In this document: positions 1 to 64,000 of the stretch, in pieces | Layout of the letters: the number at the start of each line of letters is the position of its first letter | How positions within the stretch are numbered: position 1 is the stretch's first letter | Origin: Parcubacteria group bacterium | Lineage (GTDB): Bacteria; Patescibacteriota; Minisyncoccia; Phycocordibacterales; 21-14-all-47-15 | Length of the DNA stretch: 64,000 nucleotides | Direction: 5' to 3' | Assembly: GCA_016181845.1 (NCBI GenBank) | Contig: JACOYO010000003.1 | Span: 16,185 to 80,184, forward strand | The notes under the pieces: generated by a model | Told to the model about the DNA's origin: nothing | Database searches by the model: none | What the model saw: only the letters and a program-made list of their open reading frames with translations | Position numbers and translations under genes: made by a program

Positions 1-444
1 GCTTTATCAGTTGAAAAGAATTATCCGCATCGGGCCGCGCTTTATGATAAACTCCTCTCTTCCGAGACAAAAAACGCCCAAAAAGAAACCGTTGACGCGG
101 TGACGTTTGCGGTGGTAAGCACGGCGTACACCGTGCACGCGCGCGCGATTGTGGCGCTTACTGAATCAGGCCTCACCGCGCGTATGCTCTCGCGATATCG
201 TCCGGAACAGCTGATCATCGTAATGAGCCCGCGCGAAGAAACCATCCGCCAGCTCTCGCTTTCTTTCGGATGTTCATCCGCGCATATTGATGCGTTCACC
301 GATATCACCGAGGTGATGAAAACAGTGCGAACTTTTGTACTGACAAACAAAATTGCAAAAAAGGGAGACCGCGTGGTTATCGCCGCGGGTATTCCATTTG
401 GCAAATCCGGTGGCACCAACCTGCTTTTGGTTCAAGTAGTGTAA
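1..444 (+). CDS. pyk: pyruvate kinase, C-terminal fragment (5' end outside window)
   Basis: Frame 1 is open from nt 1 and reads ...VALTESGLTARMLSRYRPEQLIIVMSP...KGDRVVIAAGIPFGKSGGTNLLLVQVV, which is the typical PK C-terminal regulatory domain; stop at 442-444. Confidence 0.75.
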   Translation, partial: ALSVEKNYPHRAALYDKLLSSETKNAQKETVDAVTFAVVSTAYTVHARAIVALTESGLTARMLSRYRPEQLIIVMSPREETIRQLSLSFGCSSAHIDAFTDITEVMKTVRTFVLTNKIAKKGDRVVIAAGIPFGKSGGTNLLLVQVV

Positions 445-455
445 AAACTATAAAC

Positions 456-782
456 ATGATATCAATTGATGATTTTGCAAAAGTGGATATGGCTGTCGGG
501 AAAATTTTGTCTGCAGGAAAAATGCCCGATGCTGACAAACTTTTAATACTAAAAGTGGACTTTGGAGAAGAAGCGCTACGACAAGTGATTTCAGGAATCG
601 CGCTTCACTTCCCCGCTCCTGAAACATTAATCGGGCGCAAATTTATTTTTGTAACCAATCTTGAGCCGCGCGTCATTCGCGGCTTTGAAAGCCACGCGAT
701 GATTTTGGCCGCAAACACACCAGACGCATTTTCTCTGCTTGAAGTAACCGATGCAATCCCCGCCGGCACAAAGTTGAAATAG
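456..782 (+). CDS. tRNA-binding (EMAP/CsaA/YgjH-like) domain protein
   Basis: 108 aa; ...GKILSAGKMPDADKLLILKVDFGEE...IGRKFIFVTNLEPRVIRGFESHAMILAA matches the OB-fold tRNA-binding domain found at MetRS C-termini and in CsaA. Confidence 0.65.
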   Translation: MISIDDFAKVDMAVGKILSAGKMPDADKLLILKVDFGEEALRQVISGIALHFPAPETLIGRKFIFVTNLEPRVIRGFESHAMILAANTPDAFSLLEVTDAIPAGTKLK

Positions 783-895
783 ACTTACTTGTGAGCTAAA
801 CTACTTGGGGGGGTTAACCTCCAAATATATTTTGATGGTAGTTTTATCCCCTTTCTTTGTTTGAGTTGCAATCTATTTATTATATAATTGATAAT

Positions 896-1024
896 ATGAT
901 GGGATATTATAGTGGCTGGGGTATGATGGGAGGCGCAGGCACGTTCGGCATTATCACATGGCTTGTGATATTTGTTGATTTCGTGCTACTCGGCATCTGG
1001 CTCTGGAAACAAATCAATAAATAA
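896..1024 (+). CDS. putative 42-aa hydrophobic micro-protein (MMGYYSGWGMMGGAGTFGIITWLVIFVDFVLLGIWLWKQINK)
   Basis: Absent from the ORF track because it is short. ATG at 896 sits directly after a TTGCAA-17-GATAAT-like promoter (about 870-895), so it may be leaderless. It encodes one predicted TM helix; stop at 1022-1024. Confidence 0.25.
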   Translation: MMGYYSGWGMMGGAGTFGIITWLVIFVDFVLLGIWLWKQINK

Positions 1025-1028
1025 GAGT

Positions 1029-1790
1029 ATGTTTAATTTATCGGGTAAAGTCGCATTGGTAACCGGTGGGAGACGCGGCATGGGTAAGTCACACGCGCTT
1101 TTTTTGGCGCGCCAAGGAGCTAAGGTTATCGTAACTGATATCAATGAAAATGAATGCGCGCCGGTAGTTGAAGAAATAAATGCGGCGGGCGGCGAAGCAA
1201 TGTGCGTCAAAATGGATGTTTCGGACAAAGCTGACGTAGATTCTGCTTTTGACCAAGCGATACGGAAATTCGGGCGTCTTGATATTTTGGTCAACAACGC
1301 AGGAATCTACATCCAAAAACCAGCGATGGAATTAAGCGAGGAAGAGTGGGATAAAACGATAACTGTTAATCTCAAGGGTCAGTTTCTCTGCGCCAAGCGT
1401 GCCGCAAAAGAAATGTCAAAAAATAAATGGGGGCGGATTATCAATATCGCTTCCGTTGCGTCCGGTCAGGTTGGTATCGGTATCGCCGGCGGCGCGCACT
1501 ACACGGCATCAAAAGGCGGCGTTATTGGAATGTCGGAAACACTTGCTATTGAATGGGCGCCTTTGGGCATCAATGTAAATGTTATCGCTCCCGGAGCAAT
1601 AGATACACCCATGGTACAAGCGGCGCAAATGCCGAAAGACGCGATGGACGCCATGCTTTCACGCGTTCCGCTAAAAAGAATCGGGAAACCGGAAGAAGTC
1701 TCCGCTATGATTGTCTTTCTTGCTTCAAATGAAGCAAGTTATATTACCGGAGCAACTTTCTATGTAGACGGCGGATGGCTTGCGGCTTGA
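1029..1790 (+). CDS. SDR-family oxidoreductase (3-oxoacyl-ACP reductase FabG-like)
   Basis: Start moved to M20 of the track ORF (MFNLSGKVALVTGGRRGMG...). Carries the TGGxxGxG Rossmann motif, NNAG, and S...YxxxK (YTASK). Confidence 0.85.
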   Translation: MFNLSGKVALVTGGRRGMGKSHALFLARQGAKVIVTDINENECAPVVEEINAAGGEAMCVKMDVSDKADVDSAFDQAIRKFGRLDILVNNAGIYIQKPAMELSEEEWDKTITVNLKGQFLCAKRAAKEMSKNKWGRIINIASVASGQVGIGIAGGAHYTASKGGVIGMSETLAIEWAPLGINVNVIAPGAIDTPMVQAAQMPKDAMDAMLSRVPLKRIGKPEEVSAMIVFLASNEASYITGATFYVDGGWLAA

Positions 1791-1791
1791 A

Positions 1792-1820
1792 TTGACATTT
1801 ATAACTCATTATAGTATACT
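1792..1820 (+). promoter_or_regulatory. sigma-70-like promoter TTGACA-17-TATACT upstream of the csp gene
   Basis: TTGACA 1792-1797, 17-nt spacer, TATACT 1815-1820; followed by an approximately 100-nt leader, as is typical for cold-shock genes. Confidence 0.5.
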
Positions 1821-1918
1821 CAACTAATCAAATCAGAACTGTAAGAGAAACGAAGTCGGGTTTTTTCATACAGCATTTTGTATTTGAATATTTACTCGAA
1901 TAAGTTTCTTTTATCGCA

Positions 1919-2119
1919 ATGAATCAAGGAACAATCGCGCGTCTCACTGATCGTGGATTCGGCTTCATTGCTCGTGAAGGTGAAGAGAAAGATCTTTTCT
2001 TCCATTCAAGCGGGCTTTCAGGCGTACAATTCAACGAACTTCAGGAAGGCGACAAGGTATCTTTTGAAGTTACCAACGGTCCGAAAGGTCCGAGCGCAAC
2101 AAACGTTACGCGAATCTAA
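1919..2119 (+). CDS. cspA: cold-shock protein (CspA family)
   Basis: 66 aa; GTIARLTDRGFGFIAREGEEKDLFFHSSG... carries the RNP1/RNP2 cold-shock-domain motifs. Confidence 0.9.
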   Translation: MNQGTIARLTDRGFGFIAREGEEKDLFFHSSGLSGVQFNELQEGDKVSFEVTNGPKGPSATNVTRI

Positions 2120-2126
2120 TGAAACA

Positions 2127-2158
2127 AAATCCCCCGACAGACCGTCGGGGGATTTTGT
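2127..2158. terminator. bidirectional intrinsic terminator hairpin (copy 1 of a repeated 32-bp palindrome)
   Basis: aaaatcccccgac-agacc-gtcgggggatttt: a 13-bp stem flanked by an A-run and a T-run. Confidence 0.6.
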
Positions 2159-2204
2159 TTCATAATCGGCATACACATCAGGCATACCGACATCCGGTCG
2201 CATT

Positions 2205-2238
2205 CAAAAAATCCCCCGACAGACCGTCGGGGGATTTT
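2205..2238. terminator. bidirectional intrinsic terminator hairpin (copy 2, identical to 2127-2158)
   Basis: Identical palindrome 78 bp downstream, between convergent csp (+) and gdh (-). Confidence 0.6.
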
Positions 2239-2245
2239 GTATTAG

Positions 2246-3499
2246 TCAGCCTCCGCGTATGTGCGAGGCTTCCAAAATGTTCTTCACTGATTTGGCATAC
2301 GCGCATACGCGCAAATTTTTGTCCGTCACGTATATGCTGTCTGCCACATCCGTTGTTTGTCTCTTTAGTTTTTGAAACACTTCTTCCGTGGTCCACCGAT
2401 ACCCATATAAATTCTGGACCCACTCAAAATAACTGACGATGACACCGCCGGCATTTGCCAGGATATCCGGGATAACATACACGCCGTTTTTGTATAATAG
2501 AGCATCAGCTTCGGCGGTAATCGGAGCGTTCGCAAGCTCCAATATAATCTGCGCTTTAATCCGCGGAGCGTTCTCAATGGTTATTTGTCCACCAAGCGCC
2601 GCGGGAATGAGCACATCACAAGGAATTTCAAGGAGCTCTTCATTGCTTATTTTTTGAGCGCTTCTCAAAGACCCATGCGAGATATCCGCTAACGCAGTCC
2701 CCGATTTCTTTGCTTGGGCAAGCACATGGATTGGCAAACCTTCTTTTTCAAAGAGCCCACCGCTTGAATCGCTCACCGCGATAATCTTGCATCCTTTTTC
2801 TGAAAGAATGTCAGCCGCGTTGAGACCAGCATTCCCAAACCCCTGAATCGCCACCGTACGATGCGGCAATTGCAATTTGTTGCGTCGCTGGAGAAGGTAT
2901 TCAAGAATATAAACACCACCAAGAGCCGTCGCGACATCGCGTCCGCGAGAACCTCCGAACATAAGTGGCTTTCCTGTGATAACGGCAGGCGCGCTGACTC
3001 CTGAAAGTTTCTCATACTCATCCCTCATCCACGCCATAATTTGAGGATTGGTATACACGTCCGGAGCCGGAATGTCTTTTTGCGGTCCAAGATTGGGATA
3101 GAGACCACGCACAAATCCGCGGCTCAATCGTTCAAGCTCCCAAATTGAAAGCATTTTTGGATCAACTTCCACTCCCCCCTTTGCTCCGCCGAAAGGTAAG
3201 CCCGACAAAGAAGTCTTTAGGCTCATAAGAAACGCGAGTGTACTGACTTCTTCCAAATCAATATCCGGATGGAAACGAATGCCTCCCTTGGTCGGACCAA
3301 GCGCGTCGTTATACTGCACACGATACGCGTTAAACCTTTTTATTTTTCCGGAATCCATCCGCACAGGTATCGTAAAAATATACACGCATGCCGGATGTGT
3401 CAGTAAAAATGTTTCTTCCGGAGAAAGCGGAAGTTCTCCGTCAAGTAGGGCTAAATATTCTTCGGCATGCGTACATGCCGTTTTATCTTTTGAATTCAT
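2246..3499 (-). CDS. gdhA: Glu/Leu/Phe/Val dehydrogenase family, glutamate dehydrogenase-like
   Basis: 417 aa; ...GGIRFHPDIDLEEVSTLAFLMSLKTSLSGLPFGGAKGGV... (catalytic Lys in GGAKGG) plus a C-terminal NAD(P) Rossmann domain (GFGNAG). Confidence 0.8.
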   Translation of the reverse strand: MNSKDKTACTHAEEYLALLDGELPLSPEETFLLTHPACVYIFTIPVRMDSGKIKRFNAYRVQYNDALGPTKGGIRFHPDIDLEEVSTLAFLMSLKTSLSGLPFGGAKGGVEVDPKMLSIWELERLSRGFVRGLYPNLGPQKDIPAPDVYTNPQIMAWMRDEYEKLSGVSAPAVITGKPLMFGGSRGRDVATALGGVYILEYLLQRRNKLQLPHRTVAIQGFGNAGLNAADILSEKGCKIIAVSDSSGGLFEKEGLPIHVLAQAKKSGTALADISHGSLRSAQKISNEELLEIPCDVLIPAALGGQITIENAPRIKAQIILELANAPITAEADALLYKNGVYVIPDILANAGGVIVSYFEWVQNLYGYRWTTEEVFQKLKRQTTDVADSIYVTDKNLRVCAYAKSVKNILEASHIRGG

Positions 3500-3528
3500 A
3501 CGCTTCTCCTTTCGGACGATGAGCAGTG

Positions 3529-4506
3529 TTAAGAAGAATGAGTATCCAGGTTTCGTTCAAACTCATGTAATCGTTTCCAGATACTCCGCAATTCGGTAAT
3601 CGTTGTCCAATTATGGATAAACAGCGCAAGGCTTCCGTGTACTTGGGAAAAAGCATTTGAGACTTGAATCAAGACTCCAAGCGTAATAACACCGGTAAAC
3701 AATCCGGGTGCCATGATAAGATACGGCACAATGACCATGCATTGGTCATAGGTATTCAACCAAATGTCAAAATACCCATAATGCAAAAAGAGACGCTGAT
3801 AATTAAACCGAATTCCGGCAAATAATTCTTTCAGAATCGGCAGAGAAGCATGTTCAATTTTATTGTCCTCGCCATACACCAATTCTTTGCGAAACGCCGC
3901 CTCCACTTTTTGATTATTGTATTCAAGCCCCGGCAATTTAATACCGACAAACCAAGAAATAATCATTCCACCAACACTCACCAGAAGCGCCGCCCAGACG
4001 AGCGACCCGGGGATGTCCTTGATAATCGGCAAATCGACGCCATGTCCCAATTTCCACAAAACCGGAAGAAAAGCGATGAGGGTCATGAGCGCTCGTATCA
4101 CTTGCAGACCGAGCGATTCCACAATGCGCGCAAACCGATAGGTGTCTTCTTGGATACGCTGACTCGCTCCTTCAATCTCTGCCGCCACATTTCGCCAACG
4201 CGGAATATAATCAAACGTTATTGCCTCGCGCCAACGCAATGAATAGAGACGGGTAAAATAAGCAGTTATGGTTGCTAGAAGGACATAGGGCATTGCAATA
4301 GAAAGAAACGTTCTTATACTTTTCCAAAATTCAGACAAAGAATGTTCCGTCGCTTTTTGCAACATGTCATAAAATCCACCGTACCAATCATTTATCAGCA
4401 CAGACATGTGCACTTGCGCGTAGAGAGAACAAAATAAAAATACGCCGCCACCATATGCCCAAAACATCCATTTTTTGTTTAGGAAAAAGGCTCGTATCAT
4501 GAGCAT
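3529..4506 (-). CDS. polytopic membrane protein, SbmA/BacA-like (putative peptide/antibiotic uptake permease)
   Basis: 325 aa with multiple TM segments. The ...RIQEDTYRFARIVE... and ...QVSNAFSQVHGSLALFIHNWTTITELRSIWKRL... regions resemble the SbmA_BacA family. Called from memory, not searched. Confidence 0.4.
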   Translation of the reverse strand: MLMIRAFFLNKKWMFWAYGGGVFLFCSLYAQVHMSVLINDWYGGFYDMLQKATEHSLSEFWKSIRTFLSIAMPYVLLATITAYFTRLYSLRWREAITFDYIPRWRNVAAEIEGASQRIQEDTYRFARIVESLGLQVIRALMTLIAFLPVLWKLGHGVDLPIIKDIPGSLVWAALLVSVGGMIISWFVGIKLPGLEYNNQKVEAAFRKELVYGEDNKIEHASLPILKELFAGIRFNYQRLFLHYGYFDIWLNTYDQCMVIVPYLIMAPGLFTGVITLGVLIQVSNAFSQVHGSLALFIHNWTTITELRSIWKRLHEFERNLDTHSS

Positions 4507-4637
4507 ACCCCACGTTTAATTTGTGTTTTGAGAACTTGTTTTGGGAACTTAGTTCCCAAGATGTCAAAGAAATAACTGCCCTAAAACTACTCCTCTCCGC
4601 CAATAAAAGCAATCAAACTCCATGAAGGACCGAGACT

Positions 4638-4669
4638 CCGTGAAGGACCGTCCTTCACGGGTGTTTTTG
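4638..4669 (+). repeat. palindromic hairpin plus T-tract (copy of the gtgaaggaccgtccttcac repeat family)
   Basis: ccgtgaaggaccgtccttcacgg then gtgtttttg. Related copies at 7551-7571 and 59039-59053. Confidence 0.5.
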
Positions 4670-4677
4670 ATTCAACA

Positions 4678-4749
4678 AATTCGGCTATCGCATAGCCGAA
4701 TTCGGCAACAAATTCGGCAACAAAAATTCGGCTATCGCATAGCCGAATT
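4678..4749. promoter_or_regulatory. two identical 25-bp palindromes (aattcggctat-cgc-atagccgaatt) bracketing two ttcggcaacaaa direct repeats; putative operator
   Basis: Palindromes at 4678-4702 and 4725-4749, about 140 bp upstream of typA. Confidence 0.4.
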
Positions 4750-4886
4750 TGAATGTTTTGGAAAAACTATACTTTTTCTTTTTGATATGGTATTATGTGG
4801 TTTACTCGCTTAAGGGTCGGTTCAAAATCTCCAAGCGCATGGGGATTTTTTCTTTCAGAAAAGCGCGCGTATTAAAATCTCTACTT

Positions 4887-6683
4887 ATGGACATCCGAAA
4901 CATCGCTATCATCGCCCACGTGGACCACGGGAAGACAACGCTCACCGACGCGATTCTTTCGCAGACCCACGCAGTCGACACCGGCATCAGCATGGACAGC
5001 AACGCGCTTGAGAAAGAGCGTGGCATTACGATTTACTCAAAAAACGCGTCGGTAATCTATAAAGGGACAAAAATAAATATTGTTGATACGCCAGGACACG
5101 CCGATTTCGGTTCCGAAGTGGAACGCGTGCTTCGCTCTATAGACTCGGTGCTTTTGGTGGTGGACGCGCAGGAAGGCCCGATGCCGCAGACACGATTCGT
5201 ATTGAAAAAATCCTTGGCGCTCGGATTGCGCCCAATTTTGGTTATCAATAAAATTGATAAGCCCGCCGCAAACCCCGACCATGTACACAACGAGGTTTTT
5301 GAACTTTTCTCGGAGCTCGGCGCTACGAACGAACAGCTTGATTTCCCGGTCATATACGCTATCGGCCGTGACGGTATCGCGAAAAAAAATCTCACGGACG
5401 ATTCAAAAGATATCACTCCACTTTTGGATATGGTGTTGAGCCATGTGCCAATCGCTTCGGGAAAAGAAAGCGAGCCTTTTTGCGCACAGCCGTTTAATCT
5501 CGCGTATGACAATTTTTTGGGACGGCTTGCTATCGTCCGCGTATATGGCGGCACTCTCGCGCAAGGCGCCGCGGCGTATGTCAAAAAACCGACCGGCCAG
5601 GTAATCAAAGGAAAAATCACAAAGCTTTTCACATTCTCCGGTATTTCACGCGTGGACACCGACACAATAACCGCTGGCGACATTGCAATTATCGCTGGGC
5701 TCCCCGATGCGTACATCGGCGACACAATCACCGATTCTCCGGACGTGCCGCATCTTGAGGCTATCGCCATAGACGAACCGACCATCGAACTGACCTTTTT
5801 AATAAATAATTCGCCTTTCGCTGGACGTGAAGGAAAATTCGTCACCAGCCGCCAGCTCCGCGAACGTCTTGAAAAAGAGCTTGAGGTCAACGTGGGCCTT
5901 AAAGTTGATTTTGATTCCGCAAGCGGAGGTGGCGAACAATTCACCGTCTACGGACGCGGCGAGCTACATATCGCTATTCTTATTGAAAATATGCGGCGTG
6001 AAGGGTACGAGCTTCAGGTTTCTCAGCCGCACGTCATCATGAAGACAATAGACGGCGTACGCCAAGAACCGTTTGAAGAAATTGTGGTTGATGTACCGGC
6101 CGAAATGCAGGGCGTCGTGATTGAAAAACTAAGCGCGCGTGGAGCGATGATGCAAAAAACGCACATGCACGAAAAGCGAATACTCCTTTCATTTGAAGGA
6201 CCGAGTCGCGGACTGTTCGGCTATCGAAACATGTTTATTATAGACACCAAAGGCGAAGGCATCCTTGCTACGCGCACAGTTGGCTATCGTCCGTACGCGG
6301 GAGAAATCGCCCACCGCGACACCGGCTCCATGATTTCACAGGCGGCCGGAAAAGCCGTCGCGTTTGCTTTGGACAACCTACAGAATCGCGGCACCCTCTA
6401 TATCAAAGAAAATACCGAGGTATACGAAGGCATGATTATCGGCAACACAACCAAAGGCGACGAGCTGACTGTCAATCCGCTCAAAGGCAAACAGCTCACT
6501 AACATGCGCGCGTCCGGTTCCGACGAAGCGATTCGTCTCGTGCCGCCGCACATCCTCTCCATTGAAAGCGGGCTTGAAATTATGGCTGATGATGAGTATT
6601 TGGAAGTTACACCCAAAAGCGTCCGCTTGCGAAAAAAATATCTCACCGAAAACGACCGCGCCAAAGCGCGCAGGAAAGAATAG
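4887..6683 (+). CDS. typA: translational GTPase TypA/BipA
   Basis: Start moved to MDIRNIAIIAHVDHGKTTLTD (G1 motif); DTPGHADF (G3), NKIDK (G4). 599 aa, EF-G-like domains. Confidence 0.9.
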   Translation: MDIRNIAIIAHVDHGKTTLTDAILSQTHAVDTGISMDSNALEKERGITIYSKNASVIYKGTKINIVDTPGHADFGSEVERVLRSIDSVLLVVDAQEGPMPQTRFVLKKSLALGLRPILVINKIDKPAANPDHVHNEVFELFSELGATNEQLDFPVIYAIGRDGIAKKNLTDDSKDITPLLDMVLSHVPIASGKESEPFCAQPFNLAYDNFLGRLAIVRVYGGTLAQGAAAYVKKPTGQVIKGKITKLFTFSGISRVDTDTITAGDIAIIAGLPDAYIGDTITDSPDVPHLEAIAIDEPTIELTFLINNSPFAGREGKFVTSRQLRERLEKELEVNVGLKVDFDSASGGGEQFTVYGRGELHIAILIENMRREGYELQVSQPHVIMKTIDGVRQEPFEEIVVDVPAEMQGVVIEKLSARGAMMQKTHMHEKRILLSFEGPSRGLFGYRNMFIIDTKGEGILATRTVGYRPYAGEIAHRDTGSMISQAAGKAVAFALDNLQNRGTLYIKENTEVYEGMIIGNTTKGDELTVNPLKGKQLTNMRASGSDEAIRLVPPHILSIESGLEIMADDEYLEVTPKSVRLRKKYLTENDRAKARRKE

Positions 6684-6785
6684 ACAGCACGACAAAAATT
6701 GACAAAATTATAATATATGTATAATTAAAAACGTAACTCGTTCTTTTCAACGCGGCTTGATTACAAAAGCAAGCCGTAAATACTA

Positions 6786-7472
6786 TTGGCGAAACCCTTA
6801 ATGAAAGGAAAAACCGCCATGGATAAACAAACCGGTAAATTAATTGCAAAGATAGCGGAGAACCTCCCCGACTTAAACAAGGACACTATGCAGTGGTGGA
6901 TAGAGAATCCGGATGCTCTTAAAAGAACGATCCAAGAATCTTTGCGCCCGCCTGGACAAAATCGTAAATGGCGCGAAAAAAACGGCGTCATCTACTTCTC
7001 GGTCACCAGCGACGGCACGGATGGCCCGGGGTGGATCAAGCGTCTAGAAGATCCGGAAGGCAACGGTTCCAGCCACGTTGATGACAATGCCAGGTGGGTA
7101 CTCCGTTCGCCGGACTTCAAACCGACAAGTGGTGTGACGACCAAGTGCGCTATTCTCAAGGGCACACTCTTCAAGGGCGACCACCGGATCACGAAGAATG
7201 TTCGCGCCGAGGCTGACAAGCGCAAGCTCTCGAAGCCCGACGCCGAACTGGCCTGCCTCATCCGTGAGAAGTTCACGAACAAGGAGATCGAAGCGATGGG
7301 CTTGATGTACATTGTTGCCATGCACGAACCCATCAACGACTCTGGCGGCAATCCGAGCTTGCTGTTCGCACTCTGTGAATACAATGATTGCTGGTTCGGC
7401 GCGCTCAACGACAAGTCTGACAGGTTGTGGCATCGTGAAGGTGGATTCGCCTTCGCCGTGTCGCAGTATTAA
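6786..7472 (+). CDS. hypothetical protein (no recognisable domain); compositionally chimeric
   Basis: 228 aa. Codon usage switches near nt 7030 from AT-rich (AAA Lys) to GC-rich (AAG Lys, GGC, CTC), unlike the neighbouring genes. Confidence 0.45.
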   Translation: MAKPLMKGKTAMDKQTGKLIAKIAENLPDLNKDTMQWWIENPDALKRTIQESLRPPGQNRKWREKNGVIYFSVTSDGTDGPGWIKRLEDPEGNGSSHVDDNARWVLRSPDFKPTSGVTTKCAILKGTLFKGDHRITKNVRAEADKRKLSKPDAELACLIREKFTNKEIEAMGLMYIVAMHEPINDSGGNPSLLFALCEYNDCWFGALNDKSDRLWHREGGFAFAVSQY

Positions 7473-7479
7473 TATACAA

Positions 7480-7528
7480 GCCCCGTTGCTTTTTGTTTCC
7501 AAACAAAATCAACGGGGCTATTTTTTTT
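7480..7528 (+). terminator. intrinsic terminator after the hypothetical gene
   Basis: gccccgttg...caacggggc stem followed by T8. Confidence 0.6.
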
Positions 7529-7581
7529 AAACACCTCTGTGAAGAGCCGTTTGTGAAGGACCGTCCTTCACAGAGGTGTTT
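7528..7581. repeat. nested palindrome containing the gtgaaggaccgtccttcac repeat, with alternative pairings
   Basis: aaacacctctgtgaag...tgtgaaggaccgtccttcacagaggtgtttt. Either tgtgaag copy can pair with the single cttcaca, so the two hairpins are mutually exclusive. Confidence 0.45.
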
Positions 7582-7594
7582 TGGTTAGAAAGCA

Positions 7595-7623
7595 TTGACG
7601 AAAAAAAGATTTGCTAGTATTAT
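7595..7623 (+). promoter_or_regulatory. sigma-70-like promoter TTGACG-17-TATTAT for the second csp gene
   Basis: TTGACG 7595-7600, 17-nt spacer, TATTAT 7618-7623. Confidence 0.5.
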
Positions 7624-7727
7624 GCTCCGTATCAAAACAGCAGGGCTAGAAATAGAATGGGAGTTGAGTTTTATTTCGTTAAAGACCGAGTTTTGAAGAA
7701 TTACTCAATTTTATTTTATTTGTAGTT

Positions 7728-7928
7728 ATGCAACAAGGCACTATCGCCAGACTGACAGACAAAGGCTACGGATTCATTTCGCGCGAAGGAGAAGCAAAAG
7801 ACCTTTTCTTTCACGCAAACGAACTCCGAGACGTCAGATACGACGAACTCAAAGAGGGAGACAGCGTTTCCTTTGAAATCGCCGAAAGCCACAAAGGCAT
7901 GCACGCAGTAAATGTGTCGCGCGTCTAA
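7728..7928 (+). CDS. cold-shock protein (CspA family), second copy
   Basis: 66 aa; GTIARLTDKGYGFISREGEAKDLFFHAN... Confidence 0.9.
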   Translation: MQQGTIARLTDKGYGFISREGEAKDLFFHANELRDVRYDELKEGDSVSFEIAESHKGMHAVNVSRV

Positions 7929-7945
7929 ATAGACTTTCCGTCGAT

Positions 7946-7995
7946 AAAAATAGCCCTTATTATTGCTTTTTTAGGCAATATAGGGGCTATTTTTT
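7946..7995 (+). terminator. intrinsic terminator
   Basis: aaaaatagccc...ggggctatttttt. Confidence 0.55.
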
Positions 7996-8112
7996 ATACA
8001 GAATCCAAGCCTTATTTTTTTACGAAAAAATTGACAAAAATATATAAACGTGCTAGAGTATTCAAATACGGCTAAAGAGAGCCGTTTTTAATTGGCTTAA
8101 AATATTCAAATT

Positions 8113-8673
8113 ATGGGTAATATCATTGGCTTATTTTTACTTGGAAATGTCATAACAAACGGCACTTTTGGCATAAGCATACTTCCTGCGCCCATCGTTG
8201 CCCAAAAAGAAGCGCCTGCAACTCCGGTCGCTCCATTGGACGAAAAAGAAATCCTCTGGCTCGCGCGCGGTGTTTATTCGGAAACTAAAAACGAAGAAGA
8301 AATGCGCCTTATCGCATGGGTCATCCGCAATCGTGTTGAGACAAAATACCGCGGCACCACTTATCAGGAAGTGGTAACAAGCGAGAAGCAATTTTCAGGA
8401 TTCCATGTATCAAGTTCGGAATACAAAAACAATCGCTCGCTTGATTATAGCGACATCAAAAACAAAGATTGGCGCGCGGCGCTTGCTATCGCAAAAAAAG
8501 TTTATACTGCAGATGAATCGGAGCGGCCATTTCCAAAAACGGTTCGCCACTTCTACTCTCCTGCATTGATAGACACTGCTCCGGAATGGGCGCGCGAAGA
8601 AAACCCGTATCAAAATATCGCATATTCGGAAATACCAAACCCTAATTTCGTTTTCTACAACGCAATTCAGTAA
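8113..8673 (+). CDS. SleB-like cell-wall hydrolase (Hydrolase_2 family)
   Basis: 186 aa, N-terminal hydrophobic segment. ...ILWLARGVYSETKNEEEMRLIAWVIRNRVETKYRGTTYQEVVTSEKQFSGF... matches the SleB/CwlJ catalytic domain pattern. Confidence 0.65.
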   Translation: MGNIIGLFLLGNVITNGTFGISILPAPIVAQKEAPATPVAPLDEKEILWLARGVYSETKNEEEMRLIAWVIRNRVETKYRGTTYQEVVTSEKQFSGFHVSSSEYKNNRSLDYSDIKNKDWRAALAIAKKVYTADESERPFPKTVRHFYSPALIDTAPEWAREENPYQNIAYSEIPNPNFVFYNAIQ

Positions 8674-8711
8674 AAAAACCGCTATTCCAATATACTGGAA
8701 TAGCGGTTTTT
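8672..8711 (+). terminator. intrinsic terminator (bidirectional)
   Basis: aaaaaaaccgctattccaatatactggaatagcggttttt. Confidence 0.6.
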
Positions 8712-8727
8712 AATTTGTTTGAAAACA

Positions 8728-9441
8728 TCAAAATTGTTTTTGAACCGTAAAACCTGATGTTTTCAAATAATCAGGACATGGGAAATGCGCTCTAACGGTT
8801 ACTAGAGCTGTGTTTATATTTCCTTCCTGAATAATAAAATACGACCTTTCAACTTGTGTGGATTTAAGCATCATTGACAATTTCATTTCCATCATACTTT
8901 TTGTAGGTACGCTGATTTCAATAAATCCGGATTTTTTCGGCACAACAGAAAACATCGGCTTTCCGTTCAATAATTTTTGAAACTCGCTTAAAACACTGAC
9001 TCCCGGGGAAAACACGTGTTCAAACTTGGCAACAGATCCAACGCACATATTAATTAAAAACTGTTCTCGCGCTTGGAAAGCTTGCACATAATAGGCGAGC
9101 ATTTTTATTTCTGAACGGTTTAAATCTCCTTCAAATGACGGCATAACACCCGACTTCCCGTGGCGAATCACATCTTCTATGGCTCCTTGGTCGCCAAGCA
9201 GGTGTCTCATTTCATTATAATCGGTAAAATTACGCGGCTTCACAGCCAAACTTTTTGCAATCTCACCGTTTCCGTCTCCATATACCCCGTGGCAAAACAT
9301 ACACCGTTCTTGATAAAGACGCCCGACTTGTCTCATCGCTTCGTCGTCAAGATTCGTTGATTCAACCAACGCAGTTTGCAAAGAAATTAAGACGAAAACA
9401 CTTATAGCAACGATGCCACACAACACCACGCGATACTTCAT
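8728..9441 (-). CDS. secreted mono-haem c-type cytochrome (class I) with a C-terminal domain of unknown function
   Basis: Start moved to MKYRVVLCGIVAISVFVL (GGAGG 5 nt upstream). CMFCHG is a CxxCH haem-binding motif; a Met ligand candidate sits in GVMPSF. Confidence 0.65.
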   Translation of the reverse strand: MKYRVVLCGIVAISVFVLISLQTALVESTNLDDEAMRQVGRLYQERCMFCHGVYGDGNGEIAKSLAVKPRNFTDYNEMRHLLGDQGAIEDVIRHGKSGVMPSFEGDLNRSEIKMLAYYVQAFQAREQFLINMCVGSVAKFEHVFSPGVSVLSEFQKLLNGKPMFSVVPKKSGFIEISVPTKSMMEMKLSMMLKSTQVERSYFIIQEGNINTALVTVRAHFPCPDYLKTSGFTVQKQF

Positions 9442-9573
9442 ATAACTCCTCCAATGTAAGATATAATTGACAAGGTACAAAACACGAATTTAAAAAAGTA
9501 TACATGACATACTTCAAAAATCAACTGTTTGTTCTTTGGAATTTGGAATTAGAAAATGAGATTTTGTAAAATT

Positions 9574-9592
9574 ATGGACATCCGATGTCCAT
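9574..9592. repeat. palindrome atggacat-ccg-atgtccat overlapping the UDG stop codon
   Basis: Core ggacatcNgatgtcc is shared with 63635-63661. Confidence 0.5.
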
Positions 9593-10227
9593 CATTTTAA
9601 TGTATGGTTATTATTTGTGATTGATACAAGAATCTTTTTTATGATCTTAAAATCGTTTTTGAGCGTGCCGCGCATACTGCCGTTGTAGAGCGCAACTGCC
9701 GGATGATAGAGCGGGATGAGTGTTACCGCGCCGTAAGCAGTTTTTCCTTCAAACGACGCGCCGTGCAAAACACTGATCGGCTTCAACGCCGAAGCAAGCC
9801 CTAAATGTTCAAAAATATATTTCATTGAATAACGCCCGAGGGTCGCGATAACGCGCGGTCGTATAATTTCTATTTGCCGATTTAAAAAAGGAGCATACAG
9901 GGCGATTTCTTCAGGAATCGGGTCACGATTGTCTTGCGGTCTATCTTTCACGATGTTGGTGATATAAACATCTGCCCGCAAAAGTCCGATACTTTCAAGA
10001 AGCGTGTCAAGCATTTTCCCAGCCGCGCCGCAAAACGGCCGCCCAGAAAGCGCTTCTTTTTCTCCTGGCGCTTCGCCGATAAACATAATTTTTGCGTCGT
10101 GGCTTCCATCTCCAAGCACTGGGTAATAGTTGTTTTGTTTCCGATATTTATACAGCGAAGAATCGGTGAGATTCCACACCTCGTCGCGTATTGCTCGAAG
10201 TTGTTCTGTCTTACTTTCTTGTTGCAT
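9592..10227 (-). CDS. uracil-DNA glycosylase, family 4
   Basis: Start moved to MQQESK... Family-4 motifs IGEAPGEKE and GRPFCGAAG are present, plus a C-terminal HPAV/HPSP-like segment. Confidence 0.8.
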   Translation of the reverse strand: MQQESKTEQLRAIRDEVWNLTDSSLYKYRKQNNYYPVLGDGSHDAKIMFIGEAPGEKEALSGRPFCGAAGKMLDTLLESIGLLRADVYITNIVKDRPQDNRDPIPEEIALYAPFLNRQIEIIRPRVIATLGRYSMKYIFEHLGLASALKPISVLHGASFEGKTAYGAVTLIPLYHPAVALYNGSMRGTLKNDFKIIKKILVSITNNNHTLK

Positions 10228-10260
10228 ATTTGTATCGTAGCACAAACCAAACATGAATAA

Positions 10261-10309
10261 CTTGGAGGTCGAGACTTGGAGGCTCAACCTCCAAGTCTCG
10301 ACCTCCAAG
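10261..10309. repeat. 49-bp perfect palindrome (22-bp arms) in a divergent promoter region
   Basis: cttggaggtcgagacttggagg-ctcaa-cctccaagtctcgacctccaag. Confidence 0.6.
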
Positions 10310-10396
10310 TGATTGCTCCACATAAAAAGCTGTGCTACACTGCCGGTTTAGATAGAAAGTCTTTTGTCATTATCAACAACAAGATGGAGGAGTGTG

Positions 10397-11227
10397 ATGA
10401 CACCGGTGTCCGATTTGATTGAACCAAAAGAATTTGATTTTGCAATTGAACAATTGCGCGTGTTTTTTAGGGGAAAAGGATTTATAGAGGTGCCTACGCA
10501 ACATCGTCAGAGCATTCTCGCCGCCTGCGAAGACCCGAGCACCATAGCGACATACACCTACGCAGGACAAACCTGGCCGCTTCCTCAAACTGGACAAATG
10601 TGGCTTGAATATGAATTATTAAAAAATCCTAAAACCCCCGGCTTTTATTGCGTAAGTTACAGTTTCCGCCAAGAGCCAAACCCGATACCCGGCCGTCACG
10701 ACCTCACTTTCCCGATGTTTGAATTTGAACTGAAGGGCGATATGAATAACCTGCTTTCGCTCGAACAAGAACTGATTATTTTTTTGGGAATGAATCGCGG
10801 CATAGAAATAGAGTACAGAGACATAGCCGAAAAATATGGCGTTTCAGAACTCAAGGCAGAACACGAGACGCGCATGGAGAAAGAATTCGGTCCTGTTATT
10901 TTTTTGAAACACTTCCCCATGCGTACGTCGCCTTTTTGGAACATGAAAAATGACGGGGTTGTGGCAAACAAAATTGACGTCATTCTCTACGGCATAGAAA
11001 CCATCGGCTCGGCAGAGCGGAGCGCAGACCCGGAAGAAATGCGGCGGCAATTTTACACCATCAGCGACGGAATGTATGCAAAAATTCTTTTTTCTCATTT
11101 CGTGAAAGAACGGGTTCAAACAGAACTGGGAGTCTTCCTTTCGTCGTTTAAATTTTTCCCGCGATGCGGCGGCGGTATCGGCATGACACGCTTTATCCGC
11201 GCCCTAAAATTGGCGGGCAAATTATAA
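10397..11227 (+). CDS. class-II aminoacyl-tRNA-synthetase catalytic-core paralog lacking an anticodon-binding domain (AsnA/EpmA-like)
   Basis: Start moved to MTPVSD (GGAGG upstream). Motif 2-like FRQEPNPIPGRHDLTFPMFEFE and motif 3-like CGGGIGMTRF. About 276 aa, which is the size of archaeal-type AsnA. Confidence 0.5.
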   Translation: MTPVSDLIEPKEFDFAIEQLRVFFRGKGFIEVPTQHRQSILAACEDPSTIATYTYAGQTWPLPQTGQMWLEYELLKNPKTPGFYCVSYSFRQEPNPIPGRHDLTFPMFEFELKGDMNNLLSLEQELIIFLGMNRGIEIEYRDIAEKYGVSELKAEHETRMEKEFGPVIFLKHFPMRTSPFWNMKNDGVVANKIDVILYGIETIGSAERSADPEEMRRQFYTISDGMYAKILFSHFVKERVQTELGVFLSSFKFFPRCGGGIGMTRFIRALKLAGKL

Positions 11228-11233
11228 AAACAA

Positions 11234-11268
11234 ACGGCTCATTCGCATAAAGCGATGAGCCGTTTTTT
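11234..11268. terminator. bidirectional intrinsic terminator
   Basis: acggctcat-tcgcataaagcg-atgagccgttttt. Confidence 0.55.
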
Positions 11269-11278
11269 AATTTGGATA

Positions 11279-11938
11279 TCAAAATATTTTGTACTTATCT
11301 CCTTCCGCGATTTCGTCAATAAATCCTTTTTCAAGGGCTTCTTCCGCAGAGAAGATGGTGCCGTTTCCGTCATTTGCAAAGGAAAGTTTTTCTATTTCTG
11401 ACAGAGACAATTTGGAATGTTTTTCTAAAATCCTATTCCCGTATTGCTCGTCTTCAGCAAGATATTTTTCTATTTTTCTTATGCGGTTTTTCATACTCGG
11501 ATGATAAACAACCGTAATATCCTTTTCTGACGGGTGTATCAAGAAAAAACTATGCGGCGCCGCGACACGCTTCGTACACCCCTGAAGAACTATCAACGCC
11601 ATGGAAAGACATTTTCGTTCGACAATCCCGACCACTGGCGCTTTCAGGAAAATAGTCAAAAAATCATAAAACGACATTCCGGCATTCACACTTCCTCCGT
11701 CATTATTAATGATAAGAAAAATATCTTTGTCCGGAGAATCTAAGCTCAACTCTATTAAATCGCCCTTGATGCCGCCGGTTTTTTTCTCTGTAATTTCTCC
11801 CGTTAGTAAGACGATTCTTTTTTTCAATAAAACGTGCTTAAATTCCTCATCATCGTCTAGCGATTGAAAATCACCGTCAGAAGTTGCCTCATCCTCATCC
11901 AAATCACCTTCACATAATCTGCGATTTTTCTTTCGCAT
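11279..11938 (-). CDS. ClpP-family serine protease-like protein with an acidic N-terminal extension
   Basis: ...RIVLLTGEI..., ...LIINNDGGSVNAGMSFYDFL..., CLSMALIV (Ser) and FLIHPS (His) line up with the ClpP core. The N-terminus is unusually rich in D/E. Confidence 0.55.
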   Translation of the reverse strand: MRKKNRRLCEGDLDEDEATSDGDFQSLDDDEEFKHVLLKKRIVLLTGEITEKKTGGIKGDLIELSLDSPDKDIFLIINNDGGSVNAGMSFYDFLTIFLKAPVVGIVERKCLSMALIVLQGCTKRVAAPHSFFLIHPSEKDITVVYHPSMKNRIRKIEKYLAEDEQYGNRILEKHSKLSLSEIEKLSFANDGNGTIFSAEEALEKGFIDEIAEGDKYKIF

Positions 11939-12150
11939 ATACCCCCCTGCGTAAGGTTTTACAATGTCCCCTCTTCTCTCTATTTATACCCTACGCCCAG
12001 TTTGAGATAAAGTAAAAGCTCGTCATATAAATAAGCCGTTGCTTTGAAAGATTGTCTAGATTGACAAAATCGTTGTATTGCTTGATTCTTTTAAGTAGTA
12101 CCGTGCTTTTTGACAGCTTTTTACTAACGGAATAATGCGGAGGCAAAAAA

Positions 12151-13455
12151 ATGAGACCATGTTATCGGGTCAAAAGCGGAGTGCTTGATAACGGCCTTCG
12201 TTTTTATACCCAATACGATGATAGTTCTTCAAGAGAAATGGCAGTCCTTGCCGTAAACGTAGGCTCTATCCATGACCCAGACGATAAAAAGGGGCTTGCG
12301 CATACGTTAGAACATGTGATATGCGCAAAAACAAAAAACTTGAGCGCCAAAAGTATTGATGCTTTGTTTGCAAGAAGGATGGGTGGACCGGATGATAATT
12401 TCTTTATTACTACGAGCCGCACCTGCACAACATACGGTCCGGCAGATTACTTAAAAAAATCTCACAGCCAGGAGCTTTTTAAAATTTTTGCCGAGATGAT
12501 ACGAAATCCGATACTCTCAACCGACATCAAAAAAATCGAGCAAGCGGCAATCAATCAGGAACATTATCTGCGCGGGGAAGATATCGCGGAAATTTATATC
12601 GTGGATATCTTGTATGGCATACTCTTCTCCAAAAGCCCTGTCGGCTACCCTGTGGACGGTGTCATGCCTGACGTGCGAAATATTCGCATAAAAGACTTGA
12701 GAAACCACGCCGAAAGATTTTATAGGCCGTCAAACACATTCGTTGTATACTTGGGGCCAAAACACACCGAGGCCCGAAAAATAATAAACGATGCTCTTGG
12801 AGATTGGGGGTTGAAGCATGCGCCAGACACACCAGGGTTAGACGACTTGTTCATGCAACCATTCGCTCCGCTGGCGAAGTCAATGCTCACGACCATCAAG
12901 TGTCGCGGCATCCGTCAATGGCATGTTTGCATCGGGCTTCCGACTGAACCATATAGGAATGACGCCACGGCGCTTGATATTCTTGCGCGAATTCTTTCTG
13001 ACCGCCTCTACCATCGGCTTCGCACAGAAAATATACGCTGGAAACAAGGCGTGTATCGCGCTCCAGTATGGACTGAACACACATTTGCTCATGGGCTTTT
13101 CGCATCGCACTTTGCGACGCTAGATGGAGATTTCGTGCCGCGCATCATTGATACATTTCAAAAGGAATGTATGCGCTTGGGCGAAACACTCATCAGCCGC
13201 GAGGAGATTGAGACATGGGTCGGTTTTATGTACGATTACGAGTTTATGGATTGTTTTCAGAGGTCCCCGGGTAATTTGACCGACATGATTATTGACGCGG
13301 TGTCAAACGGCGACACCGACCTTGCGGAATTACACCAGCGCGGTGAAAAGCTTCTTAGTTTCCGCACGCAAGGAGGGAGAAAAATGCTCCGTGATATATC
13401 TCGGAAATATCTCGGCAATACCGCGACAGTAATCATGAAACCGGAGCCAGCATAA
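12151..13455 (+). CDS. M16-family (insulinase/pitrilysin-like) zinc peptidase
   Basis: The inverted zinc motif HxxEH appears as GLAHTLEHVIC. 434 aa. Confidence 0.8.
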   Translation: MRPCYRVKSGVLDNGLRFYTQYDDSSSREMAVLAVNVGSIHDPDDKKGLAHTLEHVICAKTKNLSAKSIDALFARRMGGPDDNFFITTSRTCTTYGPADYLKKSHSQELFKIFAEMIRNPILSTDIKKIEQAAINQEHYLRGEDIAEIYIVDILYGILFSKSPVGYPVDGVMPDVRNIRIKDLRNHAERFYRPSNTFVVYLGPKHTEARKIINDALGDWGLKHAPDTPGLDDLFMQPFAPLAKSMLTTIKCRGIRQWHVCIGLPTEPYRNDATALDILARILSDRLYHRLRTENIRWKQGVYRAPVWTEHTFAHGLFASHFATLDGDFVPRIIDTFQKECMRLGETLISREEIETWVGFMYDYEFMDCFQRSPGNLTDMIIDAVSNGDTDLAELHQRGEKLLSFRTQGGRKMLRDISRKYLGNTATVIMKPEPA

Positions 13456-13464
13456 CGCCACCAC

Positions 13465-13504
13465 CCCGCCTAAGGCATTTCTTTTCTGCCTTGGGCGGGT
13501 TTTG
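13465..13504 (+). terminator. intrinsic terminator
   Basis: cccgcctaaggca...tgccttgggcgggtttt. Confidence 0.55.
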
Positions 13505-13589
13505 TTTACCCTGAATTCCAGAATTAATTGCAACACTCATGCGGCAAAACACAGCGTCTTTACAAAGCTTACAAAGGGCTGCTTGGTTT

Positions 13590-13639
13590 ACTTAGTGGTT
13601 GAACCTCTCAGTGAAAGACTATGCCAGTATACTGGCATA
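13590..13639. repeat. composite dispersed repeat: acttagtggttgaacc... palindrome (R2) next to the tatgccagtatactggcata palindrome (R1)
   Basis: The same R2+R1 juxtaposition recurs at 46704-46785. Confidence 0.6.
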
Positions 13640-13822
13640 CCATCTGACCTCTATGATATTCCGCTCGCGAAGCGGAAACGGATTGCCGTCTTTATGGTTT
13701 TTCTTCTTGCGCGTACTTGCATACTTGGTAGCTCAACTGCTAAATCAAGTGTTGCGATTAATTCTGGAATTCACCTACCATGTCATTGATAATTATCACC
13801 TTTTGGCTTACACTTGATATAT

Positions 13823-14596
13823 ATGATGAATATTAAAATAAAAAATTATCTCGGCATCGCAGGCATTATCGTATTGCTTGCGATTACATACTGGGCTGTC
13901 AGTGTTGCCAACAATATTGAACCGCCGATAACCAGAAGCTTCAGTGTGAGCGGCGAAGGAAAAGTTACGGCCATCCCTGATGTCGCTGTATTTTCATTCG
14001 GTGTTCTGACAGAGGGAAACACTGACCTCGCTTCATTGCAGGAAAAAAACACTGAAGCATCAAACAAAGCGATTGCTTTTGTAAAAGAAAACGGCGTGGA
14101 ACAAAAAGATATTGGAACGCAAGGATACTCAATAAATCCGCGATATCAATATTCAAACTGCAACGGCCTGCTCTCAAGCGGCTCAAACATCTGCCCTCCT
14201 CCTGAAATTGTCGGATATACAATTTCACAAACCATACAAGTAAAAATGCGCGATTTCAAAAAAATAGGAACAATCATGCGCGGAGTTGTTTCAAACGGAG
14301 CCAATACCGTTTCAGGATTATCGTTTGATATTGATAACCGGACAACACTTGAAAATGAAGCGCGTGCAAAAGCGATTGCTACCGCTGAAGCGCGTGCAAA
14401 AACAATGGCAAAAGCAGGCCATTTCAAAATTGGAAAAATGATTTCAGTTAGCGATGGGGGCATATACGTCCCAACTGTATATCGCGCCTTCGGCGCATCG
14501 GATATAAGCTCCATTGAAGCAAAAGCGGCTCAATTGATAGAGCCCGGCTCACAAGATATTAGCGCAAACGTTACGCTTATATACGCTATAAAATAA
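13823..14596 (+). CDS. SIMPL/DUF541-family periplasmic protein (YggE-like)
   Basis: N-terminal TM/signal segment; ...SGEGKVTAIPDVAVFSFGV... and the overall pattern are typical of DUF541. Confidence 0.7.
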   Translation: MMNIKIKNYLGIAGIIVLLAITYWAVSVANNIEPPITRSFSVSGEGKVTAIPDVAVFSFGVLTEGNTDLASLQEKNTEASNKAIAFVKENGVEQKDIGTQGYSINPRYQYSNCNGLLSSGSNICPPPEIVGYTISQTIQVKMRDFKKIGTIMRGVVSNGANTVSGLSFDIDNRTTLENEARAKAIATAEARAKTMAKAGHFKIGKMISVSDGGIYVPTVYRAFGASDISSIEAKAAQLIEPGSQDISANVTLIYAIK

Positions 14597-14673
14597 CGCG
14601 TGAGGTGAATCCAAACCCAACACAAAAGAACATTCTAAAGCAACATGATTGCCCTTTTTGGCAATTTCTGTAG

Positions 14674-14704
14674 CCTATAAAAAGAGTCTTTTTATAGGTT
14701 TTTT
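14674..14704 (+). terminator. intrinsic terminator
   Basis: cctataaaaagagtctttttataggtttttt. Confidence 0.55.
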
Positions 14705-14751
14705 GACTATAAATATAGTTACGTATATTTTCTCAATAGAGGAGGTCTAGC

Positions 14752-16353
14752 GTGAAAAATCTGAAAGATACGTACAAGGATTGGATGGGAATACATCCGT
14801 GGGATTGCAATAATATCTCCTACAAACCATGTCTTGAAAATTTTGTAGACGGAATATGGAGAGAGGTGGCAAATACAAGATATGTTGACAACCCATTGGA
14901 TGGAACGCCAATGTTTCGCATGCCTGACACAAGCTTGGATGAAATTGCTCCGTTTGTTTCTTTCTTAAAAACATGTCCCGAAGGCGGGTTGCATAATCCG
15001 TTCAGGAACACGGAGCGGTATCGGGAATATGGAGCGGTTTTTGGCAAAGCGGCGAATATGCTTTCCGATGCTTTTATTGCCGATTATTTTACACGCTTGA
15101 TACAATGCGTAATGCCAAAAAGCTACGCGCAAGCGTATGGAGAGGTCGCTGTCACGCGAGACGCGCTTTATAATTTGAGCGGAGACGGAGTCCGCTCTTG
15201 CGCCGAATGGAAAGGCATCCCAGGCGATAGAATGGGCCAGCGGGCGGAAGAACATAGATTCCCACACGGACCCGTGGCAATTATCGCCCCGTTTAATTTC
15301 CCGCTGGAAATCCCGGCGCTTCAGCTTGCAGGTGCGCTTGCCATGGGTAATAAAGTGCTTATCAAAGGCGCGAGCACGGTTGACGTCGTTATTGAAGCAT
15401 TCATTCGCATGCTCCTCTCCTGCGGCATGCCGAAAAATGATGTCGCGCTTATTCATTGCGGTGGCGCAGTGATGGAAGAAATTATCAGACAAGCAGAGCC
15501 GTCAATGACGCAATTTACCGGCAGTTCTGAAGTGGCGCAAAAATTGATCGCGCTTACCAACGGAAAAATAAAAATTGAAGACTCCGGATTTAATTGGAAA
15601 ATATTGGGGTCGGATTGTCCTTATTATGAACAGCGTTTGCTTGATTATGTAGCGTGGCAATGCGACCAGGACGCGTATGCCGCGTCTGGTCAAAAATGTT
15701 CGGCGCAATCGCTTCTTTTTGTTCACTCCAACTGGAAAGAAGCAGGTATCATAGAAAAAATCGCCAAGTATGCCATGCAAAGAAATCTTGAAAACTTGAC
15801 CATCGGCCCGCTTCTGTCTGTCGGGACAAAAGATATTTTGCTTCATATTGAAGCGTTGTCGCACATTCCCGGATTTGACCTTCTTTTCGGCGGGGAGCCG
15901 CTTGGTGGACATACAATTCCGGAACAATACGGCGCAATGGAGCCCACCGCGGTATCCCTTTCACTGAAAGCATTTCTTGAAAAAAAGAGTTTTTCTATTG
16001 CGACAAAAGAAATATTCGGCCCGTTTCAGATTATTGTAGATTACAAAGAAAGCGAACTGTCAACGGTACTTGAGATTGTCGGCAACATACAACACAAACT
16101 CACAGCGGCGGTGGTGTCTGACGATATTTCATTTATCAATCAGATTGTCGGTGCCACCGCAAACGGGACGACATATGCAGGATTGCGCGCGCGTACGACC
16201 GGTGCTCCAGAGTGGCATGGATTTCACCCGGCGGGTGTGCTTGCCGCAAACATCGGCACCATAGAAGCCGTGCGCGAAGTATGGTCGTATGGAAGAACTG
16301 TCGTGTTTGACAATGGTTCTGTGCCGAACGGCTGGGAACCGATACAAACATAA
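14752..16353 (+). CDS. aldehyde dehydrogenase superfamily, ALDH4/1-pyrroline-5-carboxylate-dehydrogenase-like
   Basis: GTG start with GGAGG upstream. NAD motif QFTGSSEVAQ, Glu-region IEDSGFN, catalytic Cys in SGQKCSAQS. 533 aa. Confidence 0.65.
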   Translation: MKNLKDTYKDWMGIHPWDCNNISYKPCLENFVDGIWREVANTRYVDNPLDGTPMFRMPDTSLDEIAPFVSFLKTCPEGGLHNPFRNTERYREYGAVFGKAANMLSDAFIADYFTRLIQCVMPKSYAQAYGEVAVTRDALYNLSGDGVRSCAEWKGIPGDRMGQRAEEHRFPHGPVAIIAPFNFPLEIPALQLAGALAMGNKVLIKGASTVDVVIEAFIRMLLSCGMPKNDVALIHCGGAVMEEIIRQAEPSMTQFTGSSEVAQKLIALTNGKIKIEDSGFNWKILGSDCPYYEQRLLDYVAWQCDQDAYAASGQKCSAQSLLFVHSNWKEAGIIEKIAKYAMQRNLENLTIGPLLSVGTKDILLHIEALSHIPGFDLLFGGEPLGGHTIPEQYGAMEPTAVSLSLKAFLEKKSFSIATKEIFGPFQIIVDYKESELSTVLEIVGNIQHKLTAAVVSDDISFINQIVGATANGTTYAGLRARTTGAPEWHGFHPAGVLAANIGTIEAVREVWSYGRTVVFDNGSVPNGWEPIQT

Positions 16354-16363
16354 CATTCTATTT

Positions 16364-16392
16364 GGGGAGCAGTTTCAACTGCTCCCTTTTTT
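16364..16392 (+). terminator. intrinsic terminator
   Basis: ggggagcagtt-tca-aactgctccctttttt. Confidence 0.6.
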
Positions 16393-16502
16393 GAATCTGT
16401 TGAAGTAAAACTTCAGCAGGCGGGGCTTGCTTTCTTTTTTTGTGAGGGCTATCTTACAATTAGATTCTTTTCTTTTATAAATCGTTGTTGTGCGGAGGGT
16501 TT

Positions 16503-16970
16503 ATGACAGATCTCGGGCACAGAAAAGAAATATTGGTTGCAAAAATCATCAGGAGCCTCAAGTGTGACCATACATGGATTCTAAACGCTGCGCAGTCAAA
16601 CCACACGGAAGACGCCGAGGGCAAGGATGTCATCGTTTACACAAAACAGGGAGAATTTTATATTCAAATAAAAAGCTCGTTAAAAAAAGCGGAAGATTTT
16701 GTACAAGATAAAAAATACCGCAAACGTTATAAAAAAATGTATGTGGTGACGCACCATGACAAAGAAAAAACCACCTGTCACACCATGCCGGCACCAAACG
16801 AAAACGCATATCCTTTTATTATCGTTTTGGTAATATTCCAAAAACAAAAGGGATATCAAAATCAAAATGTTGATATAATGAAGGCGATAGAAGATATTTC
16901 TCTCGTCTTAAAAAAAATAAAGATAACACTCAACATTATCAAGCAACATATTGACGAGTTGGAACAGTAA
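16503..16970 (+). CDS. small PD-(D/E)xK-fold nuclease-like protein (Mrr-cat/Hjc-like), very AT-rich
   Basis: Start at MTDLGHRK (GGAGGG upstream). ...EDAEGKDVIVYTKQGEFYIQIKSS... fits the D...(E/Q)xK restriction-endonuclease-like core. Confidence 0.4.
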   Translation: MTDLGHRKEILVAKIIRSLKCDHTWILNAAQSNHTEDAEGKDVIVYTKQGEFYIQIKSSLKKAEDFVQDKKYRKRYKKMYVVTHHDKEKTTCHTMPAPNENAYPFIIVLVIFQKQKGYQNQNVDIMKAIEDISLVLKKIKITLNIIKQHIDELEQ

Positions 16971-16993
16971 AATAAAGAGCGAGCCTATAAAAA

Positions 16994-17032
16994 ATCCGCC
17001 CGGGTATCTTGCCGATACGCCGGGCGGTTTAA
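16994..17032. terminator. bidirectional terminator shared by convergent genes
   Basis: ccgcccgggtatc...gatacgccgggcggttt. Confidence 0.55.
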
Positions 17033-17042
17033 TGCAAAAAAC

Positions 17043-18632
17043 TTAAAAATATTTTCTGCTTCTTCGTAACGATTTTCTTGGCAGACAATAACGGCCATTG
17101 ATGATAAAAATAATGGCCCTTTTTCCATTCGCATATTGTACAACGTGCGAGTTGGAATGACTGCTTGGACCGCCTGCCTCATACTCAAGCATGCCTGTGC
17201 TTTTGCCAGCGCTATAACAACCGTCAATGATTCCAGCAGTATGATTGTGCCCTTTGGTAACCTTTATACCAATGGTTGAAAGATTTTTGGTTGTCCCGCG
17301 TGAACCATTCGGTCCATTATCGCCATGGAGACTGTACTCAACACCGGATAATACGAAACTTTCATCCGGTTTCAAAAACCGCACACGTTTCGCGGCAATT
17401 TTTTTGGCATATAATATGAAGGGGTCATCATACTCAATCCCCCTTTCTGTCATCCGAATGCTTTCCTTAGCCGTTATCGACATTTTAAGATAAAAGTCTG
17501 CATTCACGGGGTCAGTTTTGAAATTGGCTTCTTTCATCCATCTCGTCAAAGCGCGGTCATGATTGCTTGAAACAACTACTGATTTGCAGTTGCGCGGTGT
17601 ATGTTGATTTACAAAACGAACAGCATCTTCAACTTCTGTGCGAACGCATTCCTTGCCGGCTTTCCATTTGCCATAGCCGGTAAGCCAATCGTCTTTGTGA
17701 TGATGATTGCGGGTGTGGAAATCTAGAAGGTCGTGCCAAATCAAATGTCTCGGATTCAAGAGGGTTAGCAAACTGTTTTTCGCGGTAAAAGTCGCTTTCA
17801 CTACATGGGATGAAATAAATCGCTGATGCACGTCGCCCATGCTTATAGAAAGCGCCGGTTTTGCGCGCTTTATTCCTTCAGGAGTAAATTCCATATCAAG
17901 GTCAATAAAAGCGCCTTTTCTATCGGCATTCAGCTCCCGCACATAAAACACATCGCCGTCAATCTCCACAATCAACGCGCCGAAACAATGATTAAACGCG
18001 GCGATGACGCCTTGTTTGGTATCCGTGTAATTCGGCAATGTACAAGCACCAGTGGTAAGCATTAGTTTTGGGTGTTTGTGTTGCGGAGTCGCGATTGAAG
18101 AGAGCGCCCGATTCCCGTGTCCGACAATACCGCTCATGTTTTTGGTGAGCGTATCCATACGCGACAGCGGCATTCCCGCGGCCCATTGTATTTTTACGTC
18201 TCCCAAAATCATAATGCGGTCATTCAACGCGATTCTCCCACGGCAAAGATACGGAAGCACTTCCTTGCACCACCACTCATGCTCAATATTTTTTTGAGTC
18301 CATTGGCTCGTTGGATTTTTGTACCTTCCCGGAATAACCACGAGCTCGGCATTGTAAAATTTGGTTGCTTGTTGCAAAGATTGCCAAAATTTTGGATGAA
18401 TCGGCGTCGCGTTTTGAGCCGCCGTGATAATATATATTTTTGCCTTTGGCAGATTACTGCGCATCAATACCGGCTTAGACGGCAATCGCGGAGTGGTCGT
18501 CCGATGCCCGCATCCGGTGCAAAGATAGCGTGGATTAGAGGTCTGATTTGTGGTATGGCCAGCTTTCACCAAATTGGTGTCGCCACATTTCGGACAAGAC
18601 TTAGACTCTGATTGGTTTGGTTTTTTAGCCAT
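17043..18632 (-). CDS. large hypothetical protein: N-terminal 4-Cys zinc ribbon (InsA/IS1595-type), then an unknown domain, then a calcineurin-like metallophosphoesterase-like C-terminal half
   Basis: CPKCGDTNLVKAGHTTNQTSNPRYLCTGCGH resembles the IS1/IS1595 transposase zinc ribbon. Downstream, the order of motifs SMGDVHQ, SNHD and KGHNHT resembles phosphoesterase motifs I, III and V. No DDE domain was recognised. Confidence 0.4.
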   Translation of the reverse strand: MAKKPNQSESKSCPKCGDTNLVKAGHTTNQTSNPRYLCTGCGHRTTTPRLPSKPVLMRSNLPKAKIYIITAAQNATPIHPKFWQSLQQATKFYNAELVVIPGRYKNPTSQWTQKNIEHEWWCKEVLPYLCRGRIALNDRIMILGDVKIQWAAGMPLSRMDTLTKNMSGIVGHGNRALSSIATPQHKHPKLMLTTGACTLPNYTDTKQGVIAAFNHCFGALIVEIDGDVFYVRELNADRKGAFIDLDMEFTPEGIKRAKPALSISMGDVHQRFISSHVVKATFTAKNSLLTLLNPRHLIWHDLLDFHTRNHHHKDDWLTGYGKWKAGKECVRTEVEDAVRFVNQHTPRNCKSVVVSSNHDRALTRWMKEANFKTDPVNADFYLKMSITAKESIRMTERGIEYDDPFILYAKKIAAKRVRFLKPDESFVLSGVEYSLHGDNGPNGSRGTTKNLSTIGIKVTKGHNHTAGIIDGCYSAGKSTGMLEYEAGGPSSHSNSHVVQYANGKRAIIFIINGRYCLPRKSLRRSRKYF

Positions 18633-18775
18633 CGTCTCCTCCTTTTTCTAAGTTTTCAAAGAAAATCTACTGTCTGAAGCGTAACAAAAAAGCGCCTCTT
18701 TGGATGCGTGACGCGCTGTGGATAAGTGGCCGTGCAACAATTTTTTCTTTCTTGCAAGAAGAAAAATTGCCGTTT

Positions 18776-19060
18776 CTATACCCCCAATATATCCCGCAGT
18801 CCTTTCGGAGCAGTCCACGGCGGGTCAAAGGTGATGTCCACCTTGACTGCATCGGGTTTTAGTTCGTAAATTTTTTCTTCAACTTTTTCAACTATTTCAT
18901 TGCCAAATGGGCAAAATGGTGTCGTGAGCGTCATAAGCACTCCCACTTCCCCATTCTCTATGGAGATATCGTAAATGAGCCCGAGAGTATACACATCAAT
19001 ATCAAGCTCCGGGTCTTTTACTTCTTTCAATTTTTCTATCACGAGTTCTTTGGTAATCAT
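18776..19060 (-). CDS. sufT: Fe-S assembly protein SufT (DUF59/MIP18 family)
   Basis: 94 aa; ...VKDPELDIDVYTLGLIYDI... DUF59 signature. It overlaps the sufC stop by 4 nt. Confidence 0.7.
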   Translation of the reverse strand: MITKELVIEKLKEVKDPELDIDVYTLGLIYDISIENGEVGVLMTLTTPFCPFGNEIVEKVEEKIYELKPDAVKVDITFDPPWTAPKGLRDILGV

Positions 19061-19821
19061 ACGGATGTGTTTTTATCATTTTTATCGGCACAAAGCAATT
19101 TCGTATACCCTTTTTCTTCAATCTCTTTTGCGAGTTCTGTGCCGCCGGAGCGAACTATTTTTCCTCCATACATAATATGCACCACATCAGGCGAGAGACG
19201 TTTCAAAATCGCGTCATAGTGCGTAATGAGTAGAAAGCCGGTGCCATTTTCTTTGGCAAGCGTTTGTATAGCCGAATAAATCCGCACGATAGCGTCTTTA
19301 TCAACTCCGGAATCTATTTCATCTAAAAAAGCGAACGCCGGTTTTAGGACTGCAAGCTGAATAATCTCGGATTGTTTTTTTTCACCACCCGACATGCCAA
19401 CATTCACTTGCCGTTTCAAGAGTGAAACATCAAATCCTAATTTTTCGGTAATTTTTTCCGCGTACGAATAAAAATCAAGCACCGGCATTTTTGCGCCGGC
19501 AATATGCTGATGCGCTTTATGCAAAAAAGAGATAAGCGTAACCCCATGTATTTCAGGCAGTTGCTGAAGTGACAAAAACAATCCGGCCCGCCCTTTTTCA
19601 TCAGGAGACATACCGATGATATTTCTTCCGCCCAAAAGCATTTCGCCCGACACAAGCGTATACCGCGGATGCCCCATTACCGCATTCACCAAACTGCTTT
19701 TTCCGGAACCGTTTTGCCCCATGAGAATATGGATTTCCCCGGGCTTAATTTCCATATTCACTCCAGACACAACACTCTTTCCACTAGCCGATACGGTAAT
19801 ATTTTTTAATAATACGGTCAT
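19057..19821 (-). CDS. sufC: Fe-S cluster assembly ATPase SufC
   Basis: Walker [14 protein letters not shown] signature LSGGEKK, Walker B FLDEIDSG. Confidence 0.9.
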   Translation of the reverse strand: MTVLLKNITVSASGKSVVSGVNMEIKPGEIHILMGQNGSGKSSLVNAVMGHPRYTLVSGEMLLGGRNIIGMSPDEKGRAGLFLSLQQLPEIHGVTLISFLHKAHQHIAGAKMPVLDFYSYAEKITEKLGFDVSLLKRQVNVGMSGGEKKQSEIIQLAVLKPAFAFLDEIDSGVDKDAIVRIYSAIQTLAKENGTGFLLITHYDAILKRLSPDVVHIMYGGKIVRSGGTELAKEIEEKGYTKLLCADKNDKNTSV

Positions 19822-20213
19822 ATTTTTTTAGAATTATGGTTTTGATATTGCTCCAGACCTTTTTCTAGAGCGCGGTACGCGAGAAGAGCGCACGGCTCAC
19901 GCGCAGGATTTATTGAAGAAATACCGAGCAACATATATATGTCTTTTGGTGTTATTTTTTGGAGTTCTTTTTTGGTCATCCCTTTTATTTTTTCAGTAAG
20001 AAGCGACGCTCCGGCTTGGCTGATAGCGCATCCGCTCCCATCAAATGAAACCTCTTTAGCACGCCCGCTCGCGTCAAAAAGTATATAGAGCACGAGCGTA
20101 TCGCCACACGACGGATTTGAACCGTCTTGTTTGATATCAAACAAAAGAAGCGCGCCTTTGTTCCGCGGATTTCTATAATGGTCTAAAATATGTTCTTTGT
20201 ATAATTCTTCCAT
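19818..20213 (-). CDS. sufU: SufU/IscU-type Fe-S scaffold (NifU N-terminal-like)
   Basis: NPSCGD...GSGCAISQA... provides the cysteine ligands of the SufU type. Confidence 0.8.
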   Translation of the reverse strand: MEELYKEHILDHYRNPRNKGALLLFDIKQDGSNPSCGDTLVLYILFDASGRAKEVSFDGSGCAISQAGASLLTEKIKGMTKKELQKITPKDIYMLLGISSINPAREPCALLAYRALEKGLEQYQNHNSKKI

Positions 20214-20413
20214 AACTACAGTATACTGATTTTCCGCGCTTTTTCTTCAATCAGAATGCTTCGCGTCTAAAAAATGATATTCGTTTTGCTTTACGAAAAA
20301 TGAAAAACTCCTCGCAAGACTCGTCAAACAATTTCATTTTTCTACAAAACTCGTTCATTTTTAAAGCCGCTACGCAATGATTTCAGAAAAAGCGCGGAAA
20401 ATTTGTTTTTTTA

Positions 20414-21748
20414 TCATACACTCATCTCTATCAGCTTGTTCATCTCAACAGCATATTCAAGTGGCAGTGCTTTCACAATCGGCTCAATGAATCCGCCCAC
20501 CGCGAGCCGCACCGCATTTTCTTCGCTGAAGCCGCGGCTTTTGATATAAAAAAGTTCATCGTCGCCCAATCTCCCGACGCGCGCCTCGTGTGAAATATCC
20601 GCGGTTTGACTTTCGTCTTTGATAGATGGGTAGGTATCGGCCGATGACTCATTATCTAAAATAAGCGAATCGCACGACACCGATGAGCGCGCATTTTCTG
20701 TTTTCGGCAACACACGCACCAATCCGCGATAAACCGCCGTCCCGCCTTTGGTTGAAATTGATTTTGAACGAATCGTGGAAACCGTATCGGAAGCCACGTG
20801 TACCGCTTTCGCCCCAGTATCTTGGATTTGCCCTGAAGCGGCGAGCACAATGCTTAAACTGTCTGATTTCGCACGCTTTCCCAAAAGTACGGATGACGGA
20901 TAAAGCATGGTCACCGCGCCTCCCATATTACCGTTTATCCACTGTATTTCAGCGTCTTCAAACACCAGCGCGCGTTTTGTATTCAGATTGTACGTATTTT
21001 TTGACCAATTTTCAACGCTGATGTATTTCATTTTTGCGCCCTTTTTTACAAAAAGCTCAACACAGCCTGCGTGGAGAGACGAGCGCGTGTACGACGGCGC
21101 CGAACATCCTTCTATGTACGACACTTCCGAACCTTCATCTGCAATAATGAGCGTATGCTCAAATTGCGCCGACGCTTCTTTGTTCATTCGAAAATACGCC
21201 TGGAGCGGAAGCTCCACTTTCACTCCATGCGGCACATAGATAAACGTGCCACCGCTCCAGAGCGCCGCGTGAAGCATGGTAAATTTATGGTCGTGCGCCG
21301 GCACACATGTGGTCATGAAATATTCTTTCACCATTTCCGGATATTTTTCAAGCGCCGTGTCCATATTTTCAAAAATCACTCCCTGTGCCTTGAGTGATTC
21401 TTTGAGATGGTGATAGACAACCCCAGAATCATACTGCGCGCCGGCACCGCTTAATGCGTGCTTTTCCGCTTCCGGAATACCGAGCTTTTCAAACGTCTCT
21501 CTGATTTCAGACGGCACTTCATCCCACGACGTTGTCTCTTTTGAGCCCGGAGCCGTAAAATAGCTCATGTTTTCAAAATCAAGCCCGCTTAAATCGGGCC
21601 CCCACGTTGGCAATGTGGTTTTTTGATATAACTCGTACGCTGTAAGCCGTTTTTCAAGCATCCATTTCGGCTCTTTTTTGAGCGCGGAAATATGCCGAAT
21701 CAATTCTGGAGAGAGCTTTTTGCTTTGGTCTTTCGTCATTATTGACAC
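20414..21748 (-). CDS. sufB: Fe-S cluster assembly protein SufB
   Basis: 444 aa; the SufB/SufD beta-helix region is conserved (…ENARSSVSCDSLILD…). Confidence 0.85.
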   Translation of the reverse strand: MSIMTKDQSKKLSPELIRHISALKKEPKWMLEKRLTAYELYQKTTLPTWGPDLSGLDFENMSYFTAPGSKETTSWDEVPSEIRETFEKLGIPEAEKHALSGAGAQYDSGVVYHHLKESLKAQGVIFENMDTALEKYPEMVKEYFMTTCVPAHDHKFTMLHAALWSGGTFIYVPHGVKVELPLQAYFRMNKEASAQFEHTLIIADEGSEVSYIEGCSAPSYTRSSLHAGCVELFVKKGAKMKYISVENWSKNTYNLNTKRALVFEDAEIQWINGNMGGAVTMLYPSSVLLGKRAKSDSLSIVLAASGQIQDTGAKAVHVASDTVSTIRSKSISTKGGTAVYRGLVRVLPKTENARSSVSCDSLILDNESSADTYPSIKDESQTADISHEARVGRLGDDELFYIKSRGFSEENAVRLAVGGFIEPIVKALPLEYAVEMNKLIEMSV

Positions 21749-21819
21749 TATACCTAAAATATGACGAATTGTAAATAAACTACACTAAAATTATTAACAT
21801 ATCTTGTCTACTATGCCAG

Positions 21820-21843
21820 TATACTGGCATAGTGAAGATAAGA
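21820..21843. repeat. R1 palindrome copy (actatgccagtatactggcatagt)
   Basis: 24-bp perfect palindrome between sufB and rpoD. Confidence 0.6.
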
Positions 21844-21881
21844 ATATATTATTAAGAAATATGTTCTTTTAGATACGCGTG

Positions 21882-23156
21882 TTAGTAATTCCGCAGACGG
21901 TTTGATTTTTGATGCTGGCGGATTTTGTCGTGGGCTTTGGCTTCAATCTGGCGGATGCGTTCACGAGTAACGCCGAATTCTTTGCCCACTTCTTCAAGCG
22001 TATGCACAATACCATCGGTTAAACCATGCCGCATTTCAAGAATTTTTCGCTCTTTCGGAGTCAGGTCGTCAAGAATTTCTTTGACCTGGTCGGATAAAAT
22101 TCTACGCGATGCTTCCTGGTCTGGAGACAAAATTTTTTCATCGGGGATAAAATCGCCGAGCGTAGATTTTTCATCCTCGTCATCAACCGGTTTCTCAAGC
22201 GAAATCGTGTCTTGGTCAATCTGCTGAATGGTATGGATTTTTTCCACCTCTATGCCCATTTCGGTCGCCACTTCTTCTGGCAGTGGGTCGCGCCCTAGGT
22301 CTTGCGCGAGCCGTCGCGCCACTTTTTTGTATTTTGCAATCGTTTCAACCATGTGCACCGGAATACGGATAGTGCGCGATTGGTCCGCGAGCGCCCGAGT
22401 AATCGCCTGCCGTATCCACCACGTCGCATACGTTGAAAATTTATACCCCTTGGTCCAATCAAATTTTTCAACCGCTTTGAAAAGCCCGAGATTCCCTTCT
22501 TGAATCAAGTCAAGCAATGTCATGTCATGGCTCCTGCCGATATATTTTTTTGCAATGGAAACAACCAAACGCAGGTTTGCTTTCGCAAGCATCGCGCGCG
22601 CTTCTTCATCTCCTTTTTCTATCCGCTTGGCGAGCTCTTTTTCTTCAGCTCCAGACAACAGCGTATACCGTCCGATTTCTTTCAAATACATCTGAACGGA
22701 ATCATACGAGCCGTCTTTTGTGTATTCATATCTCCCCAGCGGCTTTTCTTTTTTAGCGTCTTCGAGCAAATCCCCGCCATCAACAACGCCGATTCCCACC
22801 TCTGCAAAACGGTCATAAAGACGGTCAAGAAACGAGATGTCGTCTTCTATGTATGGAAACGCTTTCAGCAATTCCGCGTACGTGATAAATTTCCGCTCTT
22901 TTCCTTTTGAAATCAATTCAGCAACCTTTTCTTCAACAGAACGCTTATCACGCGTCTTTTTTTTGTGCCCCACTCCGGATGAAACGGTTGTCCGCGCTTT
23001 AAGCAAAAGAGCTTTTTGTTTTTTTCTGCTAGACGCGCGCAGAGCCTTGCGCGCGGCATTCTCGGTCTTCTTCTTTTGTCTTATGCCATCTGCTTTGCGG
23101 ACAAGACGAGCGCCGCGGCGCGTTTTTTTTTCGATTATAGATTGTTTTGTCGGCAT
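21882..23156 (-). CDS. rpoD: RNA polymerase sigma-70 factor RpoD (Lys/Arg-rich N-terminus)
   Basis: Start moved to MPTKQS. Region 2.4 motif [13 protein letters not shown], regions 3 and 4.2 present. The N-terminal 80 aa is highly basic. Confidence 0.9.
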
Positions 23157-23163
23157 AATTATA

Positions 23164-24882
23164 TTATTTATCAAAAACCATGAGCAACTCAATGGCGGCG
23201 GTTAATCTTTGATATTCTTTGAGAAAATCCTCTGCTTGCTCCGTGTTGTGTTCGCGTTCAGCGCGGCGAAGCAGGAGCGCGACGCGTTCCCGCGCGTCAA
23301 TCGTATAGGCAATTTCCAGATTAATAAGCAATTCTTCAACTTCTTTTTGTAATACATCGCGGTCTCGCGATATTTGTTCAGCTTCAAAAATATATTCATT
23401 TTTTTCTGCCGTATCAAGCGCCAGCGCGCCGGCGTAGCGGTCTTCTCCGACAATACGCCTATAGGCGTCTTTTATTTTCGCTACCTCTATCATAGCGTTA
23501 TCTTGGCTTTCTTGCCAGAACATAATCCCCAAAAGATTTCGCTCTATCTTTTCTTTGCGCGGCATGTTGACTTCCGTCATCCGTTTTTCTGCCATGACTG
23601 CTGACGATTCTTTTTTTTGTAGAGCCGCGCGGCGCATTTCTTCCCACACTGGCTCTTCCCCAACCCCCAAAAATCGGGCAATTTTTGTCACAAATTGCGC
23701 GCGAGCTATACTGCTTTTTATTTTGGCGACATACGGTATCACTTTTTGTTCAATGCCTGAACGCAACAACCGCTCGTCGGTATATGTACTGCGCAAAAAG
23801 GTCAAGTAAAAATCAACCACATGCTCCGACTCTTTCACTAAAGCGCTCCAGCGCGACGCATCGCTACCGATAATATCCGCCGGGTCGGCGCCCGATGGAA
23901 GCGCCGCCACCTTGCTATCCATACCGCATTCCAACGTATGCATCATTCCGCGGTCAAGCGCACCTATGCCAGCCGCGTCACCGTCAAAAGCAAAAATAAT
24001 CGTATTGGCAAAACGGCGGATTGCCTGTACGTGATGCTCGGTAAGCGCGGTGCCGGAAACCGCCACCGTATTTGAGAATCCCGCCTGGTGCGACAAAATA
24101 AGGTCTACCTGCCCCTCCACTAAGATACAAGTATTTGTTTTTTTCATCGCCGCTTTTGCTTTATCATATCCGTATAAGGCGTGTGATTTATCATACAAAA
24201 CCGTTGCCGGTGAATTGACATATTTGCCGGCATGCTCTGCTTCCGCGCCAAATATCCTGCCGGAAAAAGCAATAATTTTCCCAGAATAATCAAAAATCGG
24301 AAACATAATTCTGCCCCTAAACCTGTCATAGTATCCTTTTGGGTTTGAAATCGTAAGTCCCGCTTTTTCAATCATCACGTCGGAAAATCCGCGCTCTTTC
24401 AGGTGCGCGTATAATTGCCGCCAATCATCCGGAGCATAGCCGATTCTAAAAAGAGCTACTGTCTCTCTCGCAACTTTTCGCGACAAGAGATATTCAATTG
24501 CGTGAGAATTCTGCGCGAGTTTCTTTTCAAAAAAAAGCGCCGCGGCTTCCAAAACGCCATAGAGCGCCTCTTTTTCTGAATATTCTTTTTTATCATACGG
24601 AGCGAGCTCAACGCCTGCGCGTTCAGCCAAAAGTTTAAGAGCGCCGGAAAAATCAAGCCCTTCTATTTCCTGGACGAACGTGAATATGTCGCCTCCCTTG
24701 CCGCATCCGAAACAATGAAAAGTCCCTCGTGCTTGAGAAACGATGAAAGACGGGGTTTTTTCGGAATGAAACGGACAAAGAGCTTTGATACTGTTTCCGG
24801 CTCGCCCAAGCTTTACATACGATTCCACAACATCCGTAATGCTTAACCGTTCTTTGATTTGTTCAACGGTTGATGATGACAT
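23164..24882 (-). CDS. dnaG: DNA primase DnaG
   Basis: CHC2 zinc finger [11 protein letters not shown]...[10 protein letters not shown]; Toprim domain (EGQVDLIL...DGDAAG). Confidence 0.9.
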
Positions 24883-24933
24883 AAACGTTCAAACTAATTG
24901 ATGTTACAAAGGTTACAAAGGAGAAGCCTTTGT

Positions 24934-24966
24934 AAGTTATCCACAACGAAGGAGGAACCTTTGTAA
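24934..24966. repeat. 30-bp dispersed repeat carrying a perfect DnaA-box sequence (TTATCCACA) in the dnaG/rpoC intergenic region
   Basis: aagttatccacaacgaaggaggaacctttgtaa is identical to the 3' end of uvrB (36822-36852, inverted). A degenerate copy lies at 46799-46828. Confidence 0.55.
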
Positions 24967-24974
24967 AAACCTAT

Positions 24975-27900
24975 TTATTCTGCCGGTGAAATTTCTTCTT
25001 CTTTTGCTATCTCGTCTTGATGATGCGCCTTACTGCGAAATCCGGTGCCCGCCGGTATCAATCTCCCGATAATAACATTTTCTTTCAGGCCGCGCAGATG
25101 GTCACTGCCTCCCCTGATTGCGGTATTGATAAGCGTGCGCGAAGTGTACTGAAATGACGCGGCAGACAAAAAACTTTGCGTGGTGAGAGACACTTCGGAA
25201 ATGCCGAGTAGCACGGGTTCGGCTTTTGCTCCTTCTCCGCCTGATTGCGCGACTTCCTTATTTTCTTTTGTGAGCTCAACACCGCCGACAATCTCTCCCG
25301 CTCCGAATTTGGTATCACCCGGGTCTTTCACGCGTTTGCGTGAAAACATCTGGCGGATAATCACTTCAATATGTTTTCTTGAAATGGATGCTCCCTGCAA
25401 TTCGTATACTTTGTTTATTTCATGAATAATATAATTTTCAGCGCGCTCTTTCCCTCCATATTTGAAAATTTCTGAAATATCCGCCTGCCCGTCGGTCAAC
25501 AAATCACCTTTCTTGATTTTATCACCCGCCGCGACAATGGGCATACGACGAAACGGTATGGCGTATTCTATCGTACCGGCTTTTTTGTCAGTCTTTTTGA
25601 CCGGAGCATCGGAAAGCACTGCGATGGTGTGTTCTTTTCCTTTAGTAACGACTTCCATCACTTCGCCATCCGAAGTGCTGACCACCGCCGGAATTTTCGG
25701 GCTTCGCCGTTCAAAAATTTCTTCAACACGCGGGAGACCCATAGTGATGTCGCCACCAACAGATGCAATGCCTCCAGAGTGGAAGGTACGCATTGTGAGT
25801 TGTGTGCCCGGCTCGCCGATTGCCTGCGCGGCGATAATGCCGACCGCTTCACCAAGAGCGACGAGGTGATTTCTTCCAAGGTCAAGACCGTAACACTGCC
25901 TGCATATTCCGGTATCTGAAGTGCAACGCAATGGAGAGCGCACCTCTGCTGAAACAATTTGACGTTTTTCAATTTCCTGCGCCATTTCTTTGGTCACCAG
26001 CGAACCGTGCTTATAAAGAATGGTGTCGTTTTCATCTTTGATGTCCGAGGCGAGCACCCTTCCACGCACATTGCGCGAAAGCGGCACGTGAATTCCCGAC
26101 ACATCTTCGGCGGTAATCGTGATTGATTCCTTTGTGCCGCAATCCTCTTCCGCGATAACCACATCCTGCGACACATCCACCAAACGGCGTGTAAGATATC
26201 CTGCTTTCGCGGTGTTTAAGGCCGTATCGGCAAGTCCTTTTCGCGAACCGTGCGTCGTGATGAAATATTCAAGCGGCGACAACCCTTCTTTATTGGAAGG
26301 AATAACAGGAAAATCAATCGCTTCTCCTGCCGTATTGACGATGATGCCTTTCATGCCGCTCATCTGCACGATTTGTTTCAAAGAACCGCGCGCTCCGGAC
26401 GAAACCATGTCGCTCACCGAGCCATCTGTCTCAAGCGTTCCTGGAATAATTTTTTCAATTTCGCTTACAACCTGTTGCCAGACTTCAATCACTTTTCTCC
26501 GTCGTTCCTCGTTAGAAAGAAGGCCCTCGTTGTATTGTTTCCAAATTTCATTTTCTTTCTCGCGCGCCGCGGCGATAATTTCTTTTTTTTCTTTCGGCAC
26601 CTTCACGTCATCAATACCCCACGTAATGCCCGATTTGGTCACATAGCGATATCCGAACGCTTTAATTTTATCAAGCACCGGTGGCGTGGCATCAATACCA
26701 TAACGAGCGATGAGATCCTCAATAATGTTCCCCATCTCTTTTTTATCAACGGCTTTGTTTATATATGGAAAATCTTTCGGAAGTACGCTGTTGAAGAGCA
26801 GGCGTCCGACGGATGTTTCAAAGACCCCCCCTTCAAACGCTTGGTATTTGGGGCTGTCGGTACTCATCACTTTCATTTTTGCGCGAAAACCAACGCGTCC
26901 AAAATCATACGCGCTAATCGCATCGTTCGGGCTTGCAAAAAATAATCCTTCTCCTTTATCTCCCGAAACTATTTTGGTCATCCAGTAGCATCCGAGCACC
27001 ATATCAAGCTGTGGATTTACAATCGGATTGCCGTTGCCAGGCTTGAGAAGATTTTTTGCCGCGGACATAAGCTCTCGCGCCTCGCGCTGTGCATGTTCCG
27101 ACAATGGCACGTGCACAGCCATTTGGTCGCCGTCAAAGTCTGCGTTGAATGCCGTACACACAAGCGGGTGCACCTGAATTGCGTTGCCTTCAATAAGCAC
27201 AGGCTGAAACGCTTGGATACCAAGACGGTGCAAGGTCGGCGCGCGATTCAAAAGCACATATTTGTCGCGGATGACCTCTTCAAGCATTGCCCACACTTCA
27301 GGAATACCTTCATCTATCAAACGTCCTGCTCCGCGGATGTTAAATGCCAATTCATTTTTGAGCAGTTTTGCAATAACAAATGGTCTGAATAATTCAAGCG
27401 CCATGTGTTTTGGCAAGCCGCATTGGTGCAGTTTCAAATCAGGTCCAACAACAATCACCGAGCGCCCTGAATAGTCAACGCGCTTGCCGAGTAGGTTTTG
27501 TCTGAAAAGACCGTGTTTGCCTTTCAGCGAATCGGAAAGAGACTTGAGAGCGCGCTTTTGCGACGCGCTGATTGCCGCTCCGCCGCTCCCGACGCCATGC
27601 CGTATTGAGTTGTCTATAAGCGCGTCAACTGCTTCCTGCAAAATACGTTTTTCATTGCGCAAAATTACATCAGGCGCGCCGATTTCTTTTAATTTTTTCA
27701 GGCGATTATTGCGATTGATAACACGGCGATAGAGGTCGTTCACGTCAGAGGTCGCGTGACGGCCTCCTTCAAGCGCCACCATCGGGCGGAGCGCTGGCGG
27801 AGTGACTGGAATTGCCGTCAAAAACATCCATTCAGGACGCACCCCTGAATGAAGCATCGCCTTAACGAGCGAAAGCTTTTTATGAAGACGCTGACGGTCT

Positions 27901-28634
27901 GCGGCACCTGCATTTTCAATCGCCTCTTCTATATTTTCTTTGAGCGTCGTGAGATTCAGGTTTTTGAAAATTTGATACACCGCTTCCGCGCCAATCCCCG
28001 CCTCAAACGAGTGCCCGTATTTCAGCACGTATTTATGGTAGAGACCTTCTTCAATGACTTTGCCTGGCGCAAGCATTTCCACTTCTTTTTTCGCAGAAGA
28101 GAGCATGTCTTTGAGCGCCGCCTTATCATCTTCTTTCGTAATTTGTTTTACCTTTGTGCGATATTCATTATCAAGCGCTTTGACTATTTTTGCTTTCTCG
28201 TCTTCGTTAACACTCGTAATAATGTAGCCGGCGAAATAAATAACTTTCTCAAGATCGGCGATAGAAAGATCAAGGAGCGTGCCCATTTTGGAAGGAATCC
28301 CGCGCAAAAACCAAATATGCGCCACCGGAAAAGCGAGTTCAATATGTCCCATGCGCTCGCGGCGAACAATAGACCGCGTTACTTCCACTCCGCATTTTTC
28401 GCAGATGATATCTTTGTAGCGTATGCGGCGATATTTCCCGCAGTAACATTCATAATCTTTTTCCGGACCAAAAATCCGCTCGTCAAACAGACCGCCGCGC
28501 TCGCTTCTGCCGGTGCGGTAGTTTATGGTTTCCGGCTTCGTTACCTCTCCGTATGACCATTCTTTGATACGTTCCGGCGATGCAAGCACAAGCGTAATGT
28601 GGTTAAAATCTTTTGTATTGTTGAAAGTTTTCAT
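24975..28634 (-). CDS. rpoC: DNA-directed RNA polymerase subunit beta'
   Basis: 1219 aa; the zinc-binding CxxC...CxxC N-terminus and the NADFDGD catalytic motif are present. Confidence 0.95.
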   Translation of the reverse strand: MKTFNNTKDFNHITLVLASPERIKEWSYGEVTKPETINYRTGRSERGGLFDERIFGPEKDYECYCGKYRRIRYKDIICEKCGVEVTRSIVRRERMGHIELAFPVAHIWFLRGIPSKMGTLLDLSIADLEKVIYFAGYIITSVNEDEKAKIVKALDNEYRTKVKQITKEDDKAALKDMLSSAKKEVEMLAPGKVIEEGLYHKYVLKYGHSFEAGIGAEAVYQIFKNLNLTTLKENIEEAIENAGAADRQRLHKKLSLVKAMLHSGVRPEWMFLTAIPVTPPALRPMVALEGGRHATSDVNDLYRRVINRNNRLKKLKEIGAPDVILRNEKRILQEAVDALIDNSIRHGVGSGGAAISASQKRALKSLSDSLKGKHGLFRQNLLGKRVDYSGRSVIVVGPDLKLHQCGLPKHMALELFRPFVIAKLLKNELAFNIRGAGRLIDEGIPEVWAMLEEVIRDKYVLLNRAPTLHRLGIQAFQPVLIEGNAIQVHPLVCTAFNADFDGDQMAVHVPLSEHAQREARELMSAAKNLLKPGNGNPIVNPQLDMVLGCYWMTKIVSGDKGEGLFFASPNDAISAYDFGRVGFRAKMKVMSTDSPKYQAFEGGVFETSVGRLLFNSVLPKDFPYINKAVDKKEMGNIIEDLIARYGIDATPPVLDKIKAFGYRYVTKSGITWGIDDVKVPKEKKEIIAAAREKENEIWKQYNEGLLSNEERRRKVIEVWQQVVSEIEKIIPGTLETDGSVSDMVSSGARGSLKQIVQMSGMKGIIVNTAGEAIDFPVIPSNKEGLSPLEYFITTHGSRKGLADTALNTAKAGYLTRRLVDVSQDVVIAEEDCGTKESITITAEDVSGIHVPLSRNVRGRVLASDIKDENDTILYKHGSLVTKEMAQEIEKRQIVSAEVRSPLRCTSDTGICRQCYGLDLGRNHLVALGEAVGIIAAQAIGEPGTQLTMRTFHSGGIASVGGDITMGLPRVEEIFERRSPKIPAVVSTSDGEVMEVVTKGKEHTIAVLSDAPVKKTDKKAGTIEYAIPFRRMPIVAAGDKIKKGDLLTDGQADISEIFKYGGKERAENYIIHEINKVYELQGASISRKHIEVIIRQMFSRKRVKDPGDTKFGAGEIVGGVELTKENKEVAQSGGEGAKAEPVLLGISEVSLTTQSFLSAASFQYTSRTLINTAIRGGSDHLRGLKENVIIGRLIPAGTGFRSKAHHQDEIAKEEEISPAE

Positions 28635-28721
28635 AAAATTAGCGAATTAGGTTTTAGTTTATTTTCCAGAGAAAATTATGCGCGTTCTGCGAATAATACA
28701 GGTTCGTAATTCATGACTTGA

Positions 28722-31700
28722 TTAAGTAAGCGGACCTTTATTTTTCTGCAATTCCACATCAAGCGCCAGTCCGCGCAACGTATTGAGGAGCACATTAAAC
28801 GACGCCGGAATGTTGGTTTGTTTAATTGATTCTCCTTTAACGATTGCGTCAAACGCCGCAGACCGACCGACAATATCATCCGATTTTATCGTGAGCATTT
28901 CACGAAGCGTGTGCGCCGCTCCGTATCCTTCCAAAGCCCAGACTTCCATTTCTCCAAACCGCTGGCCTCCTCCCTGCGCCTTTCCGCCGAGCGGCTGTTG
29001 TGTGATGAGCGAATACGGTCCGATAGAACGCATGTGTATTTTGTCTTCAACCATGTGGTGTAATTTCATGATGTACATATACCCGATGGCGATATCCTGC
29101 TCAAAAGGTTCTCCAGTGCGCCCATCAAAGAGCGGCACTTTTCCGTTTTCAGAAAATCCTGCTTTGACCAATTCTTCTTTTATTTCTTTGTCCGTCGCGC
29201 CCAAAAATGTCGGGGTAATTGCCTGATAATTGAGAGTGTGCGCGGCAAGCCCCAAATGCAGTTCAAGAATCTGCCCCAAGTTCATACGGGAAGGCACACC
29301 GAGCGGCGTCAGGATGACATCAATCGGGTCGCCATCCGCGGTATATGGCATATCTTCTACCGGAAGAATTTTTGAAATAACTCCTTTGTTGCCGTGGCGT
29401 CCGGCAAGTTTGTCGCCGACCGACACGTTTCGTAGCTGTGCCACTTCAATATGGATGCGCTTGATGATGCCTGATTCCAGCTGGTCTCCGCGCTCGCGTG
29501 AAAATACTTTCACACCGACTACTCTGCCCTGTTTGCCGTGTTCCATCCGAAGCGAAGTGTCTTTTACATCACGCGCTTTTTCTCCGAAAATAGACCGGAG
29601 GAGGCGTTCTTCGGGAGTGAGTTCTGTCTCGCCTTTCGGCGTAATTTTGCCGACTAAAATATCATTCGGACGCACTTCAGCTCCAATGCGGACGATGCCG
29701 TCTTCATCCAAATCTTTCAGTTTTGATTCCCCGACATTCGGGATGTCGTGCGTTGTCACTTCCGGACCCAGTTTCGTATCGCGGACATTCACCACAAATT
29801 CATCCATGTGGATACTGGTAAATTTGCTGTTTTTTACCAATCGTTCCGAAAGAATAATTGCGTCTTCGTAGTTTGCTCCGCTCCATGACATAAACGCGAC
29901 ACGGACATTTTGTCCAAGCGCTATCTGCCCGCGGTCAGACGACGATGTGTCTGCAAGAATCGCTCCCTTTTTTATTTTCTGTCCGACATCAACCGACGGA
30001 CGCTGATGAAACGCGGTGAATCCGTTGGTACGCGAGAAATTCACGAGCGTATAGATATGCTCTTTCCCTTTGCTATTTTGAACCACAATTTTTCGCGCGT
30101 CAGCGGAATGCACCGTGCCGTCTTCTTCGGCGATAATTATTCTTCCGCTGTCTTTTGCCGCCATTTCTTCCACTCCTGTCGCCACAATCGGCGCTTCCGG
30201 CAACACGCATGGCGTCGCCTGTTTCTGCATGTTAGAACCCATGAGTGCCCTGTTTGCGTCATTGTGTTCCAAGAAAGGAATGGTTGATGCCGCGATAGAA
30301 AACGCCTGATTTGGAGCAACATCAATGTAATGTACTTCTTTTTTTGGAACTAACTTCGGACGCCCTCCGGAACGAACTTCAACCATATCTTCGCGAATCA
30401 TATTATCTTCATACGGAACAGCGGCGTGCGCGATATTAAAACCCTCTTCTTCAAGTGCGTTCATATATTCAACCTTGCCAGTAATATGCCCGTTCTCAAC
30501 TTTGACATACGGCGTTTCAATAATACCGAAATCGTTGACACGAGCGTATGAGGAAAGTGTCAAAATAAGACCGATGTTCGGACCTTCTGGCGTCTGGATA
30601 GGACACACGCGGCCATAGTGAGACGGGTGCACGTCACGCACCTCAAAACCGGCACGCTCGCGCGTCAGCCCCCCAGGACCAAGCGCGGAAAGTCTGCGCA
30701 AGTGCTCAATTTCGTAGAGAATATTTTCCTGCATCATAAATTGAGACAGCTGGTTTGTCGTAAAAAATTCTTTCATGCGCGCCTGAAGCGGGCGTGCGTT
30801 GATGAAATGTATCGGCAGGGTGGAATCCTGGTCAATGGTTGACATTCGGTCTTGAATTTGCCTTTTTATTTGCGACAATCCGACGCGGAGTTTCTGTTGC
30901 ATCATTTCCCCCACCGCGCGAATGCGCCGCGAACCTAAGTGGTCTATATCGTCTTCTTGCGCGCCTGGCGTATTATTGAGAGTAACAATATGCGCAATAA
31001 TGGTCGCGATATCGTCCACCGAAATAGTCGTCCTCTCCATATCGCTTTGGGACATGCCTTTTGTAAAACGTTTATTAAAACGAAACCGCCCAACGCGCGA
31101 CAGGTCATAGCGTTCCGCGCTGAAAATATTTTTGAAAAAATCACGCGCGTTTGCAACCGAAGCAAGCTCTCCGTCGCGCAATTTTTTATAAATATCAATA
31201 TATGCTTCATCGGCTGTTTTCGCCGAATCCTTGTGAAGGGTTGTTTTTATCGCTTCTTGCGCGCGTGCATTGCCGTTAAATAACTTGAGCACATCTTCGT
31301 CGGAATCAATATTGCCAAAGGCGCGAATAAGAGCGGTGGCGGTAAATTTTCTTTTTCGGTCAATGCGCACGTAGAGCGCGCCGTCAACTTCCGATTCAAC
31401 TTCAATCCACGCCCCGCGGGCAGGGATAATTTTTGCGCCAAAAAATGGCCTTCCTTTCAATTCCTGAAGCGTAAAAAAGGCGCCAAAACTGCGCGCCAAC
31501 TGCGGCACAACCACACGCTCAACACCATTGATGACAAACGTGCCGTGTTTTGTCATGAGCGGAAAATCAGCTAAAAACATTTCTTGTTCTTTGGTTGTAT
31601 GTAAGTGCTTATTAGTCAGGCGTACCATGACACGAAGCGGCGCTTCATACGACATTTTATTTTCTTTTGCGTAAAATTCATCGTGCTTCGGTTCTCCCAC

Positions 31701-31883
31701 TTCCACCGACAAAAATTCAAGAGTGAATTTGTCTCCGGTGTAATCGTTGAGCGGCGAAAACTCCATGAACAGTTCTTTCAAACCGGCAAGAAGAAGCCAC
31801 TTATATGAATCAACCTGTGTTTGCACAAGATTGGGCAACGTAACAAGCGGCGGACGATACTTTGAAAAAAATTTTTTTTCCAT
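28722..31883 (-). CDS. rpoB: DNA-directed RNA polymerase subunit beta
   Basis: 1053 aa; conserved rifampicin-cluster and catalytic regions (...GEMEVWALEGYGAA...). Confidence 0.95.
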   Translation of the reverse strand: MEKKFFSKYRPPLVTLPNLVQTQVDSYKWLLLAGLKELFMEFSPLNDYTGDKFTLEFLSVEVGEPKHDEFYAKENKMSYEAPLRVMVRLTNKHLHTTKEQEMFLADFPLMTKHGTFVINGVERVVVPQLARSFGAFFTLQELKGRPFFGAKIIPARGAWIEVESEVDGALYVRIDRKRKFTATALIRAFGNIDSDEDVLKLFNGNARAQEAIKTTLHKDSAKTADEAYIDIYKKLRDGELASVANARDFFKNIFSAERYDLSRVGRFRFNKRFTKGMSQSDMERTTISVDDIATIIAHIVTLNNTPGAQEDDIDHLGSRRIRAVGEMMQQKLRVGLSQIKRQIQDRMSTIDQDSTLPIHFINARPLQARMKEFFTTNQLSQFMMQENILYEIEHLRRLSALGPGGLTRERAGFEVRDVHPSHYGRVCPIQTPEGPNIGLILTLSSYARVNDFGIIETPYVKVENGHITGKVEYMNALEEEGFNIAHAAVPYEDNMIREDMVEVRSGGRPKLVPKKEVHYIDVAPNQAFSIAASTIPFLEHNDANRALMGSNMQKQATPCVLPEAPIVATGVEEMAAKDSGRIIIAEEDGTVHSADARKIVVQNSKGKEHIYTLVNFSRTNGFTAFHQRPSVDVGQKIKKGAILADTSSSDRGQIALGQNVRVAFMSWSGANYEDAIILSERLVKNSKFTSIHMDEFVVNVRDTKLGPEVTTHDIPNVGESKLKDLDEDGIVRIGAEVRPNDILVGKITPKGETELTPEERLLRSIFGEKARDVKDTSLRMEHGKQGRVVGVKVFSRERGDQLESGIIKRIHIEVAQLRNVSVGDKLAGRHGNKGVISKILPVEDMPYTADGDPIDVILTPLGVPSRMNLGQILELHLGLAAHTLNYQAITPTFLGATDKEIKEELVKAGFSENGKVPLFDGRTGEPFEQDIAIGYMYIMKLHHMVEDKIHMRSIGPYSLITQQPLGGKAQGGGQRFGEMEVWALEGYGAAHTLREMLTIKSDDIVGRSAAFDAIVKGESIKQTNIPASFNVLLNTLRGLALDVELQKNKGPLT

Positions 31884-32204
31884 ATACTCTCTTACTCAAT
31901 TATTATTGATAATGCCTCCCGCAATACATCAAAAAAAGAAAGCCGCCTTTTTTCAAAAGGCCTTCGTACAAAAAATATAAAAATTATTTGAGTATATTGG
32001 GTAACAAAATGCTTTTGCTTTTTGAACACACAAGAAACCTCCCATTTCTCTGTGCCAGTAAGCGCATTTACTACTTGCCCTATCAATCCACTCCCAAAAC
32101 TCAATCCTTATTGATATGCACACAGTGTAGCGTATGAGCTGTTTCTTGTCAAATTTTCATTTGTCAATTCAATTGTGGATAACTTTAGCGATTTTATATT
32201 CGCT

Positions 32205-32237
32205 AAAAAAGTCCGATCAATATTGATCGGACTTTTA
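32205..32237. terminator. bidirectional intrinsic terminator
   Basis: aaaaaagtccgatcaatattgatcggactttt. Confidence 0.55.
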
Positions 32238-32354
32238 CTTTTTACGGCGATATTTTTTTACAGTAAACAAAGGGCTACCATTTATAACTTTGTTAGTAAA
32301 CAACTATAATATTTTTAATAAATTACCCTGTGACAAAGACCGCATGGAAACGAG

Positions 32355-33599
32355 TTATATATTTTTATTTTGCATTCTTCGCTTTCGATGAAAACTTATG
32401 GCAAACCGATGGGCTTCGGCATTTGCAAAGAGGATATCAGCTTCGTGCCGTATCGCGAGCACGCGGTCGCCGATGATTTTTTTCGGGCGATGACGCTCGT
32501 CTTTGACCACGCCGACCACAGGGATTGCCACGCCAGCCGAAACAAGCGCGTGCTTCGCCGCATTCACTTGCGCGGTTCCGCCGTCAACAACAATCAAACG
32601 TGGCAGTGGCCACTCGGCATGCGCAAGCCGTCGCGAAAGAATTTCTGACAGCGCGCGCGTATCATTCACCCCTTCAAAACTCTTTATATTAAATTTCCGA
32701 TACTCATTTTTTTGTGCCTCGCCGCCCTCAACAACTGTCATCACGCCAACAGACGCTGAACCTGAAAAATGCGCCACGTCATACGCTTCTATTTTGAAAG
32801 TAGAATATGAAAAGTTGAGAGTCGGCGTATTTTTGATAAGAGAAACATCTTGAATATGTTTCAGCGCAAAAATAGTTTTTTTAATTTCATGCGCGCGTTC
32901 AAATGCGCGGTGTTTTGCCGCTTCTCGCATCTCCCGCTCCAATTTTTTAATAAGCATGCCTTTTTTTCCTTCAAAAAAAAGTTTCAGATTTTGTATGATT
33001 TTTGCGTATTCTTTTTTTGAAATCGCTCCAGTGCATACGCCAGGGCATAACCCTATTTGAGTATTAAAACAGGGCTTTTCTTGCCTAAGACGGCATACAT
33101 CGCGAAATGGAAAAATTTTTCTCACAATTTTCAACGCTTCTCGAAGCTGGTTGCCATATGTAAAAGGACCGAATACGTCTTTGACTTGGACGTCGGGTTT
33201 CCAAGTTAACTTGGAAACCCGACGTCCAAGTAGTTCACGTTCCCGCGCCAGAAGCACTCGCGGAAAATCTTCGTCGGTAATGACGACATAATTAAAGCTT
33301 TTGTCGCTCTTTTCTTTTGAATTGTATTTCGGTTGGTGTTTTTTTATCAGCGCCGCTTCAAGAATGAGCGCTTCAAGCACTGAATCGGTTTCTACCACGC
33401 GCACATCACGCGCTTGTTCGAGCATCTCCGCAATAATTGGCCCGCGGGCGCTCATGAGATCCGACGAAAAATAACTTCTTATCCTATCACGAAGCGATGT
33501 CGCCTTACCGATATACAAAATATCTTTTCGCGCGCCCAAAAACTGATACACTCCAGGCGTATCCGGCAAATTTATTTTATTTAGTCGATTTTTTTGCAT
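32355..33599 (-). CDS. uvrC: excinuclease ABC subunit C, short form (GIY-YIG plus RNase-H-like endonuclease domain, no C-terminal (HhH)2)
   Basis: N-terminal GIY-YIG (PGVYQFLG...ILYIGKA) and a C-terminal VVDGGTAQVNAA... domain. 414 aa. Overlaps the uvrA stop. Confidence 0.8.
   Translation of the reverse strand: MQKNRLNKINLPDTPGVYQFLGARKDILYIGKATSLRDRIRSYFSSDLMSARGPIIAEMLEQARDVRVVETDSVLEALILEAALIKKHQPKYNSKEKSDKSFNYVVITDEDFPRVLLARERELLGRRVSKLTWKPDVQVKDVFGPFTYGNQLREALKIVRKIFPFRDVCRLRQEKPCFNTQIGLCPGVCTGAISKKEYAKIIQNLKLFFEGKKGMLIKKLEREMREAAKHRAFERAHEIKKTIFALKHIQDVSLIKNTPTLNFSYSTFKIEAYDVAHFSGSASVGVMTVVEGGEAQKNEYRKFNIKSFEGVNDTRALSEILSRRLAHAEWPLPRLIVVDGGTAQVNAAKHALVSAGVAIPVVGVVKDERHRPKKIIGDRVLAIRHEADILFANAEAHRFAISFHRKRRMQNKNI
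33185..33230. repeat. 46-bp perfect palindrome inside the uvrC coding sequence, in frame
   Basis: cttggacgtcgggtttccaagtt|aacttggaaacccgacgtccaag encodes LGRRVSKLTWKPDVQ. The cttgga(g/c)gtcg...ccaag theme is shared with 10261-10309. Confidence 0.6.
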
Positions 33600-36225
33600 G
33601 GTTGTTCAATGCCCTCTTGAGATACACTCCGGTATGAGAACCATCTTTCTCCGCCACTTCTTCGGGAGTGCCTTTGGCGACAATCTTTCCGCCGCACGCG
33701 CCTCCCTCGGGCCCGATGTCAATCATGTAGTCGGCATTTTTTATAATCTCCATATTGTGCTCTATCAGCACCACCGTATTGCCGCGGTCTACAAGACTCT
33801 GTAATATCTCAATCAATTTTCGCACATCTTCATAGTGCAGACCCACCGTCGGTTCATCAAGCAGATAAATGGTGCGCTCTGTAAACGGGCGATATAATTC
33901 CGAAGAAATTTTTACCCGCTGAGCTTCACCGCCTGAAAGTGTCGTCGCAGATTGTCCAAGCTCAAGGTATCCAAGCCCAACTTCATTCAAAGACTTGAGC
34001 CGGTCGGAAATTGCCGGAATATCTTCAAAAAAAGCGAGCGCTTCTTCAACCGTCATTTTGAGCACTTCATAAATATTTTTATGCTTGTATTTCACTTCAA
34101 GCGTTTCTTTTTCAAATCGTTTTCCGCCGCACACATCGCACGGCACGTACACCGTCGGCAAAAAGTGCATTTCAACCGCTATTTCTCCGTTGCCTTGGCA
34201 CGTTTCGCACCGTCCTCCTTTTACATTGAAACTGAAGCGTCCTGATTTCCACCCGCGCAAGCGCGCTTCTTCGGTAGAAGCAAAGAGGTCACGAATATGT
34301 GTCCATGCCCCTGTATACGTGGCGGGGTTAGAGCGCGGCGTACGTCCGATTGGCGATTGGTCAATCATCACAGCGCGTCCGGCATATTCCGTCCCATCAA
34401 ATGAAGCGCAGTTAAATACTTCATTGCTTCTATAGCGCCGATCAAACCTCGCCTGCAGATTTTTATAAATAATTTCATACAAAAGAGAAGATTTGCCCGA
34501 ACCTGATACTCCGGTAATCGCTACAAGTTTCCCCAGTGGAACGTCTACATTTATATTTTTAATATTGAATATGTTTGCCCCGCGGATTTTGAGCGAACCC
34601 TTATCGTTCGTGCGCCGCTTTTCCGGAATGGGAATTTCTTTTTCTCCGCGCAGGTACGCAAGAGTGAGCGATTCGCCAGCGCCATTTTCGGGCAATTTTT
34701 TTGCCGTCAATAATTTTTCTAAATGGTCGGCGACGACCACATGTCCGCCGTGCACGCCGGCGCCCGGGCCGATGTCAACGATATAATCGGACGCAAAGAT
34801 AGTATCTTCATCGTGTTCAACTACAATCATTGTATTACCGAGGTCGCGCAAACGTTCAAGTGTTTTGATAAGCCGCGCATTATCACGCTGATGGAGCCCG
34901 ATAGTCGGCTCATCAAGCACATAGAGCGCCCCAACGAGACCGGAACCAAGCTGGCTTGCAAGACGAATGCGCTGGGCCTCGCCTCCGGAAAGCGTATTGG
35001 CGCGGCGGTCAAGCGTGAGGTATTCAATGCCAACATTCACCATAAACGAAAGCCGGTCCATAATTTCACGCACCACAACCGCGGATATTTTCTTTTCCCG
35101 CGCAGAAAGTTTGAACCTGTTGAAAAATTCATCAGCTTCTTCAATAGACATGCCGGTTACCTCCACAATGTTTTTACCGCCCACTCGCACCGCGAGAGCT
35201 TCAGGACGCAGACGCGCGCCATGGCAGGTGTCGCAGAGGTCTTCGCCGAAGAAATGTTTCGTGCCGAGTCCGTTGCATGCCGGGCACGCGCCATACGGAG
35301 AATTAAACGAGAACAACCGCGGCTCAATTTCCGGATATGAAAAACCGTCGTTGGGGCACGCAAATTTTGACGACATTAAAAATTCGCTCGTTTCACGTGA
35401 CTGGTTTTTTGCCGATGTTTGTTTTTTTGAATTGGCAGTATTGAGATTGAAAACAACGCGCACCAATCCTTCCGTTTCATTCATCGTGCGTTCCAATGCT
35501 TCGGCAAGCCGTTCACGCGCGGCTTTTTCGTCATCGTGAAACTCGGAAAAATAGAGTGTGTCTACGAGCACGTCTATATCATGTTTTTTTTGTTTTGAAA
35601 GTTCTATGCGGTCACGCAGATTGTGCATGTTTCCATCTATTCGCACCTTGCTATATCCTTTGCCAAGCAAATCATACAGAAGCTGATAGTATTCCCCTTT
35701 CCGTCCGCGCACCACCGGCGCCATAATGGCGACAGTCGCCGTATCAATAGCCACCTCCATCACTTTTTCTGAAGGCGCGTCTCTAAATTCACGCACTTTT
35801 TCCAGTGTAAAATTCAAAATCTCTTCATTGGAAAGTTTTTTTATTTCTTCTCCGCAAATGAGGCAATACGGTTTTCCGATACGCGCAAAAAGCACCCGCA
35901 GATAATCATAAATCTCGGTGATAGTCGCCACCGTTGAACGCGGATTGTTGGAACGGCTTTTTTGGTCAATAGAAATAGCGGGTGACAAACCGACAATCTC
36001 ATCAACATCTGGCTTTTGAAACTGGCGCAAAAATTGCCGCGCGTACGAAGAGAGCGACTCCACGTACCGCCGTTGCCCTTCGGCAAAAATCGTATCAAAA
36101 GCGAGCGAAGACTTGCCGGAACCGGAAAGCCCCGTGAATACGATCATTTTATTTCGCGGCATCTCAACCGTAATATTTTTCAGATTGTTCGTCCGCGCGC
36201 CTTTTACGATAATTTTGTTGTCCAT
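33577..36225 (-). CDS. uvrA: excinuclease ABC subunit A
   Basis: Two ABC ATPase modules ([10 protein letters not shown] / [10 protein letters not shown]) with LSGGEAQR signatures and zinc-finger Cys clusters. Confidence 0.95.
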
Positions 36226-36244
36226 ACTGATTTATTATCATCTC

Positions 36245-36296
36245 TAATTTTTCCTGCGACTATGCCAGTATACTGGCATAGTCGCAGGAAAAATTA
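36245..36296. repeat. 52-bp perfect palindrome carrying the R1 core (tatgccagtatactggcata)
   Basis: taatttttcctgcgactatgccagta|tactggcatagtcgcaggaaaaatta. It makes the track ORFs 36016..36297(+) and 36244..36432(-) end in the same peptide. Confidence 0.7.
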
Positions 36297-36513
36297 AGAA
36301 ATTAAACAAAAAGCTAAATCCCCCGCTCTTTGCCGTAGAGGGGGTATACCGCGCTTTATATATTGATAACGTATCATCTTTCGACAAAAAAGCAACAGCA
36401 ACAGATGGAGTCATTGTCTGATTTGTCCACACCTTTATTTTTATTTATGCCGGAAAATTGATAGAATAAAAAGACAATCGTAATATACATTCGGTCGAAT
36501 ATTATAAAATTAA

Positions 36514-36723
36514 ATGAGTTCTTTAATAATCAGCATGGATAAAGATAATTACTATACGCTCTCGGCATTCTCATATCTTATTATCGCCGTCGTGTTCGCT
36601 TTTACCATCTTCAACAACGGCAGTGTCGTGATAAATAATTGGCTCTTTCCTGTATGGCTCAATTGGGTAGTCATTCTGCTTTCCGGCTATCTTTCATACG
36701 AGTCGTTCCAAATGAAAAAGTAA
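36514..36723 (+). CDS. small membrane protein (2 TM), hypothetical
   Basis: 69 aa, hydrophobic. Confidence 0.3.
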   Translation: MSSLIISMDKDNYYTLSAFSYLIIAVVFAFTIFNNGSVVINNWLFPVWLNWVVILLSGYLSYESFQMKK

Positions 36724-36821
36724 TCCGCTTTTTTCTATATTAAAAATCGCCTCCTGGCCATGCGCCGCGGGGGCGTTTTTTAATTCTATCTCCCACTCTT
36801 CACATCAAAAAACCTTTATAT

Positions 36822-38861
36822 TTACAAAGGTTCCTCCTTCGTTGTGGATAACTTCTGCAATATCAAAAGTTCATCGCGCAAAAGCGCCGCGGTTTCAAAA
36901 TCAAGGATTTTTGCCGCCGCGTTCATTTGTTTTTCTTTTTCGGTGATTATTTTTTGAAGTTTTTTTGGATTCGCCGCGAATTTTTCTTTATCAATTACAA
37001 GCACCGCATTCACGGCTTTCGCGTGTTCGCTTTGCAATGCTTCGGTAATATCGTGGATCTTTTTCTCTATGGTTTTTGGAGTAATTCCATGTTTTTTATT
37101 ATAAGCAATCTGCAATGCTCTACGGCGATTGGTTTCGCTTATCGCCCGCTCCATGGAGCCAGTAGTAGTATCGGCATAGAGAATAACCCGCCCGAAAACA
37201 TTGCGCGCCGCGCGCCCGATAATCTGGACAAGCGATGTTTCGCTCCTCAAAAACCCCTCTTTGTCTGCATCCAAAATACCGATAAGCGACACCTCCGGCA
37301 AATCAAGCCCTTCCCGCAAGAGATTCACACCGACAATCACGTCAAATTTTCCTTTTCTAAAATCGGTGAGAATTCCGATGCGTTCCATGGTTTTAATTTC
37401 ACTGTGCAAGTATTCGGCTTTGATTTTTTTCTCTTTGAGATACGCACTCAAATCTTCAGCCATTTTTTTGGTGAGCGTCGTCGCAATCGCACGGTATCCT
37501 TTTTTAATTTCTTTTTCCGCTTCGGTAATAAAGTCGGCAATCTGTCCTCGATACTTCCCTTTTTCTATCACTCCGCGCACTTCCACTTCGGGGTCTGTTA
37601 ATCCGGTCGGGCGGATAATTTGTTCAACCACTTGCTTACTTTTCTCGCGTTCATAATTTGCCGGCGTCGCCGAAGTAAAAATTACTTGCCCGATGCGCTT
37701 TTCAAATTCATGAAATTTAAGCGGGCGATTATCCTGCGCCGAGGGCAGACGAAATCCATATTCAACGAGCGTTTTTTTGCGCGCGGCATCTCCTTCATAC
37801 ATGCCGCCGATTTGCGGCACGGTTACGTGCGATTCATCTATGATGATGAGAAAGTCTGGCGTTCCGTCTTTGTGATGCGGGAAATAAGAGAGTAGCGTGT
37901 CGGGCGGTTCTCCAGGCGCTTTGCCAGAAAAATGCCGCGAATAATTTTCAATGCCATTGCAATATCCGACTTCTCTGATAAGGGCGATATCATGATTAGT
38001 ACGACGCTTGAGTCGTTCGGCATCGAGCATCTTGCCCGCCGCTTCAAGTTCTTTCAGCCGCTCTTTTAATTCCGCTTGAATGCTTTTCACCGCGATAGCC
38101 CGGCGTTTTTCATCGGTCACAAAGTGTTTCGCCGGAAAAAGAAAAATCTCCCGCGGCTCACTAATAATACTTCGCGAGATAGCATCTAATTGAATTATGT
38201 TTGTTATCCGCCCGTCCGAAAGTTCCAGACGATAGAGCACTTTCTCATGCGGCGGCATCACCTCAACGACATTGCCAATAGCGCGAAAAGTGCCGGTGGT
38301 TACATCGGCATTAGTGCGTTCATAATAAATCTTGATAAGTTTACGCATCAAGTCGGCGCGGCTTATCCGCGTCTCGCGCGCAATCTGAAGATGTTCTTCT
38401 TTGTATTCTTCCGGGCTTCCTAAGCCATAAATACAAGATACCGAAGCGACAATAACCACATCGCGGCGTGTCAAAAGCGCCTGCGTGGACGCGTGGCGAA
38501 GCCGGTCAATCTCTTTGTTGATTTGCGCGTCTTTTTCAATATAGGTATCGCTTATCGGCATGTACGCTTCCGGCTGATAATAATCGTAGTAAGAAACAAA
38601 ATAATGCACCGCGTTATTGGGGAAAAATTCTTTATACTCTTGTGCGAGCTGTGCCGCTAGTGTTTTATTATGCGCGATAACGAGCGTCGGCTTCCCTATC
38701 GCCGCAATAACATTTGCCGCCGTAAACGTCTTCCCCGAGCCGGTCACGCCCAAAAGCGTCTGGTGGCTCATCCCTTTTTTCAAACCTTCTACGAGCGACA
38801 AAATTGCCTTCGGCTGGTCTCCTGCTGGCTTATATTCACTTCGTAATTTAAACGATTGCAT
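36822..38861 (-). CDS. uvrB: excinuclease ABC subunit B
   Basis: Helicase motifs (GVTGSGKT, DESH), a C-terminal UvrC-interacting coiled coil (…LRDELLILQKL…) and the typical 679 aa. Confidence 0.95.
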   Translation of the reverse strand: MQSFKLRSEYKPAGDQPKAILSLVEGLKKGMSHQTLLGVTGSGKTFTAANVIAAIGKPTLVIAHNKTLAAQLAQEYKEFFPNNAVHYFVSYYDYYQPEAYMPISDTYIEKDAQINKEIDRLRHASTQALLTRRDVVIVASVSCIYGLGSPEEYKEEHLQIARETRISRADLMRKLIKIYYERTNADVTTGTFRAIGNVVEVMPPHEKVLYRLELSDGRITNIIQLDAISRSIISEPREIFLFPAKHFVTDEKRRAIAVKSIQAELKERLKELEAAGKMLDAERLKRRTNHDIALIREVGYCNGIENYSRHFSGKAPGEPPDTLLSYFPHHKDGTPDFLIIIDESHVTVPQIGGMYEGDAARKKTLVEYGFRLPSAQDNRPLKFHEFEKRIGQVIFTSATPANYEREKSKQVVEQIIRPTGLTDPEVEVRGVIEKGKYRGQIADFITEAEKEIKKGYRAIATTLTKKMAEDLSAYLKEKKIKAEYLHSEIKTMERIGILTDFRKGKFDVIVGVNLLREGLDLPEVSLIGILDADKEGFLRSETSLVQIIGRAARNVFGRVILYADTTTGSMERAISETNRRRALQIAYNKKHGITPKTIEKKIHDITEALQSEHAKAVNAVLVIDKEKFAANPKKLQKIITEKEKQMNAAAKILDFETAALLRDELLILQKLSTTKEEPL

Positions 38862-40101
38862 CTGTTTTATAGTAATTATTCAAAAAATTTTTTTTATATA
38901 ATTCAAAATTATTGTCTACAATACTACGGCGAATTTTTTTCACCAAATTCACGATAAAAAAGAGATTATGAATTGACGCAAGTGTCGCCGCAAACATTTC
39001 TTTTGCGCGAAAAAGATGTGCCACATACGCGCGAGTATAATGCGCGCATGTATAGCATCGGCATTCTTTTTCTATCGGTGAAAAATCTTCCCGATATTGC
39101 GCGTTCAGAATGTTCATTCGCCCATCGTGTGTGTAGAGCGTGCCGTTTCGCGCCATACGTGTCGGCGCCACACAATCAAACAAATCTATCCCGTTTTCAA
39201 TTCCGCCAAATAAATCGGAGGGCTCGCCGATGCCAAGCAAATGCCGCGGCTTATCCTTCGGCAAGAGCGCATTGACCCAGCCCACGGCGGTGTTCATGTC
39301 TTCTTTGTCAAACGAGCCGCCGATGCCAAACCCATCAAACCCTCGGTCGCCAGATTTCATTTGAGAAATAATTCTCGCGCTCTCTTCGCGCAAATCTCTA
39401 AATCGCCCTCCCTGCACAATACCAAAAAGCGCCTGCTTTCTCCCACTTGGTGGTTGAGCCTCCAGGTGAAAATCAAGACAGCGCTTTGCCCAGCGGTGCG
39501 TGCGCTCCGTCGCTTCTTCTTGGTACGCGCGCGGCGCTTTGGGCGATGTGCATTCATCAAACGCGAAAATGATATCAGCGCCGATGTTGTGCTGAATCTC
39601 AATGGAACGCTCAGGCGTAAAACGATGTTCACTGCCATCCAAATGTGAACGAAACGTGACTCCGTCTTCATCAATTTTTGCCAGCGCAATATCTTCTCCA
39701 TTTTCTTCGCTGAAGCTCTCTCCGTTTTTTTCTCCTTTGGCAATCTTACTCACATTAGTACCAAATGCCGCGCCAAGAGAAAATGCCTGAAATCCGCCAG
39801 AGTCAGTCATTGTCGGTCCATGCCAATTCATGAAGTTATGCAGACCACCCGCTTTTTTCACGCGCAAGTCGCCCGGTTCAAGATACAAATGATATGTATT
39901 CGCGAGCACCACTTGCGCGCCGAGAGATGCAACCTGCTCCGGCGACAATGCTTTTACCGATGCTTTCGTGCCGACAACAACAAACGCCGGCGTTTCAATA
40001 CTGCCATGCGGCGTCGTTAATATACCGGCGCGGCCAAGCGCATTCGGTATCTTTTTTTGTATGGAAAAATTTATTGGCGACATGGCGAAACTATACCACA
40101 C
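38848..40101 (-). CDS. tgt: queuine tRNA-ribosyltransferase
   Basis: ...VVGTKASVKAL... and the C-terminal zinc site CRCYTC...H. 417 aa; the real start may be M6. Confidence 0.9.
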   Translation of the reverse strand: MWYSFAMSPINFSIQKKIPNALGRAGILTTPHGSIETPAFVVVGTKASVKALSPEQVASLGAQVVLANTYHLYLEPGDLRVKKAGGLHNFMNWHGPTMTDSGGFQAFSLGAAFGTNVSKIAKGEKNGESFSEENGEDIALAKIDEDGVTFRSHLDGSEHRFTPERSIEIQHNIGADIIFAFDECTSPKAPRAYQEEATERTHRWAKRCLDFHLEAQPPSGRKQALFGIVQGGRFRDLREESARIISQMKSGDRGFDGFGIGGSFDKEDMNTAVGWVNALLPKDKPRHLLGIGEPSDLFGGIENGIDLFDCVAPTRMARNGTLYTHDGRMNILNAQYREDFSPIEKECRCYTCAHYTRAYVAHLFRAKEMFAATLASIHNLFFIVNLVKKIRRSIVDNNFELYKKNFLNNYYKTDAIV

Positions 40102-40188
40102 AATACAAGAAAATATATAATGGCTACTGAAAATATGTTGTAAAATAACGTTTTTTCTAGAACTTGCGCCCGCATAATATAAAAATAC

Positions 40189-40217
40189 TTGACAAATAAT
40201 TTGAATAGTGTATATTA
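40189..40217 (+). promoter_or_regulatory. sigma-70-like promoter (TTGACA-16/17-TATATT) reading into the ORF-poor region
   Basis: TTGACA at 40189-40194. Confidence 0.4.
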
Positions 40218-40229
40218 TAAAAGTAATTA

Positions 40230-40900
40230 TTTATCATGGTTGACGAATTTTGTCGGCGTGTGATAAGATGATTGAGTTCTTTTCAACGGCAGGTCAATCT
40301 TAAATCTAAGATTGATTTGCTAAATATCAAGAGAGTCAAAAGTAAAGGAGACCCCACGATGGCACGAGCATCCCCGTTGACGTGCATGTACGCCAACAAA
40401 ATAAAGACAATTGTGAACGACGATACAACCATCCCCTGATCCCTGGTCGACGGCGCCCGATAGTTGTTGGGATGCTATACCATGGGGGTATAGATTATTC
40501 TCAACGCTAAACGGGATAGCCACCCGAAAAGGAAAAGGAGAAAAAAATGGTCCCTCGAGCCCCGACCTAGGGAGGTTTCCTCCCTAAAAAAATAAAGATG
40601 GAGTGGTGGGAAGCGATACTTTACTTTACTAAAAAATAACAAGTGATAATAAAAGTCTATAAAAAAAGTATTGTTTCCCAATTATCCCCCATGACCTCAC
40701 TGCCGCTCTCGCCTACTCTCCCTATGGGAGAATAATAGTAGACGGAAGAGCGACCGGAGAACCGGTACTGCGCTATGCCGGCAGTACCTAAGGAGGATCC
40801 AATGGACCGACTAGGTCGGCCACCCTAGTGAAGGTGGCCACATTAAAATCCAGCCCGCAGTAAGTTTACGTTTTGCGTAAACCCTGCGGGCTTTTTAGTT
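40230..40900 (+). other. ORF-poor, hairpin-rich locus with several SD-led micro-ORFs; candidate structured RNA or micropeptide locus
   Basis: No ORF of 60 aa or more. Hairpins: ggccacc...ggtggcc, ggtactgc...gcagtacc, gggagg...cctccc. Micro-ORFs behind AAGGAG(G): 40359-40439 (MARASPLTCMYANKIKTIVNDDTTIP), MVPRAPT, MEWWEAILYFTKK, MDRLGRPP. The locus ends in a strong terminator. Confidence 0.3.
40852..40896 (+). terminator. strong intrinsic terminator ending the ORF-poor locus
   Basis: agcccgcag-taagtttacgttttgcgtaaac-cctgcgggctttttt. Confidence 0.6.
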
Positions 40901-40960
40901 TGTATATTTCTAAAAAACGACGAGCATGCTAGAGTATGGAAAGAAGATGTTTTACATATA

Positions 40961-40989
40961 TTCACTTAGTGGTTGAACCACTAAGTGAA
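40961..40989. repeat. R2 palindrome copy (ttcacttagtgg-ttgaa-ccactaagtgaa)
   Basis: 29 bp; related copies at 13590-13616, 46733-46755 and 49951-49976. Confidence 0.6.
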
Positions 40990-41008
40990 CATAACAAAGG
41001 AGCCGCGT

Positions 41009-41860
41009 ATGAATGAGCCCGTTTCAAAAAAAGACCCTTCTTTTGAAATTACGTTATTTACAGCAATGGACCAAACCGGAAGAATGAGAAACTCGCAAGA
41101 GTCGGACCGACCACTTTGGGATAATAACCCGGAGATTATTAAGGAGCTCAATCGGATTGCTTTTAGAAAAATCATATTGATGGGAAGAAAAACATACGAA
41201 CTCCTCCTGCACGACGCGACCAAGCATGTTTTTTTAAATGACGCGGCGATTATTTTCGTTCTCACAAAAAAGCGCGGCGATGAACTTATTAAAAAAGAGC
41301 ACACCTCACACGTGTATGCTATTAATGCGCTTGAAGGTATAAGAAATTTTTGGTGGTTATTGGAAGAAGCATTTGAGGAAAAAAGGAGACAAAAAATAAC
41401 AGCGTGCCGCAAAGTACAAAATGACTGGAGAAAGAAACCGGAAACGACTGGCACAAAAGAAAACTCCGAATCGCCGATGTCTAATCCAAAAGATAAAGAA
41501 CTGGTTGAACAACTAGAAAAAACAATAGATAGTATAGAGCAAGAAAAAATCCCAATCCAACCGGAAATTGTGGTGCTTGGAGGCGTTAGTTTGTATCAAG
41601 AAATGATTGATTATGCCACTGCTATCTATGCATTTCTGATTCATGCTGAATTTACCGGCGAAGAAAAATTCCCTCTCTTTTTCAATGAGCAAGACTGGGA
41701 AATTAAAGGGGAGATGGACTCTAAAGAAAAAGATTCCAACGGATATCCCCTTTTTACGTCAATAACATATCGGCGAAAAGCCCAGCCAGAAAAACATCTG
41801 CCTTTTTTCAGGCCGGATTTGCCTCCTTTGCCTGTGGAAAAAGAAAAATCAAAAAAATGA
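41009..41860 (+). CDS. dihydrofolate-reductase-fold protein with an approximately 80-aa Lys/Glu-rich insertion
   Basis: Start at MNEPVSKK (AAAGGAG upstream). The N-terminal half has ...LFTAMDQTGRMRN...PLW...ILMGRKTYELL...; the C-terminal half has ...IVVLGGVSLYQEMIDYATAIYAFLIHAEFTGEEKFP...DWE, which matches the DHFR pattern. Confidence 0.55.
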   Translation: MNEPVSKKDPSFEITLFTAMDQTGRMRNSQESDRPLWDNNPEIIKELNRIAFRKIILMGRKTYELLLHDATKHVFLNDAAIIFVLTKKRGDELIKKEHTSHVYAINALEGIRNFWWLLEEAFEEKRRQKITACRKVQNDWRKKPETTGTKENSESPMSNPKDKELVEQLEKTIDSIEQEKIPIQPEIVVLGGVSLYQEMIDYATAIYAFLIHAEFTGEEKFPLFFNEQDWEIKGEMDSKEKDSNGYPLFTSITYRRKAQPEKHLPFFRPDLPPLPVEKEKSKK

Positions 41861-42052
41861 GTATACTGATTGCCTCGCGGCTTGTGTCGCGGGGCAATTT
41901 TTATTCTAGAAAAACAGCGCGAAAGATTACCGATACAGTATCGTTACTACGATACTCGTTATGTTTGCAAAAATACCAAGCATCATAAAAAACATTGCGA
42001 GGTCGTCTTTGAGCACGCTTCTTTTTATATGGATAGGCATAAGCGAATATGA

Positions 42053-42268
42053 TTAGGCAAACAACCAAAAGACATAGCCAGCGACCAAAAAGAATACTCC
42101 TAGACCGCCCAAAAACTGCTCTCGTTTCATTTCAGCAAAAACACGGCTGTCTATTTTATGCTCATACAAAAAACGATGGTGCACCATGAGCGCCATGAAA
42201 CCAATGAGTATCGCGCCGAGCGTTTGCAGGGTATAACTGATAAAAATAAACGATATATTGAAAAACAT
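42053..42268 (-). CDS. small membrane protein, hypothetical
   Basis: 71 aa, two hydrophobic helices. Confidence 0.3.
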   Translation of the reverse strand: MFFNISFIFISYTLQTLGAILIGFMALMVHHRFLYEHKIDSRVFAEMKREQFLGGLGVFFLVAGYVFWLFA

Positions 42269-42372
42269 AGTATTGTTCTGTTAGGAATAAAGCCGCATCA
42301 AAAAAGCGACGACGGCAACCAGTATAAAAAGCGATAGGGTGATAAAAAACTCGCGCATACGGTAACAAAACA

Positions 42373-42822
42373 TTAGCGTCTCCCATAAAGGCCGACATAT
42401 TCCGCTTCTTCTATTATACTTTCTCGCATCGCTTCTTTCAATTGCCCGACTTGCGCTCCAGCCGGAATACAGAGTGGCTTGTCTAACGCGTAGAGTTTGA
42501 AAAAATAACGATGCGGAGCGACTCCTTTCGGCGGACACGGACCGCCGTAACCAACAACGCCAAAATCAGTCTCCCCCTCCACCGCGCCGTTTGGCGCGCT
42601 CTGTTCCGCTATTTCTTTTGTATCGGGAGAAATATTCCACATGGTCCAATGCGTAAAAATCTTTCCGTCGGTTGCATCCGGGTCATCCATAATAAGCGCG
42701 AGCGTTTTTGCTTCTTTGGGGACATCTTCAAATAACAGACGCGGGTTGATATTGCTACCATCGCATGTATATTTTGCAGGGATTATTTCTTTTTCCTGAA
42801 ATATGTCGCTCGTAATTTTCAT
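42373..42822 (-). CDS. YbhB/YbcL-family phosphatidylethanolamine-binding protein (PEBP)
   Basis: ...DPDAT....HW...GYGGPCPPKG..HRYFFKLYALD matches PEBP signatures. Confidence 0.8.
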   Translation of the reverse strand: MKITSDIFQEKEIIPAKYTCDGSNINPRLLFEDVPKEAKTLALIMDDPDATDGKIFTHWTMWNISPDTKEIAEQSAPNGAVEGETDFGVVGYGGPCPPKGVAPHRYFFKLYALDKPLCIPAGAQVGQLKEAMRESIIEEAEYVGLYGRR

Positions 42823-42828
42823 AGTATG

Positions 42829-43158
42829 TTACCGATTGTCTCCGCTTCCGCCAATGGTGCCGCGCGCTTTGCGTGATTGCAGTTTTTCCAAATTGTGCGC
42901 CGCGATATCTTTCAGCGACAAATCAAACTCGGTGGCAATTTGCGCAAGATACCACAGCACATCGCCCAATTCTTTTTTTATATCTTCTCTTTTTTCTTCC
43001 GTCACGACGCCTTCTTCATCGCGAAAAATTTTTTTCACTTTGCCCGCCACTTCACCCGCTTCGTTCACGAGTCCCAACGCCGGGTACACATATCGTTCGC
43101 CAATTTTTGGATATATTGCCGTGTCTCTGCTTTGTTTTTGATAGTCATCAAATGTCAT
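42829..43158 (-). CDS. MazG-like nucleotide pyrophosphohydrolase
   Basis: ...LGLVNEAGEVAGKVKK......EELGDVLWYLAQIA... shows the EExxE/D...D pattern of the all-alpha NTP-PPase fold. Confidence 0.7.
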   Translation of the reverse strand: MTFDDYQKQSRDTAIYPKIGERYVYPALGLVNEAGEVAGKVKKIFRDEEGVVTEEKREDIKKELGDVLWYLAQIATEFDLSLKDIAAHNLEKLQSRKARGTIGGSGDNR

Positions 43159-43207
43159 GTTTGATTGGTATTTAGTATAAGTATAGTATATACGAAACTA
43201 AAATGCG

Positions 43208-44032
43208 TTAAAACAAGGTCTCTTTTTTTATGTCATCCTTTTTTTCTTTTGTCTGATTGGCTATTTTTTGGCGCGCGTCAAGCTGGGCATCACGCGCCGC
43301 TTCACGATACCTGCAATAATCGCAGTCTGCGCTCTGCGCTGGGACCGCGCCATCGTCAAGCGCTTTTTTTGCATGCGTAAGCGTTTTTTCAATCCACCCG
43401 TCGTCGCCGGTATAAGGGATAAGCTTCACGTCAAACTCAAGCTTCCCGTCAAAAGCTTCTTTGTCTGTACTGCCATTGCAATATACAAAATAGCCCGTGC
43501 TTGAAACTTGGAAGCCATTGCGCCGAAGAAGCCATTGATAAAATTCCATTTGTCTTTTATATCCGATTTGCCAATCTGCGTCTAAACTTACCTCGCCGTC
43601 TTTTGATGTCGCTTTGTAATCAACGACGATGAGCTCGCCCTCTGGATTAACCCAAATATCATCAACGCCTCCTGTCACCAAAAAATTGGTCGGCTCGTGC
43701 AGATAGGTTACCCCGCCGCGAAGCGAATCGCGCCATTCATTCATTTTTGAGTGCTGGAAAGGAACAGCGTCAACACCATATTGCTTCATCAGCGGATGAG
43801 CGCTTCCTTTCGCGCGGTGCGCGTCAAATTCTTTTTTCAAAAGCGCGTCAACGGCGGAATTGAGTGAAAATGGAAATCCTGGCGGCCGCGCCACGCCAAG
43901 ACGGCGGTCAAGATAAAAACATTTCGGACATTCCAAAAATAAATCAACTTTTGAACGTGAGAGACGAAACGGCTCTTTTGATTCCGGAATATACAGATTT
44001 CTTATCCGTTTTGGATTGTAATATTGAGACAT
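43208..44032 (-). CDS. stand-alone PD-(D/E)XK nuclease with Cas4/RecB-like cysteine cluster
   Basis: N-terminal CPKCF and C-terminal CDYCRY give four Cys, as for the Cas4-type Fe-S cluster. Core D...EL.VVDYK (D/ExK). Confidence 0.6.
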   Translation of the reverse strand: MSQYYNPKRIRNLYIPESKEPFRLSRSKVDLFLECPKCFYLDRRLGVARPPGFPFSLNSAVDALLKKEFDAHRAKGSAHPLMKQYGVDAVPFQHSKMNEWRDSLRGGVTYLHEPTNFLVTGGVDDIWVNPEGELIVVDYKATSKDGEVSLDADWQIGYKRQMEFYQWLLRRNGFQVSSTGYFVYCNGSTDKEAFDGKLEFDVKLIPYTGDDGWIEKTLTHAKKALDDGAVPAQSADCDYCRYREAARDAQLDARQKIANQTKEKKDDIKKETLF

Positions 44033-44105
44033 ACGCGAAGTATACCGTATTTAGCATACGGTATCCAGTACGACACGAGGAAAACCCAAAGACGATTGTG
44101 TTTGC

Positions 44106-46037
44106 TTAATGCGCAATCAGCTGGTTGGCAATCATGAATATATTGCCGAGCAATGACGCGCTTTTGGCATTTGATTGCGGCGCTTCGGATGGAGGTGGCG
44201 GAGCAATACTGCCGTCTAAAGGAGCGGTAAATCCTGTTGGTTCCGTTTGTGGCGGAGGTGGCGCTATCTGTTGCTGTTCTTGCTGGAGCATCATTCCGCT
44301 ATCTATTGGTTGTATGATTGGCATTATTGAAGTGCGCTCTCCTTCCTGAAAACCTTGTTCTGTTTGCGGCATTTGCGGTATAAATTTTTCCCCTTCTATT
44401 CTCATCATATTGTCGTCTCCCATCATCGGTCTTTCAAAAGATTGCCGGTCGTCAAATTTCTGCTCGCCTTCAAAAATCCGCTGTTGTACATCGCGCTGAA
44501 ATTCTTCAGGATTCTTAAAATGTTCCAATGACGGCATCCCTTCGCGCACGCATCGCTCAATCGTCCCGCCGATGTCAGACGGCGCGCGACTGCTATCAAG
44601 CGCCCCTTTCACGCAATCACGCGCGGATTCCGGCACAGCATTGAGATTAAAATGTTCTTGAAATCCTTTTTTGATTTCGCGCTCGCGAATATTCCTCTCA
44701 TCATCTTTTCCTTTCATCATTCCATTCTCTCCATGCTCAAAGCCGCCATTAAAATCTTCCAGCATATTGCCTTGCATGTCTCTGAAATCGCCTCGCGGTT
44801 GCTCGCCGCTGAATTGTTCAAAACATCCGCGTATTTCTGACTCCGCTTTTTGGCGTTCTTCTTGAGACATCTTGCCCATATTTTGCAATCCTTCTTTGCC
44901 GATGCGTTCAGTAACGCAAGATTCCACCTCCGGAGGCATGTTTCCCATAAACCCGCCTTCACCATTTTCAGGTCCTCCCATTCCGCCGAATTGTTCAAAA
45001 CATTTTTGCGCGGTGTCGCCAATATTTTTTCCTGGCATCTTGGTGCCGGCGCGAATGCCTTCAATCACGTCAGACCCGAGAGCGTCTTTTAAGCATTGCG
45101 ACACTGGAGCAGGCGCTTCATCAAGCATTTTTCTAAATTCTCCGACATGGCGGTTAATATTTTCAAGCTCATCTGGAGGTATCAGCCCATGCTCTTGCGC
45201 AAACGCAAAACAGGCATCCTGATGCGCGGGGTCTTCGCAATATGTTTGACATTCTTCGCGCTTACAGCCACCGGGGCCTTTGCCACCCGTTTTCCTAGCC
45301 ATTTCAGCGTCTTTTGCAGAAACAAATCCCGCTTTTTCACCAAAAGCAAGACATTCTTCAAAATGAGAGTCGTCGTTGCAGTATGCTTCACATTCTTTTT
45401 TGCCTTTGCATCCGCCCGGCATTTGTCCGCTCTTCATAAGGGGGGCGATACGCCTTGCTTCCGCAAGTTCTTCGGGAGGAATAAATCCGGCTTTTTCAGC
45501 AAACGCCAAACACTCATCTATGTGCGCGCCGTCTTCACAATATGCCTGACATTCTTTTTTCCCCTTACAACCCCCGGGCGGCACCGCGCCGTCTTTCAGC
45601 GCTTTTGCCACTTGTTTTGCTTCTTTTAATTCATCGGGCGGAATAAGACCGTGTTTTTCTCCAAACGCGACGCACTCTTCAATATGCGCCACATCTTCGC
45701 AATACGTATCGCAAGCCCCCTTTGAAGCACAGCCGCCAGGCCCGCTTGTTTCTCCAAGTTGCGCGAATTTCTTTGCCTCCCGTAATTCATCTGGCGGAAT
45801 TAAATTATATTTTTCTGCAAAAGAAAGACATGCATTGACATGCGACAAATCGTCACAATACGCACGGCACGCTTTTTCGTCCTTACAATCCCCCAATTCT
45901 GAAACCGGAAATACGATGTCTTGTGCCGTAAGCGCCTGCGCGGAAGAAACGCCAACTGCTCCGATGCCGACAATAACCGCTATAAAAAAAATCGCGTATC
46001 TCGTAAAAAGAAAAATATTTTTGTGCCGCATAAACAA
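44106..46037 (-). CDS. secreted protein with five tandem 4-Cys modules (about 49 aa each) and a long acidic, Gly/Met/Gln-rich, Pro-terminated tail
   Basis: Signal peptide ...GAVGVSSAQA. The repeat consensus is approximately GGCKGKKEC.AYCEDxxHI.EC.AFAEK.G.IPPDEL.EA, with C-x5-6-C-x3-C-x8-C spacing. Confidence 0.55.
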   Translation of the reverse strand: MFMRHKNIFLFTRYAIFFIAVIVGIGAVGVSSAQALTAQDIVFPVSELGDCKDEKACRAYCDDLSHVNACLSFAEKYNLIPPDELREAKKFAQLGETSGPGGCASKGACDTYCEDVAHIEECVAFGEKHGLIPPDELKEAKQVAKALKDGAVPPGGCKGKKECQAYCEDGAHIDECLAFAEKAGFIPPEELAEARRIAPLMKSGQMPGGCKGKKECEAYCNDDSHFEECLAFGEKAGFVSAKDAEMARKTGGKGPGGCKREECQTYCEDPAHQDACFAFAQEHGLIPPDELENINRHVGEFRKMLDEAPAPVSQCLKDALGSDVIEGIRAGTKMPGKNIGDTAQKCFEQFGGMGGPENGEGGFMGNMPPEVESCVTERIGKEGLQNMGKMSQEERQKAESEIRGCFEQFSGEQPRGDFRDMQGNMLEDFNGGFEHGENGMMKGKDDERNIREREIKKGFQEHFNLNAVPESARDCVKGALDSSRAPSDIGGTIERCVREGMPSLEHFKNPEEFQRDVQQRIFEGEQKFDDRQSFERPMMGDDNMMRIEGEKFIPQMPQTEQGFQEGERTSIMPIIQPIDSGMMLQQEQQQIAPPPPQTEPTGFTAPLDGSIAPPPPSEAPQSNAKSASLLGNIFMIANQLIAH

Positions 46038-46081
46038 AATAAAAAACTGTTAAAAAAGCGAAGATGTATTCTTCGCCGCTG

Positions 46082-46351
46082 TTAATTGCCGAAAGGATTT
46101 TTATATCCCTTAAACGGGTTGGTCGTGTTCCCTGCTCCGAAAGGGTTGGTATCCGGAATTTTACCACCAACATCTTCAGCCGGATTTGAAACGTTTGACA
46201 CATTCTCCAGCGCTTTCCCAACATCAACCACATCGCTTTCTGTCGCCGGAGCAATGCTCTTTTTGTTCCAAAGAAACCATCCTGCAAGTATGATAATAAT
46301 GACCGCAACCACTATGACCAATGGTGAATATATATTTTGTTTCTCTTCCAT
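46082..46351 (-). CDS. small N-terminally anchored protein with NPF repeats
   Basis: 89 aa; TM helix LVIVVAVIIIILAGWFLW followed by ...NPFGAGNTTNPFKGYKNPFGN. Confidence 0.35.
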   Translation of the reverse strand: MEEKQNIYSPLVIVVAVIIIILAGWFLWNKKSIAPATESDVVDVGKALENVSNVSNPAEDVGGKIPDTNPFGAGNTTNPFKGYKNPFGN

Positions 46352-46703
46352 ATTATATTTAGTATAGCAAGACGGTTTTTCTATTCAAGAAAAAGTTATG
46401 CACATGAGCCACACTCAAAACTCCAATTGCAAAAAAGCCCCGCGAAAGGGCTTTAGAATGTGTCTGTCTATGATACCTGTCACCAGCAGAAAGCGTGGGG
46501 ATTTTAATCCTGTGTACGCAGAGAATTATCCCCGCTTTCTGCCGGTGAATGTCCGGCAAAAAATAACCTTATTCTTTATTCTTATTTGGGAACACCAGTT
46601 TTATATTGTATCATAACTCATTCACTCCACAAGTGCATAACTTGTAAATTCAAGAATACATGACTCTTACAAAGTCATACAAATGGTAGCGCTTTGTAGA
46701 TGG

Positions 46704-46785
46704 TATGCCAGTATACTGGCATAGTCTTTGTCACTTAGTGGCTCAACCACTAAGTTGATACTGAGAGGTTGAGCCACTAAGTTTG
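46704..46785. repeat. composite dispersed repeat: R1 palindrome (46704-46723), then R2 palindrome (46733-46755), then a partial R2
   Basis: tatgccagtatactggcata ... acttagtggctcaaccactaagt ... ttgagccactaagt. Confidence 0.6.
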
Positions 46786-46910
46786 TCAAAACAAAGAAAA
46801 CAAAGGTTAGCCCTTTGTTGGAGATAACTTTTTGACGACGCGGAAGCAAAAACATCTTTTATAAGCGGCGCGCGACAATACGCCACGCCGCAAAAAAAGA
46901 AATTTTAATT

Positions 46911-47162
46911 CTATTGTTTGCCCATTTTCGGAGCAACGAAGATAAGATAGATAGCCGACAAACCGACTAAATCGTAGATAATGCGGGAGAGAACGGAGGC
47001 GCTGCCAAAAAGAGTGGCCACGAGATCAAAATTGAAAAACCCGACAAGGCCCCAATTAATGCCGCCGATAATCACCAAGACGAGAGCAATCCAGTCAATA
47101 GCACTAAGTTTATTCATCATAACGTTATGATTGTTATGTTTATAGATTAGTAAAACGACCAA
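46911..47162 (-). CDS. DUF378-family small membrane protein
   Basis: ...IDWIALVLVIIGGINWGLVGFFNFDLVATLFG...LSRIIYDLVGLSAIY... is typical of DUF378. The true start may be the internal MMNKLS. Confidence 0.65.
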   Translation of the reverse strand: MVVLLIYKHNNHNVMMNKLSAIDWIALVLVIIGGINWGLVGFFNFDLVATLFGSASVLSRIIYDLVGLSAIYLIFVAPKMGKQ

Positions 47163-47260
47163 TATATATTATACCAAAACGCACACTTAAACGGTCAAAA
47201 GTTATCCACCTATGAAAAAACAGCCGCGGTTGTATATATCGCGGCTGTTATCATTGCTGA

Positions 47261-47980
47261 TTAAAACAAGCTTTTGGGAGGCGAGTTTTTCCTTTCCCAT
47301 GTAACCCGCAAAAGGTCATATTTATTTTCTTTATTCGCGGGATATTCCTGATAGTTATTTGGATTCTGCTTCCAGTGGACGCTGTCAATCGGCGGCAAAA
47401 TCGTATCCCCGGAAAAATTCTCACAAATTAAAAACATATATATTCTATCGGCATAATCAAGAATCCGTCGATAGAGAAGGCGGCCTCCTATAGCCACTAT
47501 TTCTTTTTCAAGACGCGGTTCTGTCTCCACTTTATATAGTTGTTTTGGGGACAATTTTTTCTCCTTAATCAGCTTTTGTCTTTGCAACTCAATATTTTTC
47601 TCGTCATTCTCATGTTTTGCTTCCTCCAACCGGTGCGTAGAGTGCCATATATTCCTCACTTTGCCGAGCGACCGCACAACTTGAACGGGATAATTTTCTG
47701 GCGGGCTGAAATTTTTATTCTTCGTCAGAATAAAACACGAGTGTCTTTTTTTGTCTGTAAGAATGTATCTGCCGTAATCGTAATTGCTAAATGCCTGAAA
47801 TGTGGTTGGTCCCATAACAACACATTTATCTCGCGTGAGAGATTCTAATTGTCTGAATACTTCCGGCATATCCTCTGCCCAAGGATACCTGTCTCCACTC
47901 CTCGTATGCCCGCCCATTTCTTGAAATATGCAAAAGCTGACTTTGAATGGATCTGTGCGCGAAGCATCGCTTGTTTGCAT
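47261..47980 (-). CDS. second dihydrofolate-reductase-fold paralog with a Lys/Glu-rich coiled-coil-like insertion
   Basis: Start moved to MQTSDAS (GGAGG upstream). ...KVSFCIFQEMGGHTRSGDRYPW...VVMGPTTFQAF... and ...IVAIGGRLLYRRILDYADRIYMFLI...FSGDTILPP..D...W. Confidence 0.55.
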   Translation of the reverse strand: MQTSDASRTDPFKVSFCIFQEMGGHTRSGDRYPWAEDMPEVFRQLESLTRDKCVVMGPTTFQAFSNYDYGRYILTDKKRHSCFILTKNKNFSPPENYPVQVVRSLGKVRNIWHSTHRLEEAKHENDEKNIELQRQKLIKEKKLSPKQLYKVETEPRLEKEIVAIGGRLLYRRILDYADRIYMFLICENFSGDTILPPIDSVHWKQNPNNYQEYPANKENKYDLLRVTWERKNSPPKSLF

Positions 47981-48210
47981 GACAAAACCTCCGCAGATAA
48001 TGATTGGAATGTGTGCGTATGTCAACGTACTTCCCTTTTTATGCACTATACGCCTCCATGAGACATTTATAAAGGTTCTTAAAGGTTCCTCTTGGCAAAC
48101 CCGCGAAGAACATAATGCGCGCCGTAACCGTACTTTACAAACAGCATAGGAAAGCACAACATAAAAGACAGAAAGCATTATTTGATAATTATATAATGGA
48201 GGATTTTGCC

Positions 48211-49245
48211 ATGAGCAACAGTGACCGCCAGATCGGCCTCACCTTAACGCAACATATTCGTTTTGAGCAGACGAATCACAGAATGGCCACGGGAAAATTA
48301 TCCGGCCTCCTCAATGAAATTCTTGTGGCGGCAAAAATCATCTCGCAAGAGGTGAACACCGCTGGCTTAAAAGCAGAATTGCTTCTTGGTATGACGGGTA
48401 CCGTCAACGTTCACGGCGAAGACCGTCAGAAATTAGACGAGTATTCCAACAATACTTTCATTCACATTCTTGAGCGTTCCGGATATCTTGCCGTTATGGG
48501 TTCCGAAGAAAATGATTCGCCGATACCTATTCCGGAAACATACAAAAGCGGAAAATATGTGCTTCTTATGGACCCATTGGATGGGTCATCCAACATAGAT
48601 GTCGGTGTAAGCATCGGCACCATTTTTTCAATTTATGAACGAGTGAGCCAGAGCGGCGCCGGCACGCTCAAAGACCTGCTTCAGCCGGGGCATCGGCAGA
48701 TAGCCGCTGGATATATCTTATATGGATCAAGCACCATCTTTGTGTACACTACCCGCGGCGGAGACGTGCATGGTTTTACTCTTGACCCGCATACCGGTGA
48801 ATTTCTTCTGTCGCATCCCAACATTGTCATTCCTAAAAAAGGGACGATTTACAGCATCAACGAAGGAAATTCCAATTCATGGAGCCGCGGTCAGAGAAAA
48901 TACATTAACTATCTGAAAGCATCCGACCAAAACACCGGACGTCCATACAAAAGCCGCTATGTCGGTTCGTTTGTTTCTGACTTCCATCGCACACTGCTAA
49001 AAGGCGGCATATTCATGTATCCGTCCGACCAAAAATCTCCCAACGGAAAACTGCGGTTGGGATATGAATGCAATCCGATGGCGTTCATTGTTGAAAAAGC
49101 CGGAGGTAAAGCAAACAACGGAAGTCGCCGTATTCTTGATATCATCCCGACGACACTTCATGAAAGGACTCCGCTCTATATCGGAAGTCCCGAGGATGTA
49201 GAGATGGCGGAAAAATATTTGGCGGAAGATGCAAAAAATCGATAA
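48211..49245 (+). CDS. fbp: fructose-1,6-bisphosphatase, class 1
   Basis: Start at MSNSDRQ (GGAGGA upstream). ...LLMDPLDGSSNID... metal-binding motif; 344 aa. Confidence 0.9.
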   Translation: MSNSDRQIGLTLTQHIRFEQTNHRMATGKLSGLLNEILVAAKIISQEVNTAGLKAELLLGMTGTVNVHGEDRQKLDEYSNNTFIHILERSGYLAVMGSEENDSPIPIPETYKSGKYVLLMDPLDGSSNIDVGVSIGTIFSIYERVSQSGAGTLKDLLQPGHRQIAAGYILYGSSTIFVYTTRGGDVHGFTLDPHTGEFLLSHPNIVIPKKGTIYSINEGNSNSWSRGQRKYINYLKASDQNTGRPYKSRYVGSFVSDFHRTLLKGGIFMYPSDQKSPNGKLRLGYECNPMAFIVEKAGGKANNGSRRILDIIPTTLHERTPLYIGSPEDVEMAEKYLAEDAKNR

Positions 49246-49270
49246 CCAATTCTCACTCGGGAGTTCACTA

Positions 49271-49903
49271 ATGCCATTCTTTCTTCGGCAATATGAAAAA
49301 ATAACACTCGTATGCGTCTCCGTAATCGTCTGGTATTCTTTTTACGAAATATGGGGATTGCATCACTGGACAAAAGTAATCTTGTTTGACAACGGCTGGT
49401 GGCTTGATACTCTCGGACATTTTATCGCCGGAATCCTCGGCGCTATAAATTTGCTTTGCATGTATCAAGTGTTTGATTCAAAACGAATTTTTTGTTTTGC
49501 TGGAAGCGGACATTTGGTCACCACCATCACCGGCAAAATGCTTTTCTTTGCGTTTGTGTGGGAGGTGGGAGAAATGCTCTATGACATGCAAATTGAGGCA
49601 AGCGCTCCGAATGGCACTTATCTCATTCGCGCGCAACTAAATTCGCTTGATACCGTTCTTGATATCGGCGCCACTTGGAGCGCGGCTTTCTTCACTTCTC
49701 TCGTGTATGTGGGATACAACGCGCTTCGCGAAAAAGTGTATCCTGACGAATACAAAAAAGAAGAATTGAAAGAATTTTTCAGAATGGCTTCTTACATCGC
49801 GGAAAAAACCGCCGCGTACAGAAAAGAACACCGGAAAGTTCTTCGTATGTGGTTCCGCAAAGCGCTAAAAAAACATTTTGCGGAAAAGGAAAAGAACAGA
49901 TAA
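49271..49903 (+). CDS. polytopic membrane protein, hypothetical
   Basis: About 210 aa with several TM helices and a basic C-terminal tail. Confidence 0.4.
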   Translation: MPFFLRQYEKITLVCVSVIVWYSFYEIWGLHHWTKVILFDNGWWLDTLGHFIAGILGAINLLCMYQVFDSKRIFCFAGSGHLVTTITGKMLFFAFVWEVGEMLYDMQIEASAPNGTYLIRAQLNSLDTVLDIGATWSAAFFTSLVYVGYNALREKVYPDEYKKEELKEFFRMASYIAEKTAAYRKEHRKVLRMWFRKALKKHFAEKEKNR

Positions 49904-49920
49904 CCATACCAAACTAAAAG

Positions 49921-49946
49921 CTCGCGTATCACATCGCGAGCTTTTT
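49921..49946 (+). terminator. intrinsic terminator
   Basis: ctcgcg-tatcacat-cgcgagctttttt. Confidence 0.55.
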
Positions 49947-49950
49947 TGTT

Positions 49951-49976
49951 ACTTGGTGGTTAAACCCCCAAGTGAA
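49951..49976. repeat. R2-variant palindrome (acttggtggttaaacccccaagtgaa)
   Basis: Degenerate relative of acttagtggttgaaccactaagtgaa. Confidence 0.45.
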
Positions 49977-49989
49977 ATGTTTTTGGAAT

Positions 49990-50487
49990 TCATTGTGTTT
50001 TTTCAGCAAAACGAAAAGCAAGAAAAGCGACTGCGAGCGAAAGCAAGAAAAGCGACGCGCCGTAAAAACACGGAGTGGCAAATGGGTTGGTGATGAGGAC
50101 GCCGGAGCAATTCACTCCTTCGCCGGGCGCGGCAAGATAAAATCGCACTATTTGAGATATCGCGTTTGTCCACGCAAAAAGATTGCCCGCGACTAAAAAC
50201 CACACCAGATATTTTTGTTGTTCACGCTTGCGCGATTCATCGCGGTCATACAAAATCAACAGCGACCAAACGAAGCCGGCAAGAAACGCAAACGCGCCGT
50301 AAAAGCATGGCGTCGTAGCCGGATGCGGATACATTGTTCCTGAAAATTGGAACCACGAACCGCCGTACGTAAAAAAACGCGCAAAGTCGGTGTATGTGGT
50401 ATACCACGCAAATATGGTACCCAAAAAAAGTACGAAACTCGCAAGCGCGGGCAAATGAACCCGCCATGATTGCATATTATGATTCAT
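49990..50487 (-). CDS. membrane protein with internally duplicated halves (TPCFYGA...FL repeated)
   Basis: 165 aa; ...TPCFYGAFAFLAGFVWSL... and ...TPCFYGASLFLLSLAVAFL.... Confidence 0.4.
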   Translation of the reverse strand: MNHNMQSWRVHLPALASFVLFLGTIFAWYTTYTDFARFFTYGGSWFQFSGTMYPHPATTPCFYGAFAFLAGFVWSLLILYDRDESRKREQQKYLVWFLVAGNLFAWTNAISQIVRFYLAAPGEGVNCSGVLITNPFATPCFYGASLFLLSLAVAFLAFRFAEKTQ

Positions 50488-50538
50488 AGATTTATATTAT
50501 AACAAACGATAAGGATTTTGCTCGTTGTTATGATAGGA

Positions 50539-50680
50539 CTTGCTTTTTAAGACGTCCGACTTCTGCAATGGTAAAATATCTGCACTTGCCACAAATAAAG
50601 TAATTACCACATCAGAAGTCGGACGTCTAAACGGCCAATGTCGATGTGTTACCATTGCAGAGGTCGGGCGTCTAAAGAGG
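50539..50680. promoter_or_regulatory. inverted-repeat triplet allowing alternative pairings, in a divergent intergenic region
   Basis: agacgtccgacttctg-caatggtaa ... cagaagtcggacgtct ... ttaccattg-cagaggtcgggcgtct. Confidence 0.35.
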
Positions 50681-50720
50681 TAATTTCTTTCCATCACAAA
50701 ACAAAAAGGAGGTGATAACC

Positions 50721-50990
50721 TTGAAAAAAACGCAAATACTTTTTAACGCAGTGGCGGGGCTCATGCTCACGGCAGGGGTAATTGCAGGATGCGGAGAAGG
50801 CCCGAATGGGCAACCACGAGACCCATTCTCACCATCGGTAAGTGACATCACTCAACCAACAACGAATCCGTCTTCTTCTTCCTCTTCCACGACGGCGGTC
50901 AGTACTTCATCGTCGCCCACCCAAAATATCTCAGGAGCCACGACTTCAACGTCTGGCGCGGCTTCTGGAGCCACCTTCATCGGCGGGTGA
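50721..50990 (+). CDS. Ser/Thr-rich lipoprotein
   Basis: TTG start 8 nt after AAAGGAGG. MKKTQILFNAVAGLMLTAGVIAGC ends in a lipobox, and the mature part is a Ser/Thr-rich low-complexity linker. Confidence 0.45.
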   Translation: MKKTQILFNAVAGLMLTAGVIAGCGEGPNGQPRDPFSPSVSDITQPTTNPSSSSSSTTAVSTSSSPTQNISGATTSTSGAASGATFIGG

Positions 50991-51255
50991 CCCGCCCCCT
51001 TCCTTATGCCCTCGGCAAAACATTGGTTTCTGTCGGGGGCATTCTTTATTTCGTCTAGCGAGGAGCGAAATGAGAATCGCAATTCTCATTTCGTCCGAGC
51101 GAAGACGAAACACAGGTTAATACATCGCAGCTAGGCTAGCGAGATTGTACTAGCAAAGCGAGTTCCTGAAATACCTCGGAGCTTTGCTCCGAGGAACCTT
51201 TATATTTGTGCTATTTTTTATACAGTCTTCACAAAAAGAAAAACCTGTGCTATAA

Positions 51256-52092
51256 TTGTTAAAAATCATTATGCAGAAAAAATATCTCCCATCCAAACAC
51301 CGGCCGAAACAAGCGCGCGCGACAAATCAGAAAAAAACATCGTGGGGTCCGGTCGCATCATGGTATGACACTATGCTCGCGGACACGGAATCATATCAAC
51401 GGAAAGTCATCCTCCCAAACTTGCTCCGTCTTTTGGATATTAAAAAGGGAACGCGCATGATTGATATCGCCTGCGGACAAGGTTTTTTTACCAATGAGTT
51501 CGCGCGAAACGGGGCGCGTATCACCGGCACCGACATTTCTCCGGAACTTATCGCCATTGCAAAAAAAGATTCACCAAAAGAAGCTGGCTTTGCCGTCTCC
51601 CCCGCCGACACGCTTTCTTTTGCAAAAAACGATAGCGTTGACGCCGTCACTATTATTTTGGCAATACAAAACATCAACCCAATTCATACAGTCTTTCGCG
51701 AATGTTTCCGCGTCTTGCGCGCTGGCGGCACTCTCAATATGGTAATGAACCATCCGTCGTTTCGTATTCCAAAATCAAGCGATTGGCAATTTGACGCCGG
51801 CGCAAACACGCAATACCGCCGCATCAGCCGCTATCTTTCGGAATCACGGGCAGAGATTGAAATGCACCCTGGCGACAAAAAGAATGCCGCCAAAACTATT
51901 TCATTTCACCGCCCGCTTCAAGTTTATATAAAAAATCTTACCAACGCGGGCTTCCTAATTGACCGCCTGGAAGAATGGGCGTCGCACAAAAAAAGCGGGC
52001 GCGGTCCGCGGCAAACCGCAGAAGACACCGCGCGAAAAGAGATTCCACTTTTTTTATTTCTCCGCGCAAGAAAAAATACGCTGTCTAAATAA
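51256..52092 (+). CDS. class I SAM-dependent methyltransferase
   Basis: Motif I IDIACGQGFF, then ARITGTDIS.... Confidence 0.8.
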   Translation: MLKIIMQKKYLPSKHRPKQARATNQKKTSWGPVASWYDTMLADTESYQRKVILPNLLRLLDIKKGTRMIDIACGQGFFTNEFARNGARITGTDISPELIAIAKKDSPKEAGFAVSPADTLSFAKNDSVDAVTIILAIQNINPIHTVFRECFRVLRAGGTLNMVMNHPSFRIPKSSDWQFDAGANTQYRRISRYLSESRAEIEMHPGDKKNAAKTISFHRPLQVYIKNLTNAGFLIDRLEEWASHKKSGRGPRQTAEDTARKEIPLFLFLRARKNTLSK

Positions 52093-52151
52093 TCATAGAT
52101 AATCACTCATAATAACTCTTATACTTTTCTTATATTTTATACTCTTAATAT

Positions 52152-52191
52152 ATTCGCGGTCGCGAATATATTAAGAGTATGTTAAAGTCAA
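52152..52191. repeat. AT-rich 18-bp-arm inverted repeat (actcttaatatattcgcg / cgcgaatatattaagagt)
   Basis: Lies between the methyltransferase and the pseudouridine-synthase genes. Confidence 0.45.
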
Positions 52192-52253
52192 TAAATTCAT
52201 AAATTTACATAAATTCAAAATAATAAAAATAAAATAAATTTAAACTTACGTTT

Positions 52254-52973
52254 ATGCGCATTCAAAAATATCTTTCAGGAAAAGGCATCCTCTCACGACG
52301 CGAAGCGGAGCGAGCGCTTGTGGCTGGGCGTATCCGTGTTAATGGCGTTGTGGTGAAAACGCTCGGCACGAGTGTCAATCCGGATATCGACCGCGTTGAA
52401 TTCACGGAAGGAAAAACGAAGCACGGAAAGTCAGCGCAAAAAACATTCGCTGTATACAAACCGCGCGGTATCGTTTGCTCACAAAACAGCGCGGAAGGAA
52501 AAACTATTTTTGACCTTTTGCCGGCGTTAAAAAAATTTAATCTCAATACAGTCGGGCGGCTTGATAAAGAAAGCGAGGGGCTCTTGCTTCTTTCAAACGA
52601 TGGCGTAATCGCCAGCGCCATTACCGGAGACAAGCATCTGGTTGAAAAAGAATACGAGGTAACCGTGCGCGAGCGCGTCACTCCGTCTGCGCTGAAAAAA
52701 ATGGAGAGTGGCATTAAACTGGAAGACGGCATGACGCTTCCAGCAAAAACAAAAAAAATAAAAGAGCACGTGTTTCGCATTATTCTTGTTGAGGGCAGAA
52801 ATCATCAAATACGCCGCATGACAAACGCACTGCGCCTCACGATAAGCTCACTCAAGCGCGTGCGTATCGGCAACATAACGCTTAATAATATCCCGTCCGG
52901 AACATACCGAGAATTAACCAACAAAGAAGCCCTGGATTTAAAGGATATCGCGTTTCAAAAGACAAAAAAATAA
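52254..52973 (+). CDS. rluB: RsuA/RluB-family 23S/16S rRNA pseudouridine synthase (S4 domain plus catalytic domain)
   Basis: S4 RNA-binding N-terminus and a GRLDKESEGLLLLSNDG catalytic-Asp motif. Confidence 0.8.
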   Translation: MRIQKYLSGKGILSRREAERALVAGRIRVNGVVVKTLGTSVNPDIDRVEFTEGKTKHGKSAQKTFAVYKPRGIVCSQNSAEGKTIFDLLPALKKFNLNTVGRLDKESEGLLLLSNDGVIASAITGDKHLVEKEYEVTVRERVTPSALKKMESGIKLEDGMTLPAKTKKIKEHVFRIILVEGRNHQIRRMTNALRLTISSLKRVRIGNITLNNIPSGTYRELTNKEALDLKDIAFQKTKK

Positions 52974-52978
52974 AGTGC

Positions 52979-53007
52979 TTGACAAATATATTGAAAGGTG
53001 CTATACT
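52979..53007 (+). promoter_or_regulatory. consensus sigma-70 promoter TTGACA-17-TATACT
   Basis: TTGACA 52979-52984, 17-nt spacer, TATACT 53002-53007. It starts a 5' leader of about 220 nt. Confidence 0.55.
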
Positions 53008-53090
53008 TGCAACAGTATTGAAAATGACTCTTGGATAACGTAGATTAAAAATAGGTTATCATAGAAAGGAAAGGGCAAAACTTCGTACGA

Positions 53091-53169
53091 AATCTCGGAC
53101 AAGTTGCCGACTCTATCCCTAGTGAAAGGGATTTTGACGTCGTCAATTTATCCGAGATTTTGTTTTTTG
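53091..53169 (+). terminator. leader-embedded branched hairpin plus T-tract (attenuator or riboswitch-like expression platform)
   Basis: aatctcggacaa...(atccctagtgaaagggat)...(ttgacgtcgtcaa)...ttatccgagattttgttttttg. Confidence 0.4.
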
Positions 53170-53232
53170 AAACATTTTTCTCTAAAAATCGGAGAAAAAT
53201 CATAAACCACCATCTCTAGAAAGGAGACGGTC

Positions 53233-53793
53233 ATGAAAACAAATCGCTCGAGCTTTCTATCAGTAATTTTCCTTTGCGCGGCGATGATTGTGTTCACCGC
53301 CGCCTCCAACGCTTCTGCCATTACTCCGGATGAGTGGCAGGAGTTAATCAACCGTTTGGAGTATTTTGATCTTATTCCGGACGGAGAAGTCGCGGTGCTT
53401 AATGACTGTGGCGTAAGAACTGAGAAATACAAAATCTTGTTCGGCGCGCTTCATGGTGTGCGCGTCAGCGGTCCGAATATGCCGCGATTTGATGAAAATC
53501 TTCCCGATAAACCGAGAATAAGGGGGAACAATTTTGTGGTAACACTCGGCGCCGGGGAAAATGGATACACCGGTCCATGGGGATATGAAATATTCACAAT
53601 CCCCAGAGACGATACCCTTTTTGCCATTATTTTGGGAAAAATGGAATCGGTGAGACCGATATGGTTTTTGAGATGGTATCCAATTTCTGCAAAAGAATTT
53701 AAAAAATTTTGCGGAAATTATGTACCATACGACCCGCTTGGAATCGGGAAAACATGGGCTCCGGATGGTAGTGGCCCATTAACATTAAAATAA
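53233..53793 (+). CDS. secreted hypothetical protein
   Basis: Signal peptide MKTNRSSFLSVIFLCAAMIVFTAASNASA (AAAGGAG upstream). No recognisable domain. Confidence 0.5.
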   Translation: MKTNRSSFLSVIFLCAAMIVFTAASNASAITPDEWQELINRLEYFDLIPDGEVAVLNDCGVRTEKYKILFGALHGVRVSGPNMPRFDENLPDKPRIRGNNFVVTLGAGENGYTGPWGYEIFTIPRDDTLFAIILGKMESVRPIWFLRWYPISAKEFKKFCGNYVPYDPLGIGKTWAPDGSGPLTLK

Positions 53794-53845
53794 GCATTAT
53801 TTTGCGGGCTTTGCTAACGCAAAGCCCGCTTCACGATTATTTTTG

Positions 53846-53882
53846 CAAAACAAAAGGCAGTCTGAATGCTAGACTGCCTTTT
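53846..53882 (-). terminator. intrinsic terminator of the minus-strand His-rich gene
   Basis: aaggcagtct-gaatgct-agactgcctt, with a T-tract on the minus strand. Confidence 0.5.
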
Positions 53883-53899
53883 AACGTACTCTGGGGCTC

Positions 53900-54241
53900 T
53901 TATTTATGGTGCGGACATTGATGCCCGTCGCCGTGGCCGCCGCCATGTTCTTCACCGCCGGCTTGGTGATGCGGACATACATGCCCGTCTTTCTGCATGT
54001 GTTCATGATTCATGCCGGGGTCAGACGGTGCTGGCGCGGGGGCAGGAGCGGCTTCAGGAGTAGCTTTTTCTCCATCCGCTTTGTGCATCGGACAACCGGC
54101 CATATGACCGCCTTCAGGGGTCATCATTTCATGACCGCCCATCCCCTTGCCTTCATCGTGACCGCCGCAGGCAAACACACTGCCCAAGCCGAAAAATAAT
54201 CCAAAAACCACTGCCAACAAAACCACAGTTGCCTTTTTCAT
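53900..54241 (-). CDS. His/Met/Cys-rich putative metal-binding (lipo)protein
   Basis: Signal and lipobox-like ...LGSVFAC. The mature part is packed with H, M, C, G: GGHEMM, GCPMH, HEHM, HVCPHH, HGGGHGDGHQCPHH. Confidence 0.55.
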   Translation of the reverse strand: MKKATVVLLAVVFGLFFGLGSVFACGGHDEGKGMGGHEMMTPEGGHMAGCPMHKADGEKATPEAAPAPAPAPSDPGMNHEHMQKDGHVCPHHQAGGEEHGGGHGDGHQCPHHK

Positions 54242-54477
54242 GCATATTCCTCCTAAATGAAGGATTTATAATAGCCGTTTCGGAGGCAACATCTGCCGCA
54301 CGGCACCGTACTTCTATTACTGATTTAACGCTAGGCTTCAGCAATCCTTTTGTCAAGCCATACGTATATGAACTTGTTCAGCAATTTGTCAAATCGGTAT
54401 CCATCTTTAAAAACATCGCCGTAGTGATACACTAAAAAGCAGTTGTTCATTGTATAACATTATTCAAGGAGGCTCCA

Positions 54478-56211
54478 TTGCGAAAAATTTTTAACGCCGT
54501 TGCTTTGTATTGCTATATTCTTTTTCTATCGTCAGAAGCTCAAGCCTTCATTAAACAAAAAGAAATAGCGCTCACGTTTGATGACGAGATACGCTCTGCC
54601 CTCTTTTTTGGCAATGGCGGCCTATCGGAAACCTTAAAAGAAAATGACGCGCATGCGACTTTTTTTGTTTTGGGCTATCAGGTAAAGTCTTCTCCGGAAC
54701 TTTTCAAAACTCTCACGGCCCAAGGACATGAGATTGAAAATCACACATGGGGGCATGAAAATCTTTCCAAACTGGTAACACAGGGGGGTGTTGAAGTCGC
54801 GTTAAAAAACATTGAGAAGACGTCGTCTGAAATTCTATCTGTAACAGGACGCCGGCCAACTTTTTTACGCCCGCCGTATTGGGCGATGCCGAAAGATTTG
54901 AAAGTGGCTCTCGAAAAAACCGGCTATCGGGTGATGATGATTGGAAGTCCTGATATCAATACGCTCGATTATGAAGATGCCGACAAGAAGCGCCCGTCAT
55001 CAGTGCTTGCATCGCGAGTGATAAAAATAATAACCAAACGAGAAACGCACGGCACCTATCGGCATGTCTTGGTATTTCACCAGACGCCACAAACGAGAGA
55101 TACGTTAAGAGAAATTCTTCCGATACTTCGGCGGCAAGGATACAGTTTTGTCACGCTTCAAAAGTTTTTTACTCTTCCCGAAAAAGCGGCACAAGAAATA
55201 GATATTTTTGTTCAATATGTTTCTCTCGCAAAACCTCCACTCATTTCAGAAATACCGGTGCGCGCGCTTTATTTGAGCATTGATAACCTCTCGAACAAAA
55301 AGAAAATCGCTTCCATTGAGCGTATTCTTGAAACAACCGATGCGAATGCCTTGGTTATTGATTTCAAAATTGACGCGATTGCACCTGAAAAAATAATTCG
55401 TGGACTCTTAGCGCAATTCAAAAAATCAAAGATGTATCTGATCGCAAGAATCAGTGTCATGCAAGATTCCCGCTTCGCGCGACGCAATCCAGGCGTAGCG
55501 TTACATCGGCCGGATGGCAGCCTTTGGTGGAGCGGACGAAAAGAATGGGGGCGATACTGGGTAGACCCGGCAAGTCCAGAAGTTTTGGCCTACGCCATTG
55601 AGGTCGCGAAGCGCGCGGTAGACCTTGGATTTGATGAAATCAATTTTGATTACATCCGCTTCCCCACTGACGGCGACCTCCGTTCAATCGTGTATCCGAT
55701 TTATAATCCGAACACGGCAACAAAATCGTCAGTCATGAATCGTTTTTCGAGCGAACTCACGAAGGCATTGAGGTCCTACCGCCCGCATATCAAACTTTCC
55801 ATTGACCTTTTCGGCGAAGTAGTCGCGTTTGGTCATGAAAAAGAAATCGGACAAGAACTTTCTGGAGCCGCGACATATTTTGACGTCGTCGCTCCGATGG
55901 CATATCCGTCTCATTATCGCTGTGGCGAGTTCGGATTAAAAGACCCGACCGCGCACCCGTACCTGGTGTATATAAAAACGCTTGCTCCGGCAAAAAAATT
56001 TCTTGCAAAAAACTATCCAAAGGTAATTATTCGTCCTTGGATTCAGGCGTTTAGCATACCGAGCATTTATCGGTGCGGCCCTTACGTACCCTACGGACCT
56101 GAAAAGATACGAGAGCAAATTCAAGCAGGCATGGACCTTGATATTTCCTCCTTTATGCTCTGGAATGCCGGAAGTATTTACTCACCGCAATACTTTCTGG
56201 CAAAACAATAA
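54478..56211 (+). CDS. PgaB/IcaB-like polysaccharide deacetylase (CE4 NodB domain) with a C-terminal glycoside-hydrolase-like domain
   Basis: TTG start behind AAGGAGG. CE4 motifs LTFDDE and NHTWGHE; the C-terminal ~300 aa resemble the PgaB C-terminal (GH-like/DUF4015-type) domain. Confidence 0.6.
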   Translation: MRKIFNAVALYCYILFLSSEAQAFIKQKEIALTFDDEIRSALFFGNGGLSETLKENDAHATFFVLGYQVKSSPELFKTLTAQGHEIENHTWGHENLSKLVTQGGVEVALKNIEKTSSEILSVTGRRPTFLRPPYWAMPKDLKVALEKTGYRVMMIGSPDINTLDYEDADKKRPSSVLASRVIKIITKRETHGTYRHVLVFHQTPQTRDTLREILPILRRQGYSFVTLQKFFTLPEKAAQEIDIFVQYVSLAKPPLISEIPVRALYLSIDNLSNKKKIASIERILETTDANALVIDFKIDAIAPEKIIRGLLAQFKKSKMYLIARISVMQDSRFARRNPGVALHRPDGSLWWSGRKEWGRYWVDPASPEVLAYAIEVAKRAVDLGFDEINFDYIRFPTDGDLRSIVYPIYNPNTATKSSVMNRFSSELTKALRSYRPHIKLSIDLFGEVVAFGHEKEIGQELSGAATYFDVVAPMAYPSHYRCGEFGLKDPTAHPYLVYIKTLAPAKKFLAKNYPKVIIRPWIQAFSIPSIYRCGPYVPYGPEKIREQIQAGMDLDISSFMLWNAGSIYSPQYFLAKQ

Positions 56212-56218
56212 CTGATCC

Positions 56219-56262
56219 AAAAACCCCGCGCGCCAGAATACTACGCGGGGTTTCTTTTTTTA
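56219..56262 (+). terminator. intrinsic terminator
   Basis: aaaaccccgcg...cgcggggtttcttttttt. Confidence 0.6.
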
Positions 56263-56286
56263 TATTTTTAGAAAAACTTTTACAAA

Positions 56287-56520
56287 TCGTGAATTACGAA
56301 ACTCTCTTTTTGACACGGCCGCAGGGTTGAAAAGCGAAGAAGCTTTTCAAAACCTTTTGAGATATATTGCGAGTTTGAGAAGCAATATATCCAAAAGGTG
56401 TACTGCTCATGTAATGAGAGGAGCTTGGTTTTTGCGAAGCAAAATACGAGCCCGAGGACAAGCGAGGCCGCCGCTGGAAGCGGCCGAGCGGTGTCAAAAA
56501 GAGAGTTTCGTAATTCACAG
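56287..56520. mobile_element. MITE-like element: 28-bp perfect terminal inverted repeats flanked by a 7-bp direct repeat TTACAAA
   Basis: TIR-L gtgaattacgaaactctctttttgacac (56290-56317). TIR-R gtgtcaaaaagagagtttcgtaattcac (56491-56518). TTACAAA at 56280-56286 and 56521-56527. The GC-richer core of about 170 bp has no ORF. Confidence 0.5.
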
Positions 56521-56547
56521 TTACAAACAGACGGATTATATGCAATA

Positions 56548-57813
56548 ATGCTCTTATCTATGGATTCAGTTCGCGACATTGCAACCCTAACCGCTCTTTT
56601 TTTCTCGCTTTATTTTGAGATTTTTATGCTGATTACCTATTTGGAACGCAGAAAAATCTTGCATGAACGAGTGCGCTTGCCAACAGATACACACGCTGGT
56701 CTTCCAGGGGTAACCATCATTGTGCCCTGCTACAACGAAGAAAACACGCTCACAAAGACAGTGGAGTCATTGCTAAATGTAGACTACCCGAAAGACAAAC
56801 TGCATATATTGGCAATCAACGATGGCTCCACCGATGATACCGCGCTCGTACTTAAAAAATATATCGGTCATCCGCAAATAAAAGTTATCAATAAAGAAAA
56901 CGGGGGCAAACACACGGTTCTCAACCTCGGCATCGCGCGCGCCACGACCGATTTTGTCGGCTGTCTTGATGCTGATTCATACGCCAAACCAGACGCACTT
57001 ATTCGTCTTATGCGGCGTTTTGAAAATCCTCTCGTCATGGCGGTAGTGCCGTCGCTCCACGTCTCAAGCGCGGAAACACTTATCCAAAAAATGCAGTTAG
57101 TGGAATATGTTATCGGCACCTTTTTGCGAAGCATTCTTGGCGAATTAAACGCGCTATACGTCACCCCGGGACCGTTTTCTATTTTCAGAAAAAGCGTATT
57201 TGAAACTATCGGCTATTACAAACAAGCGCACAACACCGAGGATATGGAAATGGCGCTCCGCATGCAATCGCACGGTCTCATGATTGCAAGCGCCCATGAT
57301 GCCGTCGTCTACACCTCATCGCCGCGCACTCCGAAAACGCTCTACCGCCAGCGCGTGCGGTGGGTGTCGGGCTTTCTAAATAATGTGCGGGATTACCGCC
57401 ACATGCTCTTTCGCTTTCGTTATGGACATATCGGCGGTTTTATTCTGCCAATGATGCTTCTTTCAACGGCAACGGTGTTGTTTGTTGTGTCTATGTTTGC
57501 TTATGATATTTTTCTGATAACAAAGGAGACCGTATTCCGTTTTGAAGCGCTCAATACGAAAATATTTGAATTGTCGCATCCAATATGGAACTGGTTTTTC
57601 TTTTACACCTCTCCCGCGCTATTCGCCGGAGCCGCCGTCTTTTTTGTACTGCTTTGTTTTATTATCATCGGAGCCACGCTATCAAAGAGCAATTACCGCC
57701 TTACGACATTTGACATCGCCTGCTACGCCTTCCTCTACTCGCTCATCGCGCCATTTTGGATTATTCGCTCGCTTGCAAATGTCGCCTTGCGCAAACAATC
57801 CGCGTGGCGATAA
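56548..57813 (+). CDS. family-2 glycosyltransferase, PgaC/IcaA-like processive beta-glycan synthase
   Basis: Start moved to MLLSMDS, downstream of the MITE. GT2 motifs INDGSTDDT, CLDADS (DxD) and QRVRWVSG (QxxRW); TM helices at both ends. Confidence 0.7.
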   Translation: MLLSMDSVRDIATLTALFFSLYFEIFMLITYLERRKILHERVRLPTDTHAGLPGVTIIVPCYNEENTLTKTVESLLNVDYPKDKLHILAINDGSTDDTALVLKKYIGHPQIKVINKENGGKHTVLNLGIARATTDFVGCLDADSYAKPDALIRLMRRFENPLVMAVVPSLHVSSAETLIQKMQLVEYVIGTFLRSILGELNALYVTPGPFSIFRKSVFETIGYYKQAHNTEDMEMALRMQSHGLMIASAHDAVVYTSSPRTPKTLYRQRVRWVSGFLNNVRDYRHMLFRFRYGHIGGFILPMMLLSTATVLFVVSMFAYDIFLITKETVFRFEALNTKIFELSHPIWNWFFFYTSPALFAGAAVFFVLLCFIIIGATLSKSNYRLTTFDIACYAFLYSLIAPFWIIRSLANVALRKQSAWR

Positions 57814-57825
57814 CCCTCTCATCAT

Positions 57826-58482
57826 ATGCAAAAAGATTGGAAAAAATACGCGCTCGCTCTCGCTATCACTGCCGCCATTTTTATCACCGCGATAAGCATC
57901 AGCTCGTTGATAGACAACAAACGAGTAGACGAAATCCGCTCAATGCAAGATTCTATCTCTTTGAGCATTCTTTCTTCTGAAACGCAATTCAATTTACTGA
58001 AACAGGCTTCGTGCGACGACCTTTTCAGCTCCGAGCTCGGAAAAGAATTGGGGGATATGTCCGACCGCCTTTCATACATGGAATCAGCGGGCCGCGGCGA
58101 AGACCCCGACATTATAATACTGAAGCAATATTATTCACTGCTTGAAATAAAAGATTATATTTTGATAAGCTCCGCAAATAAATGTAAACATCCGCCGACC
58201 ATCGTGCTCTATTTCTACCGTGCTGATTGCCCCGACTGCGACAAGCAGGGCGATGTGCTTACCTACATCCGCCAGCATTACCCCGACAATATCCGCATCT
58301 ATTCGTTTGATTATGATTTGAATGTTTCAGCAATAAAAACGCTCGCCACTCTTTATAAAATAAAAGAGCCGCTCCCGGCATTTGTCGTAAGCGGCAAAAC
58401 ATATAACGGCTTCCATTCCGTAGAAGACATGCAAACGCTCGTACCGCAACTCGCCACGACTAGTGTAGAAAAAGTGAAATAA
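57826..58482 (+). CDS. membrane-anchored thioredoxin-fold thiol:disulfide oxidoreductase
   Basis: N-terminal TM anchor; CxxC active site in YFYRADCPDCDKQ. Confidence 0.65.
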   Translation: MQKDWKKYALALAITAAIFITAISISSLIDNKRVDEIRSMQDSISLSILSSETQFNLLKQASCDDLFSSELGKELGDMSDRLSYMESAGRGEDPDIIILKQYYSLLEIKDYILISSANKCKHPPTIVLYFYRADCPDCDKQGDVLTYIRQHYPDNIRIYSFDYDLNVSAIKTLATLYKIKEPLPAFVVSGKTYNGFHSVEDMQTLVPQLATTSVEKVK

Positions 58483-58484
58483 TT

Positions 58485-58994
58485 TTACCGCCCTGCTTTC
58501 TGCTGTTGTTTATACACAAAAAACCACAGATAGAGCGTAATGAGCAAAACGATATCGGGAATAAAAATTATCGGTTCCGACCAGGGAATGCCGTTGACTT
58601 CAAAATGAGAAACTGGCCAGAGGAACGGCGTCGGAAAAAAGGCGTATGAATGCGTGCCGATATCAAAAAGAATGTGGAGACCCCACGCGTACATCGGCAA
58701 AAACGGTTTGCCGAGCAATTTCCACACAATTAAAAATACAACGGCAAAAATAATAATACTGTGCGTGACATTATATAATTGCACTATATACTCGGGAATC
58801 ACTACGGTGCTCGGCGGCTCAACACCATTATTGAAATGCGGGAAGACCGCAAAACCAAAAAGCGCTACAACAAAAAATATCCCGAATGAAAATAAATCTG
58901 GCGCAATACCGAAGAAAAATGACTGCCAAAACTGGCGGCGTGTTCGCCTGCCAAACGCAAGCGACCCCCATAACCCGTGAGAAAGAATGTCCAT
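58485..58994 (-). CDS. YdjM-like membrane-bound metal-dependent hydrolase (DUF457)
   Basis: MDILSHGLWGSL... N-terminus and His-rich TM segments are typical of DUF457. Confidence 0.5.
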   Translation of the reverse strand: MDILSHGLWGSLAFGRRTRRQFWQSFFFGIAPDLFSFGIFFVVALFGFAVFPHFNNGVEPPSTVVIPEYIVQLYNVTHSIIIFAVVFLIVWKLLGKPFLPMYAWGLHILFDIGTHSYAFFPTPFLWPVSHFEVNGIPWSEPIIFIPDIVLLITLYLWFFVYKQQQKAGR

Positions 58995-59059
58995 GGTTTA
59001 ATTATATCCTATTTTAGTCCACCAATCATAACTCCTGCGAAGGACGGTCCTTCACGGAT

Positions 59060-59099
59060 TTCGGAGCCTAAGTTGTTCTAACTGCCCGACAGGGATTCG
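59060..59099. repeat. 40-bp direct repeat copy 1 containing a 19-bp copy of the tRNA-Gln 3' end
   Basis: tcggagcctaagttgttctaactgcccgacagggattcg; identical copy at 59250-59289. Confidence 0.6.
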
Positions 59100-59249
59100 G
59101 TCACAAATAATTTTTTTACAAAAAATTTTCGCGACCCCGGCTCGGCCTCGACTTCTCCGCTTCGCTACGAAGTCGGCTTCGCGGCCTGCGCCTTTCTCAT
59201 CCCTGCGGCGCAGAGAACACCGAGAACACCCAAGTCTCCAATGCTCCGC

Positions 59250-59289
59250 ATCGGAGCCTAAGTTGTTCTAACTGCCCGACAGGGATTCG
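59250..59289. repeat. 40-bp direct repeat copy 2 (tRNA-Gln 3'-end fragment)
   Basis: Identical to 59060-59099. An inverted TTCGAATCCCTG fragment also lies at 59369-59380. Confidence 0.6.
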
Positions 59290-59430
59290 AACATTACATG
59301 TTCAGTACAGGTTTCCCATTTTTTCGCCATGCTTGCGAGCATGCCTCAAAAATATGGGAGAACCTTTTCGAATCCCTGACGAAAGTGCCATCGGGCACTT
59401 TCTTCCGTCATTTCTTCGCTTCGCTCCGAA

Positions 59431-59501
59431 CTGCCCGACAGGGATTCGAACCCCAATTAACGGCTTCAAAGGCCGCTGTCCTACCATTAGACGATCGGGC
59501 A
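59431..59501 (-). tRNA. tRNA-Gln (anticodon UUG)
   Basis: Manual fold of the reverse complement. Acceptor UGCCCGA/UCGGGCA has U1:A72, as in bacterial tRNA-Gln. D-stem GUCU/GGAC; anticodon stem GCGGC/GCCGU with loop CUUUGAA; T-arm UGGGG-UUCGAAU-CCCUG; discriminator G; CCA not encoded. Confidence 0.7.
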
Positions 59502-59506
59502 ACAAA

Positions 59507-60559
59507 TTATTTTTCTTCTTTTTCTTCGCCTGCTATACGTATGAGTGCCAACTCAAGCGGCAATTCCGGAATGACAAATTTTCCGACCGACTGATACGCG
59601 GTGATAAGCTCCGAGAGCACTGCTGAATTGAGCGCCGCGGTCTTGTCTTTCGCCAAGCTCTCCGCAAACGCAAAGTCTTCGGCGGTCAATTCTTCTATAA
59701 TCGCCTCTTTCATATCCGTCGCGAAACGAAGCAAAAGCGCCGCGCGGAGCTTCTGCAAGATTAAATAAAGATAGAGCTTCATGTCAATACCGGCGCTTGC
59801 CGCCTTGCGCGCCGAGGCAATCCCCATACTTGCGTCTTTCCCCGCCACGGCTTTCACAAAATCATTCACTAATTCCGACGACGGCGCGCCGGTTATCATT
59901 TCAACATGCGCGTGCGGGATTTTTTTGCCTTCAGCCGAGCCAAGCACTTTTTGCAAAACGCCCTGCGCGTCGCGGAACGACCCTTCGCCCAAAAGCGCTA
60001 TCAGATCGGCCGACGCGCTCTCAAGCTTCACCCCTTCCTCTTCCGCCACTTTCGCAATCATTTTTTTCAAGATTGATTGTGTCGGCTTTTTGAAATGGTA
60101 GGTCTGACAGCGCGACACGATAGTTTCTGGCAGTTTGTGTAGTTCGGTCGTTGCCAAGATAAACACGGCGTGTGCCGGCGGCTCTTCTAGCGTCTTCAAC
60201 AGCGCGTTGAACGCTTCTTTGGTGAGCATATGTACTTCGTCAATAATGTAGACTTTGTATGGCGACTCAAACGGAAACGTACGCACTGATTCGCGCAATT
60301 CGCGGATATCATCAATCCCGCGGGTAGACGCCGCATCCATCTCATAGCAATCTTTGTCGGTGCACCCGATAGTCCGTGCCACAATCCGCGCGATGCTCGT
60401 CTTGCCCGTGCCTCGGGGCCCAGCAAAAAGATAAGCGTGGGCAATCTTGCCGGAAGCAAGCGCCCGCTCAAGGCCAGCGACCACATGTTCCTGCCCCAGC
60501 ACTTCTTTGAAGTTTTCTGGGCGATATTTGCGATATAATGCCAGTGCTATGTCAGCCAT
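59507..60559 (-). CDS. dnaX: DNA polymerase III subunit gamma/tau, short form (domains I-III)
   Basis: Start moved to MADIALALYRKYRP. Contains ...GQEHV...GKIAHAYLFAGPRGTGKTS (Walker A), DEVHML (Walker B) and the SRCQ box. About 350 aa. Confidence 0.85.
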   Translation of the reverse strand: MADIALALYRKYRPENFKEVLGQEHVVAGLERALASGKIAHAYLFAGPRGTGKTSIARIVARTIGCTDKDCYEMDAASTRGIDDIRELRESVRTFPFESPYKVYIIDEVHMLTKEAFNALLKTLEEPPAHAVFILATTELHKLPETIVSRCQTYHFKKPTQSILKKMIAKVAEEEGVKLESASADLIALLGEGSFRDAQGVLQKVLGSAEGKKIPHAHVEMITGAPSSELVNDFVKAVAGKDASMGIASARKAASAGIDMKLYLYLILQKLRAALLLRFATDMKEAIIEELTAEDFAFAESLAKDKTAALNSAVLSELITAYQSVGKFVIPELPLELALIRIAGEEKEEK

Positions 60560-60632
60560 AACCGCCAGTATAACAAAAAAAACCGCACTTTTGAATGGTG
60601 CTGGGAGCGCCATTCAAAAGTGCGGCGTGTCT

Positions 60633-60932
60633 CTATTCGTGAAGGTAAATAATTTTCCATCCACGCGGAAGAGTAAGTTGATTCCTTGAAGCTTGATAGC
60701 AGGTATTGCATTGCAGAGAGTGCTTGATAACCTCATTGCTTTTCACAACGTTTTTGAAAAGGATTTTCCGCCCGCACTTCGTTACAAAAACGGTCTCCGG
60801 GTCATAATCTTTTGACCCATCTATCAAAACAATCGCATGAATGCGTGTTTGTTCCTCCGGATATTTCTTCATTTTTTTCCACCATTTTCTTTTTCGTATT
60901 GGTAAAAAAATTAAATATTCAGGGTCATACAA
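60633..60932 (-). CDS. hypothetical small basic protein
   Basis: 99 aa; overlaps the 3' end of the upstream gene by 22 nt. No motif recognised. Confidence 0.2.
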   Translation of the reverse strand: MYDPEYLIFLPIRKRKWWKKMKKYPEEQTRIHAIVLIDGSKDYDPETVFVTKCGRKILFKNVVKSNEVIKHSLQCNTCYQASRNQLTLPRGWKIIYLHE

Positions 60933-61771
60933 TAAACCGACCCTCCGCCTTTTTTTATTTCTGCCATATCTGCTTCATACACGATAAACCCACGCGCTTT
61001 TAATTCATGGGAAAGTTTTCTCGTCCCCTTCGCCATGATGATATTATTTCCAATCGCGAGGAGATTACACCCAAACGCGCACGCGTCCGCTTCCGTCACT
61101 TCTATTTTATTTATCGGGAGCGCCGAGATAACGGTGAGAGATTCTTTATCAAAGGCCCCCGGATAATATACGAGCGCATCCTTTGTATCTACACCATCTC
61201 CTGATATCGGCATAAACGCCGTGTCAAGATGATAGAATCGCTCATCTACCAGTTTGAGCGGGATGATATCCGCTTCCATGCGTGCTTCATCAAGCGCGTA
61301 TTGAAGATGCGTCAACGTATCTTTCGGCGCACGAAATCCATGCCCAAAAAATAACTGATTGCCACAAAATATAGCTTCGCCGCCGCCCTCAAACGTCACT
61401 CCCATGGGCAACACGATTACCTCAAATCCGTTTTGCTCAAACCATTGCCGATAAAACTTCTGCTCATCCTGCCTCTCTCTGTGTTTGAATGAAGCAAGAA
61501 TGACCTGTTTCTTTTCGGAATCGCCATGCGATGGAAGCACAAGACCGGCGTTTCTGACAAAAAACATATCGGGCAAATCGGCTTGATGGTTAATGCAGGA
61601 AATGTGGGCATTACAAAATTCAATATACTTACACACTCCTTCCAATTCCATTTGGACCAGAGCATAATCAATAGTGTGTTTTTCTTTCATCCACACATTG
61701 ATATTTCTATAATCCTTAGGATACTGCAATAAATTACCCGGACACATGAGGATATTCGTTGCTTTTTCCAT
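60911..61771 (-). CDS. amidinotransferase-superfamily protein (DDAH / arginine-deiminase-like)
   Basis: C-terminal GGGSVYCMTL places a catalytic Cys in the superfamily-typical GGGxxxCMT context. 286 aa. Confidence 0.6.
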   Translation of the reverse strand: MEKATNILMCPGNLLQYPKDYRNINVWMKEKHTIDYALVQMELEGVCKYIEFCNAHISCINHQADLPDMFFVRNAGLVLPSHGDSEKKQVILASFKHRERQDEQKFYRQWFEQNGFEVIVLPMGVTFEGGGEAIFCGNQLFFGHGFRAPKDTLTHLQYALDEARMEADIIPLKLVDERFYHLDTAFMPISGDGVDTKDALVYYPGAFDKESLTVISALPINKIEVTEADACAFGCNLLAIGNNIIMAKGTRKLSHELKARGFIVYEADMAEIKKGGGSVYCMTLNI

Positions 61772-61854
61772 AAGATGGCACCTCCATTGCTGTACAATTA
61801 TTCATTGTTATCAAACATCACCTTTCTTGTACGCTACAAGAAATAGATTATCGT

Positions 61855-61889
61855 GTCAAAAAAACCAGCGCTACACAATGTAGCGCTGG
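61855..61889 (-). terminator. intrinsic terminator of the lyase gene
   Basis: ccagcgctaca-caa-tgtagcgctgg, with a T-tract on the minus strand. Confidence 0.55.
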
Positions 61890-61911
61890 GAGGCATAAGA
61901 AAAAAATTAAA

Positions 61912-63288
61912 TTAGAGTATTTCCTTAAATCTTGCTTGGAAAAATCGGAGCGTTTGGGGCGCGTAAATCATCTTGAGTCCGCGAATTGCTCTGCGTTTTT
62001 TATACAGCGCGATAATACTATCGGCAACGTAATCCAGATGCTCGCGCGTATAAACACGACGCGGAATAGTTAGGCGCACAAGCTCCAAACCGTCGTATGG
62101 TTCATCACCATGCTGACCTGAAACGATCCCACGTTCCATACTGCGCACTCCTGATTCAGCGTATATCGCCGCGGCAAGCGCCTGCGCCGGAAATGCTTTT
62201 TGAGGAATGTGCGGCACAAATCGCTTCGCATCCAAAAATACCGCGTGCCCGCCGACAGGGGTCACAATCGGCACGCCAGATTTTTCCAGCCGCTCGCCCA
62301 GTGCTTCCACCTGCCCGACCCGATGCGCGATATAATCATCGTCGGTCATTTCTTGAATACCGCGCGCCATCGCCTCAAGGTCGCGCCCGGCAAGCCCGCC
62401 GTAAGTATGCAGGCCTTCCCAGATGACCACAAGCTCGCGCATTTTTTGAAACACTTTTTTGTCGCGCAATGCGATGAAGCCGCCGATGTTCACAAGCGCG
62501 TCTTTTTTTGCCGACACCGTCACCCCATCCGCAAACGAACAGATTTTTCGGACAATCTTTTTTACCGATGTGCACCGATATCCTTTTTCACGCTGTTGTA
62601 TGAAATACGCATTCTCCACCAGACGTGTTGCGTCAATATAGAGCGGAATATTATATTTTTTTGAAATCGCGCGCACGGATTGCAAATTTTTTATTGAGAA
62701 CGGCTGACCGCCAGCCATATTCACGCACGCTTCCATACTGATGTACGGGATTTTCACTCCTTCTTTTTTTGCTTTGAGAATAAGCGCGAGTAATTTTTTG
62801 GTATCAATGTTTCCTTTGAAAAGAGAGCTATTTCTTGGGTCAATCGCCTGCGCAACAGACACATCGTGCCATACCCCACCCGCGAGTTCTTGATGCGCGC
62901 GGCGTGTCGTGAAATAGAGATTATTTGGAATCCAGTCGCCTTTTCCGATAAGCGCTTTTGACATGATGTGCTCGGCGCCGCGGCCTTGATGCGTCGGCAC
63001 CGTATATGGAAATCCATACACTTCTGCGATTACTTCTTTCAAATGCGTGAAATTTTTACTCCCCGCATACGCTTCATCACCAAGCATCATACCCGCCCAT
63101 TGATTGTCCGACATGGCGCTCGTGCCTGAATCGGTGAGGAGGTCAATAAACACATCTTCAGATTGAAGTTCAAATGTGTTAAACCACGCTTCTTGTATCG
63201 CATGCTTACGTGCTTCGTGAGAAATGAGGCGAATCGGCTCTATTGATTTGATCTTAAACGGCGGCGGTAAGATAATCTTTTTGCCCAT
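61912..63288 (-). CDS. beta-eliminating lyase (tryptophanase / tyrosine phenol-lyase family), PLP-dependent
   Basis: 458 aa. The PLP-Lys sits in ...VTVSAKKDALVNIGG...; the N-terminal ...FKIKSIEPIRLISHEARKHAIQEAWFNTF... is typical of TnaA/TPL. Confidence 0.8.
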   Translation of the reverse strand: MGKKIILPPPFKIKSIEPIRLISHEARKHAIQEAWFNTFELQSEDVFIDLLTDSGTSAMSDNQWAGMMLGDEAYAGSKNFTHLKEVIAEVYGFPYTVPTHQGRGAEHIMSKALIGKGDWIPNNLYFTTRRAHQELAGGVWHDVSVAQAIDPRNSSLFKGNIDTKKLLALILKAKKEGVKIPYISMEACVNMAGGQPFSIKNLQSVRAISKKYNIPLYIDATRLVENAYFIQQREKGYRCTSVKKIVRKICSFADGVTVSAKKDALVNIGGFIALRDKKVFQKMRELVVIWEGLHTYGGLAGRDLEAMARGIQEMTDDDYIAHRVGQVEALGERLEKSGVPIVTPVGGHAVFLDAKRFVPHIPQKAFPAQALAAAIYAESGVRSMERGIVSGQHGDEPYDGLELVRLTIPRRVYTREHLDYVADSIIALYKKRRAIRGLKMIYAPQTLRFFQARFKEIL

Positions 63289-63322
63289 AAGACACCTCCT
63301 TTGTCAAATAACGCTTTTGTCT

Positions 63323-64000
63323 TCAAACTATCTCTTTCATATCGTTTGTCAAATGAGCGCGGACTATCGTTTCTACCTCACGAGCGTCTTTTGCTTCCAT
63401 CAATTTCGTGCGCAATTCTTTTGCCCCATCAAACCCATTCACATACGCTTTGTAATGTTTTTTCATAATGGCAAAATTTTTATGCGCGCCGAGTTCTTTT
63501 TCAAAAAGTTTTGTATGCTCAACCATCACACGAAGTTTTTCTTCAATTGTAATCTCTTTTTGAATTTCCTTTTGTTTCGATAAACCTTGCGATATATCGC
63601 AAGGTTTTGATTTTGATTTTTTATCATCAGTCAGAATGTTGGACATCGGATGTCCAACATTTGCGAAAAGCCACGGGTTGCCGAATATTGCGCGTCCAAA
63701 CATAACACCGTCGGCGCCAGTCGCGCGCGCTTTTTCTTTAGCGTCTGCCATGTCTTTCACGTCGCCGTTTCCGATGATGAGCGCGCCAGTTCCCTTCGCA
63801 AGATCCACCGCACGCGCAACCCGATCCCACTGCGCCGGCGCTTTTGACATTTCTTTTCTCGTGCGCGCGTGAATCGTAAGCGCGGCGATACCGGTTTCCA
63901 AAAGTGCCGGAATCCACGCTTCCGTTTCGTCTTTGTTGTAGCCCACGCGCGTCTTAACCGACACCGGCAAATCACCGGCGCCCTCTTTTGCGGCATAAAT
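63323..64000 (-). CDS. dus: tRNA-dihydrouridine synthase, C-terminal part (5' end beyond window)
   Basis: ...VKTRVGYNKDETEAWIPALLETGIAALTIHARTRKE... is the Dus TIM-barrel and FMN region. Frame is open to the window edge. Confidence 0.75.
   Translation of the reverse strand: MYAAKEGAGDLPVSVKTRVGYNKDETEAWIPALLETGIAALTIHARTRKEMSKAPAQWDRVARAVDLAKGTGALIIGNGDVKDMADAKEKARATGADGVMFGRAIFGNPWLFANVGHPMSNILTDDKKSKSKPCDISQGLSKQKEIQKEITIEEKLRVMVEHTKLFEKELGAHKNFAIMKKHYKAYVNGFDGAKELRTKLMEAKDAREVETIVRAHLTNDMKEIV
63635..63661. repeat. 27-bp palindrome inside the dus coding sequence, in frame
   Basis: aatgttggacat-cgg-atgtccaacatt encodes NVGHPMSNI. Its core ggacatcNgatgtcc is shared with 9574-9592. Confidence 0.55.

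Follow-up and report, generated by a model that had tools for sequence, protein, structure and literature searches.

The known stalling peptides considered here are TnaC (...RP-stop), the RAPP-type peptides ApdA and ApdP, PepNL, and cytomegalovirus UL4 uORF2 (...YIPP-stop). Hayes, Bose and Sauer reportedly found in 2002 that a Pro-Pro C-terminus slows termination. Further systems that invite comparison are the erm and cat translational attenuation leaders, dual-function sRNAs (SgrS/SgrT, RNAIII/hld, SR1/SR1P), tRNA genes, tRNA-like elements and tmRNA, and type I toxin-antitoxin mRNAs (hok, fst, txpA). Termination-stalling and arrest peptides are treated in three articles (PMC10951233, PMC7897499, PMC11890864).

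The locus described here lies between tgt and a DHFR-like gene in a 64,000-nt stretch of DNA (the window) from a Parcubacteria group bacterium. From its sequence, it is predicted to be a self-contained + strand transcription unit running from promoter P1 to an intrinsic terminator (Table 1), and its transcript should be about 670 nt long. Related genomes carry a shorter unit with one small ORF (the sister ORF). With moderate confidence, the unit is read as a small-ORF transcription unit in which the sister ORF has collapsed and multiplied into three micro-ORFs (ORF1, ORF2 and ORF3), which acts in cis or through short peptides, and which is not a leader of the DHFR-like gene.

Like stalling leaders, the unit has short Shine-Dalgarno (SD)-led frames with conserved last residues (...GIPP-stop in sisters, ...GRPP-stop and ...RAPT-stop in the window), and the stop codons of its ORFs are in hairpins. 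By resemblance, these ORFs are candidate ribosome arrest or termination-stalling peptides, and a conserved C-terminal motif is found in L083, L088, L085 and ORF3, with RAPT-stop in ORF2. The peptide ends presumably resemble RAPP and IPP. However, in every copy the hairpin is followed by the terminator and not by a regulated ORF; the gene 3' of the unit appears to have its own promoter; and the sister ORFs conserve an N-terminal motif (IIGRLQ) too. The unit resembles erm and cat leaders in its strong SD, its ORF of 5-26 codons with a hairpin immediately 3', and the pairing of an SD-like GGGAGG with CCUCCC in the module 2 hairpin. Unlike in those leaders, no gene starts at SD distance from the GGGAGG (the next ATG, 23 nt off, begins a frame of 13 codons), the modules form a series of three, and there is no resistance gene.

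With dual-function sRNAs the unit shares a promoter and terminator of its own, a length of a few hundred nt, structure, an SD-led small ORF, and an accessory, lineage-restricted distribution, but no target or base-pairing region and no Rfam homology were found, and the window ORF is cut to 7-8 codons. The sister units with a cloverleaf join a tRNA-like domain and an ORF in one RNA, as tmRNA does; however, this domain is a single 5' segment instead of being assembled from both ends of the RNA, the ORF is led by an SD and start codon of its own, and the cloverleaf is absent from L083 and the window. Type I toxin-antitoxin mRNAs are likewise structured, a few hundred nt long, patchy in relatives and coding for a peptide of about 50 aa, but the peptides of the unit are neither hydrophobic nor transmembrane, and the promoter scan showed no antisense promoter, convergent or overlapping, close to its 3' end.

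Boundaries and setting of the unit

On the - strand, tgt has its N-terminus at 40083; the first position of the DHFR-like gene is 41009. The two similar-sized gaps elsewhere in the window contain CSD and DUF378 genes; thus the 925 bp between tgt and the DHFR-like gene are the largest gene-free stretch, as a preliminary description had proposed. The longest ORF within the gap is at most 68 aa and the longest open frame is 87 aa (- strand). No gap frame matches Pfam, PHROGs or PADLOC, so a pseudogene of a known protein was rejected. An exhaustive HMMER search of the 87-aa frame against 1.84 billion representatives gave no real homologue, the sole match being a 21-fold tandem-repeat artefact. The neighbours are tgt, the DHFR-like gene, PBP, MazG, a PD-(D/E)XK nuclease and UvrABC.

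Table 1. Sequence features in and around the unit (window coordinates).
Feature	Coordinates	Strand	Description
Gene-free gap	40084-41008		925 bp between tgt and the DHFR-like gene
tgt promoter-like site	40117-40144	-	TTTACA-16-CATTAT, back to back with P1
Promoter P1	40189-40218	+	TTGACA-16/18-TATATT/TATTAT, 11/12 positions match
Second promoter-like site	40240-40269	+	TTGACG-18-TAAGAT with a TG
15-bp hairpin	40288-40321	+	Starts GCAGG; -18.5 kcal/mol, z -7.1
Module 1	40346-40439	+	SD AGGAG 40346-40350; ORF1 40359-40439, MARASPLTCMYANKIKTIVNDDTTIP-stop
Perfect 7-bp hairpin	40475-40493	+	CTATACC/GGTATAG
Module 2	40536-40586	+	SD AGGAG 40536-40540; ORF2 40547-40570, MVPRAPT-stop
Long-range 16-bp stem	40607-40680	+	Encloses a 42-nt A/T-rich loop; z -4.6; window-specific
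Imperfect long hairpin	40704-40752	+	GCCGCUCU...AGAGCGAC; window-specific
ACCGG-AGAA-CCGGU hairpin	40753-40788	+	Counterpart inside sister ORFs (CCGGAAUCUCCGG)
Perfect 8-bp hairpin	40764-40788	+	GGUACUGC/GCAGUACC; overlaps the ACCGG-AGAA-CCGGU hairpin
Module 3	40791-40839	+	SD AGGAGG 40791-40796; ORF3 40802-40828, MDRLGRPP-stop
Intrinsic terminator	40852-40896	+	Compound stem 40852-40892, then U5 run
DHFR promoter-like block	40907-40935	+	TTTCTA-17-TGcTAGAGT; outside the element

The proposed sigma-70-like promoter at the start of the locus is borne out by P1, which is near consensus and is conserved in four sisters (L083, L085, L088 and L104), whereas the flanks diverge. The conserved promoter and leader sequences of the unit are AAAAATGCTTGACAAATA... 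and AGTTAATTAAGTTCTTT. The tgt promoter-like site sits in a part of the spacer that is present in element-bearing genomes only, and the block ATATGTTGTAAAATAA at this site is conserved in L083, L085 and L088. The second promoter-like site falls within a window-specific insertion of about 42 nt, which also forms a hairpin (40239-40257). At the other end, the terminator is as strong as had been described (-26.4 kcal/mol and z -7.3 for 40852-40892 plus U5). L083, L088 and L085 have terminators at the equivalent position with sequences unlike that of the window.

A search for repeats of 40100-40900 in the remaining 63 kb of the window found none, which rules out a dispersed repeat (REP or MITE) within that scope, and the GGGAGG hairpin of module 2 is single-copy in the window sequence. 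A tandem duplication of the two halves of the unit was also rejected (whole-half comparison, p 0.53), the short modules alone being alignable. Just beyond the unit, a perfect palindrome (40965-40985) is a dispersed repeat, inserted in the window genome only, 60 bp past the unit.

Secondary structure and searches for known families

The minimum free energy of the stretch is low relative to shuffled sequences (z -6.45 with 20 shuffles, -8.1 with 30), and the perfect stems listed in the preliminary description are all present. However, the minus strand folds as well as the plus strand (z -6.9), and other intergenic stretches of the same genome are equally or more structured (z -5.6 to -11.5). Thus, hairpin density by itself is not special here. 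Across the homologues only the terminator and one hairpin keep their position, most stems being window-specific. The 15-bp hairpin occupies the place of the tRNA-like T-arm (GCAGGTTCGTTTCCTGC) of L085 and L088.

The covariance scan that had been suggested gave no family at the locus: with Rfam 15, whose families include the THF, ZTP and preQ1 riboswitches, the only match in the window at the gathering score is a tRNA-Gln at 59431. Scores within 40050-41050 do not exceed 23.4 bits, where the threshold is 63, and no family matches even at E<10. Permissive Rfam scans of the sister loci returned nothing real. Even with thresholds lowered to 80%, ARAGORN found no tRNA or tmRNA in the window and no tmRNA in the sister loci, and together with Rfam it agrees with the earlier statement that tmRNA, RNase P, SRP and 6S RNA are absent.

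Several candidates were rejected individually. A tmRNA, one-piece or permuted, is contradicted by the score of Rfam tmRNA_permuted (8 bits in L104) and by the SD and start codons of the ORFs. A tRNA gene in the sisters is equally discounted, as the L085 cloverleaf passes ARAGORN only at 95% of threshold, as 'Asn(att)'; with the Rfam tRNA-clan models the sister cloverleaves score 15.1, 18.0 and 20.6 bits, below the gathering thresholds of 29 and 47. A preQ1-I riboswitch near tgt (40566-40601) reaches 15.7 bits against 39, with a loop of 1 nt against 10 in the model, and the A-rich tail at this site is missing in the sister copies. A type I toxin-antitoxin system was dismissed, there being no hydrophobic peptide, no minus-strand promoter near the 3' end and no PADLOC match.

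Wider searches for homologues were negative. A set of 80 tgt loci from GTDB, with Tgt no more than 70% identical, shares neither synteny nor similarity with the locus. No match was found to a two-sequence ORF alignment in a protein database, to the promoter pattern or the back-translated ORF motifs in JGI metagenomes, or in phage and plasmid collections, and IMG/VR gave 16-17-nt chance seeds only. Sequences of the same organism from other samples are 100% identical and therefore uninformative; the 19 differing bases of one of them (L092) are Nextera adapter. The organism is also present in sequencing runs around SRR12113383-SRR12113430 from the source site.

Distribution of the unit and the sister ORF

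The search for homologous intergenic regions in relatives, also suggested at the outset, was carried out on the ten closest genomes and yielded five homologous sequences including the window, two of which (L085 and L104) are nearly identical. The DHFR-like/tgt spacer is 82-101 bp in L082, L084, L086, L087 and L105, which have no unit, 581-666 bp in L083, L085, L088 and L104, which have it, and 925 bp in the window. L105 lacks the unit, yet its Tgt is 91% identical to that of L083. The unit thus belongs to an accessory DNA segment of this spacer in one sub-lineage of a Paceibacteria ('Lloydbacteria'-like) genus.

The sister units (L083, L088, L085/L104) are 330-420 nt long, half the length of the window unit, and consist of a promoter and 5' leader as in the window, an SD-led ORF, a G-rich/C-rich hairpin and a terminator. 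In L085, L104 and L088, a degenerate tRNA-like cloverleaf lies between leader and ORF, just 3' of the promoter; L083 and the window have none. It has four arms, among them a D-arm whose loop is AGUGG and a T-arm (GGUUCGAUUCC), and the arms show A-U/G-C exchanges between L085/L104 and L088. Comparison with 10 tRNAs from the fetched loci was uninformative as to its origin.

The sister ORF has 47-61 codons and two conserved stretches, IIGRLQ close to the N-terminus and a terminal GP[LF]GIPP-stop, and its stop codon is within the foot of the G-rich/C-rich hairpin, 45-70 nt before the terminator. The sequence of the ORF end is CCGGACCAYTYGGYATTCCNCCCTAG. In three diverged sequences it is open from the homologous SD and start through to the homologous stop, with length differences in multiples of three, a stop that alternates between TAG and TAA, and synonymous changes in the conserved end motifs (GGA/GGT, CAA/CAG, CCG/CCT). 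Basic or amphipathic in character, the peptides have tails rich in Gly and Pro, and gene callers overlooked the ORF in every sister contig. A 109-aa minus-strand gene call in L088 was set aside, since no single frame of it is kept in L083 or L085 and it has no proper SD.

Divergence between the L083 and L088 units (17-21%) is below the synonymous divergence of the neighbouring DHFR gene (pS 0.44). The sister ORF gives a weak coding signal (dN/dS about 0.5), with 11/9/16 differences by codon position against 20/18/76 in the DHFR gene, and several further frames on both strands are also stop-poor in these units.

Micro-ORFs of the window and their relation to the sister ORF

Three micro-ORFs have a canonical AGGAG 4-9 nt before an ATG. 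The preliminary description had counted four or five SD-led micro-ORFs; the canonical ones are there, but the count is three, as the frames MEWWEAILYFTKK and MTSLPLSPTLPMGE have no real SD. The claim of unusually many strong ribosome-binding sites stands: AGGAG-N(4-9)-ATG is expected 6.1 times in 128 kb (both strands), or about 0.03 times in the stretch (one strand), against 3 observed. ORF1 (26 codons) ends in CCC-TGA within a stem (CAUCCC...GGGAUG). The TAG of ORF2 (40568-40570) is the foot of the hairpin 40568-40586 (UAGGGAGG UUU CCUCCCUA), and the TAG of ORF3 (40826-40828) is in the loop of the hairpin 40818-40839 (GGCCACC/GGUGGCC).

The window has no intact frame running from the SD and start to the stop that are homologous to those of the sister ORF, and a profile of three sister proteins finds no match there. 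The SD, first codons (ATGGT.CC), last codons and hairpin of the sister ORF appear instead to have been fused into the 7-codon ORF2, in which the ends alone remain: the SD and start of L083 align to 40534-40554 (p 0.025) and its ORF end and hairpin to 40562-40584 (p<0.005). ORF3 is probably a diverged copy of the module 2 mini-cistron and of the sister C-terminal codons, with LGxPP-stop in frame. The two modules are about 60% identical over SD, ATG, ORF, TAG, hairpin and TAAAA (p 0.005), ORF3 matches the C-terminal codons of L083 (p 0.008), and a 1-nt difference leaves its LGRPP-stop in frame. ORF1 may be a third such SD-ATG module, with weak similarity between modules 1 and 2 (p 0.044). These ORF2 and ORF3 alignments are carried largely by the SD, ATG, CCTAG and A-run, in which homology and convergence are inseparable, and two MAFFT modes match the sister 3' module to different window copies.

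In a set of 24,489 peptides, obtained by six-frame translation of all loci retrieved, the pattern [LFIM]G-x(1,2)-PP-stop is confined to this locus. Gly...Pro-Pro-stop is, however, a translated G-rich/C-rich hairpin, and therefore its recurrence could reflect an RNA or DNA motif (CCCTAGGG) instead of a peptide. The earlier suggestion of a micropeptide or RiPP locus holds for its first part, given the sister ORF of 47-61 codons and two micro-ORFs that seem to descend from it, but not for a RiPP precursor, as the neighbours include no modifying enzyme (no cyclodehydratase, radical SAM protein or lanthipeptide synthetase) and no protease/transporter.

Alternative explanations

The preliminary description had also offered a multi-leader attenuator of the DHFR-like gene, in which translation or stalling at the micro-ORFs would control terminator read-through. 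The unit is directly 5' of that gene in the same orientation, its terminator abuts the DHFR promoter-like block, and its Pro-stop ends are like those of termination-stalling leaders. It also occurs with the long DHFR-like form (window, L083, L088, L085/L104) and in no short-form genome, but L087 has the long form and no unit. The block between the terminator and the gene, which probably acts as a promoter and is absent from the promoter-scan list, is conserved in all nine sister loci (by sequence in L083-L088, by spacer length in L082, L104 and L105) and stands alone in five relatives without the unit. Because the gene retains its own promoter block in all genomes, the attenuator reading is not supported; the strength of the terminator and the distance at which the sister ORF stops before it also speak against it, and it is considered very improbable. 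Inspection of four sequences by eye showed no convincing antiterminator pairing. A programmed +1 frameshift, in which ORF1 (...AUC CCC UGA) would slip on CCC-U into a 56-codon frame to give a 77-aa protein, is more improbable still. CCC-UGA is said to be a +1 shift-prone site (Gurvich et al., 2003), and the 56-codon frame (40417-40587) is open without ATG, GTG or TTG, ends in ...DLGRFPP-stop, a locus-specific motif, and is 34% identical over 32 residues to the L085 ORF through the common C-terminus. This similarity is not significant, however (E 1.5 in a tiny database, with no match in the profile search), stop-poor frames are common in these units, no stimulatory SD precedes the shift site, and in DNA alignments the sister stop corresponds to the TAG of ORF2 and not to the TAA of the frame.

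The unit might instead be a structured ncRNA of about 670 nt, a regulatory sRNA or a protein sponge acting through its C-rich/G-rich hairpins, with all ORFs, the sister frame included, as by-products. The low folding energy (z -6.5 to -8), the retention of the ORF-end and CCGG hairpins with altered sequence in all copies, the almost even constraint over codon positions between L083 and L088, the paucity of stops in all six frames and the origin of the peptide motif in a translated G/C hairpin are consistent with this. Such an RNA, raised earlier as a novel structured ncRNA, is nevertheless unsupported by Rfam or by conserved stems; folding is much weaker in the sisters (z -1.8 to -4.6 with the terminator counted in) and just as strong on the minus strand, and the enriched SD-ATG sites, as well as the synonymous motif changes and the TAG/TAA switch of the sister ORFs, also count against it. 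This reading is considered rather improbable. Less improbable, though still unlikely, is a non-functional relic, that is, a dead accessory small gene whose extra length and perfect stems are neutral debris of duplications, palindromic insertions and template switching, and whose micro-ORFs are leftovers. In the window the ancestral ORF no longer survives, no cloverleaf can be recognised (L083 has lost it too), the length has doubled, most stems have no sister counterpart, a perfect palindrome has inserted nearby in this genome only, and five close relatives do without the unit. Against this are the intact promoter and terminator, the three strong SD-ATG sites where 0.03 are expected, the SD, ATG and in-frame stop kept by ORF2 and ORF3 despite their divergence, and the LGRPP-stop held in frame in ORF3.

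Proposed function and implications

Under the preferred reading of a small-ORF transcription unit, RNA would still be produced from the unit, ribosomes would be recruited to the three AGGAG sites, which are A-rich and unpaired, and translation of 26, 7 and 8 codons would be followed by termination after Pro-rich ends with the stop codons inside hairpins. Selection would therefore have kept initiation, last codons, stop and hairpin, and no folded protein. At best guess, the unit acts in cis on its own RNA or via very short peptides, by slow termination at Pro-Pro/Pro-Thr-stop, and would be dispensable, evolving through deletion, duplication and hairpin insertion. A more specific and decidedly speculative version, which we regard as improbable, is that the RNA consists of three diverged termination-pause mini-cistrons in series, each with a strong SD and 7-26 codons whose last residues are ...LG[IR]PP, ...RAPT or ...TIP, and with a mostly UAG stop buried in a hairpin. 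They would derive from a small-ORF gene whose leader was tRNA-like, and would sense or regulate termination or the capacity of EF-P/RF1 or, in a ribosome-dependent way, switch the fate of their own RNA. To our knowledge, a series of termination-pause mini-cistrons has no described counterpart.

If the unit is merely decaying, it would be ordinary accessory intergenic DNA. If the small-ORF reading is right, the survival of start signals, last codons, stop and hairpin would point to translation itself, and not the protein, as the selected feature. If the mini-cistron version is true, it would be a riboregulatory design specific to one Patescibacteria genus. If the small-ORF reading is true, the locus would give an uncultivated Patescibacteria lineage a small-ORF transcript that is lineage-restricted and has escaped annotation. 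It would offer a testable Pro-Pro-stop-in-hairpin module and would show how such units evolve over very short distances, through gain and loss as an allele with the form of a neighbouring gene, internal ORF deletion and mini-cistron duplication.

The transcription unit and its micro-ORFs

In this Patescibacteria MAG (Paceibacteria, 'Lloydbacteria'-like), the spacer between tgt and the DHFR-like gene measures 925 bp and contains the unit described here. Its longest ORF has at most 68 aa, and none of its frames matched Pfam, PHROGs or PADLOC. A comparison of the longest open frame (87 aa, minus strand) with 1.84 billion protein representatives gave no genuine relative. A match to P0126 (1473 aa, E 6.5e-18) was rejected as an artefact: this protein consists of 21 near-identical 70-residue repeats, and its score is the sum of weak ones, without any one stretch that matches. 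Two other ORF-poor gaps of similar size hold the CSD and DUF378 genes, so the spacer is the largest gene-free stretch of the window, as the preliminary description had it. Perfect terminator hairpins of 14-16 bp stand on either side of the CSD gene, and a further hairpin-rich non-coding stretch (46385-46900; z -8.4 for 46385-47260) lies beside the DUF378 gene. The position of a 643-aa ORF is kept in three relatives' loci (L083, L084 and L105), where the products (655-668 aa) likewise lack a Pfam match.

The spacer is predicted to carry an independent promoter-to-terminator transcription unit. The sigma-70-like promoter and strong GC-rich terminator proposed earlier were both recovered, as were all of the perfect stems named and several more. 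AGGAG-N(4-9)-ATG is expected 6.1 times in the 64-kb window on both strands, which for one strand of the unit means about 0.03 times; three were observed. Thus, the excess of strong SD sites holds, but three micro-ORFs with a canonical AGGAG 4-9 nt before ATG are found (ORF1-3) rather than five. All three peptides have a Pro-rich tail, and every stop codon lies inside a hairpin: CAUCCC...GGGAUG in ORF1, UAGGGAGG-UUU-CCUCCCUA in ORF2, with UAG as the foot of the stem, and GGCCACC...GGUGGCC in ORF3, with the stop in the loop. At 40226-40600 and in the inserts of L083, L085 and L088, several frames on either strand have unusually few stop codons.

Positions of features (window coordinates unless a relative's locus is named)
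Feature	Position	Strand	Details
CSD cold-shock gene	7728-7928	+	66 aa
tgt	38848-40083	minus	Pfam TGT, E 2e-139
Promoter of unit	40189-40218	+	TTGACA-16/18-TATATT/TATTAT, 11 of 12 consensus positions
ORF1	40359-40439	+	MARASPLTCMYANKIKTIVNDDTTIP; stop codon 40437-40439
56-codon frame	40417-40587	+	+1 relative to ORF1
ORF2	40547-40570	+	MVPRAPT
ORF3	40802-40828	+	MDRLGRPP
Terminator of unit	40852-40892 + five U	+	compound hairpin, -26.4 kcal/mol, z -7.3
Block 3' of terminator	40907-40935	+	TTTCTA-17-TGcTAGAGT
Dispersed palindrome	13591-13611; 40965-40985; 46734-46754; 46761-46781		
DHFR-like gene	41009-41860		Pfam DHFR_1
643-aa ORF	44106-46037	minus	no Pfam match
DUF378 gene	46911-47120	minus	69 aa
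Cloverleaf, L085	612-686	minus	
Cloverleaf, L104	2751-2825	minus	
Cloverleaf, L088	~370-445	+	
Antisense 109-aa frame, L088	350-679	minus	called as gene

Comparison with known RNA families

A gathering-level Rfam 15 scan of the window returned only a tRNA-Gln outside the spacer, and ARAGORN found neither tRNA nor tmRNA, in agreement with the earlier failure to see signatures of tmRNA, RNase P, SRP or 6S RNA. A permissive Rfam scan of the region gave chance-level matches only. A weak preQ1-I match at 40566-40601, of interest because tgt is the neighbour, was rejected as a riboswitch because of its score (15.7 bits against 39) and its ligand loop of 1 nt rather than about 10. The ORF2 hairpin with the following UAAAAAAAUAAAGAUGG has a superficial preQ1-I likeness, beside the queuosine gene tgt; relatives do not conserve this tail.

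Distribution among relatives

In the 80 GTDB species representatives nearest to the window, whose Tgt is at most 70% identical, there is neither synteny with the spacer nor similarity to its sequence. Closer relatives are confined to assemblies in ENA, Logan and NCBI; they were located via Tgt and DHFR homologues and gave ten loci. The DHFR-tgt spacer is 82-101 bp in five (L082, L084, L086, L087, L105) and 581-666 bp in four (L083, L085, L088, L104), L104 differing from L085 by three bases. The remaining contigs are from the window's own organism (100% identity); in one, Logan contig SRR12113383_1461276 (L092), bases 1-19 are the Nextera mosaic-end adapter AGATGTGTATAAGAGACAG, its sole differences from the window. 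The empty sites delimit an inserted segment at about 40100-40900. The search for homologous intergenic regions thus succeeded: all four long spacers carry a homologous unit, which is accessory, as only about half of the closest genomes have it.

The unit co-occurs with a long form of the DHFR-like protein (264-283 aa), with the exception of L087. Long and short (218-232 aa) forms both occur among genomes with 91-93% identical Tgt. The Tgt tree does not predict the unit: L083, which has it, shares 93% Tgt identity with L084 and 91% with L105, both of which lack it, whereas identity between their DHFR-like proteins is only about 46-50%. Therefore, unit and gene form behave as an exchangeable allele. 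The trees of Tgt and the DHFR-like protein are in conflict, which suggests that one allele has replaced another, with the breakpoint where tgt starts.

The four sister units and the window have in common the promoter (AAAAATRCTTGACAAATA...), a short 5' leader (AGTTAATTRAGTTCTTT) and a terminator that keeps its place but not its sequence (-20 to -22 kcal/mol in the sisters). Directly 3' of it lies the block TTCTAAAAAA...TGCTAG, also found upstream of the DHFR-like gene in empty genomes. This conservation suggests that the block is the DHFR-like gene's own extended -10 promoter; it was absent from the list of a promoter scan of the window.

A small ORF in the sister units

Between leader and terminator, the sister units carry one SD-led ORF: MVPTVQSALRMMRIIGRLQQSHPKFLEIPTGHFLPSSQPVEKGLPAGISGPLGIPP in L083, (M)PTIQSALRMMRVIGRLQQGRLRQKFLEILPAGHLLFLQPQIIWVGKCPSAGIFGPFGIPP in L088 and (M)LAIKNEIIIGRLQRSLQKLFSVLQSHIGRGECKNYTGMTGPFGIPP in L085. 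In all three it is an open frame that begins at a homologous SD and start and ends at a homologous stop. The stop codons vary (TAG, TAA and TAG), the lengths differ by multiples of three, and the changes in the IIGRLQ and GPxGIPP motifs are synonymous (GGA/GGT, CAA/CAG, GGT/GGC, CCG/CCT). The whole unit differs by 17-21% between L083 and L088, less than the adjacent DHFR gene does at its synonymous sites (44%; dS 0.67, dN 0.065), and so is under constraint. Against coding, dN/dS of the ORF is about 0.5, its differences by codon position are 11/9/16 compared with 20/18/76 in the DHFR gene, and stop-free stretches of 80-117 codons also occur in several further frames, sense and antisense (units of 330-420 nt). 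No gene caller reported the sense ORF, and a protein database search with it found no relatives; the antisense gene call in L088 is probably spurious. On balance, the sister ORF is probably coding. The sister ORF has its stop codon in the foot of a G-rich/C-rich hairpin, which recurs in all copies with the A-U pair at a shifted position (GGGGAG/CUCCCC, GGGGGAU/AUCCCC and GGGGGG/CCCCC in sisters, GGGAGG/CCUCCC in the window); in L083 and L085 it comes with the palindrome CCCTAGGG.

Upstream of the ORF in L085/L104 and L088, between promoter and ORF and divergent from tgt, the minimum-energy fold of a 74-nt segment is a four-arm cloverleaf, with D-arm loop AGUGGAUU / AGUGGCUU, T-arm GCAGG-UUCGAUU-CCUGC / UCAGG-UUCGAUU-CCUGA, and paired exchanges in the stems between the two versions. 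It was rejected as a recognisable tRNA: for the L085 version, ARAGORN makes a call ('Asn, anticodon ATT') only when its threshold is lowered to 95%, and models of the Rfam tRNA clan give 15-21 bits where their gathering scores are 29-47. L083 has lost the segment by a clean deletion, and the window keeps no more of it than GCAGG, after which comes a different 15-bp hairpin (40288-40321). Tgt normally modifies GUN-anticodon tRNAs, tRNA-Asn included, and the 'Asn'-like cloverleaf beside tgt may or may not be coincidence.

Remodelling of the unit in the window

A profile of the three sister proteins found no match in the window; thus, the sister-type ORF is gone. Its two ends, however, can be aligned: SD and start of L083 (AAAGGAGGTATAAATGGTGCC) best to 40534-40554 (AAAGGAGAAAAAAATGGTCCC, p 0.025), and last codons, stop and hairpin (CCGCCCTAGGGGAGATTCCTCCC) to 40562-40584 (CCGACCTAGGGAGGTTTCCTCCC, p<0.005). 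The distance between the two ends is about 140 nt in L083 and 7 nt in the window, and thus ORF2 appears to be what an internal deletion left of the sister ORF. ORF3 (GGACCGACTAGGTCGGCCACCCTAG) matches the last eight L083 codons (p 0.008), one extra base bringing LGRPP-stop in frame with a new ATG, and its whole module (AAGGAG, ATGG, ORF, CCTAG, hairpin, TAAAA) aligns with that of ORF2 (p 0.005). By these alignments, ORF3 is a second version of the ORF2 mini-cistron. The ORF1 module has marginal similarity only (p 0.044). In the six-frame translation of all loci compared (24,489 peptides), a C-terminal [LFIM]G-x(1,2)-PP-stop is confined to this locus, in the three sister ORFs, ORF3 and the start-less 56-codon window frame through the ORF2 hairpin. 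As hairpin arms that are G-rich (5') and C-rich (3') translate as Gly/Arg...Pro-Pro, peptide motif and hairpin are inseparable with five sequences. The alignments thus identify the window unit as homologous to a shorter unit with one small ORF, remodelled by internal deletion, mini-cistron duplication and about 350 nt of extra hairpin-forming sequence.

Nature of the unit

The unit is real and non-random, without a known-family match, and its homologues are traceable. From the five homologous sequences we place it, with moderate confidence, among lineage-specific small-ORF transcripts. The micropeptide locus proposed earlier survives in this form, minus the sister-type ORF; the same evidence disfavours a large conserved structured RNA. 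The predicted transcript folds better than shuffles (z -6.45 and -8.1 in two computations), but its minus strand does equally well (z -6.9), and other intergenic stretches of the genome are as structured or more (z -5.6, -8.4, -11.5), mostly because of perfect terminators; an RNA-only function is rather improbable. A dead relic with neutral palindromic debris is unlikely, if the most credible rival, and would fit the dispersed palindrome inserted just downstream of the unit in the window's genome only. This palindrome (ACTTAGTGG-N5-CCACTAAGT) has four copies in the window, two perfect and two with 2 mismatches, against 0.09 expected. Compared with L083, L085 and L088, the window alone has gained the copy at 40957-40993, which lies in the 5' UTR of the DHFR-like gene. 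The palindrome may be an operator or else a dispersed hairpin of the REP type.

The multi-leader attenuator suggested for the DHFR-like gene is very unlikely, given the intervening conserved promoter block and the long DHFR-like form without the unit in L087. Sequences of the CCC-UGA type are prone to +1 shifting, and ORF1 ends AUC-CCC-UGA; a shift there into the 56-codon frame, which lacks ATG, GTG or TTG and ends ...DLGRFPP-stop, would give a 77-aa protein, the least probable of these readings.

As a small-ORF transcript, the unit would be transcribed, and ribosomes would load at the three optimal sites and terminate behind Pro-rich ends, on stops within hairpins. SD, ATG and in-frame stop are kept in two modules only about 60% identical, and the frame-restoring base keeps LGRPP-stop readable, which we think means that translation of the last few codons has been maintained. 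Termination at Pro-Pro-stop may be slow by analogy with TnaC, SsrA tagging at C-terminal Pro-Pro and UL4 uORF2 (...YIPP-stop). The RAPP and PepNL arrest peptides are further analogues (PMC10951233, PMC7897499, PMC11890864). A termination pause by itself is a doubtful mechanism here. It is similarly a long shot that the repeated module of SD, mini-ORF and Pro-Pro-stop in a hairpin would represent a new regulatory design.

What the first reader, a model, noticed from the sequence alone, without database searches (positions are those of the whole stretch)
44106..46351. Secreted protein with five tandem about 49-aa modules, each with a C-x5-6-C-x3-C-x8-C pattern, plus a long acidic low-complexity tail and a small NPF-repeat membrane protein downstream
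The repeat (consensus around GGCKGKKECxAYCEDxxHIxECLAFAEKxGxIPPDELxEA) does not resemble any cysteine-rich domain I know. Four Cys per module suggests either two disulfides or a metal site. The tail (MGGPENGEGGFMGN...PPPPQTEP...APPPPSEAP) looks like a cell-surface spacer. Together with the adjacent N-anchored NPF-repeat protein, this may form a surface or adhesion apparatus. Such apparatuses are plausible for an episymbiotic small-genome bacterium.
Basis: partly seen in the sequence, partly recalled or inferred. Interest (0 to 1): 0.6.

Follow-up and report, generated by a model that had tools for sequence, protein, structure and literature searches.

The report
Conserved secreted cysteine-repeat protein with NPF partner
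This is a real, Sec-exported protein built from five copies of an undescribed four-cysteine, three-helix module, always encoded next to a tiny membrane protein ending in NPF motifs; the gene pair is conserved across Parcubacteria and also occurs in DPANN archaea, and its function is unknown.

Summary
The repeat is real. There are five modules of 48-54 aa, each C-x5(4)-C-x3-C-x8-C, with 36-56% pairwise identity.

The small NPF protein lies upstream on the minus strand, not downstream.

No described family matches. Pfam, NCBIfam, PDB sequence and profile searches, and Foldseek against the PDB all found nothing.

The protein is not an orphan. About 1,760 clusters at 50% identity exist, nearly all labelled Parcubacteria/Paceibacteria, with 4-10 or more modules each. 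Every locus with readable upstream sequence carries the small TM + NPF gene directly upstream. No other neighbour recurs.

Four loci with archaeal marker genes (DPANN) carry the same two-gene cassette.

AlphaFold2 predicts three helices per module with high confidence.

Best reading: an extracytoplasmic, probably disulfide-stapled helical rod. It would be held at the cell surface by a disordered Pro/Gln/Glu spacer plus an amphipathic C-terminal helix, and would work with the NPF-tailed membrane partner. Some relatives add lectin-like or Kazal domains.

Disulfide versus metal site, and NPF docking, remain untested. Function is inferred only.

The parts
46361..46388 (-). Promoter-like site (TTGAAT-16-TATACT with an upstream TG), just upstream of the partner gene's ATG
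   Evidence: Consensus scan and sequence reading. This is a pattern match only.
46082..46351 (-). Partner gene of 89 aa. It has a short N-terminus, one transmembrane helix, a linker, and a C-terminal tail with NP motifs (NPA..TNPF..TNPF..YKNPFGN).
   Evidence: ORF. Homologous small genes lie directly upstream of the large gene in all other loci. No Pfam or NCBIfam family matches above cutoff.
46057..46077 (-). Terminator-like hairpin plus T-run in the 44-50 nt gap between the partner gene and the large gene
   Evidence: In most other loci the two genes are only 0-30 nt apart or overlap, so this hairpin is not a conserved feature.
44106..46037 (-). Large gene: 643 aa from the TTG start, or 641 aa from the ATG at 46031. 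It encodes the cysteine-repeat protein.
   Evidence: 100% identity to the Parcubacteria protein HYT28_01475.
45933..46037 (-). Signal peptide (aa 1-35, ending ...VSSAQA|LT). It is Sec-type with no twin-arginine motif.
   Evidence: Sequence. In the family, 239/260 members have an N-terminal hydrophobic run and 6/260 have a Tat-like RR motif.
45750..45917 (-). Module 1 (aa 41-96), including the family-wide N-terminal motif DIVFPVSELGDC
   Evidence: The motif (Y/F)P(V/I)xEL(G/A/N)xC is present in 236/263 relatives.
45588..45749 (-). Module 2 (aa 97-150)
45429..45587 (-). Module 3 (aa 151-203)
45285..45428 (-). Module 4 (aa 204-251), ending in the conserved ARKTGGKGPGG linker
45138..45284 (-). Module 5 (aa 252-300), with C-x4-C-x3-C-x8-C spacing
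44532..45122 (-). Three two-Cys helical units (aa 306-352, 365-411, 466-502), separated by Gly/Glu/Met-rich disordered loops
   Evidence: pLDDT is 80-95 for the units and below 50 for the loops.
44157..44465 (-). Disordered Pro/Gln/Glu/Met-rich spacer (aa 525-627)
   Evidence: pLDDT is below 50. In the family, Pro is enriched at positions -30 to -23 from the C-terminus.
44109..44156 (-). C-terminal amphipathic helix SLLGNIFMIANQLIAH (aa 628-643)
   Evidence: Predicted helix at aa 630-642. The window tail has a hydrophobic moment of 0.34. Across 193 family tails the mean is 0.366 against 0.226 for shuffles, p=3e-27. It is too short for a membrane span, and LPxTG is absent.

Best explanation
The two genes form a conserved cassette that most likely makes an extracytoplasmic, cell-surface protein pair.

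**Large protein.** It is exported by the Sec pathway. After signal-peptide cleavage it folds into a row of small three-helix modules. In each module:
- C1 sits in a Gly-rich loop;
- C2 and C3 lie one turn apart on a short first helix;
- C4 lies on the second helix.

I infer that the four Cys form two structural disulfides per module, and that the three downstream units each carry one. This would give a protease- and heat-resistant rod.

**Attachment.** A disordered Pro/Gln/Glu-rich spacer and a terminal amphipathic helix would keep the C-terminal end at the membrane surface. This is the layout of Gram-positive wall-spanning surface proteins, but without a sortase signal.

**Partner.** The co-transcribed small protein is a single-pass membrane protein. 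Its outside tail ends in one to five NP(F/L/Y) motifs. I infer that these short motifs dock onto the helical modules and so tie or organise the rod on the cell surface.

**Role.** The role would be structural or adhesive at the envelope of ultra-small symbiotic cells.

**Shown:** the anatomy, predicted fold, export signal, family size, gene pairing, and occurrence in both bacteria and archaea.

**Inferred:** disulfides, surface retention, NPF-module docking, and the biological role.
For: **Anatomy and fold**
- Five 4-Cys modules and three 2-Cys units.
- AlphaFold2 gives pLDDT above 90 for aa 40-350, with three helices per module. The two-module model has pLDDT 88 and pTM 0.72.

**Export**
- A Sec-type signal is present in 239/260 relatives. 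A Tat-like motif is present in 6/260.

**Pointers towards disulfides**
- Two-Cys units cannot form a Cys4 metal site on their own.
- The Cys count is even in 117/120 relatives.
- All four Cys are kept in 822/826 modules.
- The only His-rich position is His 51% / Asn 45%, so it is not a fixed ligand.
- CPR genomes are reported to be enriched in MdbA-like thiol-disulfide oxidoreductases, often next to VKOR (bioRxiv 10.1101/335083).

**Pointers towards an extracellular binding role**
- Some relatives carry ConA-like Laminin_G_3 or Kazal domains.

**C-terminal layout**
- A Pro-rich stretch is followed by a 14-16 aa amphipathic helix that often ends in R/K or F.

**Pairing with the partner**
- The partner is upstream on the same strand, usually 0-30 nt away. 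This holds in 72/83 loci by a strict test and in all remaining loci that have upstream sequence by inspection.
- The partner is the only recurrent neighbour. The next gene family occurs in 6 of 84 loci.
- The cassette, including a C-terminal LNPF motif, is kept in four archaeal loci.
Against: - No experiment or structure exists for any member.
- I could not read model coordinates, so Cys-Cys distances and disulfide pairing are unknown.
- The C1/C2/C3/C4 geometry (loop, i and i+4 on one helix, neighbouring helix) would also suit a tetrahedral metal site.
- Many of these organisms live in anoxic groundwater.
- No MdbA or VKOR gene lies in this 64-kb window.
- NPF-module docking is pure inference. 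The number of NP motifs barely tracks the number of modules (rho 0.20, p 0.08).
- Partner topology rests only on a weak positive-inside bias: +0.94 before the TM against +0.30 after it.
- About 40% of listed relatives lack a hydrophobic C-terminus. Some of these are fragments.
Confidence: 0.5

Rival explanations
1. Each four-Cys module is a metal site (Zn, Fe, Cu or a small Fe-S cluster). The protein would then be an extracellular metal-binding, metal-storage or redox protein with 5-10 sites in a row.
For: - All four Cys are essentially invariant (822/826 modules).
- C2 and C3 sit i/i+4 on one helix, C4 sits on the next helix, and C1 sits on a flexible Gly-rich loop. These four could converge on one point.
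- Many hosts of this family are anaerobes, where disulfides are less favoured.
Against: - The signal peptides are Sec-type, not Tat-type (6/260 Tat-like). Pre-folded Fe-S proteins normally need Tat.
- The same proteins carry units with only two Cys.
- The His position is replaced by Asn in 45% of modules.
- No match to any metal-binding family in Pfam or the PDB.
- CPR genomes are reported to have MdbA/VKOR-type disulfide machinery.
Confidence: 0.17
2. The large protein is a released effector aimed at the host cell or at competitors, for example a binder or inhibitor. The small membrane protein would be a dedicated escort, release factor or protective factor rather than an anchor.
For: - Small disulfide-rich secreted repeats are common in effectors and inhibitors.
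- Some relatives carry Kazal-type inhibitor or lectin-like domains.
- A tight two-gene cassette fits an effector plus accessory-protein pair.
- The cassette occurs in two unrelated lineages of ultra-small symbionts.
Against: - Position-specific first and last modules are strongly conserved. This looks like a housekeeping structure, not a fast-evolving effector.
- The C-terminal spacer plus amphipathic helix suggests retention at the cell.
- No toxin or enzyme domain is present in the window protein.
Confidence: 0.15
3. The Cys pattern is a chance feature of a spurious or fast-decaying ORF.
For: None beyond the absence of any annotation.
Against: - More than 1,500 homologues exist, with E-values down to 1e-259.
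- 1,759 clusters at 50% identity match the module profile.
- Predicted structure is high-confidence.
- A shuffle test argues against chance.
Confidence: 0.01

Closest known systems
Helicobacter cysteine-rich proteins (HcpB/HcpC; Sel1-like repeat family). Comparison from my own knowledge.
   Same: Both are Sec-exported bacterial proteins made of tandem alpha-helical repeats, with each repeat stapled by disulfide bonding between helices.
   Different: - Hcp repeats are about 36 aa, have two helices and one disulfide, and match Pfam Sel1.
- Here the module is about 52 aa, with three helices and four Cys.
- There is no Sel1 or any other Pfam hit and no Foldseek match to any PDB chain.
Gram-positive wall-anchored surface proteins (signal peptide, repeats, Pro-rich wall-spanning region, LPXTG sorting signal). 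Comparison from my own knowledge.
   Same: The order of parts is the same: signal peptide, tandem repeats, a disordered Pro-rich spacer, and a hydrophobic C-terminal end that often finishes in a basic residue.
   Different: - LPxTG is absent (1/358).
- There is no membrane-length hydrophobic stretch (2/358).
- The end is a 14-16 aa amphipathic helix.
Eukaryotic NPF-motif / EH-domain recognition (Eps15-homology domains binding Asn-Pro-Phe peptides). Comparison from my own knowledge.
   Same: Repeated NPF tripeptides sit in a disordered tail, next to a helical protein that could read them.
   Different: - No EH or EF-hand domain is detectable.
- The setting is outside the cell in prokaryotes.
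- Binding is untested.
- This is an analogy only.
Twin Cx3C / Cx9C (CHCH) helix-hairpin proteins of the mitochondrial intermembrane space. Comparison from my own knowledge.
   Same: Cys residues spaced i/i+4 on a helix are cross-linked to a neighbouring element, giving a small disulfide-stapled helical fold.
   Different: - Here only one helix carries a CxxxC. The other two Cys are in a loop and on helix 2.
- The spacing is C-x5-C-x3-C-x8-C.
- There is no CHCH Pfam hit.
C-terminal amphipathic-helix membrane anchors, such as E. coli PBP5/DacA. Comparison from my own knowledge.
   Same: A short terminal amphipathic helix follows a flexible linker and could lie in the plane of the membrane.
   Different: There is no sequence relationship, and membrane binding has not been tested here.

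Membership tests
Any described protein domain family (Pfam-A 2025, NCBIfam r20) | A profile-HMM match at or near the curated cutoff | tested here: not met
   No family matches at E<=1 for the 643-aa protein in Pfam or NCBIfam.
Any protein of solved structure | Sequence or fold similarity to a PDB chain | tested here: not met
   - phmmer and a two-module profile against the PDB gave no hit at E<=10.
- Foldseek against the PDB gave a best E of 0.5 for the full model and 1.4 for the two-module model (TM 0.28).
Defensin-like (Pfam AtDEF-like PF25052) and ADAM10 Cys-rich (PF21299), both flagged for a few homologues | A match above the gathering score and a cysteine-stabilised fold of that family | tested here: not met
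   - The window protein has no hit.
- Homologues score 14-27 bits against a cutoff of 25, mostly without an independent domain hit.
- The predicted fold is all-alpha.
- These are Cys-pattern noise.
Sel1-like repeat / Helicobacter cysteine-rich proteins | A Sel1 (PF08238) repeat match, with about 36-aa helix pairs | tested here: not met
   There is no Pfam hit. The repeat is about 52 aa with three helices.
Sortase-anchored (LPXTG) surface proteins | An LPXTG motif, then a membrane-spanning hydrophobic segment, then a basic tail | tested here: not met
   An LPxTG-like motif is present in 1/358 relatives. A hydrophobic run of at least 18 aa at the C-terminus is present in 2/358.
Tat-exported cofactor (Fe-S) proteins | A twin-arginine motif in the signal peptide | tested here: not met
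   RRxhh is present in 6/260 relatives and absent in the window protein.
The uncharacterised Paceibacteria/DPANN family itself (defined here) | - a signal peptide;
- the (Y/F)P(V/I)xELGxC first module;
- at least four C-x4-6-C-x3-C-x6-9-C modules;
- a KTGGKGPGG linker before the last module;
- a small TM + C-terminal NPF gene directly upstream. | tested here: met
   All of these features are present in the window and across the family.
EH-domain / NPF recognition system | An EH (EF-hand pair) domain that binds NPF peptides | tested here: not met
   NPF motifs are present in the partner, but no EH or EF-hand match exists in the large protein. Binding cannot be tested with these tools.

The most novel reading that the evidence does not exclude
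The cassette may be a two-part surface device specific to ultra-small symbionts, one that has moved as a unit between CPR bacteria and DPANN archaea. In it, a membrane protein would present C-terminal NPF peptides that are read by a new class of disulfide-stapled (or metal-loaded) three-helix modules. That would be a prokaryotic, extracellular counterpart of short-motif/repeat-domain recognition. The device would build or position an envelope or attachment structure needed for the episymbiotic way of life.
Probability: 0.15. Interest if true: 0.8.

Novelty: new variant of a known kind. Interest (0 to 1): 0.6.

Why it matters
- Parcubacteria/Paceibacteria and DPANN archaea are very abundant, almost wholly uncultured, and thought to live attached to other cells. 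Almost nothing is known about the proteins on their surfaces.
- This work defines a widespread two-gene cassette (about 1,760 clusters at 50% identity; at least 239 species genomes). It contains a new, confidently predicted domain and an obligatory small partner, and it is shared across the two domains of life.
- The cassette is a concrete, testable candidate for an envelope or attachment component.
- It could serve as a marker for gene exchange between the two radiations.
- It would give protein databases a clean new domain family.
- If the modules turn out to bind metals or NPF peptides, that would be a new biochemical principle.

Tried and rejected
- **TRF on the DNA:** no tandem repeat, so the modules are old duplications.
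- **Pfam, NCBIfam and PDB searches:** nothing by sequence or profile.
- **Foldseek against the PDB, with both models:** only generic helical noise.
- **Disulfide pairing from modules that lost Cys in pairs:** failed, because 822/826 modules keep all four Cys.
- **NP-motif number against module number:** weak and not significant (rho 0.20, p 0.08; not corrected for phylogeny).
- **A third conserved gene:** none found; the best candidate occurs in 6/84 loci.
- **MdbA/DsbA/VKOR genes in the window:** none found.
- **Defensin-like, ADAM10, SHOCT, HepT and SPP1 flags on some homologues:** sub-threshold or low-complexity matches.
- **First genome scan with the full-length alignment:** failed because the alignment had no conserved stretch. 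A trimmed alignment of the last module worked.
- **Literature searches:** four searches found no description of this family.
- **tRNA and Rfam scans near the locus:** nothing found.
Full report
**What is in the sequence**

On the minus strand, an ORF of 643 aa runs from a TTG at 46037 to 44106. An ATG at 46031 gives 641 aa. That product is 100% identical to a deposited 'hypothetical protein HYT28_01475' of a Parcubacteria-group bacterium.

The protein has 26 Cys. Twenty of them form five modules, whose first Cys are at aa 51, 103, 157, 210 and 258. Four modules are C-x5-C-x3-C-x8-C and the fifth is C-x4-C-x3-C-x8-C. They are spaced 48-54 aa apart. Pairwise module identity is 36-56%, mean 46%. 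In 20,000 shuffles of the same composition, even one match to the pattern occurred only 75 times. The DNA shows no tandem repeat, so the duplications are old.

Only aa 525-627 are truly low-complexity (Pro/Gln/Glu/Met). The last 16 aa, SLLGNIFMIANQLIAH, are hydrophobic.

The N-terminus is a Sec-type signal peptide ending in AQA.

The 89-aa ORF at 46082-46351 is on the same strand and therefore upstream, not downstream. It has one transmembrane helix and a tail with NPA, TNPF, TNPF and YKNPFGN.

A promoter-like site lies just before the small gene. A terminator-like hairpin lies in the gap between the two genes. Both are pattern matches only.

**Is the module a known domain?**

No.
- Pfam-A and NCBIfam give no family at E<=1.
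- phmmer of the whole protein and an HMM of a two-module alignment find nothing in PDB sequences at E<=10.
- AlphaFold2 with 120 homologues gives pLDDT above 90 for aa 40-350.
- A two-module model gives pLDDT 88 and pTM 0.72.

Each module is predicted as a Gly-rich loop carrying C1, a short helix carrying C2 and C3 one turn apart, a second helix carrying C4, and a third helix (PPEEL...).

A few homologues carry precomputed flags such as defensin-like, ADAM10 Cys-rich, SHOCT or HepT. On re-scan these are at or below threshold and mostly lack an independent domain hit. I treat them as Cys-pattern or low-complexity noise.

**How widespread is it?**

- A word-indexed search of 5.8 billion proteins returned 1,516 hits among the 8,000 candidates scored. 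Every name given by a source is 'hypothetical' apart from three function-like labels that I take to be spurious (a 'YppG family protein', a YutE/DUF86 label and a bare marker), and every organism named is Parcubacteria/Patescibacteria (Lloyd-, Wildermuth-, Wolfe-, Jorgensen-, Sung-, Lipton-, Yanofsky-, Staskawicz-bacteria and others).
- An exhaustive HMM search of 1.84 billion cluster representatives with the two-module profile found 1,759 proteins at E<=1e-3 and 961 at E<=1e-30. The family is sizeable but sharply bounded.
- Two strict peptide patterns hit 239 of the GTDB species genomes.
- Module number ranges from 4 to 10 among listed members, with up to 13 matched stretches in one protein.
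- The four Cys are kept in 822 of 826 modules.
- Modules are not interchangeable. The first carries (Y/F)P(V/I)xELGxC right after the signal peptide in 236/263 members. The last is preceded by KTGGKGPGG in 93/120.
- About 57% of members (150/263) end as the window protein does. They have a Pro-rich stretch at -30 to -23, Ser around -22, and then a 14-16 aa hydrophobic segment ending in R/K (46%) or F (15%).
- These tails have a higher helical hydrophobic moment than shuffles (0.366 against 0.226, p=3e-27).
- The tails lack LPxTG (1/358) and lack a membrane-length hydrophobic run (2/358).
- Some longer relatives add a ConA-like Laminin_G_3 domain, at either end, or a Kazal domain. These are typical extracellular parts.

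**The partner gene**

In four distant loci fetched by protein identity, a gene of 81-95 aa lay directly upstream on the same strand.

In 83 loci with a recognisable large gene, a strict test found such a gene in 72. The test required a hydrophobic N-terminus, at least two NP[FYLWM] motifs, and an end within a few hundred nt upstream of the large gene's start (60 nt overlap allowed).

The remaining loci were inspected:
- five more had the gene once NP(I/V/A) motifs were allowed;
- two had it hidden by start-codon choice (L045, L056);
- four were cut by the contig end.

Every locus with upstream sequence therefore has the partner.

The partners have a median length of 87.5 aa and 2-5 NP motifs. 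In 67 of 70 the last motif is NPF within three residues of the C-terminus (alignment). The partners match no Pfam family above cutoff. A profile search finds 418 small Patescibacteria proteins.

All-against-all clustering of 668 neighbouring ORFs shows the partner is the only recurrent neighbour. The next family occurs in 6 of 84 loci. The conserved unit is therefore exactly two genes.

**Archaeal copies**

Two loci from the genome scan carry record titles of DPANN archaea. Their neighbours include ribosomal protein L31e and a Gins51 domain.

Searching with one archaeal protein found a subfamily of at least 15 close, near-full-length relatives. Source names include Pacearchaeota, Nanoarchaeia and 'uncultured archaeon'.

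Two further loci have archaeal neighbours:
- one on a 623-kb contig, next to the large subunit of DNA polymerase D;
- one on a 120-kb contig, with an archaeal-type tRNA deacylase nearby (separated from the cassette only by the small partner gene).

The archaeal protein aligns collinearly with the window protein over aa 15-319 (33% identity, E 4e-51), with the same five modules. Its C-terminal half differs, but it again ends in a low-complexity spacer and an amphipathic segment.

All four archaeal loci have a small upstream gene with one TM helix and a tail ending in (K/Q)LNPFxNxx. This gene overlaps the large gene or lies at most 55 nt away.

Across the two domains, the conserved elements are the membrane anchor with a C-terminal NPF and the four-Cys module array.

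**How it most likely works**

Shown:
- a Sec signal;
- a confidently predicted row of small helical modules;
- a disordered spacer and an amphipathic end;
- an obligatory small membrane partner.

Inferred:

1. *The Cys form disulfides.*
   - Two-Cys units in the same chain cannot make a Cys4 site.
   - The Cys count is even in 117/120 relatives.
   - The one His-rich position is Asn in 45% of modules.
   - Export is by Sec, not Tat.
   - CPR genomes are reported to be enriched in MdbA-like oxidoreductases, often next to VKOR (10.1101/335083).
2. *The C-terminal spacer and amphipathic helix hold the protein at the cell surface.* The layout resembles Gram-positive surface proteins.
3. *The NPF motifs of the partner are docking peptides for the modules.*

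The third step has no direct support beyond co-conservation. Motif number tracks module number only weakly (rho 0.20, p 0.08). Partner topology rests on a small positive-inside bias.

The main rival is a metal site in each module. I cannot exclude it without coordinates or biochemistry. A released-effector reading is also possible.

**Context and limits**

- The surrounding genes are housekeeping and unrelated: UvrB, TGT, FBPase, a PD-(D/E)XK nuclease, MazG, PEBP and DUF378.
- No MdbA or VKOR gene was found in the window.
- Four literature searches found no description of the family.
- Organism labels are those of the records. The many 'uncultured Candidatus Saccharibacteria' titles in one assembly series were not checked.

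**Verdict**

The module is an undescribed domain.

The feature is one member of a large, lineage-restricted family of 'hypothetical proteins'. What I add:
- the obligatory two-gene cassette;
- the full architecture;
- the predicted fold;
- the occurrence in DPANN archaea.

As a kind of thing, it is a new variant of a known kind: a secreted, cysteine-stapled tandem-repeat surface protein with a spacer and an anchor. Function is still inferred.

Noticed in passing
L052:3106-4831, L046:3171-4864, L086:4762-6302, L087:4727-6275: Contigs with archaeal marker genes (L31e, Gins51, DNA polymerase D, archaeal tRNA deacylase) carry the same cassette. It consists of a small TM protein ending in LNPF plus a five-module Cys-repeat protein. 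This points to exchange between CPR bacteria and DPANN archaea.
   Followed up: partly
window 8728-9441 (-): A 237-aa ORF has an N-terminal signal-like segment and a CMFCH haem-binding motif. It matches Cytochrome_CBB3 (E 1e-10). A c-type cytochrome is unexpected in a Parcubacteria genome, since this group is usually described as lacking respiratory chains.
   Followed up: partly
window 47261-48178 (-) and 40985-41860 (+): Two long ORFs (305 and 291 aa) match dihydrofolate reductase only in their C-terminal parts (E 7e-16 and 3e-14). They are either divergent DHFR-like proteins with long N-terminal extensions or have over-called starts.
   Followed up: no
window 46057-46077 (-): A terminator-like hairpin with a T-run sits between the partner gene and the large gene. 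In most other loci the two genes abut or overlap. It could lower expression of the large gene relative to the partner in this organism.
   Followed up: no
window 43208-44032 (-); L001:11641-13329: A PD-(D/E)XK / Cas4-like nuclease gene lies directly downstream of the cassette here. Related genes lie a few kb downstream in a handful of other loci (5 of 84). This is probably local synteny rather than a functional link.
   Followed up: partly
P0265 (partner homologue): One partner homologue carries a precomputed Pfam accession, PF28423.1, which is not in the local Pfam copy. I could not find out what that family is. Only 1 of the 120 listed partners has it.
   Followed up: no
P0161, P0179, P0262, P0174, P0450, L056:2954-6019; P0408, P0409: Some family members fuse the Cys-module array to a ConA-like Laminin_G_3 domain (C-terminal, or N-terminal in P0450) or to a Kazal-type domain. 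Others have unexplained N-terminal extensions of about 180 aa (for example P0065 and L056).
   Followed up: partly
window 3529-4506 (-) and 54478-56211 (+): There is an SbmA/BacA-like transporter (E 3e-128). There is also a polysaccharide-deacetylase + DUF4015 fusion next to a family-2 glycosyltransferase. These are envelope- and uptake-related genes elsewhere in the window.
   Followed up: no

Follow-up and report, generated by a model that had tools for sequence, protein, structure and literature searches.

The stretch at positions 46704-46785 carries two short palindromes, R1 and R2, only a few nucleotides apart, and the same pair recurs at 13.6 kb. This raises the question of what kind of element is repeated here and which enzyme could have copied it. 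In a preliminary description, the two palindromes were taken to be parts of a larger composite, non-autonomous element rather than independent hairpins. In the following, the window refers to the whole stretch of DNA that was analyzed (64,000 nt), and loci outside it are cited by their L numbers.

The UvrC protein encoded in the window is identical to MBI2046068.1 from a MAG labeled 'Parcubacteria group bacterium', and its nearest relatives belong to Candidatus Lloydbacteria, which places the window in the ultra-small CPR/Patescibacteria genome of a groundwater bacterium. The MAG protein is encoded on a contig of 114,460 bp. CPR/Patescibacteria genomes comprise about 1 Mb and are usually called streamlined. 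The genes of the window are ordinary housekeeping genes (uvrABC, tgt, rpoD, sufBD, FBPase). At gathering thresholds, Rfam returned only tRNA-Gln for the whole window, and exact-protein look-ups for three of its products (a TTG-start ORF, UvrB and P0001) gave no match. REPs (repetitive extragenic palindromes) are short hairpins of 20-40 nt that occur in many, mostly intergenic copies and are spread by RAYTs (REP-associated tyrosine transposases), a domesticated type of single-strand-DNA transposase. A tblastn search of the 64-kb window revealed no RAYT gene. Since the window contains no transposase gene, R2 is non-autonomous there, in agreement with the preliminary description.

R2 was defined as ACTTAGTGG-N5-CCACTAAGT. 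Allowing up to three mismatches, five matches were found in the 64,000-nt window (13590-13612, 40964-40986, 46733-46755, 46760-46782 and 49951-49973), while 100 dinucleotide-preserving shuffles yielded none, i.e. the chance expectation is 0. All R2 copies that had been described before were recovered in this way. The copy previously regarded as a partial one at 46769-46782 does consist of R2 sequence, but it belongs to a complete inverted unit of 23 nt at 46760-46782, hereafter R2', which has the loop TTGAG instead of the CTCAA of 46733-46755 and carries two substitutions (ACTGAGAGG). A ctctcag/ctgagag sub-motif that had been noted at both loci is real and corresponds to the arm variant ACTGAGAGG/CCTCTCAGT (13604-13612; 46760-46768). 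R1 is the 20-mer TATGCCAGTATACTGGCATA, which occurs in perfect form at 13620, 21812, 36261 and 46704 (chance expectation 0). R2-family units that had been overlooked lie at 10260-10310, 33184-33231 and 39445-39467, and possibly at 803-826, where repeat searches and a hairpin scan pointed to a further unit. The R2 family thus has about 12 members in the 64-kb window, which are mostly intergenic. The features of the window are as follows:

8674-8711, R1 variant with one compensated stem pair (8683), inside an A-run/T-run hairpin between convergent genes
9574-9592, R3 palindrome ATGGACATC-C-GATGTCCAT of a third REP family, with a second, compensated copy at 63639-63657
10260-10310, R2 nested in R2, ACTTGGAGG-TCGAG-(ACTTGGAGG-CTCAA-CCTCCAAGT)-CTCGA-CCTCCAAGT, in the 5' region or first codons of the UDG gene
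13590-13612, R2 unit of the 13.6-kb composite, ACTTAGTGG-TTGAA-CCTCTCAGT, with hybrid arms
13613-13645, linker GAAAGAC, R1 (13620-13639) and CCATCT, the composite being in the opposite orientation to that at 46.7 kb
21812-21831, solitary R1 between rpoD and a sufBD gene
33184-33231 (minus strand), inverted doublet of the R2 variant ACTTGGACGTCGGGTTTCCAAGT, a 48-nt perfect palindrome in uvrC
36245-36296, R1-centered 52-nt perfect palindrome upstream of uvrA
39445-39467 (minus strand), R2 unit within tgt, encoding HLEAQPPS
40964-40986, solitary and perfect R2, 24 nt 5' of the ATG (41010) of a gene with a DHFR domain
46698-46725, R1 of the 46.7-kb composite, AGATGG + TATGCCAGTATACTGGCATA + GT, with the 20-mer at 46704-46723
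46724-46732, linker GTCTTTGTC between R1 and R2, conserved in all three composites known
46733-46755, R2 unit of the 46.7-kb composite, ACTTAGTGG-CTCAA-CCACTAAGT, with perfect 9-bp arms
46760-46782, R2', second unit, inverted relative to 46733-46755, ACTGAGAGG-TTGAG-CCACTAAGT
49951-49973, solitary R2 variant, ACTTGGTGG-TTAAA-CCCCCAAGT, between convergent ORFs and directly after a terminator-like hairpin

R2 stands alone, with no R1, at 40964 and 49951. A TATATT box is located just before the copy at 40964. At 46.7 kb, R2 and R2' are separated by a 4-nt gap (TGAT) and form a REPIN-like doublet (46733-46782) whose arms are 91% complementary; the doublet at 33184-33231 is 100% complementary. When the segment 46695-46790 was folded as single-stranded DNA, an R1 hairpin and a long hairpin between R2 and R2' were obtained (-27.3 kcal/mol, z = -7.7), and the R1 copy at 46704 folds as a hairpin of 8 bp. 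The nesting of R2 in R2 seen at 10260-10310 is also present in L041 (184-236).

The R2 unit comprises 23 nt, with a 9-bp stem, a 5-nt loop, a constant foot ACTT...AAGT and a covarying stem interior. Covariation was assessed from single arms, using the pattern ACT[TG][AG]GNNN over 513 kb of CPR sequence and leaving out arms of the seed pattern. Among these non-seed arms, 55 of 489 have their own complement 5 nt downstream (+14), while about 0.05 would be expected. The self-complementary variants include ACTTGGAGG, ACTTAGTAG, ACTGAGTGG and ACTTGGAAA, and the compensatory changes preserve the hairpin potential of R2, as is typical of REPs. This covariation could partly reflect a mechanism that maintains symmetry, such as template switching, rather than selection on the hairpin. 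The flank profile of 83 unique R2 copies contains no conserved flanking tetranucleotide; the invariant parts are ACTT and AAGT, which lie inside the stem. Because a terminal GTAG or CGTC tag is absent, R2 belongs to neither of the two tagged REP types of PMC3733652. Perfect flanking extensions of at least 5 nt were found for 12 of 77 unique R2 copies (<0.1 expected). In L002 and L013, R2 is located at the apex of a terminator-like A-run/T-run hairpin, AAAACCCCC-R2-GGGGGTTTT.

The order at 46.7 kb is AGATGG-R1-GTCTTTGTC-R2-TGAT-R2', while the composite at 13.6 kb holds one R2 and is devoid of the extra unit. R1 was correctly reported to adjoin R2 at both loci, the two being 7 nt apart in the 13.6-kb composite and 9 nt apart in the 46.7-kb one. 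An extended similarity between the two loci, which had been named as a test of the composite, was indeed observed. In a local alignment of the 46.7-kb locus with the reverse complement of the 13.6-kb locus, a common block of 56-58 nt, AGATGG-R1-GTCTT(TG)TC-R2 including the linker, scored 91, compared with 19 +/- 2.4 (maximum 27) for shuffled sequences. A search for the composite in the rest of the genome had also been proposed, and a third composite is found at the end of the L076 contig (12736-12787), where it reads ACTTAGTGGTTGAGCCACTAAGT-gtcaaatac-TATGCCAGTATACTGGCATA, i.e. R2-linker-R1. This contig, from a public run, encodes exactly the RAYT protein P0133 (MBI2046219.1). As the accession of P0133 is only 151 away from that of the window UvrC (MBI2046068.1), P0133 probably belongs to the MAG of the window itself, an assignment based on the neighboring accessions and the shared R1-R2 composite rather than on a complete assembly.

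The linkers of the three composites (GTCTTTGTC, GTCTTTC and GTATTTGAC) are similar in all three cases, and in both composites of the window AGATGG adjoins R1 on the side away from R2. No such linker was found beside solitary R1 copies, neither in the window nor in 29 metagenome loci. The conservation of the linker in the composites and its absence at solitary R1 indicate that the block was copied as one unit in this lineage. We conclude that the R1-linker-R2 block was duplicated as a unit at least three times, with three copies known so far. Target-site duplications, which had also been suggested, did not appear consistently: TTGT flanks the 46.7-kb copy, and nothing comparable is seen at 13.6 kb. 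HUH/Y1 transposition predicts no target-site duplication. There are no terminal inverted repeats either, the ends of the composite being two unrelated palindromes. The composite was therefore not classified as a MITE but as a BIME-like REP mosaic, in which different palindromes and a conserved linker are repeated as a block (three copies). The initial proposal of a composite, non-autonomous element accordingly holds insofar as the two palindromes did not arise by chance and independently of each other and the block has been copied, but what moves at the most basic level is one hairpin of 23 nt, a REP, and not the composite.

For the 13.6-kb locus, there are three independent Logan assemblies, and all of them break off 188 nt past the stop codon of the M16 peptidase gene that lies upstream. 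Calculated from window positions, this corresponds to about 13643, just beyond the end of R1, and the L076 contig likewise stops at R1. The only close matches to the M16 peptidase are Logan contigs of the same organism, all ending at the composite, the next homologs being 50% identical. Contig ends at composites are consistent with a multi-copy repeat.

The exact R2 pattern was found at 45 loci in 185,579 species genomes, and 40 of the 45 loci lie in 16 Patescibacteria MAGs labeled Lloyd-, Yanofsky-, Ryan- and Niyogibacteria, Paceibacterota, 'Patescibacteria group' and Saccharibacteria. Outside Patescibacteria there are five loci, which is within the number of chance matches estimated for 18 fixed bases (about 17). 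A single Lloydbacteria MAG (PCTL01) contains 11 exact copies. R1 was absent from the R2-bearing stretches (up to 8 kb each) of these 16 other Patescibacteria genomes. A scan of IMG/VR for R2 gave one match only and hence no sign of a phage vector.

In other CPR genomes, RAYT genes are flanked by sequence identical to the R2 unit at 46733-46755. Overall, R2 adjoins a RAYT homolog, a Y1/HUH transposase of 210-230 aa detected by tblastn, in 8 of 40 R2-seeded loci, compared with about 0.3 expected from an estimate with random R2 positions. L041 has four R2 copies around and inside an ORF of 221 aa. This ORF scored 31.8 bits against Pfam Y1_Tnp (PF01797; cut-off 23) and 24.9 bits against the NCBIfam equivalog model REP_Tyr_transpos NF047646, whose cut-off of 80 was not reached; the R2-linked RAYT belongs to a distant clade. 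In most of the RAYT loci that were inspected (L018, L019, L026, L041, L046 and L076), one R2 precedes the start codon by 36-59 nt and another is found at the stop codon or directly behind it. Loci that were reached via the RAYT protein alone (L046, L076 and L077) carry R2 at the same four places as L041, the upstream and internal copies being visible in L077 (same protein as L076) before the locus ends. A RAYT locus without flanking R2 was also found (L012), and a few loci have R2 at some of the positions only.

The RAYT family is large. One database lists over 5,300 clusters (90% identity), several of them called 'REP element-mobilizing transposase RayT' by JGI, and 949 clusters at 50% identity (E <= 1e-30) in a second database. 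An AF2 model of the RAYT (pLDDT 80) matched 4er8_A best among PDB structures (probability 1.00, E 4.7e-4), followed by IS608 TnpA and ISDra2 TnpA. The entry 4er8_A is the RAYT of E. coli in complex with a REP hairpin. Searches of PDB sequences with RAYT profiles returned nothing relevant even at E = 10, so the link to 4ER8 is via the fold only. H79, H81 and Y139 are invariant in 30 RAYT sequences; judging from their motif context, H79-x-H81 are the putative HUH histidines and Y139 is the putative catalytic tyrosine. In two Lloydbacteria-like genomes (L046; L076/L077), the gene order is PDDEXK_1 - RAYT - aminotransferase, with no TnpB, a synteny that agrees with the single-copy, vertically inherited habit of RAYTs (PMC5581495).

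The association extends into the RAYT genes themselves. A hairpin scan of 11 RAYT genes without any sequence constraint showed that nearly all strong hairpins lie at four places, namely 36-59 nt before the start, around codon 59, around codon 150, and at the stop codon or just after it; in three loci, a few weaker hairpins rich in A and T lie elsewhere. Both internal hairpins are in frame (e.g., QLSGSTTKL) and fall in predicted surface loops at about aa 59 and aa 150, the first of which has low and the second only moderate model confidence. REP loops and arm variants are uniform inside a RAYT locus and differ between loci. At the protein level, 67 of 99 homologs have two loop peptides that agree with each other at 6 of 7 positions or better, compared with 7.6% of cross-protein pairs. 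In L066, a divergent RAYT (39% identity) has an unrelated palindrome, GATGGACATCGGATGTCCATC, upstream, at the first internal site and downstream; this palindrome is R3, which thus also flanks and sits within a RAYT gene. The four REPs of a RAYT gene and the REP population of the genome change in concert. It is conceivable, though we consider it rather doubtful, that the embedded copies are functional, be it as protected master copies or in a self-recognition or autoregulation that couples the specificity of the enzyme to its substrate. If this were true, embedded REPs would explain how REPs and RAYTs stay matched, and the co-evolution of their specificity could be read from single genes; functional embedded copies would also make it possible to study directly how a transposase, once domesticated, and its repeats keep fitting each other. 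REPs within RAYT genes do not appear in the literature that we found, the only reported overlap being that of flanking REPs with the ends of RAYT genes (PMC3733652).

REPs are also present inside housekeeping genes. The palindrome in uvrC is in frame (LGRRVSKLTWKPDVQV) and is located where a linker, which varies in length, joins the GIY-YIG and UVR domains. Read in another frame, the R2 unit of uvrC gives LGNPTSK, which is also encoded at the REP sites of other RAYTs. At this position, the uvrC gene of L078, a relative with a UvrC protein 87% identical, contains one perfect ACTTGGAGG-TTCAA-CCTCCAAGT, read as PLGGSTSKW, i.e. a single ACTTGGAGG-type R2 compared with the doublet of another variant in the window, so that the REP content of an orthologous site differs between relatives. 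The R2 unit in tgt is identical at 22 of 23 positions to the R2 after the RAYT gene in L076 and occupies a variable segment that exceeds its counterpart in Z. mobilis TGT by a single residue. The 28-aa insert of TGT (aa 112-139) was also considered as a REP derivative; it is not palindromic and does not derive from a REP. Intragenic REPs in uvrA, uvrB and other excision-repair or recombination genes are known for GTAG and CGTC REPs, and REP dimers, tandem REP clusters and REPs in uvrABC genes have been described for known families (PMC3733652).

R1 and R2 have no more in common than a similar size and the terminal ACT...AGT. The exact 20-mer was found in metagenomes from groundwater, above all in sample Ga0210057 and also in Hainich aquifer assemblies, without a neighboring R2 in 29 metagenome loci. 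Since R1-bearing contigs of other samples have no adjacent R2, there is no general attraction between R1 and R2. In Ga0210057, R1 forms tandem arrays with a unit of 70-73 bp, and the genes adjoining these arrays are ordinary housekeeping genes. A CRISPR reading of the arrays was rejected, as the whole 70-73-bp unit repeats at 95-96% identity with zero unique spacers. Single R1 copies often lie at the exact center of longer palindromes whose arms vary from copy to copy, and 7 of 52 unique copies have at least 6 extra paired nucleotides (0.01 expected). In L078, the orthologous uvrA intergenic region does not contain the 52-nt R1 palindrome, while both flanks align, which indicates that R1 is gained and lost in the manner of an insertion rather than being kept as an operator of uvrA. 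No RAYT flanked by or containing R1 was found in about 150 kb on 29 R1-bearing contigs, and the R1-encoded peptides TMPVYWHS and LCQYTGI were absent from 270 RAYT homologs. With its perfect conservation, its variable presence among relatives, its tandem arrays and its location at palindrome apices, R1 behaves like a second REP family. As no R1 was seen at any RAYT, a mobilization of R1 by the putative RAYT would be by analogy only.

Taken together, these results make it probable that R2 is the REP of a Patescibacteria REP/RAYT system, that the R1-linker-R2 block is a BIME-like mosaic of two hairpins, and that R1 is REP-like. Alternatively, R1 and R2 might be operators that are bound by dimeric transcription factors in double-stranded DNA, their juxtaposition being a compound regulatory region. 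Near-perfect palindromes of operator-like size would suit this role, as would the location of R2 40964 at 24 nt 5' of a start codon and after a TATATT box, and that of R1 36261 and 21812 upstream of uvrA and sufBD. However, R2 is also found between convergent ORFs (49951), inside uvrC, tgt and RAYT genes and downstream of stop codons, and its arms covary with the palindrome kept, which a fixed protein-DNA code would not tolerate. Considering also that the R1 palindrome at uvrA is missing in the relative with the 87% identical UvrC, and that copies are 100% identical, unlike in typical regulons, we regard operators as highly improbable. The absence of an R2 next to R1 in the contigs of other samples bears on a different possibility, namely that R1 and R2 inserted independently into the same hot spots, such as existing hairpins, and that the composite never moved as a unit. 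Both families are indeed often at the apex of, or beside, other hairpins (7/52 R1 and 12/77 R2 copies are extended), R2 nests in R2, and the 46.7-kb copy has an extra R2 unit that the 13.6-kb copy does not have. Nevertheless, a linker of 7-9 nt is kept in 3 of 3 composites and absent at solitary R1, and both copies in the window have AGATGG beyond R1, so that independent insertion appears very unlikely.

The hairpins could also act as RNA elements, i.e. terminators or mRNA-stabilizing 3' hairpins, which were repeated by convergent selection and not by mobility. Many copies are located downstream of genes, some R2 and R1 copies lie at the apex of A/T-run hairpins (L002, L013; window 8674-8711), a terminator scan flags R1 at 46704, and secondary roles of this type are documented for REPs (PMC3733652). 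Most copies in the window, however, have no T-run after the stem, and in-frame copies within genes cannot terminate. As convergence moreover explains neither why 16 genomes have the same 23-nt sequence nor why R2 is constantly associated with the RAYT gene, we consider this origin very unlikely; a terminator or RNA role is possible as a co-opted function and compatible with the explanation of the hairpins as REPs.

If R2 is the REP of a RAYT, the biochemistry of the E. coli RAYT and of IS200/IS605 TnpA suggests how it could spread. The RAYT would bind the R2 hairpin on single-stranded DNA, would cut and rejoin at the foot of the hairpin via H79-x-H81 and Y139, and may thereby copy REPs in trans to new sites. 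In many cases, the new site seems to have been the apex of a hairpin that was already there. A preference for apex insertion is suggested by R2 within R2, by R2 within AAAACCCCC...GGGGGTTTT stems and by R1 within copy-specific palindromes.

On this reading, a REP/RAYT system is abundant in CPR/Patescibacteria, whose genomes are generally regarded as streamlined. R1 and R2 hairpins may also break metagenome assemblies, given that the fetched Logan contigs end at the composite. Furthermore, palindrome-encoded peptides are added to proteins, which is relevant for the annotation of CPR MAGs.

Most REP/RAYT systems known to date are from Proteobacteria, besides a few other phyla, with each species having its own REP. 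In our literature search on RAYT and REP in Patescibacteria, Parcubacteria or CPR, no description of a REP/RAYT system in these bacteria was found. Like R2, the REPs of the REPtrons of Proteobacteria, i.e. E. coli REP/TnpA_REP (PDB 4ER8) and the REPINs/RAYTs of Pseudomonas, are short extragenic hairpins present in many copies as singletons and inverted doublets (Nunvar 2010; Bertels & Rainey 2011, PMC3116915; Ton-Hoang 2012; Bertels 2017, PMC5581495). The likeness includes a Y1/HUH gene that is taken as single-copy, with conserved synteny, no TnpB and its own REPs flanking it, an end REP that overlaps the stop codon, and 4ER8 as the best fold match. In contrast to REPtrons, R2 has no GTAG/CGTC tag, its constant part being the stem foot ACTT/AAGT, and its arms are common to MAGs labeled as several candidate phyla instead of being species-specific. 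In addition, the RAYT described here bears two in-frame REPs in surface loops, does not reach the NCBIfam RAYT model, and resides in a CPR host with a genome of about 1 Mb.

The composite is reminiscent of the BIMEs (bacterial interspersed mosaic elements) of E. coli, in which different palindromes and short conserved linkers are found together at several loci, sometimes in tandem, and the 70-73-bp R1 arrays of Ga0210057 resemble the tandem type. BIMEs, however, join variants (Y, Z1, Z2) of one REP family, whereas R1 and R2 differ. In-frame palindromes in loops and linkers, notably of uvr genes, are shared with Rickettsia palindromic elements (RPE) and with intragenic GTAG/CGTC REPs (Di Nocera 2013, PMC3733652), and the geometry of R2 (9 bp, 5 nt) is similar to that of CGTC REPs, with a stem of 8-9 bp and a loop of 4-5 nt. 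No dedicated transposase is known for RPE and CGTC elements, while R2 has a RAYT, and R2 does not carry the CGTC tag. With IS200/IS605 and their PATE/MITE derivatives, the system has in common a Y1 HUH enzyme, the predicted recognition of sub-terminal hairpins and the lack of target-site duplications. It differs from IS200/IS605 in that the RAYT has no accompanying TnpB, is taken as not multi-copy, and has the same palindrome at both gene ends instead of distinct left and right ends, and from the derivatives in that the repeat unit of R2 measures 23 nt and is not a deleted IS. New compared with these known systems are a class of REP without a GTAG/CGTC tag, a REP stem that is shared across unusually distant lineages, and a RAYT gene with in-frame REPs.

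Within the window, R2, the 23-nt hairpin (9-nt arms, 5-nt loop) read as a REP, has a counterpart inside a coding sequence, and R1, the second palindrome (a 20-mer), lies at the centre of a much longer one:

33184-33231, minus strand: 48-nt perfect palindrome, in frame in the uvrC linker
36245-36296: 52-nt perfect palindrome with R1 at its centre, upstream of uvrA

The uvrC palindrome consists of two copies of one R2 variant, inverted relative to each other. In the relative L078, whose UvrC protein is 87% identical, the same uvrC position carries one R2 unit (4329-4351), which is different from that of the window. L078 lacks the R1-centred palindrome at the orthologous site between genes (935-1035), where the flanks align on both sides.

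R2 was also found nested in R2, with the inner unit exactly in the loop of the outer one and the halves of the outer unit persisting as arms of a longer palindrome (window 10260-10310; 184-236 in L041, a locus from outside the window). R2 likewise forms the apex of a hairpin with A and T runs alongside, AAAACCCCC-R2-GGGGGTTTT (L002 927, L013 130), and of the palindrome TTCTCTTC-R2-GAAGAGAA, which recurs in three different MAGs (L012 7378, L015 3212, L031 305). R1 occurs in tandem arrays of three to six 70-73-bp units, each containing R1 (L047, L050, L054, L059 and L069, all from metagenome Ga0210057). These arrays adjoin housekeeping genes (sufBD, cysS-dnaB), and a further palindrome, ACCAAGGGCGGTCCTTGGT, often comes after their last unit.

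Repeated hairpins are unusually abundant in this small genome, and the window holds at least three additional short palindrome families, the last of which is common to the window and the Lloydbacteria MAG JACROH01:

4640-4668, 7553-7581, 59037-59065: palindrome GTGAAGGACCGTCCTTCAC
2126-2158, 2208-2240: palindrome AAAATCCCCCGACAGACCGTCGGGGGATTTT
4676-4702, 4725-4751, and L078 765-783: palindrome TCGGCTATCGCATAGCCGA

Several other features of the window were recorded. Beside the sole intact tRNA gene, that for tRNA-Gln (59430-59502), a 39-nt segment is present in two identical copies (59061-59099, 59251-59289), both of which include a copy of the tRNA 3' part (…CTGCCCGACAGGGATTCG); these are possible relics of integration sites or of a duplication. 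Two paralogous proteins of ~300 aa have a C-terminal DHFR-like domain as their sole domain (40985-41860, 47261-48178), with a perfect R2 located 24 nt upstream of the ATG of the first. A 643-aa protein (44106-46037) is without a Pfam match, and its gene contains internal ~159-nt repeats of 73-85% identity (45310-45665). Compared with the Z. mobilis enzyme of solved structure, TGT has ~28 aa inserted (tgt aa 112-139; 39685-39768). A REP origin was rejected for this segment, which forms no palindrome and has no relation to the REPs.

The third palindrome family, R3 (ATGGACATC-N-GATGTCCAT), has two copies in the window (9574-9592, 63639-63657). In the metagenome contig L066, which also contains R1, R3 both flanks a divergent REP-associated tyrosine transposase (RAYT) gene and is embedded within it (155-173, 358-376, 904-922). 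Nearly all RAYT genes examined carry their cognate REP at four fixed sites, namely upstream, in two in-frame loops and at the stop codon:

L041 336-1001: RAYT locus with four REP sites
L019 808-1464: the same
L046 8660-9313: the same
L076 4548-5219: the same
other RAYT loci: the same

No description of this four-site arrangement was found in the literature searched. The REP copies of one RAYT gene evolve in concert.
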